Below, piece after piece: positions 1 to 64,000 of a DNA stretch of 64,000 nucleotides. Source of the stretch: Tubulanus polymorphus (lineage: Eukaryota > Animalia > Nemertea); the NCBI RefSeq assembly GCF_964204645.1, contig NC_134031.1, positions 20,777,910-20,841,909 on the forward strand, written 5' to 3'. A program made the position numbers and the translations under genes. The notes beneath the pieces were generated by a model. The model searched no databases. It saw nothing but the letters and a program-made list of their open reading frames with translations, and was not told where the DNA came from. Numbering within the stretch: the first letter of the stretch is position 1; every line of letters begins with the position of its first letter.

Positions 1-737
1 GCATGGGTGACACCCTGCAGGTCACTCAGATCGAGGTGAATTGCTTCCAAGCTCCGTTAGCTTGCAAACGTGGGTTGTAAGATTGGCCCCAGCAGATTTC
101 CCATTGCGGTACTGCATCATATTGAATGGCATTTAAAACAGATATTTTCTCACCAACAGTCGAGTTAACCGAGTCTGGAAAATGCTCATTCCTAAAAATG
201 GTTTAAAGTGGCTCAAAATTCTCATTATGTCATTGAAAGTTTGATGGACGTAATGTAGAATGTTTACTCATAGAATAAAAGGCGACTCGACGTACTCACT
301 ATAACCAACCATACGACAAATATATACACCTCTCTAGTGACATGACATAGGTTTTGTAATCATTTCTGTAAACGGATGTCGATTAAGTTATTCTTGCTGT
401 ACATCGAACACACACACACATAATGCATCTCTATAACTTCAATTAAAACAAGTGGGATTTATAGGATCGAGGGGCCGATTAACTGTCGCATTATTAACTA
501 CCTATCTGCAAAATGTCAACCATGTGACAATAACATATTCATTTTCGCTAGCGTTTGAATTCATCTAATTTTCTACGTACATCTGTTACTGTTCGATATG
601 AAATAATTTGGTCGCCGTTTCGCAATATCGAGTTTAGAAGTAAAAACATCGATGGTGATTTGAGCGGGTAATAATTCATTCAACTTCCGCCCCTCCCCCT
701 AACCCCCCCCCCCCCCTCCCCGTAATTAGTGCTACCG

Positions 738-877
738 GTAAAGCCCAACGCGCAGAGAAACACGTAAACAGGAGACAGAGACATGTTTCCGAGCGTTTAC
801 CCGTGTGTTGTGCGAAACATGGTTTCTGGAAGGGTGTTTCTGCGTTTCTCCGCGTCGTGCCGTTCGTTGGGCTTTAC
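738..877. mobile_element. MITE with 13-bp terminal inverted repeats
   Basis: GTAAAGCCCAACG (738-750) and CGTTGGGCTTTAC (865-877) are exact reverse complements. The interior has GAAAC/GTTTC motifs shared with 2981-3133. Confidence 0.7.
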
Positions 878-1888
878 TATGAATTCATAGTATACATCCC
901 TGACAAAAGAAATGTGTCAACATAAAATCTGTTGTTGGCTACTTTTGGTAAAAATGCCGTCATTTATATCAGCAGATGTGTGTACACAGAAATATACATC
1001 AAATCCCTAACGACGTTCAATTTCCCGGTATATAAGAAATCTATTCTGCGGGTCGTTGCTCCATACATCATCGCGCTTAACCATTCTCGATACGAGCTAA
1101 ATGTGATTATAGCGCCGCATTTTGAGGCGGTCTTGTTTTCGCAGCTTTGCCGCCAAATCGCACGCACCAGCTCCCGTCCTAATGAAATAAATCAGTCGTT
1201 CTTTACGTGCGTGACCTTGACGTCGTTCCGCTGTGACCTTGTCGGCGTTCTAAGCTGTCAAGCACTGATGTCCATACACAGTTCTTGGATTTCGAAAGGC
1301 ACAAGAATTGCGTTTGGACAATCACCACCAACAACCTTTTATTTCAAACACGGCTCCGTAACGCCTGAAAACAGACAGAGAGAGAATGCTATCAATATTT
1401 CACTATCGAGTTCCAGAGAAAATCGATAGTATTGCGCTGAAATAGAATCCGCATTTTTGTAGAAATCCGGAGACGTTTGTTGATATTCGCGTACAACCTT
1501 CAACCGTTCAGGCGGTAGTTCGACTGAATAGGGTTAAAGTTTTAACGCGCGACGATTTATGCAAAACCAACCCGACTAGAACCAAACACATGTTACCAGT
1601 AAATATATTATTGGATGTGATGACTATTCATCATAAAAACCGCTTTGAAAATATGTTACCTGCATATGCATACGTAGATATATATACTTCTCTATAAGGC
1701 TATATTTCAAACATTAATATCCATTAGTATTATAATGATTAACTCAACAGTTATCGTAAATAGAACTCTTCATTTTAATAATGTAAAAGGTTGTACAGTA
1801 TAGACTCTATGAAATACATATTATCCAACTCCCCCAAGGTGAACGCGTTTTACTGCCCAAAACGTCCGACCTGAGCGGACGCAGTCTG

Positions 1889-1993
1889 CAGGGCCCAATT
1901 GCACAATCGTGGCTTAAGTCCAAAACGAGATCTTAAACCATGACTGCTAAAGTTGATCTCAGACAGGGGTCTAGACTATGCAACTGGTCCCTG
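1889..1993. mobile_element. Short palindromic MITE-like element
   Basis: CAGGGCCCAATTGCACA ... TATGCAACTGGTCCCTG imperfect TIRs. Similar termini recur near 29590-29610 and 41590-41680. Confidence 0.5.
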
Positions 1994-2980
1994 TACGATA
2001 GTATCGAAATACAGACGAGTTTTCAGAAGATTAACTTACATTTCGAAACCTGAATTCAAGCCACCGACCGACGTTAACCATGTAGTATCAAGTGCAGTAT
2101 ATAGACCGTATCTATCCGCACGTTTCGCGTCGTCCTTGGAGTCGCCGAGAATATCTAAAAATAAAAAGACGCAGTAATCACCTTTGATGTCCCGGTAGGC
2201 AGCAGGAACTGGATTAGGCGACAGTTTTTTCGAATACACGCGCCGCGAGCCGAGAGAACAAGGAGAAGGAAAGAGGTAGACTCTCTGGGACGTTATAAGG
2301 CTACACTGATGGAGGCAGCTGAACCACAACTACACTATCCATTAAGGGCTAACAGCTTGCTGGTAACATATGCGACTGCACATATGCAGCTAGTAAAAAG
2401 ACCACGTCACATTACTTTTTTGTTTTCAAAATTATACCCATAAAGAGCCTGAAGTCATTTCTTAACACACAGGTGCGTAACTGTTCGAAGAGTACGAACT
2501 GGTGAGAACACTACGCGCTCGTTGATTGGCTGTCGAGTTTCAAATCAACACGACAACCTGCGTCTCGCAGGCTATAATAACATGCGAATAAAAACGAGTT
2601 GCGCGGTGCGACATCAATTTCAGAACTAATTAATTAAAATGATCAAGTTAATGGTCGGGTGCCATACGGCGACCGCGAAACCGAACCGGTTTAACACCGA
2701 TGTAAGTAGCCCTGGATTCATACAAAATGTGCATTTTAACATATATGAAACGACTTAAAAATTTATGAAAAATACGGGAAGCTCATCTTGAATTACTGAG
2801 TTACAATATGGTGTATTCTAATATAAACATTCCCGCGTTTAAATCGCACAGACACGGCTGTATAAATCCAACTGAAAATGAACGTCAATAAATCCAGATG
2901 TCATCAAACAGCCAAAAAGCAACGTACATCGATTTCCAGATTCGCAGCGGCGCAGCGGCGAATCGCACCCGACCAACTAT

Positions 2981-3133
2981 TTAACCCAACGAATACGACG
3001 CAGAAACACTGTTTCCTAAAGCGTTTCTCCCGTTTCGGGTGCGTTTCCGAGAAACTAGAAACATGGTTTCGGGAACAATGTTTCTGACAATCCGTGCTTC
3101 ACTGTTTCCCTGCGTCGCGTGACGTTCGGCTTC
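2981..3133. mobile_element. Degenerate copy of the 738-877 MITE family
   Basis: Shares CCCAACG start, GAAACATGGTTTC core and GCGTCG...CGTTCG end with 738-877. Confidence 0.5.
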
Positions 3134-4824
3134 AAGAAGACGGGGACGATTTGCCGGACGCCCAATGGTGAAATCTAGGCTCATAATGAAGAACGGTCCT
3201 GGTGTGTGTGTAGTGTGTGTAGTGTGTGTACTGTGTAGTGTGTACCGCTCGCATAATTTATCCGTTCGAGAAATTCAACGTTTCATAGATAATGTCTTTT
3301 TAAAAACATTTCACTCGTCGATCTCTTTTGTCGCGATCTCTTTTTCGTTTTGATATATGAAAAAAACGCTGTTAAAAGACACGGCATCATAAATCAAATG
3401 CTCTCATGACTGCACTTGAAAAAAAGCCACCGAGTTCACATTGTCCTTCCCGCCATGGTGTATGTGGGCCACATGTCGAGGTGTGTTACTATCCGAACTA
3501 ATATAAAAAAACGGGCTTTTAAAAAACTAGTTTCGAAATTTGAATGAAAAAAAAAATGAACCATGATTGTGAATTAACATCAGAGCGAGGAACGGCGTAA
3601 TTCTCAAATCTGCATAGAAAACGTTGGTCTAATAATTACTGGAGAATATTTCAGAAATTCATTTAAGAAAGTTAAGTTGCCGAACGCGAATATATGGAAG
3701 AAATGATAATAGATCGTTTTCAACGAATTAACGCAGAGAGGAAATAAATCTATATATGAACACGATACCGAAACGCGGAAGTCGCGAACAATCTCGCGTC
3801 ATCTCGTCTGCGAGATACGTCCCCGAGATGTCGCGTATACGCCGGGCTAACAATCCAGAGACTCGAGATGTGGAGAACCATCATCCATCACCAGAAGCTA
3901 TACAAGCCAAAGCGAATTTAGTATCTTATATTAGGACAGGCTGCCAGACAGTTGTATGATCGATGGTCGCGTAATCACCCCGGACTCGAGAGATGCAGCC
4001 TTGAATTGCATACGTCATCAAACATTTTACGACGAATATACTCTATATACAAATGTTCCCCAAGACAGAAGCGCGAAGACGTATGAAGTTCCTAACCTCC
4101 CAAGAGAGAAGCGAGCAGTAGCCGGGTCGTCTTTTGGGTTAGAAAATACTGCGCACTAATGACATCAGTGACTGGAAGCCGGAGCTCTATGCATGCCGCA
4201 TGCATGTTAAATACTAAGTAGTCTATATCAAAGCGCCGCTTATGTTCTGAATTTCACTTGGGAAATAAAATTTGTTCATTTCGAAATATAGCAATTCAAA
4301 CTATGAAAGTGGTTGCACTACCGATTCGATGAAAAGTTGCGGGTCAAGTCACAGATTATCTCGATTAGCAGTATCGACAATATGTTATATACCTCTCGAG
4401 GAGAATTATCTAAAATATCGGGCGGGATGATATCCGCATTGAGACGAAATTCTCTGAGAATTGAATAACCGCTTTTATGGATATCAACGAATGCTTAGTC
4501 ATCATTAGGCTGCTTCGAAATTTCCATTTCAAAGTGAGAGATACGCAGGACCTACAATGAACGTCATCATTATACTGTATATATCGTTACAGTCGCTGTT
4601 GACAATGTGAACGGACAAAGGGTCAAAGATCACCGATGATATTATGATTCGCCGAGAGCTTTGTCGGTCAATTCTTACTTCGTTTTCTAAATCGTTCGAC
4701 ATGAATTTTCACTTAAGACAATCTCGCCTACGCTTCAGCCAGTAAAAACTCCGTGAAGATGAAACTCGCGCGTATACAATATTGAAATTGATAAGACACG
4801 GACTGCTTGCAGTTTAGGCATATA

Positions 4825-5005
4825 CAGTGAAACCTCGTTTTAACGACTGCGAGTATAAAGATTCATCGGTTATATATATTACGAGCCTTTGATTTCGCCC
4901 CATAAAGTAATTCTTATAATGTCATTCCCGATAATAATAACGAACTATCGGTTGTAACGAACAGATTTTTCGGTCCCTGAAGTTCATTGTAACGAGGTTC
5001 CGCTG
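4825..5005. mobile_element. Tc1/mariner (pogo/Tigger-type) MITE
   Basis: TA|CAGTGAAACCTCGTT ... AACGAGGTTCCGCTG|TA: CAGT-type TIRs with TA target duplication. Confidence 0.75.
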
Positions 5006-6206
5006 TATTGGGAATCATTTCTACAGAGTTGATTCACAATCTACTGAATCAATGCGTGTAGATGTTCTCATTTTACTGCAATTAATCCCAGCTGAAATAT
5101 CTTATGATTTTAGAATAGCTAGAAATCGCGAATACTGACTTAAAACTCGCTATTCCCGCGCAACTGAAATAGCGGCTCCTAACACATTGCACCAGATTCA
5201 GAATTTGATTGCACACGTTTGTTTTAATAACTGAATGAACAAATACTTCTTCAACGACTATCATGTTCGTACTATAAACTCAAAACGCTATTCAGTTGTC
5301 ACTATTCGGAGTTTCAATATTCACATATAACTAGATATTTGCTCTGAAACTTTTACAATTCGCGCACAGAACTCTATTCACGCTCGATGATTTCCGATGC
5401 CTTTATATACATTTGAATGACTCTTTTGATGATTCACTTCATCTAAGAAGAGAATGGTCTACATTAATTCGTTTATAATACCATCGAATAAAATATCATC
5501 ACTTGTTTTAGAAAAAAAGATTGGCAAACCAATTGTTTGATGTCTCACAACGGATATGACGTCACTCGCCGATGTATCCACTAAATAGTACATAGAACAG
5601 CAACATGTTAATTCATCCCTTGGTAGTTTTTAATCCGTGATAATTAGCGTAGCTAGCTTATTTTGATCGTTTGCACGCAGTTTCGCTATCGGCCGTCGAC
5701 TCCCTGTTTGGCCATGCATCAGAACCATTAAGATCCGCAACGACAACGATAAATCATAGCTGAAATCGGATGTAACCGAGTCCTGTAAATTTCACATGCA
5801 TCCTGGGGATTTATAGTCGACTACGCTACGAATGTACTCGCCGAGTATAATGTTCGTTTTCGCTATATTCCAATCAATTTATATACCCCTATTTTGCAGT
5901 GTTGAGTAGCGGTGGCCGTGAAAAAATTGCGAAGATGTGGAAACGGTGATTAAACGCATGGCGTCGTATTGAAACAGAAGAATCACTGGGTGTAAGCGTA
6001 ACATCAGTCGCGATACGAGACACACATTATTCTACACCTCTCTCCCTCTCTGTGATAATCTTTTTTACGATATAAAGATATCGGAAAAATAGTTATGAGA
6101 TACAGATTAACTGAGGACGAACCAAATTGGCTCCTGTGCTTTGAACAGCGAACTGTTTAATTCAAGTTGTTGATGACAGTCGCCGAGTAGTAAAACTACT
6201 CAGTAC

Positions 6207-6240
6207 GTACACTCATGGACTCTAGAGTCCATGGTACACT
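6207..6240. mobile_element. 20-bp palindromic insert with 7-bp target-site duplication (P-element-like footprint)
   Basis: GTACACT-CATGGACTCTAGAGTCCATG-GTACACT. Confidence 0.65.
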
Positions 6241-6799
6241 ATAACATTGATAAGCGTCTGTTGCGGAAAAGCATTGCCATAAAACTATTCTATCCGTATC
6301 TTCATTGATATCTGAGATGAAAAGAATAACGTTGTTTTGAACCCTACATTCGCTTTCATTTTATCGAAATAATGTCATTCGCTCTTTCAACCGGCGATAA
6401 GTCTATATTATGAAAATAGACAATTGATTCAAGGAAAACCGTGCCCACAGAAATCGAGATTCCAAGATGTTTTCTTTTTTTAATTTTTGCACGAACTTTT
6501 TGCTGATATATAGATTTTACGATTTTGTTTTCGAACTATGACTGTTGAACTATTTTTGGGAGGTATTTTGAGCTATCAAAGTGTTACTGCCTGGCGTTGG
6601 TATATTTTTTAAGAGGTAGGTTGAAAAAGAAAACGCTTCGAAGTTTTTTGAAACAGTTGCGGAACGTAAGTTTACTCGAATTATTCAGCAGCTAGTTTTG
6701 ATCTCATGAAAATGAGACATATCCTGCGAAATACGTCTGAATGAAAAAAGAAAAATATCACGGGTTCATTTTTCACAAAAAAGAGTTATCACTACTAAT

Positions 6800-6900
6800 A
6801 AGACACTATATCCGTGTTGTGATGATACTGATATTTCTATTCTTCAGTATTACTGAAGATGACTATTTGAAAATAGTCGAAACGTTGAATTAACTAGTAG
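6800..6900 (+). mobile_element. Penelope-like element terminal remnant containing a minimal hammerhead motif
   Basis: CTGAAGA-T-GACTATTT(GA)AAATAGTC-GAAACGTTGAAT at 6853-6890, preceded by CACTATATCCGTGTTGTGA. The same family occurs at 22190-22285 (-), 22445-22500 and 42215-42380. Confidence 0.65.
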
Positions 6901-9900
6901 CTCCAGGGAACATTTTTGGACTTGTTTTCGTTATTATTGTGGCATTCTCTTTAGATTATCAAAAAGAGCAATATTTTCCAAAGCTTCTAAAGGTTACATT
7001 CTGGGAAAAAAACATGACCGACATAAACAAGGCTAATTTTTCTAAAGTGTAAGTTATGGGAGGCATTGGTTACAATACGACAAGGGATACAGAAGGTAAT
7101 TTTCAATCTATGACGTCGTTATACCGCTACTCGAATGACGTCATATACGTGATATAGGTCAATTAGAAAACCTCGCACCACACGGAGAAGTCGATGCTCA
7201 TTCTCTGCGCACACTCTGAGAAATCATTGTCAATATACACCGCTAACACGCGAAACTGAACTTAAATGCAATTTGCATTTATAATTTACCGCACTGAAAA
7301 TATCCTTTTCGTGGAATTTGCAGATTCGCTACAACCGACGTAATACTGATTATTCTATCAAGACGACCTTCGCATGCCGGGTGGATTTGAGTTCGGTATA
7401 CAACAGCTATTAGATAGCTTTTCTCTTTAGATCATGCCAAAAAAATCATATCGGGTACTCCCGATTAGATTGATGGAATATGTACGTACGGCTAGCGTTA
7501 CGTACAATGTCTTACAACACCTTCAAAATAAACCTGACAGGGTCTGGTCCAAACTATATTCCAGTATTCCGGAATATATTCGGAATAATTTGACCATATT
7601 CTAGAAGTACCTGATATGAAAGATGCAGAATGCCTCAGATACCAGAAAAAAGAGCCTTTTTTAGAATTTCATGGGGAGAACCCGAGCCTCTTTATCAAGC
7701 TCGTTCGGGGCTTATTATTGTGCCGTCAGACCATTGAGCAATATAGTAAAATTCACCCGCTCGATCGGCACATTGGAAACCGCTAAAATGATCGCTATTG
7801 AATCACGATCTATCTCATTTAGAAAAAGAGACATGTACTCACCACGCCACTATTAAATGACGACTCGCCTTGAATGCAGGCGGCGCTGCCACGACCGCAG
7901 CCGCAACGTTTTTAGTACACGTGTTTCTTTATATGACTCTTTACAATGTCTCCCGAGTGTCATCTGTCTCTCTGTAAAAGATAAAGATGATCGATTCGGT
8001 TAATATTAGACTTTTCTATCGACTTATAAATGATAATCCTCGTACACGACGAGTCCTCCTCAATACACGCTGCGCATAATCCACGATGCGGCAATTTCAT
8101 CTGACAATCTACACGTACGTTTAGCCAACGTGCTATATATAGCGAGTCTATGCACCTCAATGGAGGGGTTGATACCCTTACTGACTAAACTATTCGGCCG
8201 AATTAACCTCAGGACTAAAGCTGGTCTAAGAATCGACTGCACGTCATATTATATCGGTTACAAACGAGACATTCATCCACGCTATTTCTGGGCAATGGTA
8301 GTATTACCGTGTGGTATTTTACTTTATGCGATAGAAGCTTATCACGAGGTTAGAAATATAATTCCTTTCGCCAGATTAGGTATATCGGGGATGCTGGAGA
8401 CAATATTCACCATACCTTTACTTGGTTATTACCTTATGGAGTCGGCGTACTAGACGCTAAATGCCTATGTAGGCTATATATGAACCTAGAGTCGAATTCA
8501 TGCCTAAATTAACGCGCTATTACTTCAAATATATAGAATAATCACCCCAATGATAATATCCATATTCAAATGATAATTACCTATTAAGACTTGTATAGAG
8601 CAATGCTGTCCTACTAGGTCGTAAAATGACTAGCGATTTTAACGTCTCTGAAGGTCTAACTATGAATACTCGTCAGTGTGGCTTCTTTATAAAGTGTACC
8701 TTTTCCATATCGATAATGTCCTATAGATTTGAAGCTATTCACGTTGTTTACCGTAGCGGAAACGACTATAGATCATTATTTGAATAAGATACGATAGTGG
8801 TTGATAGATGCATAGTAGCGCCCGAAACTTATCTGGGCTTCTTCATTGTTCGCAGGGTCGAAGAAATGTCAGAAAAAAATCGGGTCAACGCATAAAAGGA
8901 AATGAACAGAAGACTGTCTATGCGCGGGAGGCACGATGATACGCCAAGGGCAGGGGTCCCGGATGTACTTCTATTGACGTTAGAACGAGTGACCCCGATA
9001 AAAAAAACGACCCGGCATTGTATTTTATACCCGGAGGCCCAACATCAAAATCAAGATATTTGGAAAAAAAGATAGATATAATATATAAGCTATTGCTAAC
9101 AAAAGGAAATACAAGAATGATGCAATTCCATGGTCGAAACCGGCCATCGAAATCAGAATATTTTCCATCCATATTTCAAACGATAGCTCAATACAATCTA
9201 TATCCCTGTGGTATATCATAAACGGGATGAGCCATATTGCGCTGTATGGAATATTAATAAGCAAAGAAACAGAGTTACCTGCAAGGCTTCCTGTCTCGTG
9301 GATGTGAAAAGATGATCCACGCCGTGTGGCCATACGAGACCCACAGTATAGAGATATACCGCGATACAAGACCTATTCTACTCACCTGAGACGACGTGTC
9401 GTCCTAGAAACATTTAATTTCCTCGCTTCCTGTCCTCCATGTGTCTTCAACCTAATTCACGTCTATTGAAACTCGATGACCGGGAAGAGCACAATTTGAT
9501 AAGTGACCACCTCAAAAGAATCTTGCTCAGGGTGTGTGTGGGTCAAAGTATTCATACTATATCTAACGTTTACACTCTGAGTGAGTTCTGAACCATCATT
9601 GAATGATAATAGCGAGAGAGGGAGTCATATGCACTAGTAATGCATCGATGAAAATAATGAGCGACGATTTTCGTTGATTAAGGTCACTCTGTCTATTTTA
9701 ACCATACGCGACATGATACGAATTCCGAGATCGAAAAATTAGCTGCCGTTTATTTAATATCGTAACATATAAAAACACCGAATAGCTTTAACTCACGTAA
9801 TCTCTATAGCTCAACCGATAACTGATCGACGCTTGAAATAGATACTTCTTGAAAGTCAATAAGGTGGATTATTTAGAACTAATTCTCTGATTTTCTATAC

Positions 9901-12900
9901 TTTACACCGTGCTGTCTGTATATCTTAGCACCAGACGTTCTGGGGGTATTTTGGTAGGCTTCGATGAAGATTAATCAACTTCTTCAGCTGGTGTCGATAT
10001 ATCAGCATTCGAATAATGAACTTTTTCAATAATTGGTCGTAATAGATAAAGATGGGGAAATATTCAAATAAATAAAAATACATTAAGCATAATTTCTATG
10101 CAGCCCGCCAAGTCTAAATATAGACATTAGAAAAAAACATAATCCAAACCCATTTCACATACAGCACACTTAGAAAACTTACAAAATTGATTTCAACTCT
10201 TATCTGTGAGATAAGATATAAAAAGCCATACCTGTCTACGTGCTACACGTATATACTTGAAGTAATAGCCTACGTTGTATTTACCTCTGCCCAAATTAGG
10301 TGATATAATACTAACAAGACACAATATGATAGATCTAGCTTCAAGAATACCAACGAATTGGGCTATTAACTATCCCTCCAGTGTACATCCTTACCTAAAA
10401 ATCAGCGCCATCTTTGACGCGACGGTAGTGATGTGACTCGACGACGACTCGACGATGCTGCCTGTCGAGTCTCGCGCGCGGAATTACCGCTTGCCAACGG
10501 CAGGGAGTTCCACGCACTATGACAATCCGTCTAATTCACGGTACAGTAAATCAAACATTTAGGCGGTAAAAATGAAAGTCCATTTAATAATATACGCGTT
10601 CTGTGTCTCCGTGTGTATCGATCTGGCACTCGTTGCTATTTTGCAGCATAAAATGACACTGCGCACGAGAGTAATTTATTGCTTTTCATAGACATTTAAA
10701 TTAGGTCCGGGCTTTATTCACGATCCCAGCAGAGCTAACGCGCACAGCTGACGCGTATTCACTTCCATAATACAGAGCTAGCATAGTAAAACATAAAACA
10801 AGCCTGCAATGTATTCTCATATGAATATTTTTTTCTAAATAAATTCCACGGATGGGAACTGTTACGTTGGATTGTGGTTTCCATTGTTGCAAACGGCAAC
10901 ATTTTATCGTCAATATTGTAACAGCCGCCATGTTCAGATTAGACATTTGCTATATTAGAATAACGACAACTAATTTCGAGGGGTGCTGATTAGTTTTATG
11001 ACAGGTAGACGAAAAAAATACGAAATTGAAAAAAAAAATCCACCAACATATAATGACGAAGCCCGGCTATATCAATCAACTTAGAAACATCTCAAAAATA
11101 TCACCTAGTTTTTCGAAACAAATATCATGTTTTCGTAGTATCGGATTTCAAAAAGAAATCAATTAAAATTTGAAAATCGCGCATTGATTTCGCGCAACTG
11201 AAATGAATAGATATCTAGTTACGAGGCGCAGATCGATTAATACGAACCATGGAATATCGCACATGCGAAATAAAGGGTTAATATTTTCATGACTATAAAG
11301 CCTAGCCTACACGAATTAAACACGAAACAGAAACATCTGGTTTGTCGTTTCTTGTGACTGTCTACGTAAGATACAGTAAACAGAAACATTATTTCGACTG
11401 CGGCGTGTTATGTCAGATTAGCTAAACAAGAAACAAGAAAAACTAACCAATCAATTTGGCAACGAGCGCATCACATGACTGATCAAAATTCACCGCCATT
11501 TTGAACCGTGTGAGAAAATACGAGTAAAATTTAGGGTGAAGTAAACATCGAAAAGTATTTAAACACAGATATATTTCTTGTTTCCATGGGTTTTTTTTTC
11601 TTTATCGTGTTTGCTAATTTCGAAAGGAATAACTTGAATGTCTCATCCACTATAAAATAGATAGTTTAGGTGATGAAGATATCGGGCGATTTTTTATACA
11701 TTTTTCAGCTGAATTTATGACCTCATTGAAACAATAACGTTAAAACTATCTAATTTTATTATATCGCAGTAATATTTAGAAAAAACATTGATTCTCGGAA
11801 TCAGCATATTATCAGGTTGATAGTTTTTATGATAACAAAGATAAATTGCGACAAATCCGGGTAAATGAAAACAATCCGTATATTTAGTAGGCAAACAATA
11901 TGTTTGCCTTTTGCACCTCATAACGTTCATTGGCATGATTGCGACATATAATTCAACTATAGGTGAATAAGAAGTGGAACTCACTGAAGCCACACGTGGC
12001 TAAGTCTGGCGGGCGATATCACCAGAAATAAAAAATGCGTAATGTTAAAGCGAACATCACAGACTCACCTAGGAAAACATCAGAAATATCTGTTCATTAG
12101 CGCAATAGATCTATGGATATCGAGCCGCTACGAAAGTACAACAATCAATTTACCAGATTGGATCTGTACGGAAAATACATGATAGGGACCGCGACGGAGT
12201 AAGCGGTGATTGTTGTTGATTCCGCCATTACGTGTACGATAGACATTCGAAATGTCTCAATACCACGCGGTAATCAATCATAGAACACGACAAAGAAGGG
12301 GGACAGATAATCGAAATATTCTCTGCACGTTAAAATGATGTGTCGTGCGTCGTTGTATATGCATGTACACGACGGTTATGATGGCGCGCGCGCGGGAAAA
12401 AGCAGCGCGGAATATCGGCTGCTGGTGAACACCTACGCGTTACAGTCTCAGAGAGCGACACACAGTCGCAGTAGTCATCAGCATGCCTCCAGCAGAGTCG
12501 ACGCCCATTACAAACAAGACTTAATTAAACAATGATGATTAAATGGTGACCAATCTTCCCCCGATATGAAATGGATACAGAATTCACGTATAATCTGTTT
12601 GTAACCAGTTCCTCATCCATCAGCGTCCACGCGGTATAACTAAATATCTGATTATGATATCGCTCGCCCAGAGATTCTGCTCGCAAATTAACATGATACT
12701 ATTGACTAATGATAAGATGCATCGTAAAATATAAGTATTTTTATGATATTCGTATAAAGAACAAGATGTAAATCCTTCGTCGTTCTAATAACAGGATGTT
12801 TTATCTAATCTAAATACATTACGCATATATACATTTATTTGTATGTTATTCATTATTCAGTGAAAAAAAAAACAACCGAATTCGAATGTTTACCGAACGA

Positions 12901-15900
12901 GCAGTTTCAAGAATAGATACGCAGGATGTGATCGCATTAACGGTCGCTTTAATTATCGACAGGGTAACCATTAAATCATGGACAATGAACCGTTGATAGC
13001 GTGTACGGGGCTCTCCGCAACGACCTTCGGAATACATGTCTGGATTACAGAAATGGTTGTATGATGGCTAATAAAAAGAACATTCTGTAGGCAGCGCTCT
13101 CTACGGGGTTGATTTTATCAGATAGAGCTTGAAGCTGCTGTGTGTATATGACGGTCCATACGTATTCCAGACAGACCCTGGCGATAAAAGCAGAAGGGGT
13201 CGGGTTATCTTCTATAAATCCCGTGAGCGCATGTACCCGTGTACTCCGGGTCCACAGAGGTGAACCTACGGCTAGGTCAGTAGCTGAGACATTCTTTTCA
13301 CCAACAAGGGTGGATTTTATGCGGTGGTTTCGAGTGGTCCGGGACCGGTTGCCTTCCCATTGAGGTGTTGCCCTTTTCGTCAAGACGAAGATTGTTAAAA
13401 CCTGTAAATTTGACACTTATCTTCTCGGAAATTGCAACATTTCGCATGTATTTCTTCAAGAATTTCTTAAACTAAAGTCTTTAACTTTGCCGCTTTATCC
13501 GAGAAAAATGCCTTTTCTTTTAATCTCGACTCCGGCCTCTAATTTTCCGAGATCAGCCCTGACCGGAACTACGCGAAGTAACTCATTCCCTACACAATAA
13601 AACTAACTCATGTTATTCATAATACGACAAATCCTTCCAAATATGATGATATCTCACGAGTTCTGTTCATCTACCGAACCGATCCAAAAAACGACGGTGC
13701 CAAACATAACATCGATGTGTGCTCGATATAACATGTTCGCCCAAACTCTCAAATTTTTTCCCGAGCCTTTATTCAATGATTCGGCCTTACGAAAAGGTGG
13801 ATTTTAGAAGAAAAAAAGCCCAGCTTCTAGATGAAAAGGTTATGTGGGCTGTTTTATTCAAAACGGATGCTCGCACTCTTTGAGATCAACTACTAAATCA
13901 CCTATTGCTCTTTTGTATTCAGCGTGAAACTGCTCTTTCGGAGAGGTTTAGACTCATCTCCGAAATATCCTAAACAGGCCTGTATAAGATATTATGATAT
14001 ATGATATAATATTTGTGCTTCGCTCAGAGCAATCTAGCGCGGTAAGATAGGTGAAGAAATATGATATAAAGAGTTAGAGATGTCTTGAGATGTAGCCTTA
14101 CAACATTACGCCAAAAAACATCATCCGGGTATCGAGCCGAAATAGTGACAACTTTCCGTAGGTGGATCTACCCATGTCGAAAAGCTCTACGGCACACCAT
14201 CCTTTCCCCAGACTAAATAAACTAGAGAGAATCTGAATTTCAAATAACATACCTCTGATCGATGCAGAACTTTCTTGTTTTTCTGTTGGTTCAACAAGAA
14301 AGAACAACAACGAGTTGAAATCGATTTGTAAATTCTGATCCAGGTTTTTATCAGTACGTACCCGCGACAGTCCGTGGACGGAGATATTTCAGGGACAAAA
14401 CCAACTGATTCTATAGACGACGGTTGAAAAGAAATTGTTTCTTTCTTTGAGATTTTTTTCGCGAAAAGCTTCTAATGTATGCGTAAATGTATTATTTCGA
14501 CGAGCGTCAAAGCATCAATAGCTGAGCTGCATCATCATTAATCATATTGATTCTATTATGTGTCGGTGACAGTAGAAAAAGAGAGAAGGCGTCGTCGTGA
14601 TGTAACTGATGGAGGTGGGGCCCGTCTATGTTAATTTTGTTTTATACTCTCTCCGGATCGATGTCGCGAATAAATGAGAAAATTATGCATGCCGCTGACG
14701 AGAGGAATAATTTACAAGAGGGGGATTTTACGATCGCGTGTGTAGCCATGTTCGACAACGATAAACCGAATGGCCTTGCTTCTAACGCTGTGCAACCTTA
14801 TCAGAGCGGTCAGAGCTGTGGTCAGTTTACAGGCGTGTAGATCGCTGTACGCGAATAGGCAGTAATCGACCATTTGTTCTACAATATATCTACTTAAAGC
14901 CTTTACGGAAAAAAGAGATCCCCATACGGCCTTAATATCGTTTATCACGCGGGATATTAAACAGATAAAAGAAAGAGGTTTTACAATCGGCGTACACGCA
15001 TCTACATACACTAATACAAACAGCATGAAGACATTCCTTTAGTTTCAACTATTAAACAGACCACGGTCATCATAAGTCTGAAATCAAAATCAGCAAAAAC
15101 ATCGATGTGACTAACTGACGGTGGTTGACCAACCTTGCCCGATATATGAAATAGCAACGCCGTTCTAATTCCACTTTAGACGCCTCTTGCAATCCATAAG
15201 ATCAAAGCGACCTCCGTAAGAACTCGTAATCAAATTTGCCTAACAGTATTTCTTATTCTGTATGAAATTATGTAACAGTCTATACCTCCATACGCCAAAC
15301 TTCGGTTAAAGATGAAGAAATATATCGATGATATTCTTACATATGTACCGAAATGCACAATAAACTATAAGTGAATAATTTATACGGTAAGATATCGTAT
15401 GTCAAATGTCAAACCCGAAACCTTTCCATTGTTAGTTCATTCGGCGGCGGTGGACTCTAAAGCGATTTCGATTCGTTTCAGAGTCGATGTTTTGGTCTCT
15501 TGATTGATAGGAATGCGAGTATTTCATCATTATCCTGGATATTCATTACTGCACATTTATATTTCATATACTTGATGACGAGATATAACGAGCTATACCG
15601 ATATTACTTCCCAGTTCTGCATTATTAATTCCATTCATTTCGCATAGAAAAAAATTCATTACATCTGTCGTGTTGTTTCTGAGGGATATAGATTGGTCGT
15701 AGATTCGTGGTCTCAGAAACCCTAGACGCGGCTCTACAATTCATTATTAGGTTACAGTGCTGCCGATCAAAATTCGTGAAATGTTTCATCCCATTTTCGT
15801 AAAAATTGATAAACTTATCTAACATATCATATACTAACTTCATTCTTACAGTAAATAGTCACAGCAAATTTGATTTCAACCCTCGACAATTTTCAACACA

Positions 15901-16736
15901 CATGCACTCACCCAAGCCCACGAGCTTGAAACATAACCAGTCGTGAGTTTAAAGAACGTGATGAATGAATGAAGGAGAAATTACATGAATTATTGACAAG
16001 TTGACAATTTGTTGTTCATTCCTAGCCCTATACGGACTAAGTATAGAAAAGAAAACACTCGTTAGCAAGACATGCTTGATATATATGACTATCAATATTT
16101 GAAAATAAAAGTTTGTTCCCATGTATCGAGAAGGCAATCGCCAAGATGATTACAGCAAAATAAGAAGAAGACAAATCCGTCTAGATGTGTATACAAAGAT
16201 ACAATGAAAATGAAATTGAATTTTGACGTTCAGTTCACTATGATAATATTACAAGTTTCAGTATCATACACTACAGGAGCAAGAGACACTTATAAAACTG
16301 AGACCTATATGAGATTTTATTGGTCTCAAGTCATGACATGTAGTAATTCATGTAGTATTTAGTAGAAACACGAAGTGTTCTATCTCTATTTCCCCGAAAC
16401 TCGTTCTTCCAAAAACGCTATATTATTTTTTACCATCCAAACGCATTCTTTTAAGGCAAATATCAAAAGAAATGTTAATCAATTAGAATATACAAAGCAG
16501 GAGTTCAAATCCACTCAGAGTATTATTTGAAACAATAAAGCCACTCACTTCCCTCAATTGTGTTCTGAATTTGCATACTTTTTATAGCCTCTTTTGACAA
16601 TTAGAAAAAAAAATTCCATCTGGCTGAAAATATCGCCTTTTTGTCGTTGCTTTTTTTGAACGAATTATTACGAAGAATTGCTAATATTACCCATCGTTTT
16701 GTTGATGTACGTATGACAAAATTCGCAATCCCTTCC

Positions 16737-16778
16737 GTTCGACCATGGACTCGATTTAAAAAGAGTGCACGGTTCGAT
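16737..16778. mobile_element. 28-bp insert with 7-bp TSD (same family as 6207-6240)
   Basis: GTTCGAC-CATGGACTCGATTTAAAAAGAGTGCACG-GTTCGAT. Confidence 0.55.
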
Positions 16779-18729
16779 GCAGACAGCTGCCTATTTTAGC
16801 ATCCCGACTACTGCATGTATTTATCTAAACACAATTAATGGCCCCATGCGACTCATGTTTTACAACTCAATGAAGACACAATGGATATCATCGCGTCTTT
16901 ATACCGTATCGTGGAGAGACACACGTGTCCAAGAACACAGCGCTACTCGAAATTAGTTCCCCGGTCGGTAACATGCATGTCGGCTACAATGCCACTACTA
17001 TCCTGAAGAGAAACCATCTTCTTGTGCGTCTAGAATTTCTTGCATTCGATTACGATTAAAAATTATCCAAACGCTACGTATTATATTAAACCAAATGGAA
17101 TTTCAACGTCCATTCAGTTTTAGGATCTCTTTCTATCAAAGCATCAGACGTGCTTCAAAACAAAACATTTGTAACGAGTATTTACCAAAACGGGAGCCCT
17201 ATTCAGTAACAACCATTCAGTAACGCTGACCCGGTGTATATGTGCGAACTCTTTCTATCTTATAAACATGTTGTTACTACACACACGCTGTTCATAATAT
17301 TACTACGTATCTTGAAAATGTTTTAGGGAGACATTTTTAAACATCGGAAAATGAACCCATCTCAACGCGAGACTTAAAATCTTACCAACAACTGCGAAAC
17401 TGGAATACAGTGGCTCAAAGATCAGTAAGATTTAGCGATCAGGATCCAGTTCCGCAGTTGTGAGTAAGGAGGTAAACGCAATTCATTTTCGATGAGTTTA
17501 AGACTCTGAGTGAAATGAGAACTCAGAACTGTGGAGCAATGCGGCTTTAATTTATTGTCATATTCTTATAATCATGTTTTCACGTTTTACATATGACACC
17601 GTTCTTCAAATTTATGGTAATCATTGCGTCAACGCAGGGCATAATCTACTCTTGATTCTATTTAAAACTGGGGCAATGAATATTTGCATATTCATACTGA
17701 TCCGCGATTCAAAATGTGCAGACGATAATCAACCGTAATTGTATGAAAATGTATGATGAACATAGAAATTTCATGAATTTACACCTTAAATACGCAACTT
17801 GTCTAAAATTTGATGAATTTATTTTGGCGCCGAACGCTCAAAAATGTCATTTATTCTTTTGATTTCTTCCAATCGCGAATGTAATTAACATTATACATTT
17901 TTATCGGAAAAAGAATCATTTTTTTCAGATTATCGGCCCATGAGCGGACCGAGATAAACCGTTGAAATTGGGACCTAACAGTCTGGACTAGTGTAATGAA
18001 CGTCTATTTAAGTCAAAGGAGATCGAAAATTTACAAAAGATACGCGTAAATCCTTCAGAAATAATCGAAATATAACCGCAATACCAGACGCCTTCTGTTT
18101 TGCATAGAAAACTAACAACGTTTTTCATTTTGATAGAATCTCTCTTAATTTGCATCTTTATTTTCACAACACTCAATACGACAATAAGTTACAAACTGCA
18201 ACCTTGGATTTATTATCTTAAATTTTCAAGATGATTACTCAAAGCTGCTACCACAACCTAATACTCCATGCCTATCACTAACCTACCTACATGTTACTTA
18301 CCGACGATACCTGAGTTGTCAGTTGCTCAACGTTCGATTTGAAATAAACAGATGACAAAACGACGTCTTATTGACCAATTCTAAATTCGATATTTAATAT
18401 TCATATCGTGGCCTTTATTCTTCGATACAACACTTTAACATGAAAGTTCATGCTTATTTATAGTGATTTCGCGTTTGTTTATAGCATCGACCAGACTCTA
18501 AACTGTCGCAATATGCTAATTTTTATATCCCAGGCACTCTTCGCCATATTGGCATGTTCCAGAATTATTCAAATATTTAATAAAATCCATAAAAGGATAA
18601 CGTATGAAAAAGCGGTATGAGTATATATTACATTTTTCAAATGAAATTCAAAGAATTTCGAAGATAAAGGAAAAAACTTTCATAAAAATGGCTTATTAAA
18701 CAAATTATTATCAAAAAGGAATTAAAATG

Positions 18730-18765
18730 ACACAACGTTTCGATCTAGAGATCATCGTCAGGTGT
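18730..18765 (-). ncRNA. Minimal type I hammerhead ribozyme motif (Penelope-like)
   Basis: Minus strand reads ACAC-CUGACGA-U-GAUC(UCUA)GAUC-GAAAC-GUU-GUGU: stem I ACAC/GUGU, intact core, 4-bp stem II, palindromic ACGU stem III, GUH cleavage triplet. Confidence 0.7.
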
Positions 18766-19389
18766 TCTCCTCGTTTGAGTGTTGCTATTCTACTACTCTG
18801 TAGTATTTACGTCGGTTACGATTTAGATTTTTGATTCAATGTTCGGCGGTTGAGGCAGCTTCGAAACAGATTCGTTTAGAATGCTTTTTTTTTATCGCTC
18901 AGAATAATCATGAGCTTTATAAGCTTACGACTGTGCTTTATTACAGGAAGTATAAATCCAGTTTTCAGGAAATGACCGTTCTCGTGCTTTGGATTTATGA
19001 TTCTGGACTTCTCGCTAAGGCTATGGTGTCTGGGATTCAAACCAACATCAATTAACCTCTCTTACGCTTGATTGAACTTTAACTTTGTTTGTCGTTACTC
19101 TCGAGCCACAAAATGAGAATATGAGCAAGCTTATAAAGTAATGGCCCGATTGCGATAGAAAAAGATTCTTACGACACACCAACACACATGACTTACATAT
19201 TGACGGTATACATGGATTCACCTAGAATATTGATAAGATAAGCTTTCTTATAAAACAACTGAAATTGTGAGGAGTTCTAAACTATTATGTATTGCTAACA
19301 GGGTAGAATACTAGTACTAATTATCTATACATCTATATGCCTGATATTTTGGAAATATCTACATAAGAACAAGTAATGATATCACAGTA

Positions 19390-19427
19390 CCCCCCCCCCC
19401 CTCCCCCCCCCTCTCCTCCCCCCCCCC
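19390..19427. repeat. Interrupted poly-C / poly-G tract
   Basis: CCCCCCCCCCCCTCCCCCCCCCTCTCCTCCCCCCCCC; a similar tract lies at about 690-721. Confidence 0.85.
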
Positions 19428-22189
19428 AGTGTTGTTGCAGTACGAGCTTAGTTTTAGGTTTCGATCCACATTTTTCTATCTTCCAGTTTCTACAGAAAAT
19501 TATGGTTTGTTGCACTGAATGTAGCAACATTGTAAATAAAATAATCAGGAAATACCGAGAGTGAATATTTTCTAATTTTAGATTGAATCGGTACGCCATT
19601 GGTCGAATTGAGGTTCTCCACTCCTGCGTAAAATGATCTAGAAATCTTTTTAAGTAGATTTTAAGCCATGTAGTATTTGGGTAATCCTGATTATCCCGTG
19701 TATCATTCTGGCAGGTGGAATTGGGCTTTTAAAGAAGATTCCGTGGTCTGGTGAAGCTTTAGTATGAACTCGTTTCAAGCATCGATGTTGAAAAATCCAC
19801 AGATTTTACATCCCCAGGAGCGAGGACTGGTACTAGTCAGCTAGTTAGACAATCGGTGGATTCAGTTTGTAAATTATTTCATGTAGTTCGTGTGTAGAGC
19901 CGTTATAGATGGCTAACTAAATACCTTCAGAGATTCTATTTCGATGAAGTAAACTCAAGTATATATGACCACTAACCGCTCCTTGTTCATCCATGTAGGT
20001 CTTTATCAACGGGTTGGAGATTCCTAACAGAAATGTTCAGCTTCTTAAATGCTTGATTTGATAGGTGAAAAAAAAACAATTTTAAGTAAAACATTTAAAG
20101 TTTTATAGATAGTGAGTTAACGTTTCGACTCATATATGAATTCAATCGAAACGTTTACTACATTTTTTATTCCGAGTTTGAAACTCGAATTTGATGGCTA
20201 ATAATTCGACTTATCGAGGTTCAAACGTTGACTTTTTGAATTAAAATATTCGACTTTTAGCCCCAAAATCGAATTTATTTGGCAGCATTGCTCTTCCGTA
20301 AAACTCTACATATGACATGCTTTACTTTAGTTTGACTTTAACTTAGTTTTTAATTATGTGGTTCTTTCACGTGATGAAGGATCTAAAACAAATGCTAATG
20401 CATAAGAACATAGGAACTTCCTGACTCTTTTTTATAAGATTCACCAGCAACCAATGCTTTATCCCGAATCCATTTTTACCTATAAATGAATTATCGCTAT
20501 CAATAAAAAAAAATAATTGATCACCGAATTGGACGATGCGACTTCACTTTTCAACGTCAAAATAAAATGAGCAAGCGTGAGTTAAGTATATACTCGAAGT
20601 ATAAACTATTTAGTATAAATCACGAAGATTTTACAAGTTTGAACATGATATATGAAGATTTATCTTTAACTCGTGACCAACCGGGCTTCGTGTAATAACG
20701 AGCAATTGTTAATGATCGAGATTTGCAATTAATCACGAATGCATGAAATTGATACCGAAATAACATAATATACCGCGCGTCAAAATCATTTTCACTTATA
20801 GAAATCAAAAAGAGTCGATCTCGACATGATATGCCACGGTCTCTCACCAATCATTCAGGCATTAACTCATGTTTTTATGGTGTTGTTTAACGTAGTATCC
20901 ATGGTTTCAACGCTGGTGAACACACCCATCACAGGGAAAATCGGAGTTTATTGGAAATAAAGAATCGTGTTTGATACCGTTTAGGATTTTGCATTTGACA
21001 GCCTATTAATAATAACGTGGAGAGTCTCTATAGACAATGCGCTACTAGGCCGCCATTTGCAATTTTCTGACATACAACAGCGGCACAACAGTAGGACTCG
21101 TTAATTGATGCTTTTCACAGAAAATACGACCGAACATAAATTGATATCACTGAATAGATGCATGTAGGTCTACGGTCTCTAAGTAGGTCCATCTTTGTCG
21201 TTTAGGTATTTTCCCTAACTGATTTTTTATTCAGAAATTCAACATTGAATGGATGCAAAATGAGCAGGCAACTCATGACGTACCGTCAGGAGACATTAAA
21301 TCCAGAAATGATATTTATTTATACATCAATAGAAAAAATATCTTCGAATGACACATTAGCACGGGGAACTGCCGCTACTGATTCACGCGCATAACGGACA
21401 TTACACCTCCGGGTTGTAAACCTCTGGAAAAAAAAACCTTCTGCGCAAAACACCTCCAAACTCCTGAGACATATGTGAAAATGAGCCTGAGCGATTGAAG
21501 ATGTTTGAATATCAAATACGTCATATTTCACATACTTGAACTTGTAAATGCCGATCCACACATTGGTTTTGTATACTATATTAGTACTGATAGATTTACA
21601 TATAAGACAATTAAAGAAAAAACCTTCTTTTATCATCTTTTAAAAACCATTCCCAATTTACATACATATATTGTCTAACTTAGATTCAAAGAACGAGTGT
21701 TGCCGAAAAATTGTTATAGCACTTAATTTAATAACCAGCTAAAATATACATCTTTATCATTACAGTATACCATTATGGAAGTGTTCTGTCTGGAGATGCC
21801 TCATCGACATAAACCGATGCAACTAATTGCCGTCCTAAAATCTTCCGTCAGTATCTGGTGGTTGAAACCGTTGCGTCATACCCTCATAGAAAATATGGTG
21901 ATTTGTTTTTGAACATCATTATTTATGTCATAGATACTACTACAATCATCATAATTATCATAATTATATGGTTGGTTCTTCAAAGGCGAAACTACGAATG
22001 GAATGTCTTTGAGTATTGTGGCAGAGATTGTCATTCTAAGAAAATGACCCTTAGTAATTGGACTGTGGAAATGTTACCTGCATTACTACTGCACATCATT
22101 TTATAGGTATTTCTTATTGTATGTATCATCATCATTCTATTATATAAAGAGAATCCAACAATGATAACGAAAATGTTTCCTTGACTTAC

Positions 22190-22500
22190 TAGTTAATTCA
22201 ACGTTTTGACAATATCTGAATAATCATCTTCATCAGGAATGCTGTATTCGTCACAACACGGATATAGTATTTTATCAATGGCGATTCTTCTTTCTATTGT
22301 TCAGTTCGTATCTAGACATAAAACGTTCTGAATTACTGTTGACCAGTAGGAATAAATCTGTAAATAACTAGTGATGAAACCACTCTATTCGTGTTGAAAG
22401 ATAATATAAAACTCCCGCACTGAAATCTTACCTTCAGCTTTGATCTATTCGACGTTTCAAGAAGATGACTATCAGGATATAGTCGAAACGTCGAATAAAT
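22190..22500. mobile_element. Penelope-like terminal remnants (two hammerhead-type segments)
   Basis: 22190-22285 is the reverse complement of the 6800-6900 family (ATTC-CTGATGAAGATGATTAT...ATTGTCAAAACGTTGAATTAACTA). 22445-22500 has GAAGATGACTATCAGGATATAGTCGAAACGTCGAATA. Confidence 0.55.
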
Positions 22501-23036
22501 ATCATGCTCATTTCAGTGTACGATTGAAATATGATAAATTTGAATCCTCCACATCAGAATTCGTTCATCCCTAAATGCTTCATCTACCATTGACATGTTT
22601 TCAATGCTTGAGATTAGTTTTGTCGCAAAGTAAGGTTCAAAGTAAGAATCTGTAAGGCGTTTGCCCCAATAGACTGAGCTAAAGTGTTATTAAATCATTG
22701 ATCCTATTTAGTTACATGGAAAGTCGACCAGAGCTTTAGAGAAGTAGAGACCCCCAATTATCACAAAATGTTCGCCGGTAAATGGACATTGAATATTCAT
22801 AGTCAATATTCCGGTTGTAATAAATGAGCTTGAATGATTTTGCAATGGAATTTCAGGATTCTAGAATGATTTCAGCGGCCTTGTGAAAAATAAGCGGTTA
22901 TAATCTGTCGCACAGACACATAGAGGCTAATAGGATAGAGCAGTTCCTGAATAAACAATGATAACTATTGAAATTCTCATTATTCGCTGAACGTAGAAAT
23001 CAACCATAAAACCACCATAAAACACAGTATAGCTTA

Positions 23037-23074
23037 GATAAATCATGGACTCGTTTTAGAGTCCATGGATAAAT
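23037..23074. mobile_element. 24-bp insert with 7-bp TSD (same family as 6207-6240)
   Basis: GATAAAT-CATGGACTCGTTTTAGAGTCCATG-GATAAAT. Confidence 0.65.
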
Positions 23075-23739
23075 CAAGTAAAAAACCCTGACTGAATTTT
23101 GTACAACGCCTTATCCGCCGCTACAGTGACTTAACCATTCACATTTTCACCCCGAAACATTTACGACCCTATGAACTTCTTTTTGTATAATGTCTATTCT
23201 TATCTGTGAGTGAATTTCTCCGGTCGATCGAATACAATCGTGAATGCTCGTTTGGCCATGAACCGTGAGGTATTTCATTAGCTTACATCTACCCCCGGAG
23301 ACGGCACAAAACTCAGGGCCAGAAAGAAAACTAGAGTATCATCGAGTCGAGCAGTAATCTTTACTACCCAACAATCCAGATTACGAACTCTAATAATCTC
23401 GAGCAAGATGATTATATCGAAGAGTTGTTTAAACAACTCGTGTTGTTCAAATCATCATTAGTTCTATAATCTTAACCGCTAATCCGTTACACTATTCAAC
23501 GTCACATGCGAAATCGAGAAGCGATACAACGCTAAATGTGAAGGTATATTTTGCTGACACATCCGCCCACATTAATAAAAGGGATTATACACGTATATAC
23601 TTTACTTTACAATTTACGTAGTCACTGACACAAAATTACGATCACATTTCACTTACTTCCGTTATTGGGAGTACGCTGATTACAAGGCAAATATTTATCG
23701 CGCTCGAGAAAATATTTTGTTGATTTAGCGGTGATAAGT

Positions 23740-23850
23740 ACTTACCTTACGATATCGATCCGACGAGAGGGTGACTGCTGTAGCGAATACAATTCGCCGC
23801 CGTCGCCGCCGCCGCCGCCATCTTGATAACACGCGCGTCTCAGTGTCGTC
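23740..23850 (-). promoter_or_regulatory. Candidate GC-rich first exon with YY1-type CAAGATGGCGGC motif and strong splice donor
   Basis: Minus strand CAAGATGGCGGCGGCGGCGGCGACGGCGGCG ... TCGTAAG|GTAAGT (donor at 23745). Confidence 0.45.
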
Positions 23851-24707
23851 AAATCAGCAGAACTGGAATGAAGATACCCGGTATAGTATCTACCGTACTA
23901 CACACACTTCGTGTTCATCCAATCTCTGTAACAAAACATATCAAAACGAGAATAGGAAAGCGTCGTCTTACTGGAGAACGGGATTAGTATCGGAATAGAT
24001 CCTTATGGAATATCGAAGAGCTCCCACAACGAACAATAGGCATCGTTCCTTTTTGGAGATATAAAAACACCTGTTGGGCTTTTGTCGTCGAATTCCATCG
24101 TTTTCTAAAGGTCTTTGATCTAAACGAGCCTTCTCGGGTTACGATTGACAATAACCTAGCAAAATAAACCCCTGCCCCGGAGATCCGGAAATGAGAAAAT
24201 CGTCCATACGCGCCGCCGCTTGCAGTTTTCTGAAAATGGCGAAGATTCTGAAATCTGAATTAAAAAATTGCGAAATCTATTTCGGTGTTGCAACTTTATA
24301 TTGATTTTCGAAGATGATCTGTCGTCGGGTATTAAAGGAGAGCGGGATTTTTTTCCGTATTTTCACCAGTATTAATCATAGCCAGTCGTTTATTCGATTT
24401 ATCGATTCATGCCGAGAAATCAAAAGTTGAGAGGTTGGTTGACGCATTATGTATTCATTCAATGTGAATACGCCCAAACGATTTTTTTCGGCATCCTTTA
24501 ATCAAGGTACAATAATAGATTCTTATTCAAGCCAAACCCATCAAATTAATCGATTCGACTAATTCGTCATTTCTCCGATTTTCCCTTCTTGCTACAAATG
24601 TTTGACTCAAGAATCATCCCTTGGTCTAACATAGGCCTATAGAATATGATTAATTGCTAGGCCTTCTGGAGACTTCCTCGTTCGATTTCATTTGTTTAGG
24701 GATTGGT

Positions 24708-24781
24708 AAAAACAACTTGTATTCTAGAAAAAAAACAACTTGTATTCTAGAAAAAAAACAACTTGTATTCTAGAAAAAAAA
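24708..24781. repeat. 23-bp tandem repeat x3
   Basis: CAACTTGTATTCTAGAAAAAAAA starting at 24713, 24736 and 24759. Confidence 0.9.
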
Positions 24782-25009
24782 TCCAGCAAAATGCTCATTT
24801 CAAATAGGTTAAAACGTGCGAAGTTTGAGAACAGTTTTTGATGCAAAGTGATGCGAATGTTTCTCGCAAGAGGAAACTTCGACAGGGGAAATTCTAATTC
24901 TAAAAAAAATACTCTAATGTAATCGTGGCGAACACTTTGATCTTTAAGCTACTCGACTAACCCCTGATAGCAGTAATTAGCAAACTTGACTACTGATAAG
25001 CATTTCGTC

Positions 25010-25050
25010 TGAATGAATGAATGAATGAATGAATGAATGAATGAATGAAT
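25010..25050. repeat. (TGAA)n microsatellite
   Basis: About 10 consecutive TGAA units. Confidence 0.95.
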
Positions 25051-28000
25051 AATAATTCGTATTCAATATTCAAGTTCATTTAAATTTTACATCGAAAATT
25101 GGCAACGACAGTTTTTTTAAATGATACATACCTGGCTGCTCTTCTTCGCGCTTTTCTTTTTCTGTTTTCCAATTTTTTGAAAATAAACATTTATTCTCGC
25201 GACATACGAGAAGAAAGCCGAGCCCCGACAGGAAGAGGTGAACGTGGAGCACATGTAGCGTGTCTACAGCTATAACGTCAACTCGAGTACATTGTGCGAT
25301 TGTATGTGAAGCTATCATTAAATATTCCGTGTACCATTCTTCCTCTAAGATGATAAATCACCTTTTGCTAGCTGCTTTTTCCTGGCGCGAGAGTGCGGCG
25401 TCCATGCAGTAGTAGGGCAGAATATCAGCCGTGACAATAACAATGTCACCAGGCGCAAAGTGCATAGAATCCCGTCTCGACTGAAAAACAGAATCATTAG
25501 AAATCCACATGAGATTAAGGTCAAATGCGACAAAAACGGTTGCGATACTAAAATAACGCAGAAAAAACCACCATCGAGTCCTTATCATTAGCCGGTCATA
25601 TTCAAATTCGAATCACCAAAGAATAAATTATCGGGCTTCCATTTCGCGTGTGAAGCCTATAAATGCCATGTTACTTTTCTTTCGCTTAAAGTAAGGAGTG
25701 ATAACAACAACAACAACAACATGTATGATTTTCAACATCTAACGTAATAGAAATGTAAAAACAGGGCTTTCGAACGATACAAGGGAAACGGTTAAACTAA
25801 GAGGTGTTGGTCTAATTATGCTTGGAAATCGTATCGTTAGTTATTCCAGAGATTCCTGTCACGCTTTATCGCAGCGTTGTAAATCTCGCACAGATTAAAC
25901 TATGCGACTTATCTTGTAGCACCTTTTTAAGGTCGTCGGTATATAGCGCAGTAACAAGCAGTATCTGTCGTCAGACGATTGCCTCTCACGAGTGCAATTA
26001 TCTTACAGCCAAGTACGTACGCACATACACAACGCAACGACAGTCGAATGGGTTATTCGCGAAATGAATTATTACCACGATGTCATTATGAAACCGATAT
26101 GAAAGACGAAAATATGCAAATGAAGGACGACAAATCGAACGTTGGGCGTGTCCTATAGTTAAAGAATACCACACATGTTTGAAAAATACACGGAGAGCAC
26201 CATTTGCAGCGTGGCGAAATAAAAACAACTTCACTCGCCTTTTTCTTAGTCGTGAAAACCGGTTTTTTAAAGACGAAGTTCGCCTCCTACAGAGCGGAGT
26301 CAGTCCAATCTATAAAAGCAATAGGACACTTGTATACACTTCGTGCTAAAAAATTTAAAATGTAAAAAATGTGTATCGTTTTACTTTTGAGCCGGTATCA
26401 AAAGGATTCACGGGCTATTTAGGGCAAGTTTACGGCAGTTGTAAATGAAATGAATAGACGAACCCTGAAGAAATTTTAGGTTTTGTAATTTTTCAATTGT
26501 TTGTCTACTTAGTTTGTCTGGCGAAGCTAAGGCTTATTCGAATAGATCGTTTGACTTTTTGAAACATGCTGAGTAGACTTAATGGAGAGTTTAAGGGAGT
26601 GAGGATTCGATTGTCGAAAAATAAAAATTTGATAAATGAAGATCCATTGTAAATACGGTATCACTGCTGTTCAGTAATCTTGCGATGCAATCTTTACGTT
26701 GTCGCAGACGAGATGCACTTTACACATGCAGTTTGCCCATATTTCAAAACGCCAAGACGGAAATATATAAGGATTTATAATCCATCCACTGTTCACAGAT
26801 TGGGTATCCTTTTCTAGAAGAAAAAAAAACAATAAACTTCGTATATTTTACAACAAAAAAAGCAAGCCCACTTCTGTCTAAAGTAAAACATCACGCTATC
26901 ACTGAACCAGTAGTGCCCAAAAGGCAAAAGAAAATCAAATGTAAAATGTAATTTATAGCCATGTTTAAATAATGTTTATGTAATTGATATTCTTCTCCAA
27001 CCTACACATATTTATGGATTCACACATATATTGTAAACTATTTTCCACGCTCTAAGCAAATGTCTTTTTGTCGAGCAAAATAAACTTAACGCAACTGAAG
27101 TAATATATACCTGAGGTAAAAGTGCCGTGGGTTGAAATTTCTGTTTTGTCTATACAATTACGATGTATCAATATTTTACAAAATTAACAAATGACTCATT
27201 TTATTTCTATATGACGTTATTCCGCGTCCGATTTGTATACAATTTGCAGATTTAATGAAAATATTCATTCCATTATGCTACTCAATAAACAATTTAATTC
27301 TCAAATCATCAAAAATTTACACGTCTTTCCCTTTACAACTAACGGCTCAATTTAATGCAGTTCTGCACCGCTAATATGTTACGGCACGGATGATATGGTT
27401 CGTGAAATATCCCATTGTGAAAAACCCAGTCCTCTCGGGTTACTGACTACACCAGAACTATAGCCTGAATACCAGTCGTTGTTACGGGTTCCCCTACGGC
27501 TAGGTGCTAGACTGACCAAAACTAACGCTGTGAAAACTAAAAAAAAGGTTTTCCAACTCTCAAGCTAAATACAAACCAGGCATCAAATATCTTAAAATCG
27601 GAGCACACTAAGTGTCATGCAGGCTTAACTTGCATATTATGAATTCTGTGTCGAATATATCCTCATTTCAAATTAAAACAAATATCAGATGTTGTACCTT
27701 TTTGCAACTATGTTATCGCAAGAAGAGTAGGTGATAATCCGTCTCTTGGGGAACGGGCAAATATGCAACTAAAGAAGTCATTATAGACGGTTAACAGACA
27801 TCATACTTGGCGAGTTGTTTTGGATACAGGGCCATCATTCAACTCTGATGCCAGGGCAAATTATTTTTCTTGTTAGCTATGCAAGATAGTCCTCAAAATC
27901 AAGGTGCCGAATTATGAAAATCAACACACACGTTTTAGGATAATTTCTTTTTTTAAGCAATTGCAAATATGTATGTATCATCCATAATAGAAATCAATGA

Positions 28001-29190
28001 ATATTAAAGATCGACTTGACTCCATAGGAAAGTCCCAAGGCAGACGTGGAGATTTTGTAAAAAACCCGGGGTTGGTTTTATCTGAACTCAAATCAACTTT
28101 GATTTTGAGTCCTATGGTTTTATAGACTGACCACAATTAACGTCGCAATTGAAAATGCGATCGCAGGGGCAGACTGTCTGACAGGAGTCAAATGAAAAGA
28201 AGGGAAATGAAATGGCTAATGGCTACGTAAAGGGCAACATATGACAACATGACACTTGTACCTGGTGGCCGTGCCCGACGTCCGTTTCACGCATCCGAAA
28301 TTATCGTCCACGTTTTACGCTAGACTTTGTGGAGACGCTCGAAAGTCAAATGCAATTCAATTCAATTATTCTCTGTATCCATGCAAGAAAATCGAAAAGG
28401 ACCTCACGAATAACTTCCTAGATATTTTACCGCACCAGATACATAATAAATGACTAATAGTTTAATTAGTTGTGTAAGTATTTCTGATTTTGTTGATCGC
28501 TATTCTACTACTAAGTCAGCCAGTCTCGGCGGTCGGATATTCTTGACTTGGTTTCCCAGATTCCAGACTAACCCTTTTGAATTGTTCATTTAACCTCACA
28601 ATGGGACCACATCCTTTGAAGTGTTGCACGCTGTATGGAGCCAGCAGGACTCAAACCCGCTCGTCATTGACAGTCAGTGGAATGCAACATGCCTAAGAGT
28701 TGCTAAGACTGATTGTGTGGTGGTTTTTTCATGATGGGAACTTGATATTTTCACTGAGAACCTTAGCACCAGTGGTATAAGTTAACGCTGAATCACCAAC
28801 CTGTGGTTCACACGAGCTCTTAGTTACGCGTGGAGCGCTGCGAACCGGACATTTTCAGGACTGAGTGAAATGATATTTCACTGACACAGCGTTATTCCTT
28901 TTAACGGTGCTATATCAGGTATGTACGAGTGATTGAGCTAAGCCTCCTGATGTCCTTTCAAACCGAGTAGACATTAATGTAGATGCCTGTTTTTACTGCA
29001 TAATCTTAAGATAGTTGGTTGCGTCATCTCTTCTACTGAATCCTTTTTCTAGTCATCTGATGTTGCAATGAAGCTAATTATATTGCGATGAAATGAAATA
29101 TTGGCTCTTTGATTTCCAGGAATCTCCAGGTACCGTAATCGTAAAAAGATCAGATCAAAGATATAGAGCTGAACTGCGCGCACACCGGCG

Positions 29191-32100
29191 ATGTCTCAAA
29201 GCAAATTAGATGACGTTGTTAGTTGGAGTCTGGATGAATGCAACAACCAGTTTGCAAAAACATTTAAAGCACTGCGCGTATCCTTTTAATCCCTTTGCTA
29301 ATTATCGCGTTTAATTTTTTAATTATTTTTGTTAGCCTAACTCGCAAATGCAAAAGGCCTTTGGAATTTCCAAATTTTTTGATGGATTAGAAATATTTAT
29401 TGGAAATAGGCATCTTTTTAGTATTACTGCGGCAATTGAGGATTCTACATGTGGCAAGGAAGCAATAATACATGGTTCACTTGTTCACTTGTTAATTGGT
29501 CTTTTGCATTTCAATATCTTCATCTCACATGACAATTTAACTCATCTAACAATTTAACACCAGTTTTGATATTCAATATCATAACTGAACTGTGCAACTG
29601 GACCCAAGGAGTGCGAAAGTGGTCTTATTAACCTTGAGACTGGTCTTACGTTGTTAGAGTAAGCAGCCTAAAAAATCCATCTCAAGGTTGATTGAAAATG
29701 AACTGAAATTTTGACGAAGTATGGGTGAGTGCTCAACACGTGCCATCTGTTGGTGCTGCAATTCCCTTTTAGTTTTTCTCCTCATTGCTTGCAGAGAAAT
29801 TGTATAGACCTACTTCGGAAAATTAAAAATCAAAATTGATACACAAAATATGCGTCCAGTTTATCAAAAATATCTAAACCTCACTGGGATTTTTATGTAT
29901 TACGCGTATCATTTATTTTGTTCACTTCTTTAACATACAACAAGATGAAGCTCAAGGAAGCGGATAATTTGAAAGAAACAGCAGGTCTGTTATGTTTTAT
30001 CCAGAAGTTGACTTGAGTTCGTTCAATAGTAAGGACTATGAAAGACTGTTTTACAACTTCATCGGTGTCTCATTTTTCAGGTGTGCTGAAAATTCTGTGT
30101 TCAGAAAATTTTGTACAGTCAATCGAACATGCCGATCTTCAAGTGCAACTATTTCCGGATATAAGTGAAAAGGTAAAAAAACAAATCTTGTTCAATTTAT
30201 TTGGCGGCTATGGAAGCTCTTTGTTCGTTTTACAAACTGGGATGATTTTTTGGGATACCTGTATCGCAAACCTGGTATTGAAACACAAATAAGGAAATTT
30301 AAGGTATTTCATCCTGGATTCAATGATGAAACAGATTCACTCATGCACTGAAGTTTGTCGTAGCGCGGTTCCGCTGTATGAGGCAGGCTTTATCTAACTG
30401 TATTTTAAAGGCTTACCCGATGCATGAATTGTTTTTGCAGGTTCGGGAACATGGACTTTCGACTTTTGCGGAAATGAAGGATTTCGTAGCTCAAGGTGAA
30501 AGCATTGAGCGGATTATCGAAAAATTTGAGGTATTTCCGACGACCGATGTAGAAATCTTTAAACTCTCTCTGAATCTTGAAGTTGAATTTTCATTCATTT
30601 AAGTTGTGGTTAAGTTTAGTTTAGTGCGATACCATAAATTTGTAGGACTTTGATTAGAATCATCCTTTATAGTTATGGATTGAAATCAGTTCATTAATTC
30701 TTGAACTCTAGAAATCGATGAAAATCATAACTATTAAGACTGATTTATAGGCTTATCTTATACGAAGAATATACGATATATAGAGATCATCAATCTACTA
30801 ACTTTGTTTTCTTTTTGATGATTAATAAATATTATTATTATTATAATTAACCCAAAAGAAAATGAGTAATACTGTAAACCATGTGTAAGTCGGATGTTTC
30901 TGGACCGGAAGTTTTTCCACGACTTACTTTGAGAAAGTCGGATTTTCAAGCTTGATTTCAGTACGCTCTGTTGATTCAGATCATAAGAATCAAACAACTG
31001 AGACGAGTTTCCAACTTAGTTTGGACGGAAACGAATTACGCTTGGTTTACCGTGTTCAAAATAGGAAAATATCGATAATAAAATGTCGATCATCTATTTC
31101 ACAGTATTTGAAGGAATGCATACATTGTATGAAAGTATGTATTGACAGCATTAACAAGAAAGAATCAGTCGATATAAAACATATCATTCAGATTGCAAAC
31201 GCAGTTATGGAACTTTTGCAAGTGTCCTATTCACATTATACGGTAAGAAATGTACAGCGTTGAATCTTTCAAAAGAACGATTGAATTTTCCTTTTAGAAA
31301 TAAATGATGATTTAGCCACGTTCACATGCCAGTCAGTCCCTTCCGATAAGCTGGTGTTATCACTGGTCCAGCCAGAGGAAACACTGTGGTTCGATTTTAA
31401 AGCAAAGTTTTTCTATTCACACTGGTCCAGACTTAGATTTAGAACGAACATGGATCAGTCTTTTTGGTCTGTCTGAATTGGTCCATTCAAAAATGAAATT
31501 TGGTCCATTCTAAATCGGAACAAACGAGAATTCTAAATAATGTAGTGTATAAAGGCAGCTTCAGGCTTGAAATTCGGGATCAGTTATTTGTTTGACATTC
31601 ACTCGCGTAATGCTGAAAACCTGCACCGTGGATGCTGGGAGAATTGACATCATCACCTTTTAGCATTATAAATTCCAGTAGTAATCGGCAGCACATCACA
31701 ACCAGCGATTCTTCAGCATGTACTCAAAAGTAAACAATCTCTGATATAAGACAACAAACATTTTCAAAACTAATTTATTTCTTAAGTGAAAATTCTTTTC
31801 GAACTAGTTGTTGCAAGCGCAATAACAGTGGATCACGCGGTCTCTGGTGAACTCAAGGACCAGATGATCTCACTGGATAGTGGAACATACAGTTCCCTGA
31901 AGGTTTGGTAAAGTAGATAGATGAATCTCTGAGATCGTTACGATACAGTTTTTACTATATTAAGTTGATATAGCTGTCTAGTTGAGTTAGCAGTCGATTT
32001 GGGAACAAATGCACAATATTCAAATGTAACCTAGTTAAGGTATTGTTTCACAATGATGGAATGTTTACAGTTAACGAGTCAACATTTTACGTATTTACAA

Positions 32101-35100
32101 AGCCTAAAGCGCACGACGCACCATTAGCACTGAACAGAAACAGTTAACTCTGGAGTGTATGCATTGTTTCAATTACGATTACTGGGAATTCTCAGCACTT
32201 GTGGCGCTGTAGGTTTGTATTGGCATTAGCGGGCAAACCAATTTATCCTAAGGCATAAACACAAATTCAGTTTCTTGTTTCGAGGATTTGTTTTGTGTAC
32301 GCTAGGCTTTAGACGCGATTACAAGGACTGTTGACAAATCACGCAGCTACTTCCGACCGGGTTATTCTTTATTTCTTCTTTTTGTAACGAGTCAGGAAAA
32401 AGTAGTTCGGTCGTTCGTCGTTGGCCGGATGTTTAACAAAGTAGCCTTTCGCGTCAAATTTCAAAAACATGTTATCAGAACATGACTTCAACGCGAATCG
32501 TGAACTGTCCTCTCCGTGAAAACTGAGCTCAAACTGCGCGCTGGTATCGTGCAGATCCGATTTTTGATACGGCTGAAAAATATTTAAAAATTTCTGAAAT
32601 GGACTCAAGAGAAAACCTCCTATCATTAAGCGCTACTGTCATACTCACCCTAGCCTTTAAAATACCGTCGTCCATACAGAGGATGTAGTTATTGTATTGG
32701 ACGTTTGTCGCCATGGTGCGAAATTGGTAAATAGCACCGTTATCGAAAAACTGAAACGCGTGAAACACAGCTGAAAATAATCGAAATTCAACATCTTATT
32801 TATGAAGACATTTCAAGCAAATTACAACCATTCAATCTTTGAAATTCATTTTTTCAAGCACTAACTATAGCGCGGACCCCGCTCAAGTCAGATCGTGTTG
32901 GACAATGAAAATTCATCTGCCTCAATTGATATCCGAACTGAATATATCCCGTATTCTCGAGTACAATTCAACTTGAGCAGAGTCTCGAGAGTATGTACTG
33001 ATGTCAAGTATCTCTTCACCTGTTCAGTTTGAACATCAAATATCTTGTCAAAACGACATCAAAGTACAGATATATAGTTGTGGGTGATCGACGGTCAAAT
33101 TCACAGAATTATCTGTTTAAAGTAAATAATTGGTAAATTTGGTAGTTTCTGTACTTACTATTCAGATCGTTACAACTTCCTTTAGCGTCGACTATTCCAG
33201 CATCATTAACTCGTAGATATCGATGAGACACACGTATGTTACTGGTGCACAGTTGTAAATATCGCGAGTCGCCGATTTCGTCGTCGTGTTCGTTTCCTGT
33301 GAGAAATATCAACCAGTCTTCGACCGTGTGATCAGACGTATCGACGACCTAGCAATAGAGTCATAGAAACATCAACCAGTCTTCGACCGTATGATCAGAC
33401 GTATCGACGACCTAGCAATAGAGTCATAGAAATATCAACCAGTCTTCGACCGTATGATCAGACGTATCGACGACCTAGCAATAGAGTCATAGAAACATCA
33501 ACCAGTCTTCGACCGTATGATCAGACGTATCGACGACCTAGCAATAGAATCATAGACATATCAACCAGTCTTCGACCGTATGATCAGACGTATCGACGAC
33601 CTAGCAATAGAATCATAGAAATATCAACCAGTCTTCGACCGTATGATCAGACGTATCGACGACCTAGCAATAGAGTCATATAAAACGTGATCGCGTGGAG
33701 ACAATATATTCACTCGTGTTGACACTGAGTAAAATCAATTTGAGATTTTGAATTTTTTCGTCGTTCTCGTCTCCAATATCAAGTTCAATCATCTCGTATG
33801 TTGAGTTATAGTAAGCTGATTTAGGCCCGGTATTAGTGTATTAAACGAGCTGATACGTGTACTGAAAGTTACTAAAAAGGAGGCCTGAAAAACTATTTGG
33901 AGCGACCGTATTCGACGGTTCACCAAACTTGCTAGGACCAGATCCGAGTCAGATTTGGCCCGTTATGCGAGTTTGGTCTTGAATGTAAAGAATGAATTTA
34001 AAGAATGTTTTTTATTCATATTAGACTAACAACAACAACATACCTGTTTCAATTCATAACAGGTGTGCTGTTTGTTCAATATGAACAGAAATGCAAGGCC
34101 TGACAATATCGTCTTACGCGGTAAACAACCTCAATTACCTCGCAATAGACGCCTCGATTTTTTTTGTATAGATTTTGCCCCATCTTCCACTGGAACATAG
34201 ATTGATTTACATTTGTGAAAGCACCTTTGCTTCTGAGACTTGAAAGCAAGCCGATAATATCTCTTTGAAAAAAATAATCTGGAATTGATTGCTGTGTTGC
34301 TTGATTGCTTTATCGACATTTAGTCATAGAATTGGGTTAACGACTTCGTGGGATTAAATCTGTCGTGGAGACTAAGTGTCTAGGCTGCCCAGTCAATGCA
34401 GGCATTACTATCACTGCGCTGCTTGCAACCAAAACCCGCCACACATTTATTTTGGGGTTCCAAATCTGCAAATTGATCTGTATTAAGTATATAATGTTAT
34501 ACACATACAGCGATTTTCTGGTAGTTTTATTGATCATTGATTTGATTTGATTCATTTGATGATTATCATGGTACAAATAATTGTTACATAGTTTATACAT
34601 ATAATGCATGACAATCATCAGGACCTCGGAAATCATTATGTGATTGTCAAGCCGAGGCCCTGGAGCAGATCACAAATGCAATTATGAAACGAAGGACGAT
34701 TGAGAATGATGGAATGATAATATTTGGATGATAATAAGAAGGATGCAAAATTCTACGTTAAATGATGAATGAAAAACCGATAAAACTCTTACCTCGAACT
34801 CTATGCCTGATATATTCATGTTATCTCTGTATATCTAGTTGTACGGTAGCTCGTATGATGCAGCTTTAGTCGACGCACGTTTCAATGAGTCCTGTTCAGT
34901 GTACGCTGTTTATATAATCTACCAATGCTTCGTGTTGTGTTGTGTCGTCCTACAGTTAAAATCAACTATCGATATTCATTCATCGATGGGAAAAGGTTGT
35001 TATGAAATACGTCCCTGGTTAGAGTTGATCGATATAATATATAGTAATAATCGGGACACAATGACACTTCAACTATACATGTTACTTCTGCATATAAATA

Positions 35101-38100
35101 CACTGAAAAAAATCATATCGACAATGAATGCTATCGGTGACCCTCATATATTGGTTTTGATGTGTTCAGCGGGAATCAAATTCTACAAAATGTATTGTTC
35201 GCCAATTATCACGTGCGTAATTAGTTTAAAACCTGGACTAGGTTTCAATGATATGGAAGAAAAATAGTCCCTGGGAACATTTTGAAATTTGTCAGTTATA
35301 ACCATGGTTTCTCATTGTTACTATGGTGGTTGTCAACCAGATTGAGGATTTATCCCTCGGGATAACATTGATACTCAGGCTATGAAATCAGGCCTAGGAT
35401 GGTAAGTTTAAAACCTGCTATAAAAACAAAATTTGAAAGACAGTGATTCTATTGGTATAATCATCAAGATTGGATTAAATTGATTCATTAACTCATTAGC
35501 TTAATGCCTTGTTGCCTGATTCTGCATTGCCAGGATTTTCTAGGACCCATTATGAAATCATTATTCCCATCATTGAATTATTATTTCACAACTCGTACAT
35601 GAATTTCAAGTCATTATTCTGTTGTCAGTAGAATCCATTACCCCTATACGAGAAATACTTTTGACATTTTATTGCCATTTCATTTTCTATTTTCTAGGAA
35701 AGCTTGGAGATATACAAGGATATGGTCAGAGGGCTGAAAATAGGTAGTCTATTCAACCGAAATCTTACGTTACAATTAGTAAGTATTAATGACACAGAGA
35801 TATTTCGGTCCGGGTCACACTAGCCCGTACCTGACCTGAGTCATCTATCCCAATATGATTCCCTGCGTCAAGGAGTGGGTTTAATTCCAGATGCCATTTT
35901 ATAGACTAGTTGCTCATAACATTAACCAGTCGACAACTGGTAAAATCTATTGTATTTGTAACTTTATAGTTAACTTTCAAGAGTAACTGGTCCTGTTTTA
36001 CTGGCGATCATTTTGGACAACCCAAATACCCAGCTGATGAATGATCCACCCACTAGCTACACCAGTACCGGTAGGATCTAATGTCTCAAACTTTTCCTTT
36101 TTTCCAGGCTTTTTCAAAACTTCTCGATAAAATTCAGATTCCTGCTGAAGCTACTGATGATGAAGTTCAACTATTAACCACTAGTTAGTAAAACCTGATG
36201 CACTGCATCTTATTAAGTCATCAAGCCAAAATGAGCTTGAACTGGTTTTCAAATTGCTAGGTTAATTATAGAACTGAAATTGGCTTAGATTGGATTTAAA
36301 TCGACGCAGGAACTGTAAAATTGCCCCTTCAAAACAGCATAAAGTACATGTGCTAGTATTTCTGTATTTTCAGTATGCAATAGATTCTGTGAAATAAGCA
36401 TGATACTAAAAAGGGTTGATGGAAGAATGGCCGTTGGTCCATGGCGTATAGTATCAAGGTAATAAATAGATAAACATATCATATAAAATTGAAGTAATGA
36501 TTGTATGATCACGGGTGTAACTCTAAACACTGGGGGTTTTTTATCAGACTGATTGAGCGACATCTCGAACATATGAAGAACAGTTTAGATGGAGATAGAC
36601 TTGTCTCTGGATTATGTATGTGTTTACTAACAGCTTGTAAAAGGCTTGATCGCAGAAAAGATGGTTGTTCTAAGGTATTTATTTACCATTGATGTTAGGA
36701 GGTCCTCCTGCCTTCTATGATAATGATTGTCGACAAGATAAAATCATCAAAATTCTATTTCTCGCCTCAAAGAAATATGCTAATCCATCTTTAGTGATAT
36801 CTTGATGTCACTATCAATCTTTAGCCTGGAACCACCCCTTCAGACATTGACTATTGTAGTGTCAAGTTTTGACGATCACTTTTTTGAAAGTGTTGTGATG
36901 AAATGACTCATTTCGGGAGTCCATTGTTCTTCTGAAAAGTGTCTGATGTGAGATTTCAAACACAAGTCGTGAAGACTGGACGATCATAAATATGAAGAAT
37001 GGTGGTAATGTATTAAAGGTCTGAGGGGTGGTTCCAAACAGTAGATCTTCATCATACCAGCCTACACTCATCTAAACCAGTAGTCAAAGTGAAACGTCAA
37101 AATGTTGTGACACATTACATAATTCACTTAATAGCCACAAACCAGACGATCCAGGTGCATTTTGGCCCGGGCCACCGTTCACACGAGTGCCAAATTTGGT
37201 CTGACTAAAAATGTAAGAAAAAACGTCGGACCAGGCCTGAGCCAAATTTTAGCACCGGTTAAATTATTGCCTGTGAATTACAACTGGTTCCTGAATTGAC
37301 TCACTTCACTTTGTTTAAGTATTGTTTAGTATCGAGTGAGTGGTTCACGTATGAATGCGCTCTCTTATTAGACACGGGCCAAATTTGACATGGGCCTAAT
37401 CTGGCCAAATTATCTCTGTGTGCTGGCTTATACATATGAAAGAAGGATACCAGATGTCAGACTATCTGACACATTAAGCTTCAAAATTTTTGTTTGCTCG
37501 TACCTGAGTTTAGCAGTACTGTTCTCATTTTGCAATTTGAAATTATAGTTAACCGTTGTGGATGAGGAAAAGTTGAAGATGTTAGTGGAAGTAATCAGTG
37601 TTCAGGTGGAAATTCTTGTCACGTTCATCAGAGATTTGACAATCGAATCATCCATTGATCTAATCTACGAGGTTTCCGTGCGAGTAAACGGGTAAATTAT
37701 TCATTTCAAGTTTTAGATTTTTTCTCTACTCTAAATTGAAAATGAACCTATCATTCAGGTATCAATTAGCTGCCAAGACCCACCTCCTTCAAATCAATAC
37801 TCTGTAATGATGAATGATGATTATTTGAAGGAACCTCTCATTTCAATGACTTCAACAATGTGAATTGTCTGTAATCAGTTTTGAGCATCCAGGCCCCAAA
37901 GTTTCAACTAGACAGCATTTTAGAATAATGAATGCCCCAATTCTGTATCAATGTCAGATAATTGATAAAGCAAAAAACTATATATGGTAAACTCTTCACG
38001 TAGGCTACATCCACAGAGTTTAACACCAGACCTGCCCACTCAGTACATACAACTTTTAGAGACGCATTTGTTTGGAGTGATGGATCCAATGTTATCATTA

Positions 38101-41100
38101 CTGATTAACAATACTTCTTTCTGTCATAAAGTCAGCTCTGTTGAAGGTAAATATGTTTGTCAGATTGTTATACCCGGTAATGTTGATTATTGTCCTTATC
38201 GAATCATATTTGAATATTGAAATTGTCAAGCGTTACCCCGAGTTGGCATGATGTCACAAGACCCTAACTTTCTTCTTATGTTCAGAGATTGATCGGAGTA
38301 ACCAGTTTCCTCGATGTCTTCTGCTGACATCTATCGTGTCATTACTCGCGAGAGCATCAGGTGAGCTCAATATTAAACCATGAAAGGTAACAAAGATGTG
38401 TTTGTAGAAAACTGTAGAAATTTTCCATCTCTTCTGCTGTTTTTAGCTGATGTAGTCGAATTATGGATGTTAAAAGTTAAAAGTAATATTGTGAAACAAC
38501 TATTCGAGTCAGTCAAACGGTGTAAGTTTTATAAAAAGTAATGAAAAATTTGAAGAAAGGTTCCCTGGGCCAATTTGACAAAAATGTTCAAAACTCCTCG
38601 AAGGTTTCAATTGTTTCTGGAGTCCATTTTTCCAAGGGCTTTCAATTTGTATACAATTCACGATTTTCACGTGTTAACATTTCACTTTCCCTAGAGTTGG
38701 ATATAAAAGAGGATATTTCAGTACCAGTATGTGAACAAGATTTTTGATCCATTTTAGGTCATATTGAGTCATGTTTACCAGTGTTGATACCGGTCATCGC
38801 GTGCGACGATGAATCTCCAAAACGGGTTACATTATATGAACACGTGCTCGACGGTTTGTCAGCGTTCGTTCGTAATTTACCTTCAAATCTTTTCCCATCT
38901 TTGGTACGTATGGTCTCAACATATTCGTATACCTGTACAAAAACATTGCAACGATATGTAACTTGTACTGTTTATGATATCCTTATTAGGACCCTGTTTA
39001 TCAGTTCAGGGTTAGGTTTAACTCTATGTAAAGATGTAAATGATTAATTTTCGATTCATTAACCCAGTCCAATCTTAACTCATAAACTTCGAAACTGAGT
39101 CCTGAACTTTGAAGATTATGTTTAATTTACTGTTTATCTATTCCTTAGGAAATAACATTGCTGGAAACAGTCGTTTCTCATGATGTAGTTAGTAGTTTAA
39201 TGGCTATTGATATCTGGTGTCTTGTATCGAGGTAAGACTCGAATGAATTCTCCTCTTTTCATCGAGGCATTTCAATAACTGGTGGACTGATATTAATCTC
39301 AGTATTCCAGAGTAATTGAGCAAAACTTACTGGTCACTTGCTTCGACTATCTCTTGGGAAATACGCTACATGCCTCTGCTCAACAGGTACCATATTATGG
39401 GTTATGAGTTTTCTTATATTTTTCATCTTATTGTCTACAGATATGGAAGTGCAGAGTTGTGTCGGGATCATTGTTTAAAACTGTCGGCTTTAGTCAAAGA
39501 TCGAAATGGAAGTCACCACATCGGCTACTCGTGCCTCATTCTCTTGCTCAAAAGATTATTTCAATTTCTTTCACCCGAACATCAAGTAAATAAAGTTTAC
39601 AAGCCTGTGATGAAATGTGAAAATTCCTCGTTTCATTAATCTATCTATTTCTTAACTTCAGCTCGTATTCTGCGATGACTATCCGATACAAGACAACCTG
39701 GAACTATGGTCAATTCTACCGCTGTCGTCAGTGAGTAAAAACGTCGCAGATAGGAATGTCAGTGCTCTATTCAATGTGTGTAAAACTGGTGACCTGAATC
39801 GCCGTAAACAACTACAGGTATAAAACATTTATCAGTGGTCGATTCATCAATCACTGTATTAAAGAGATGCATGTTTTTAATTTTCCTATAGGATGATACG
39901 GCCCCTTGAGAGAATATTTGTAATTCATCACATTCTGGGTATTGGGCAATACAATCAATCTTCATTTTCCACAGCCCATCCAAGTGCGCAGTATCCATTG
40001 TTATTGATTGACATGTGGACTCTACAGTTAAAACTATTCGACCCTATGGAACTTGGTCCAGAGCTATGCAAGCATTTTAAACGAAAAAAATCCACAATAC
40101 CACTGATAGCATTTTGATGGAAAGAATCTGTTGTATCCTCAATTCTATTATGTTCTCTCGATAGCTTCACTTATTGATTTTGATTTGTTTATTGCAGTGT
40201 TTGAGTTTAATGTTGTCACTAGAGCAAACCCCAGCAGTGATAGCATCGACTGTTAAAAGGCTGTGGTCTGATAACGCCAGCATGAATGATTCCGATTTCA
40301 ATGATTTGTTGAGATTATCGTCTCGTTTGATCGTACATTTCGATGAATCCGATTTATTCTTAGTAAGTGCTGAAAATTTATGTTTATACAATGAAAATTA
40401 GTAGGAGAGTTATTACAGTAAATCTCACTTAGCTCAGACAACTGGGACTGACAATATTGATCTGAGGGTAAGCGAAGTCCGAGTTTAGGATAGGAAAGTA
40501 CATAAGGTAGTCAGAAAAATGGTTTGTCTCTTCCAAGTTAGTCGAGTTGGTCAAACCTCTGAGTTGACCATGTGAGGCGAGGTATACTGTAATGTAAAAG
40601 AGAATTCTGTGTGCACTGGAGAAAATGTATCATCCAAATTATAAAGCAGCTCTTGAGTTGAAGTTAGTTCATTTTCAATGTTTTAACTCAGAGTCAAATT
40701 TATCTCAGAACTGGGGACCTGGGTCCAGGGTATGCTCCATATTCCAGTCATGCATTCTACCATGTTCCAGCAAGTTATCTTTCTATAAATGTGTTTGAAT
40801 GTTCGCCATATTATTGTAGATGCTGAACAGTACGTGGAAAAAGATAAACACATCTGCTGTAGAAGGAGCCCTGTTTTTGTCAGTCGCTGAATTTATGGCG
40901 AATCTTCGAAAACGTCAGTTTCATCAACAAACTGACCAGGTACATGTATTACTAATCACGAAGTTTGTTGTAAAGCCATCTTTTTCAATACCAGTGCAAG
41001 CTTCACAACAATGTTTTTTTTCTGCGAACAAATGAGACTTAATTGATAAAACATGAATCATGAAAAACATGAATACTGAACTGTAACGAGTTTTGGATGA

Positions 41101-42578
41101 AATGTCAAACTGCAAATGAAGCAAATCTCTTCACCATATTTTCATTATTGAAAACCTGAAATTTAGTATTACACAGTACGTATATATATATATATATACA
41201 GGGGGTACTGAAAGAGTAAACTCGTATACACTGGAAGAGGGAGTTAATTCTAATGAATGAAGTCGCTTTTTACAGAATGTTCGGATATTGTCGCTGATTC
41301 CGATGATTTTCTTGCGTTTGTTGAAATCTAAAATGCCGCTGATTGAAACGCGTGCGTACGAAGCATTCACGCAGTTCGCGGAGGAGACGAGTCACGGAAA
41401 TATCGTACCGGAATGTGTTCAACAATGCGATCAGTTACAAACCAGAGTCATTCAATTCTTGCAAAAGGTAAAATCTAGCGTAACCGATAAGTCCACTACA
41501 TTTTCTATAGGAATTTACCTTTGAATTTCGGTTTGAGTTAAGATTAATTACATTGTCCCCGCCTTGTCCAAGGTATTTCACTGCATGAAGCTCTAGTTGC
41601 GCAGTCATGCCTTAGATTTAAGATCAGTCATAGACTGGATTGTGACTGTCGATCATCAGGGCTGGGCCGGGTTGTGAACTAATGTTTTAGAACGATAACC
41701 ACACTCAAACGTGGTGAACGGATAATAAGATAAAAACCCACTATCCACAGATTAAAAGAATTTAAAAACAAGAATTCATTTATTCAATCAATCTAAAATA
41801 TATGAAATACACAACGTTTCGATCTCACCCATCGTCAGGTGTGGCACTCTAGGGTGAGATCGAAACGTCGTGTATTCTATATATTTTAGATTGTTCGAAT
41901 AAATAAATTCTTGGTTTTAAATTCTTTTAATCTGTAGATAGTGGGTTTTTATCTTATCAACGAATGTTTTATTTTCCCCATGTTGTTTTTCCACATGTAG
42001 GCGCCTCATGATTCGAGTGGAACATTCAATTTGCTCGAGTATTTGAAAGTACAAGAAACTGAACTGGATAAATTTTATTCTTCATCAGTTGAACCTTGTC
42101 TGAAAAGGAAACGTGATGACAATTCTGAAATCCATGAGGTAAGTTTGAGGAAGTTGCATATATCGAGAATCTCAGGAGCAAATAATTAAGTACGAAAATG
42201 TTTCCGTGAGCTGGTGTAGTTTATTCAATATTTAGACTTTATACTAATAGTTATCTTCCGGCTGGAATACTGTCGGGACGTTGAATAAACTACACAAGCT
42301 CTTTTTTATTTTCTCGTCTTTGTGGGATTCTGGTTATATTATCGTCTCAACACGGATATAGTGTTTTATCAATGGTGATTGATGTTGAATGCCTTTTATT
42401 TTTCCGTTGAAAGGTGGTTCATGAGGGTGATTCGTTTATCGATCAAATAGATAAAGCAGTTACTGGATTAGAAGCGCTCACTGACGATCACAGACGACCG
42501 TTACCCGATAGTTTACTATCTAAGTTATCAAACATTCAAAGCAGATTGAATCAGTTGCTGAATACTCCTACAGTATGA
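29191..42578 (+). CDS. FIRRM: FIGNL1-interacting regulator of recombination and mitosis (C1orf112/DUF4487), multi-exon
   Basis: Spliced exons read MSQSKLDDVVSWSLDEC..., ...LETHLFGVMDPMLSLL..., ...VTLYEHVLDGLSAFVRNLPSNLFPSL, ...SSLMAIDIWCLVSRYGSAELCRDHCLKLSALVK...LILLLKRLFQFLSPEHQ, ...ETRAYEAFTQFAEETSH. These match the remembered C1orf112 motifs (SLYQHVC, AMDAWCFLARYGTAELC, LLKRLFFFM). Stop TGA at 42576-42578, AATAAA near 42750. Some internal boundaries (about 39800-40200) are unresolved. Confidence 0.88.
29278..29944 (+). other. U12-type (minor spliceosome) GT-AG intron, FIRRM intron 1
   Basis: Donor GTATCCTTTT; branch-site-like TTCTTTAAC at 29926-29934, 10 nt before the intron end; no polypyrimidine tract; phase 0 join keeps the frame (...KALR|MKLKEAD...). 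Confidence 0.8.
32369..34819 (-). CDS. Leaderless beta-trefoil cytokine-like protein (IL-1/IL-18/FGF fold), 205 aa, nested antisense in a FIRRM intron
   Basis: Exons 34819-34793, 34189-34139, 34067-34044, 33348-33159, 32770-32649, 32572-32369, all GT-AG and phase-compatible (618 nt). Protein: MNISGIEFEWKMGQNLYKKNRGVYCEHTCYELKQVVDTSDHTVEDWLIFLTGNEHDDEIGDSRYLQLCTSNIRVSHRYLRVNDAGIVDAKGSCNDLNTVFHAFQFFDNGAIYQFRTMATNVQYNNYILCMDDGILKARPYQKSDLHDTSAQFELSFHGEDSSRFALKSCSDNMFLKFDAKGYFVKHPANDERPNYFFLTRYKKKK. The last three exons are well supported; the 5' exons are more tentative. Confidence 0.72.
33302..33680. repeat. 63-bp tandem repeat x6 spanning an intron/exon boundary
   Basis: AACCAGTCTTCGACC recurs at 33311, 33374, 33437, 33500, 33563 and 33626 (period 63). 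Confidence 0.95.
37150..37430. mobile_element. Palindromic GGCCAAATTTGGCC-type dispersed repeat (MITE-like)
   Basis: TTTGGCCCGGGCC, CCAAATTTGG and CACACG motifs shared with about 33900-33975 and 51780-51905. Confidence 0.45.
40416..40589. mobile_element. Tc1/mariner (pogo-type) MITE in a FIRRM intron
   Basis: TA|CAGTAAATCTCACTTA ... TGAGGCGAGGTATACTG|TA. Confidence 0.6.
41725..41957. mobile_element. About 230-bp near-perfect inverted repeat derived from a Penelope-like terminal repeat
   Basis: Arms of about 105 bp, ATAAGATAAAAACCCACTAT...ACACAACGTTTCGATCTCACCC and GGGTGAGATCGAAACGTCGTGT...ATAGTGGGTTTTTATCTTAT. The centre matches the 18730-18765 hammerhead family. Confidence 0.7.
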
Positions 42579-44050
42579 GATACACATTCGTGTGTAAAAC
42601 TTTTAGAATTTTATTTTTTAGAATTATGCAGATGCAATTTGTAACTTAGGAATTTGTGAATGTTGTAAAGAAACCTTTTCTTTCTTAACCGAAATTGGAT
42701 TCAGGGTACTGGGTACCGTAGATGGATTGTATTCGTCTGTGATATGTGAAATAAATAAAAGTATTTATATATTTTTCAATGAAAGTGTTTCTTGTCTTGT
42801 CTATTTGGATTCTTGAAATGTTGACTTCATGAATCATAATCATTCAGTATCGTGATATTCATATCAAGAGGATATTACGACAGTACAACTATGGATGGAG
42901 TTGTCTTGGGACGCGGCTGTTTGAACATTGTGTCCCTTTCAAACTCACATCATCTGGGAATCCCCTTTCTACACATCCGCATGTTCTAAAAGACGTGAGA
43001 TCAGGTCATCATCTGTCCATGTCCCAATGATCAGTCAGATGAACAAGAGGAATGACGAAAGACTCCCATTTGAATTAAAGTCATAAGCAAAAAATGACAT
43101 ATCTAAATATGAAATGATATACCTGGAAGCTATGTACATTCATGGAAACATTCAATATTCAGTAAAATACTAGGTCAACAATGTATGGCTCTACGCTAAT
43201 CGTGTTGAATAGTACAAAAAACAACTATAGGCTCCATATATATCAATAACTAAAGAGAAGAATAGAAGATTCTTCTCATAACTTGGGTATATTATACGTG
43301 TCCGTCGGGTAAACGGATCTTATACACTTTGTGGTTGTTGGAATGTAGCAGAACGGTGTTAAACAAGGAGCACAGGTATCGATCTCACTTAGCTTTGCTA
43401 TTCATTTCATACGCTTTCAACGAAATTCAGTCTGATTGCAAAGAAAGGGCTCTCATCCTATCAGGTTTTATCAACCCTCCCAGTGTCTTTTCTCATGAAA
43501 TTTGATCTGCATTCTTCAGAAACCACCTCTACAAACAGCCACGAAGCTGTATACATAGAGCCACTATACCAAGCTCCGTGCTACCGCACCAACCGACTAT
43601 AACGGTAGCGGTGACCGGTCTATTCGGTAATCAGTTCAAACCGGTAGAATAATGAAAATATTTTCTGTCTTAGTCAATGTGAAAAAGATCCAGTATTTAT
43701 CGATACACCAGTGACATTTTGCCGTTGCTACTGCTATAGGCGGAGTTTACTATATCGTGTTTCTGAGTCAACCCTAAACCAGACCATTGCATTTTCTATT
43801 TTCTTTCCTAAACAACTCGACCATTACTATCGAACTATCACTATCTTATCACGCAACAATTCCGACAATTTATCCGTTTTTCAAACCTTTTCGTGAAACT
43901 GGAAGCCCAAAAAGTAGAAATTGGTGACTGATGTATGAAGGTTATTGCATAATTTTTATAGGTCCATTGCGATTATACATGTAGATGTCCGATCGAATGA
44001 AGGTCGCACGTCGACGACTATGCGGAAAGCATTGCCTTGTCAATCTAAAG

Positions 44051-47000
44051 ATGGAAGTTAGCTTTAAAGTATATTTCGTGTTGATTTGTCTGGTCAGTGG
44101 GACATGTGCAGATGATGACGCGATCCCACATCTAATCGAACGTGGATCTGTAGAACCGGGATTACCTTCAGCTTTAAGACGAGCCGTTGACGAGATGAAT
44201 AATGGCACGGCTAAGGTCAACTCGTCAATAACCTGTTTAAGCGACATGGAAACAATGTTAGGAGCCTGGACGCAACAAAAACCGTGGAGTTTGTCAAGTA
44301 TGTGTCACATGATTACAGACGCCATTGTCATTGATGGAAAATGTATTTCCGTATTTCTGCAGAGGCTTCAATAGCTTATGTTGAAAATAATATTTTGCCC
44401 CCAAAATCCAGGAACTACAGCATAGCTACATACATCAAAAAGGTATTCCATTGCATACAGTCTCGACACCCCTGCTGGGGGCATGGATTGCTCCTACTAT
44501 GAGCGTATAAACTAACGCTCCTTTTAATCCTGCTTAGTTTCCATACTAGGCCCATTGTGTAGTTAATGATAATCCAGCAAGGCTAACGTTCTTAGCTATA
44601 AGTCCGAGTTCTCCTTGGCTAAGGACACCCACGATCGATTTTTCGAAATAAAGCTTCAAACATCTATTCTACAATGAACAAACTGCACCAATATTTTGTT
44701 TTATTCTAGTGTTTGACGCAACTGGTAAACCTAACAGCGATCATCTGGTGTCGTTTGGAAAGTACGATCAATGTCGCAGTGTTATAATCAACGACACAGG
44801 CGTCAGTTTCCACGCGCAGTACTGTTACTCAACATTTGAACTTCATACTAACAAAATTGTAAGTACCGGTGACTTAATGAAATATTTTGATTGCATTTTT
44901 CTATATCTCTGACGACAAAAACCAAGGGTTAAAAGTTTCTTATTTCGAAGAATTCTATCTTTAGGACATCCCGATATATTTAAACTACGGAACTTGTTTT
45001 CCAAGCACCTGCCGTCCATACGATACACAAGTCCTCGTCAATACTGGTCAGTAAAAACGAATAACAAAATATCTATTCGTACGAAATATTGAAATGAACG
45101 TGGCTGATTCGGGTCATGTAAAAAAACCCGCAACGCAAAACCATTTCGTTTTTTTTTAAACCAAATTATTTCATAAGTTTTTTGCATGGCATATGTAGAT
45201 TCATTGTAGAGATGAATGAATCGAGTGCCATACTTTATTGATACTTCACGTTACTTGAGATGAGATGTTTTAGCCACCACTTTGCAAATGGTGTTTTTGT
45301 CATGCAATTTGTAACGCAGCGGATCGCTGTCTATTGTGGTGATTTAACTATGAACTGATTTTAAGTGCTACAGTTATCGGCCTAATGTTCCACCAAGCGC
45401 GACGTGACCGAAAGCATAGATTGAATTCCTTTATTTGTCCAGTTTAATACCTTTTAACATCGATATATGCCAATTTCTATATGATATGTCCTTAGGAACT
45501 CGTATTTGCCTTGGATGAATGTCCTCCTTGCGTTGAGCCAAAATACTAAGTTAGTTTTGAAATAATTTTCTGTTACAGTCATTGGTAACTTCGGAGTCAA
45601 CACAACTACCAAACCGGCCAAAACAGCTTGTAAAATTAAAGACAAACCACCATTCGGTCTTGGTCATTGGATTGTCATGTAAGACAGTAATTATTTCTCA
45701 GTCCTGAAAATTTACTTTGTAATGAAACCGAACTATATATACATTTTCCATCCCACTTCAGTTGTATTTTCGGAACTCTGGGGATCTTTATCGCTGTTGT
45801 GACTGTTTATGATTTGATGCTGAGAAAACGTCGTGGAGACTCAACGCGTGAACCATCGGACGGGGTCGAGATTCAATTGGATACGCTAGAGACGGAAAAC
45901 GCCGTCGTCGTCGACGAAACTGTAAACGACGTTTCTAACGAGAAAAACACGGGAACATCGGCGACCGTTGAAACAAAACCGAACTTATCGAGTATGTTTC
46001 TTTCATGAATGATTTTACTTATGCGAAGTTTTTTGAATTAGTTGACAGTACATCATCATCATCATCATCATCATGATTTTATCATTATTACGATTGCGTG
46101 AGGAAATTTAGCTGATTGTATATATATTTAATTTTAACAAAAACACGACTAACCAGTTGCGAATAGTTCCCGAATTAGAATTATCTATCTTCAGATTTGA
46201 ACCGAGAACTTAAGAACTAGAGTAGGTGAATGCAATGAAATGATAAATAGAATTTGCTTGAGTGTGAAATTGAATAAGTTATTTGTATGCGTCTTTTCAT
46301 TTGTTCAACTCAAAGAGTCAAATGTATTAAAATCCACACTGAATAGAACGGCTCCACAGTTCTCAGATTTCTTGAGAATGCATTATCGACGATTGTTTTC
46401 AAATGTGTTTCTAATTTCATGTCATTTGCAGTCGTTTGTAAGGATGTAATTCTTGCGTTCTCGGCCTACGACAACTTACTAAAACTAGTATCACTTGAAT
46501 CGAGCGGTGATACGATCAACTGCATTCATGGAATTAGATTTATCACCATGTTCTGGATTATACTCGGTCATACATATGACTTTTTCTTCATCTTTGTACG
46601 ATCTGGTAAGTTTTCGCAACATCATCCATACTCATTTTATCTTTCGCTTCTCGTATTATGTTTTTAGATCCTTTTAGAACTTTGTTGATAATTTCCCTTG
46701 CGTGTGAGTATCGTCTATATTTTTCACTTTGAAAATGTTTCGGATCTTTTCAGAAAACGTCATTGAGTACGCATCGTCGTTGATAAAGAATTGGTCGTTC
46801 TCGATTGTCTACGCAGGCTACTACTCGGTTGAGACTTTTTTCTTTTTGAGGTTTTCATTTTCTTCATATCGGTTCTTAAACATTTATAATTTGAAAAATA
46901 AAACACTCAGACTTAACTAATTGAATTTCGGGTTCTTTTCCATTCAGTGGCTTGGTTTTAACATACATATCAATGAAGAAGATGCTAGACAGTGGAGGAC

Positions 47001-50000
47001 CTAAAAACATCAATTGGTTTATGTTTTATTTTCACAGGTTCTGGAGGTGAGATCTATGTTTTCCTATCGTGCACGATCTTACTTATTAGTGGTCTTCTAG
47101 CCACACATTTCCCACCTGAAAAAACCGTATCGATGGGCAAGAAACCATATCGATGGGTAAACAGTGTCCAGTAACAGTGTTTAAAATAGTGTAATGTTTA
47201 TGATTTATAGTTATTTTATTGCGATTCTCCAGTTTAGGTACGGTATTGAAAATTAGCGTCGTGATTTTAGGTGATGCCCCCTCCCCCCGTTTACCGACCT
47301 CCATTATTATAAGCAAACACTACGTCGCATGGCAAACCACCCCACGTAAACACAAACCATTTTGTCATGGTCATGTCATTAATTTCAGGTTGACGCCATT
47401 GTACTTAGCTTTATGGATGATCTATGTCACATTTAGCAGCTATTTCGGTGATGGGCCGCTGTACCCCGATTACTCGAGCCTCGAGGGCAGTGGACATTGG
47501 TGTTCATATTCCTCATTTCTGTTCCATATTGCTTATATCAATAACTTTATCCCAAGTGGTGTAAGTAATTCTAGATAGTTGCTTCATTTGTGAAATATTT
47601 TTCATACGAAATGGAATACTTTTAATTACTGGTTTTAAATATATTTTGTTCGCCGCCAGTGTATGGGATGGGCGTGGTTCCTGGCTGTTGACATGCAATT
47701 ACACGTGATATCACCGATATGCCTCTTAGCTTTCTACTGGTAAGATACGTTATTGTGTTCATTTCGAATATTTGGTTATTATAGTTCGATCGCTAATTCA
47801 CAAAAACGATTCTTTATTTCCTAACTCATTATTCTATCAGGCATTATGGAGCTGGGATCGGTGTTGTAATACTGTTTTGTTTAGCCAATTACGTATCCGT
47901 AGGAGTATCATCCACACTGATTGGACTGACTCCACCGTCTTTAACAGATTATAGGTAAAATAACATGTATAGTCTAATGCGGAACTAACCCGGTCCGCAA
48001 CAGTAAATAAATCAAAATCATCAGATTCAAGAAATTGTCAAACGTGTTTTCTTATCCTTACAGATATATATTTTTCATATACTACAAACCTTGGAGCCAT
48101 TTTTCGCCATTCGTGATCGGTGTAATGGTCGGTTATTTACTGTGTAGCACTAGAGATAAGAAGTGGAATATCCATTGGGTATGTTAGAGCAAACAAGCCT
48201 GAACATATTTTACAGGTCGAGGTCCCCGGAGCGTAGGTCCTTCTTTTTCACCCCGATCGGACACCAAAGTTTATACATTCTATAATTAACATACAAAAAT
48301 AAATGTTGTAAGTGCTTTCTGACAATATAGCGCGTCTCGGCCAAATGAACATGAAAATGGCTGCCTCCAATGACCGCTGTGTTATGTACTACAACGTAGA
48401 GTTAGATGTACACTTAAATCTATGTCGGTAAATATCTATTTCTTATTCTAATCAGGCTTTAGTTACAATCGGTTGGTTGATTGCCGCTGCTCTCGTATTG
48501 ATACCAGTCTTCACCGCATTCTTACCTTCGACGCAGCTTGAAAACTCGATCTATTTGTCGCTGGCTGCGACAGCTTGGTGTTTAGGACTCTCGTGGATCG
48601 TCTTCGCGTGCCATGTGGGTTATGGAGGTATTTCTTACCGAATTATGTAAAACCCACAGATTCCTTGTGAACAGTTAAAAATACTAAACGATAAAATATA
48701 TATTATATTCTGCGTTAGGTCCGGTGAATTGGCTGTTGTCTTTAAAGATATTCGCGCCATTAAGTCGTCTGACGTACAGCGCTTATCTAATCCACCCGAT
48801 CGTCATATTGGCCGTATACAAGTCCCTACAACCTCCGCTCTTTGGAAATAACATCACTTTGGTAAGTAGAACATGCATTTGTATGACCACGCTGAAATAC
48901 CTGACAGGTAATCTGAAAAGACGGATGAAATGGAACTATGAATATTGACCATAGGTTTCTATGCCAGAGACAATCTATAAAAAAGGATTCCATATCACGA
49001 CTTTTCTTTTTGGCTGGAGCTGTAAAATATGCATCACCGTGCGACATGCAATACACAGGAACACTCGCAGATAAAACGACCAGATAAGTTAGCGAAAGAT
49101 AAACTGTGGAATCTTATCATTATCCAGAAAGCTGCTAAATTTTCGAAGGCCTCTAACAGGACACAGTTCGGTAGAATCCACGGACATGAAAACGATGTAA
49201 CAAATTCGACCAATTTGTATCTTGAGTTGAATTCATGAGTAATGAGGATGAAATGCTAATATTCTGATTCACACCGTAAAAATAAACAGTAAATTCCTAA
49301 TTCTTAAGCAGGATAACATTTGAATATCGGTAGAAAGAATATTATTACTGGATGCAGTTTATCATTTCATTCTTACTGAATACTTGAGTATTCAAGTGAG
49401 GCCAGTTTGAAATAGAAAAGAATTCGAAATAACGAAATTTGATTATTTACGTGTGCGTAGAATAAAATAGATCATTTACTAAATGCCACTGTAACTAGTC
49501 CACTGTATGCGGGTTATAAAGTGAATCAAAATTCCAGAAGTCAGTTCTTGTTTTTGACTGAATTTCCAAAGCCGATTTTCATACAGAAATATTCACGAAT
49601 TTCTCGTCCCAGTAAAAGATATATGTAGAAATTTACCACGAAGTTACAAACATGGAATTGTGTGAAAATGTCCAATATAAATTCTCTCTGTTCCGGTGAG
49701 ATTGGTAACAATATTGTAACAGTGGTTGGAAGTGTAAATGATGCAAATGCGAGTGAAACTGTTACAAGCATTATTGTCGTACGTTTTGATTTCGTAGTTT
49801 TCTGATCGGACGAAACCATTTTTGAACCTCTGAATAACTGAATTATTATAACAATATTTGACGTAATGATTAAAGATAACGGTATGATGTTAGCGTGGAT
49901 TACAGCTCTGGTGAAAAATGTTATTTGGTCAAATAATCTATAGTAACAACCGAAATACTGGTTGGAAAATTGTATCGACAATGTTGGTAGAAGGAATATA

Positions 50001-53000
50001 ACCAGTACATTCATTGCAATGATTATCACTATAGTGAATCTTGCGAATCTAGGTGTACATATCAAACGAGATGTGAACGGGAAGAGAACAACTGCCGCGA
50101 CTTATCATTATCAGGAAAGTAGCCGAATTTCCGAAGACACCTAACATGAACCAGACGGGCAGAATGAACAATGACACATGAAGGTAGATTCCTGACCTGT
50201 TTGCAACAGACATTAGAATGATGTAACTCCTGTAAGTTCGACCAATTTGAATCTGAGTTGAATTCATGATTCACGAGGAACGAATGAGAGTACCGAGTAT
50301 CTCTGAGAGTTTACTAACTGTGTGAGACTTTACTGAGAGTCGAGATTTTCTGTATGGACGGTCAGAGAGAGTACTGAATGTCTGTGAGTGTATACTGTAC
50401 GCGAATCTACAGGACCTGACGGTGTCTTTACAGCTAACATTCATTTGCAGCGAATAGAAAATCAATTCTCTCGGAAAACCTAATGCAATTTTCTCATATT
50501 TTGTGAAAGTTTATCATTGTGTAAAATATATATGTAACTAAATCAAATATCAATATTTGTTGTACAAGAATTCATTGCAAATGGTGTGAAATTGCAAATG
50601 CAAATGGTGAATAGTAAAACATCAGAACAGGTTGGAAAATGTGTTTTGATATGAAGTCCCACGTCACACTCGACACAGAGGCTTGCTGCGATTATTACTC
50701 CGATGCCAACAGTGGGAATAATCCTTTCAGAGGCATTTTCATCCGTCAGGGGATTCGAACCAACTACGCTAAAGCTGTTCTGCTGGTGGAAACGAGTTCG
50801 CGAGTGATACCGGACCCCTGGCAAGCGAGGATGCTTCAAAGGACGTTCTGTTATCTAAATGAATTTTAGTAGCAAACTGCGCGTTGGTTTATCAAATACA
50901 ACCAGCCCGATATTGAATCTGTATGTGGATTCCGATGGACGGCTTTCTTATTCCACTCCTTTTAGGAAACGAATGTATGATTGACCCAGTCATTGAATCT
51001 TATTTCTCCGATCCGCTCATGATTTGAACCTTATAGCAGGTATCAATAAGAAGATGTCCTTGTTCTAAAAATACATGGAATTTGAAAAAATCGTAACTCG
51101 AGAAAAGAACTTACACGAATTGCAGAGACTAGAATTTTTATTGACATGAAACATAAATTTGTTGTTTCATTCTGTCCATAGATTGATTAAATAGCCCGCG
51201 TATAGTTGTCGGTCATTCAGATGCACCAACTCTGAAAAGATAAGACATGATATGTTAGATCAACGGACTTCTATTTAGTCAGTAATTCAAGCTAATTTTC
51301 TTAAAATGAAATATCATTGATTACCTATATCTAACCGGCCATAGCTGTGCCGTTATTAGTCGCAGGTGCCGTGCTGTTTGATGCGCCGCCGCCGGACTCT
51401 TCTGAATCTTCTTCAGATGAGCTGCTTTCTGAACTTTCTGAACTTTCTGAGCTCTCTGAACTACTTTCTGAACTACTTTCTGAGCTCTCTGAACTACTTT
51501 CTGAACTACTTTCTGAACTCTCTGAACTACTTTCTGAACTACTTTCTGAGCTCTCAGAACTACTTTCGGAACTTTCTGAACTGCTTACTGAGCTCTCCGA
51601 ACTACTAGAACTACTGGAGTCACCTAATTCCACGGGGATCATAGCAATTGCCAATTCTTCTGACGAAGCATCTAATAAGAGAGCGCGTTCACACGCAAAC
51701 CATTCACTTGATACTAAACCAATGCGGAAGTGACGAAGTGGGTCATTTCCGGTACCAGTTGCAATTCTTAAACGCAATCATTTGGCTCGGGCCTGGTCCG
51801 ACGTTTTCAGTCGGGCCAAACAGGCTCGGGCCCATTTAGCACCCGTGTGAACAGTTGTTCCGGGCCAAATTTGGCCCAGGCCAAAAACGCTCGTGTGATC
51901 GCGGCTAGTCATACTATAGCCCAGGGCGAAATTGTGAAAGGTGCCTCCGACTGGGCCAACCGATTACACCAATGTGCGGCTACATAATTACTTTTTAAAC
52001 TCACTGAAATTATTCATCGGAAACAAATTATTTCCAAAAACCGGGGCAGTACATTTCTTGTCAGCCTTTTGGAACAAGTCGTCAAATTTATCCTGTTGTG
52101 CAATTATATTTGATTAGCAACGCTTTCTACACAAAATATGAGCTCATTGTGAGAGATGCATTGTGATGATAATTTGTGGTCAAGGAATTTTTCAGGAGCG
52201 GATTTTTTCAGCATTACGCGATCGTATGCTGAGTAAACTATTGCCCATAAATGAAAACAAAAACACACGGCTCCTCTTCTTAAGCAGCAGATTTAGGTCA
52301 ATGGGAATGTTACACGCGACGAGCTCCTATAAAAGCTTCTCTCCTGTCCTAACGTGTACGCAATGTGCATCCAGCGGGTGGGTTACAAAATATTAGTTAA
52401 ACATTAGGTCAGACAACAAACAGCGTGTTTAGGGGTCACCGACTCGCAAAGACCAAAGATTTTTTCGGGGATGCGCACGGCTTATCGCTCCGAGACCCAA
52501 CCGAACATGCGATGTCACTCGTCCATTCCTTGAACCGCAACGACAAACCATGTCCGTTTATCTATGATAAATCAGATACTCCTCCTTCACCAAGAACCTT
52601 AGTGTCTGACACTAGGATCGTAATCGTAGAGCAACGTACAGCCAGACTACAGGACTGGGTGAACTCCTCCGAGCTAAAACAACTCGATTCTTCAGATTCC
52701 ATAGCGTTACCGATAATGGATGAATTGGAACTAAAAGTGGTGGATTATTGTATAACGCTGGAGTGGTTGAATTGTGTTGAATTTCGCCTTTTCCATGAAA
52801 ACCATTTTAAATGAATGACATTTTCAAAGAATTTGTTTATAGTGAAAAACCAAAACTTTTGAGGCCAATCAGGAAAAACAATTACACTTAACGAACAAAT
52901 GTTTTGTCGCATGTGATGACTTTATTGTAGATACATGTAGTATCTTCGAGTTTGATTTGACATTTCAGTTAAATACATCTGAAATGTAAATACAACATTT

Positions 53001-55359
53001 ATTAAAACCATCATGAATGATTCACAGATTTGTGTGTAATAATTTTCTGTAACAAAGACAGCCGTGATTGGTAGTTACAAATACTGCATATCTGTTTGAT
53101 CTCTCCAGTCACAATGATGGGTACGAGTTTTGCTAGATGATCATTTTTTATTTGATTTTTTCCGCTGAATGAAATTGAATTGAACGGAATATGCAGACCT
53201 GCAGTTACGTTGTATGATTATAATATTTCATAACTGTTTCTAAGATTCTGTATTGACCATCTAGAACATGTGGCACGGCCACTTCTCAGAGCGAAACACT
53301 GTTTAAACGGGTCACAATGGCGATGTGTGGGTTCGTTCGTCCAACGACGAAACTCATCACAGATTCGACATGTTGATATACTCACTTTACGCAATAGCAA
53401 CACGCATAAATGCAATTATATCTGAGACGTTTAACATGTGTTGCATGTCTTTTTGCACAAATTCCTTCTGTATTTATCGCTTTTGCAAATATTTGGCAAC
53501 CTACACGTAGCCCCCGCTCTATCAACGCAAGCGCCTGTTCAAAGATAATCGATACATGCATATGGAGTGTAGATTATTACGTCAAAGATCTATAAGTTTC
53601 GAAATTTCTCTCAACAAAACTTACGTTTTACAACGACATGTTCTTTCTCGAGGGCTGGAAACAATCAATACATAAAGTTGGTCCTTGTGATGGCAATAAG
53701 TCGAATGAACTTTCTGGCAATCATTTCTCGGACCCACCCTTTCAATTGACGTATTAAGCAAAAGCTTACCTGTGATTTCTGTCACTGCCACTGTCATTGC
53801 CAGCAGCAATATCATAACTTTGAAACTAACCATCCTAAATTGTAATAACATATTTTAAAACAATCGTTTGAACCTTTCAAAGTTATAGTTAGATGAATGT
53901 GTCAGTGAATTTACCTTCAGAAACTGGTAGAACTGTCACAGGATTCAGTAGAACCTTTTGATTTTGTTTTGGGGGAACCTGTTTATAAAGGCGACGTGTA
54001 AGAGTGAACAGAGCCGATTATTCTAAATATGAATTTTTCATGAGATATTATGCCAGGAGTATTATACTTCGGAAACATTTGTCAAGTTTTTTAAATCTGG
54101 AATACGCGTATCACGAAAATATGTTACAGTCTCGTTTTTTAAGAATAATGTCACTAAATAGCAGACTTATGAGGGCCTACATAAAACATGGCAGATTGTA
54201 AACATTATTTGCGTATTGCATCATTTCTGTTCTACTCCACGGTATGGTGATATATATCTTTACCTATGACATTATTGATAGTGCACTTAAAGACCTTTTA
54301 ATATTTGACACCGTGCTTGACGTTTAGATTCAAAAAAATTGTTTAAGTAAATCAAACTTGAAATCAATGGTTATTTGATTGCTGAATTTCTACAGCGGAT
54401 TTTCATACAGAAATATTCGCGAATTTCTCGTCCAAGTAAAAGATATATGTAGAAATTTACCACATAGTTACACATTTGAAACTGTGCAAATATGTCATAT
54501 AGAATATATTTAATTTCTTCAGAGATTGGCGTCAATACAGTAAAAGTGGATGGAAGTGTGAACATCGCAAATGCGAGCGAAACTGTTACAAGCATTATTG
54601 TTGTACGTTTTGATTTCGTTGTTTTCTGATCGGAAGAAACCATTTTTGAACCTCTGAATAACTGAACTATTATAACAGAATTTGCTGTTATAATCAAAGA
54701 TAACGGTATGATATACGCGTGAATGACAAACACGGAAAAAAATTTAATTTGGTCTATCAAAGTATGGTAACATCCGAACGCAGGATCTGCGAAACGAATC
54801 GACACCGTGGGCAGAAGAGTGAGAACCACTATATTTACTAGAGAAATTATCAATGTAGCAAATCTTGCGAATGTCGGTGTACATATCAAACGAGATGTGA
54901 ACGGGAAGAGAACAACTGCCACTCGTTCTAGAGATATCGCTATTATTAACCACGAACTATTAACAACTGCAAACCCCATTACAAATTCATAGATTTGACA
55001 ACTGATCAGTGAATTCATGATGAATATAGGACCATCTTTAACGTGCAAGAGAATAAACTGTAAAACAGGTATCAGCGAATAATTCAAACAGACCGTTGAA
55101 TCACTGAGAGACAAAACGACAAGATAATTAGCGTAAGATAAACTGCGGAATCTGCGACTTATCATTATCAGGAAAGTAGCCGAATTTCCGAAGACACCTA
55201 ACATGAACCAGACGGGCAGAATGAACAATGACACATGAAGGTAGATTCCTGACCTGTTTGCAACAGACATTAGAATGATGTAACTCCTGTAAGTTCGACC
55301 AATTTGAATCTGAGTTGAATTCATGATTCACGAGGAACTATCTAGTTTACACGTCCATG

Positions 55360-55399
<40 letters not shown>

Positions 55400-58145
55400 T
55401 GAATGTCTGTGAGTGTATACTGTGCGCGAATCTACAGGACCTGACGGTGTCTTTACAGCTAACATTCATTTGCAGCGAATAGAAAATCAATTCTCTCGGA
55501 AAACCTAATGCAATTTTCTCATATTTTGTAAAAGTTTATCATTGTGTAAAATATATATGTAACTAAATCAAATATCAATATTTGTTGTACAAGAATTCAT
55601 TGCAAATGGTGTGAAATTTATGATAGTAAAACATCAGAACAGGTTGGAAAATGTGTTTTGATATGAAGTCCCACGTCACACTCGACACAGAGGCTTGCTG
55701 CGATTATTACTCCGATGCCAACAGTGGGAATAATCCTTTCAGAGGCATTTTCATCCGTCAGGGGATTCGAACCAACTACGCTAAAGCTGTTCTGCTGGTG
55801 GAAACGAGTTCGCGAGTGATACCGGACCCCTGGCAAGCGAGGATGCTTCAAAGGACGTTCTGTTATCTAAATGAATTTTAGTAGCAAACTGCGCGTTGGT
55901 TTATCAAATACAACCAGCCCGATATTGAATCTGTATGTGGATTCCGATGGACGGCTTTCTTATTCCACTCCTTTTAGGAAACGAATGTATGATTGACCCA
56001 GTCATTGAATCTTATTTCTCCGATCCGCTCATGATTTGAACCTTATAGCAGGTATCAATAAGAAGATGTCCTTGTTCTAAAAATACATGGAATTTGAAAA
56101 AATCGTAACTCGAGAAAAGAACTTACACGAATTGCAGAGACTAGAATTTTTATTGACATGAAACATAAATTTGTTGTTTCATTCTGTGCATAGATTGATT
56201 AAATAGCCCGCGTATAGTTGTCGGTCATTCAGCTGCACCAACTCTGACATGATATGTTAGATCAACGGATATGTATCTTTGCCTGTTGCTTTATTCAGAT
56301 TGCACTTTCAAGACGAAAAAACTTTTAATATTTGTCACCGTGCTTAACGTTTAGATTTAAAAAAAGTTGTGTAAGTGAATCAAACTTGAAATCAATGGTT
56401 ATCTGACTGCTGAATTTCTACAGCGGATTTTCATACAGAAATATTCGCGAATTTCTCGTCCAAGTAAAAGATATATGTAGAAATTTACCACATAGTTACA
56501 CATTTGAAACTGTGCAAATATGTCATATAGAATATATTTAATTTCTTCGGAGATTGGCGTCAATACAGTCAAAGTGGATGGAAGTGTGAACATCGCAAAT
56601 GCGAGCGAAACTGTTACAAGCATTATTGTTGTACGTTTTGATTTCGTTGTTTTCTGATCGGAAGAAACCATTTTTGAACCTCTGAATAACTGAACTATTA
56701 TAACAGAATTTGCTGTTATAATCAAAGATAACGGTATGATATACGCGTGAATGACAAACACGGAAAAAAATTTAATTTGGTCTATCAAAGTATGGTAGCA
56801 TCCGAACGCAGGATCTGCGAAACGAATCGACACCGTGGGCAGAAGAGTAAGAACCACTATATTTACTAGAGAAATTATCAATGTAGCGAATCTTGCGAAT
56901 GTCGGTGTACATATCAAACGAGATGTGAACGGGAAGAGAACAACTGCCACTCGTTCTAGAGATATCGCTATTATAAACCACGAACTATTGCTGACTGCAA
57001 GCGCCATTACAAATTCATAGATTTGACAACTGATCAGTGAATTCATGATGAATATAGGACCATCTTTAACGTGCAAGAGAATAAACTGTAAAACAGGTAT
57101 CAGCGAATAATTCAAACAGACCGTTGAATCACTGAGAGACAAAACGACAAGATAATTAGCGTAAGATAAACTGCGGAATCTGCGACTTATCATTATGAGG
57201 AAAGTAGCTGAATTTCCGAAGACACCTAACAGGAACACGATGGGCAGAATGAACAATGACACATGAAGGTAGATTCCTGACCTGTTCACTACTGACATTA
57301 GAACGATGTAACTGCTGTACGTTCGACCGATTTCTATCCGGCGAGTAGAATTCATGATTCACATTGAGACTCACCGAAAATCATTCAACGTAATTTAATG
57401 TAGTAACATTTCATTGAAACTCACAATTTGTTGTTTGCATCAAATACAAAATCGATTCTGAAATCTGGAATAATTTATTCAGATATTGTAAAAGTTTATT
57501 ATTTTGCAAAATGTAAATGTAACTGAATTGAATATCAATATTTGTTGTACTGTATATAATGTATGTAATGTACTTTTACCATTTACAATGTATTTAATTG
57601 TAAATGGTGAAATATCTTATAAGTAAAATATCTGAACAGTTTGGAAAATGTTTGCACAAGTTCTCAGTGAGGTCACAAAATGGCTGGGCCCTCCTGTCTG
57701 ATATCAAAACATGGCTGGGCCCTCTGCGTCATATCAATGGATGCTATTTACCTGTAGAAGTGATTATTTTGTGGTCAAACCTTGTATAAAAACATATAAA
57801 CGAAGTTATCGATAATTGCTTCGTGTTATGAATGGTACCGGGCTTATTTTCAGTGTAAAATCACAGATCACCATGGCAATTTGAAACCTGCTTTTAACAA
57901 ACCTCCTGGCACTGAAACCCTTTATCACTGGTCGCTGCTATATCAGTTAGCCTATAGTTATTATTATCACGATTTTGATTATTTTTCAGGTATGTTACTT
58001 CATGGCGTTCCTCGTATTGACGTATGCGATATCTCTTATTGCGACTATCTCATTCGAATCTCCCATGATAGCACTTGAAAAAGTGTTATGCAAGGATTGT
58101 CAGTGCTGTCGTCCTTGTATGAAAAAAATATGTTGTAAAAGATAA
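44051..58145 (+). CDS. Nose-resistant-to-fluoxetine 6 (NRF-6)-like / acyltransferase-3 family membrane protein, copy 1, about 709 aa, 15 exons
   Basis: Exons 44051-44297, 44710-44858, 44965-45046, 45579-45678, 45762-45991, 46432-46605, 46754-46850, 46948-47046, 47389-47560, 47660-47739, 47841-47954, 48064-48178, 48456-48627, 48719-48861, 57990-58145 (2130 nt, in frame). Signal peptide, NRF domain (MFDATGK..FGKYDQC..YC..C.PSTC), and motifs CIHGIRF..WIILGHTY, SVETFFFLSG, HRFWRLTP, CMGWAWFLAVDMQLH, PLSRLTYSAYLIHP and terminal FESPMIALEK. Confidence 0.88.
49065..49236 (-). pseudogene. Degenerate 5' relic of the GPCR family
   Basis: CGACCAATTTGTATCTTGAGTTGAATTCATG and GATAAACTGTGGAATCTTATCATTATC match the 5' coding end of the 54371-55324 gene with many indels. 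Confidence 0.7.
49541..50267 (-). pseudogene. GPCR pseudogene with 233-bp frameshifting deletion (TM2-TM3 lost)
   Basis: The junction AACAACTGCC|GCGACTTATC joins sequence that lies at 54920 and 55154 in the intact paralogue, giving two split ORFs (50049-50267, 49541-50065). Confidence 0.85.
50366..51234. repeat. Segmental duplication of GPCR upstream region (copy of about 55392-56246)
   Basis: Near-identical for about 870 bp; identical spurious ORFs at 50639-50869 and 55651-55881. Confidence 0.9.
51331..51713 (-). CDS. Ser/Glu-rich low-complexity terminal coding exon (S-x-E repeats); upstream exon(s) unknown
   Basis: Acceptor ...CATTGGTTTAG|TA at 51714, open frame ...LGDSSSSSSSESS(SSE)n...EEDSEESGGGASNSTAPATNNGTAMAG*, then donor at 51324, acceptor at 51232 and AATAAA at 51142-51137, all on the minus strand. 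Confidence 0.55.
53431..53833 (-). CDS. ShK-fold (ShKT) toxin-like prepropeptide, 65 aa
   Basis: Coding exons 53833-53770, 53654-53625 and 53534-53431 (phase 1/1, GT-AG) give MVSFKVMILLLAMTVAVTEITA-LEKEHVVVKR-ACVDRAGATCRLPNICKSDKYRRNLCKKTCNTC*. Six-Cys ShKT pattern with CxD and CxKTCxxC. Confidence 0.88.
53915..53990 (-). promoter_or_regulatory. TATA box and non-coding first exon of the ShK-like gene
   Basis: TATAAA at 53987-53982, donor GAAG|GTAAAT at 53914, acceptor TTTAG|G at 53835 one base before the ATG. PolyA signal AATAAA at 53003-52998. Confidence 0.65.
54371..55324 (-). CDS. Intronless rhodopsin-like 7TM GPCR (peptide-receptor/chemoreceptor-like), 317 aa
   Basis: Seven hydrophobic segments; TM1 GVFGN, TM2 LSLSD, TM3 C...ISLERV, TM5 IIP, TM6 FAMFTLP, TM7 NFYIY; N-glycosylation sequon MNST. 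Confidence 0.9.
   Translation of the reverse strand: MNSTQIQIGRTYRSYIILMSVANRSGIYLHVSLFILPVWFMLGVFGNSATFLIMISRRFRSLSYANYLVVLSLSDSTVCLNYSLIPVLQFILLHVKDGPIFIMNSLISCQIYEFVMGFAVVNSSWLIIAISLERVAVVLFPFTSRLICTPTFARFATLIISLVNIVVLTLLPTVSIRFADPAFGCYHTLIDQIKFFSVFVIHAYIIPLSLIITANSVIIVQLFRGSKMVSSDQKTTKSKRTTIMLVTVSLAFAMFTLPSTFTVLTPISEEIKYILYDIFAQFQMCNYVVNFYIYLLLGREIREYFCMKIRCRNSAIK
55363..55396. repeat. (GA)n microsatellite upstream of GPCR
   Basis: About 17 AG units; only about 4 at the paralogous position 50364-50371. Confidence 0.95.
56399..57355 (-). CDS. Intronless rhodopsin-like 7TM GPCR, 318 aa, tandem paralogue
   Basis: Near-identical to 54371-55324 from TM2 onward; divergent N-terminus/TM1 and a short TM3 patch (ALAVSN vs GFAVVN). 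Confidence 0.9.
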   Translation of the reverse strand: MNSTRRIEIGRTYSSYIVLMSVVNRSGIYLHVSLFILPIVFLLGVFGNSATFLIMISRRFRSLSYANYLVVLSLSDSTVCLNYSLIPVLQFILLHVKDGPIFIMNSLISCQIYEFVMALAVSNSSWFIIAISLERVAVVLFPFTSRLICTPTFARFATLIISLVNIVVLTLLPTVSIRFADPAFGCYHTLIDQIKFFSVFVIHAYIIPLSLIITANSVIIVQLFRGSKMVSSDQKTTKSKRTTIMLVTVSLAFAMFTLPSTLTVLTPISEEIKYILYDIFAQFQMCNYVVNFYIYLLLGREIREYFCMKIRCRNSAVR

Positions 58146-59195
58146 TTATTAGGATTGGTTGAGAGCTTCACCAAGCAGCTGAGCCTATTCAAATATATAT
58201 GCACAGTATTTTCCGAAAGTTTGTGGCACACTAGATGAATATTATTGGCGAATCGAATTAATGATTTCTAGAGTTCTCACACATCGCTTAACACCGACTT
58301 CGTAATCAACATCACTGAATGTATGTTATAAAATGTCATTGTAATAATAAAACTATTCTGAAAAATAAACTATTTAAAGACCTCTTTTTCTCGCCAAAAA
58401 GTTTCAGGTTTCTGGTCATGTAGATTTCGCACAGAATTCGGATTCTACAAATCAAGAATAAGGCAATATTTATGTCTTGCGAACTGTCAAACCAAACTGA
58501 ACAATAAAGTTACTGCTAAGATGCTTAGACCGTTCTGTGATTTGATATATTCAATTTTCACTTTTTTAAAATTTCTTCACAGTCCTTCCGAGTTTCTCTG
58601 TGGGAATGATCATTTCTATTTCCTCTCCCTGTTCCTGATCCGTAACACAATTAATTACGTGTAGTTTATTGTGGTTGCGCTGCGTCCATTTCATTGGCGG
58701 ATGTCACGTGCTCCTAAAAGCACTGTCACAAACGACTACACCTCTAGATTGGCGTTCGCGTCTGTTTCGTGCTTGGATTCGGCATTTAAACCGCCCTTCT
58801 ACAAAATATAGATATACATTGTTGACCGATTAAATCGAGAAAATTGAATAAATAACACGAATGTTTTTATTTTTTTGTCCTTGCGATTGAAAAGTTTTAT
58901 TTTTACATGTATATTTTCTTTCAATAATTCTAGGTTGAGCTGAATTCGGGTCAGAGTTGTGGTTTCCGTGTTCAATGAATTATTTATATCTCATTTTATC
59001 GTGTATATATGCAAATAGCGTGGTTTTCAAGGTTGGAATTGTCTCTATAACTTGTTTGAAGGACATTCTCAAAGAAGGTTATTTCATTATTTTCACATAC
59101 TCACCATAGAATTATTTAATGATAGTCGTTCGTTCGAAGTTGAACGATTCACGGAAAAAACATTCATATTTCGCGTATTCGTGCGTGGAACCAAG

Positions 59196-64000: not shown

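Follow-up and report, generated by a model that had tools for sequence, protein, structure and literature searches.

Genes of the FGF and IL-1 families code for the same fold, the beta-trefoil, and carry two introns that agree in position and phase; vertebrate FGF genes have the same phase-1/phase-0 layout in their core. In IL-1beta genes the last three introns have phases 1, 1 and 0, with the trefoil distributed over four exons (PMC4880838). More recently (2025-26), invertebrate IL-1 homologues, known as IL-1anc, have been reported from throughout the Eumetazoa, molluscs and a brachiopod among them (Fontenla-Iglesias et al. 2026; PMC13736523), in a text which makes no mention of nemerteans. 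The IL-1anc genes have a conserved phasing of their two central introns, most of the proteins carry an N-terminal PDZ domain with only a small subset lacking it, and for one member, from a sea urchin, cleavage by caspases is described; according to the authors, the sequences are too divergent for ordinary searches (PMC13736523). Since such homologues are already published (PMC13736523), kinship with IL-1 would no longer be new on its own account. Divergent members that are missed by all profiles, in turn, bear on the origin and diversification of the FGF/IL-1 cytokine families. It is in this regard that a gene of the palaeonemertean Tubulanus polymorphus is described here. Very few signalling proteins have been studied in the phylum Nemertea, and the gene, which encodes the protein XP_074654467.1, has the skeleton of an FGF/IL-1 gene without the signature of either family.

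The gene lies on the minus strand of the window, by which is meant the whole stretch of 64,000 nucleotides that was analysed. Four exons (Table 1), joined by script, rebuild XP_074654467.1 (P0001) exactly. This is a protein of 180 amino acids, annotated as 'uncharacterized protein LOC141908350' and forming a singleton cluster, and the exhaustive HMMER search likewise returned the exon 4 translation as 100% identical to its residues 114-180. As the rebuilt and database proteins are identical, the gene has four exons and not the six of an earlier, sequence-only reading; the three 3' exons of that reading and the peptide strings quoted from them agree with the translation, and its start ATG (34819) and first exon (34819-34793) are those of the XP_074654467.1 model. 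The intron 33159|32770 is of phase 1, splitting a codon after its first base (exon 2 ends at N72 with T73 split), and the intron 32649|32572 is of phase 0, falling after R113. Their minus-strand borders are GTAAGT...TTTTCAG and GTGAGT...TTTTCAG.

Table 1. Features of the XP_074654467.1 gene in the window; strand positions in exons 3 and 4 are DSSP output of low-confidence AlphaFold2 models.
Feature	Position	Strand	Description	Basis
Candidate TATA box TATATAAA	34909..34916	minus	ca 90 nt 5' of the ATG; putative function	read in the sequence
Exon 1, coding part	34793..34819	minus	9 codons, MNISGIEFE; donor GTAAGA	XP_074654467.1 model; window rebuild
63-bp tandem array	33302..33684	minus	6.1 copies, 96% matches	Tandem Repeats Finder; copy-by-copy translation
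Exon 2	33159..33348	minus	190 nt; acidic tail from V10 and putative trefoil strands 1-3	XP_074654467.1 model
Exon 3	32649..32770	minus	122 nt; entered in phase 1, left in phase 0; predicted strands 4-7	spliced X3 contig
Exon 4, coding part	32369..32572	minus	67 codons and TAA; predicted strands 8-12 and C-terminal KKKK	X3 joint
3' UTR	31774..32368	minus	to the sole AATAAA (31779-31774)	signal scan; X3 contig of 1159 nt

Four public sequencing runs contain DNA of the locus. One of these, X1, has an even depth and behaves as DNA, and another, X3, behaves as RNA. In X3, record 17 (a contig of depth 225) runs precisely across the joints 32572|32649 and 32770|33159, both with GT..AG borders on the minus strand, and covers exon 2 over 33159-33327; the 388-nt intron between 32770 and 33159 has no X3 depth. 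A further contig (16, 1159 nt) spans from 32551 down to 32000 and beyond, taking in exon 4 along with a long 3' UTR. From the exact junctions and the empty intron it follows that the core of exons 2-4 is real, transcribed and spliced, and translation and the spliced contig together bear out the phase-1-then-phase-0 core in three exons that the sequence-only reading had put forward. Other parts of that reading do not survive. An acceptor placed at 33297|33296 and several extra middle exons are rejected, as they are contradicted both by the X3 contig and by XP_074654467.1: the contig passes uninterrupted to 33327, the true start of exon 2 being 33348, and X3 depth is 0 at 33736-34231, where the additional exons, absent from the protein, had been proposed. 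In the same way, an N-terminal piece of some 60 amino acids becomes one of 35 ahead of S36.

On the plus strand, exons of a FIRRM-type (DUF4487) gene are found at 38769-41404 of the window, with splice signals at 31243 and 35697 that could delimit a host intron. These signals and exons make it plausible, as had been suggested for the intron 31243-35697, that the XP_074654467.1 gene is nested antisense within an intron of the FIRRM-type gene.

The weak point of the gene model is the use of its start codon, and the ATG is a putative one. Exon 1 is supported by the NCBI model, a good donor, an A at -3 and the candidate TATA box. No X3 contig lies over 34793-34819 and no exon-1 joint is among those listed; assembled contigs drop rarer isoforms and so cannot prove that exon-1 splicing is absent. 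Exon 2, moreover, starts (33348) within a tandem array of 63-bp units, in the last of its copies; the array is unique to this locus, and its codons have six protein matches in the genome. Every copy bears the same acceptor (..TTGCTAG|GTCGTC) and, after it, the same set of 16 codons. These run directly into a stop in each of the five upstream copies, and the last copy alone opens into the trefoil frame. Of the 35 residues of the N-terminal piece, 16 derive from this local minisatellite. Further X3 contigs lie over the upstream copies, and one at 33304-33358 (depth 152) extends over the acceptor 33349|33348 and contains a base by which the last repeat copy is distinguished. It follows that a large part of the RNA is unspliced at 33348, and RNA of this kind lacks an in-frame ATG before the trefoil frame.

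These features could be taken to mean that the gene is decaying or mostly non-coding, with RNA made and protein made rarely or never because most transcripts fail to join the start codon to the trefoil frame. In favour of this, the sole productive acceptor is crossed at near-exon depth, exon 1 has neither contig nor listed joint and five acceptor copies lead into a stop; nor has any relative been found which might show conservation. Set against this is a frame that stays open for 171 codons over three spliced exons; of the four SNPs observed in the coding sequence, moreover, all but one (V49A) are synonymous. The NCBI pipeline, too, predicted the productive isoform, and contigs from which rarer isoforms are dropped are no proof of its absence. 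Decay of the gene is thus considered improbable.

The encoded protein falls into two parts of opposite charge. Residues 1-35 form an acidic tail (pI 4.05, 10 acidic and 0 basic residues), and no Pfam domain is found in residues 1-45. Residues 36-180 (S36-K180) form a basic domain of 145 amino acids (pI 8.86, 16 acidic and 20 basic residues), in agreement with the core of about 145 previously read, which ends in the sequence KKKK. A hydrophobic leader is absent: within the first 50 residues the highest Kyte-Doolittle mean over 12 amino acids is 0.58, whereas the FGF9-like protein encoded in this genome, which is secreted, reaches a 12-aa maximum of 2.27. The earlier claim of a missing signal peptide holds.

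The fold of residues 36-180 is very probably a beta-trefoil, as judged from an ESM Atlas model together with weak sequence matches. The Atlas model, which is of the exact protein, has a pTM of 0.75 and a pLDDT of 0.70. Among its best 30 structural neighbours nearly all family sets include beta-trefoil families (fascin, DUF7910, ricin B, FRG1, acidic FGF and FGF8-like), with TM by query of 0.60-0.68; for the acidic FGF neighbour the TM by the match is 0.76. Trefoil families also predominate among the language-model neighbours, both for the whole protein and, at low recognition, for exon 4 by itself. Sequence matches in the PDB are confined to Symfoil designs (E 0.006 with residues 36-180), and a profile made from the three internal repeats finds the same designs at E 1.3e-4. 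The Symfoil series consists of symmetric designs derived from human FGF-1. The sequence-only reading had called for AlphaFold and Foldseek. As no homologue was found in the databases reached, AlphaFold2 was run without an alignment, and the resulting models of the whole protein and of residues 36-180 (pLDDT 30.5 and 37.7) are unusable; Foldseek and VIA structure searches with the second of these gave only noise. The strands in the low-confidence AlphaFold2 models do fall where a 12-strand trefoil needs them. With both models unusable, the fold draws on one language-model prediction, and the earlier proposal of a beta-trefoil is best described as probable, being supported by the Atlas pTM, the Symfoil matches and a sub-threshold Pfam match to Fascin which is discussed below.

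Judged by its sequence, the protein would not be counted as a member of the FGF family, since it fails both profile and pairwise tests. The Pfam FGF profile (PF00167, cut-off 24 bits) has no match at E<=10 to the whole protein or to residues 36-180. The same profile scores 78.2 bits with the FGF9-like protein (P0004) of the same genome as a positive control, and in a genome scan it finds two canonical FGF genes elsewhere and no match at the XP_074654467.1 locus. Similarity to the worm's own FGFs is non-significant (E 0.24 in BLASTP against the FGF9-like protein, which was also the sole return of a word search for the FGF family). The FGF PROSITE signature, which is taken here to be G-x-[LIM]-x-[STAGP]-x(6,7)-[DENA]-C-x-[FLM]-x-[EQ]-x(6)-Y, is fitted in its first half by G108-I-L-K-A; the Cys is absent (Ala125) and Phe127 is 5 residues too far along. 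This is in line with the remark in the sequence-only reading that C-x-F-x-E is missing, its place being taken by A-Q-F-E-L, 5 residues farther from the intron. A MAFFT alignment of the protein with FGFs was discarded, as it had shifted the protein against them by one trefoil unit.

The gene structure, which tells more than the profiles do, corresponds to that of the FGFs. In the XP_074654467.1 gene the phase-0 intron lies 5 residues past the hairpin Gly108, and the codon split by the phase-1 intron is the 13th past Gly60. For the FGF9-like gene (P0004) the corresponding places are 5 residues past Gly114 and the 12th codon past Gly66, an offset of one residue at the first intron. The second FGF gene again has its phase-0 intron 5 residues past the corresponding Gly, and its exon 2 is entered in phase 1; its first exon was not found by pattern. 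The FGF-like three-exon layout put forward earlier was thus checked in both canonical FGF genes of the same genome. This layout does not discriminate between the two families, as it is common to FGF and IL-1 genes, and the phases 1, 0 fit both the FGF genes and the 1, 1, 0 of IL-1beta (PMC4880838), as the sequence-only reading had maintained. The two introns flank predicted strands 4-7 and not a single trefoil unit.

The question which arises is whether a trefoil without a family signature need have anything to do with cytokines. The best Pfam match of the protein is to Fascin (PF06268), over the 37 amino acids of residues 122-158 (E 0.038-0.073). Clusters of Fascin, FRG1, DUF7910 and RicinB_lectin_2 also top both Atlas lists, and there is precedent among other spiralians for leaderless single-domain trefoil lectins, for example the mytilectins of mussels. 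From this it might be proposed that the protein is an intracellular trefoil of the fascin/FRG1 type, or a leaderless sugar-binding lectin, that is unrelated to cytokines and whose FGF-like introns are coincidental. The Fascin match, however, is short and amounts to 13.7-14.6 bits, below the cut-off of 23.1 bits, and a genome scan with PF06268 at E<=1 does not list the locus. No Q-x-W motif is present, there being no Trp in residues 36-180 and a sole Trp in the N-terminal tail, and the PDB sequence searches at E<=10 contain no natural lectin or fascin chain. Moreover, in canonical fascin genes of T. polymorphus an entire trefoil is contained in one open frame, uninterrupted by such introns, which means that the phase-1/phase-0 layout is not general to the trefoil genes of this genome; that two introns should agree by chance with those of FGF genes, in place as well as in phase, is unlikely. 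A fascin- or lectin-type identity is, on this evidence, rather unlikely.

The reading that is preferred, at about even confidence, is that XP_074654467.1 is a divergent, lineage-restricted trefoil of the FGF/IL-1 type, the product of a transcribed and spliced gene that would be a fast-evolving offshoot of the FGF/IL-1 trefoil gene lineage. The reason for assigning it to this lineage is that both introns are kept at the same structural places and in the same phases. Within the lineage, four points favour FGF over IL-1, namely the three exons, the length of 145 amino acids, the matches to Symfoil designs derived from FGF-1 and the FGF clusters in the Atlas, and an FGF ancestry is more likely than an IL-1 one.

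The sequence-only reading had proposed an IL-1-like cytokine, or one intermediate between FGF and IL-1, and had suggested a spacing like that of IL-18 in the last exon. A rival reading along these lines would make the protein an IL-1-family cytokine, with a PDZ-less, IL-1anc-like pro-form cut by a caspase after Asp35 (EIGD|S) to release the trefoil of 145 amino acids. Several features are consistent with it: a leader is missing, a short N-terminal piece ends in Asp immediately before predicted strand 1, and L-K-S occurs in predicted strand 9 (R-F-A-L-K-S, with F-E-L in predicted strand 8, the numbering coming from low-confidence models), where IL-1 proteins often show F/L-E-S. The sites of inflammatory caspases, on the other hand, usually have an acidic P3 and a bulky P4, neither of which is offered by EIGD, and nearly half of the supposed pro-piece is the minisatellite sequence described above. 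The central intron phases 1, 0 can be set beside those of IL-1beta (PMC4880838) and the phasing of IL-1anc, a small subset of which also lacks PDZ (PMC13736523). Yet the Pfam IL1 profile (PF00340) does not match the protein at E<=10, and in the genome scan it gives nothing at the locus and one spurious match elsewhere (E 1.16). The family sets of the best 30 Atlas structures and the best 30 feature matches contain no IL-1 cluster, FGF being present in both, and the hairpin motifs (..L.....G.V/L..) of the 145-aa domain match the FGF-1-derived designs. There is also no PDZ domain, with just 35 residues preceding the trefoil. The claim of a specific kinship with IL-1/IL-18 is, therefore, not upheld: no test places the protein in either the FGF or the IL-1 family, an IL-1-like cytokine is unproven and quite improbable, and none of the results supports a caspase cut at the putative site.

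Searches for relatives returned little beyond the protein itself. There is no paralogue in the T. polymorphus genome, and Pfam searches with single exons gave no matches. Word searches with exon 4 found nothing and, with the full-length sequence, XP_074654467.1 alone. An exhaustive HMMER search with exon 4 (67 aa) had XP_074654467.1 as its sole true match; two repeat proteins that accompanied it are taken as chance matches. On these searches, exhaustive for exon 4 and by words for the full length, the protein appears to have no detectable homologue. Its gene, annotated as uncharacterized, is a single-copy orphan, which is read here as restricted to the nemertean lineage. If relatives do exist in other ribbon worms, they would constitute a possible new trefoil family; if not, the gene would exemplify how far a cytokine-type trefoil can drift.

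As for its function, a divergent FGF/IL-1-type trefoil of this kind may act as a small binding module. It would stay in the cytosol or nucleus, or else exit without the ER route, in the manner of FGF1/2, which are leaderless, and of FGF11-14, which are intracellular. Sulfated glycans, phosphoinositides or nucleic acid are examples of acidic partners to which its basic face and lysine tail might bind, and the acidic N-terminal tail could mask the basic face of the trefoil. A more elaborate scheme can be imagined in which a nemertean-specific leaderless cytokine, drawn from the common FGF/IL-1 stock, is inactive under its minisatellite-derived acidic pro-piece until cut by a protease at Asp35, with the number and choice of acceptors tuning the output of active protein. 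This is highly improbable.

In comparison with known systems, the protein resembles Fascin and FRG1 in its sub-threshold Pfam match, in the pattern F-E-L...R-F-A-L-K-S...F-L and in a leaderless, presumably intracellular character, and differs from fascin in having one trefoil domain instead of four and introns inside the trefoil. With the IL-1 superfamily it shares a leaderless trefoil with an N-terminal extension and two central introns of phases 1 and 0, and with IL-1anc, in particular, a sequence too divergent for ordinary searches. Unlike IL-1beta, where the trefoil occupies four exons, it has three, the N-terminal tail sharing an exon with strands 1-3; and unlike IL-1anc, as compared through published descriptions, it has neither a PDZ domain nor a match to PF00340. 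From the FGFs it is set apart by its acidic tail of 35 amino acids, its KKKK end and the unmatched PF00167 profile. It is like them, and especially like the leaderless FGF1/FGF2 and intracellular FGF11-14, in being a single domain of ca 140 amino acids, probably a beta-trefoil, encoded by three core exons whose introns come before strand 4 (phase 1) and 5 residues past the Gly of the strand 6-7 hairpin (phase 0). It further shares with FGF1/FGF2 and FGF11-14 the lack of a signal peptide, the basic character of the domain and, in strand 1, a Cys (L-x-L-C).

The acceptor of exon 2 of the gene for P0001 (XP_074654467.1, a probable beta-trefoil protein), together with the first 16 codons of that exon, is derived from a 63-bp minisatellite. 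Upstream within the minisatellite lie five more identical acceptors, each leading to a stop after 16 codons. Several of the copies are covered by RNA contigs, suggesting that alternative acceptors are used, that the intron is retained or that transcription starts within the array.

A 209-nt contig common to X2 and X4, two public sequencing runs from one sample, joins window 33941-34057 to 32466-32557, such that the junction (34057 to 32466) runs 1592 nt backwards, with 4 nt of microhomology and with splice signals absent. Chimera formation, structural variation or proximity ligation could account for this contig.

With regard to the surrounding gene, the sequence-only reading had placed the trefoil gene within an intron of a FIRRM-type host, and this assignment fits the three plus-strand exons that match Pfam DUF4487, albeit with sub-threshold scores, across profile positions 228-583. 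The splice signals at window 31243 and 35697 agree with the host intron. Within this intron, window 35224-35347 resembles a dispersed repeat of very high copy number: contig depth leaps to ~35 900 in DNA run X1 and to 590-4450 in the other runs, and many loose contig ends flank the segment on either side.

Features of the window and of the Tubulanus polymorphus genome (G000)
Feature	Location	Strand
63-bp minisatellite	window 33302-33684	minus
Three DUF4487 (FIRRM family) exons, sub-threshold	window 38769-41404	plus
Canonical FGF gene	C5:23421013-23423928 (L007 3013-5928)	
Canonical FGF gene	C2:30047276-30050703 (L004, L003)	
Fascin gene, four trefoil domains	C5:8823160-8824596	
Fascin gene, two trefoil domains	C4:26418125-26418841	

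Elsewhere in the genome, the trefoils of both fascin genes are without internal introns, since whole domains fall inside single open frames of 518 aa (C5) and 299 aa (C4). Phase-1/phase-0 introns are present in both canonical FGF genes. One of these is annotated as FGF9-like, its 306-aa product (P0004) combining a long basic tail with a hydrophobic, signal-like N-terminus. The other encodes an NWFVGFKKNG box, which resembles that of FGF1/2.
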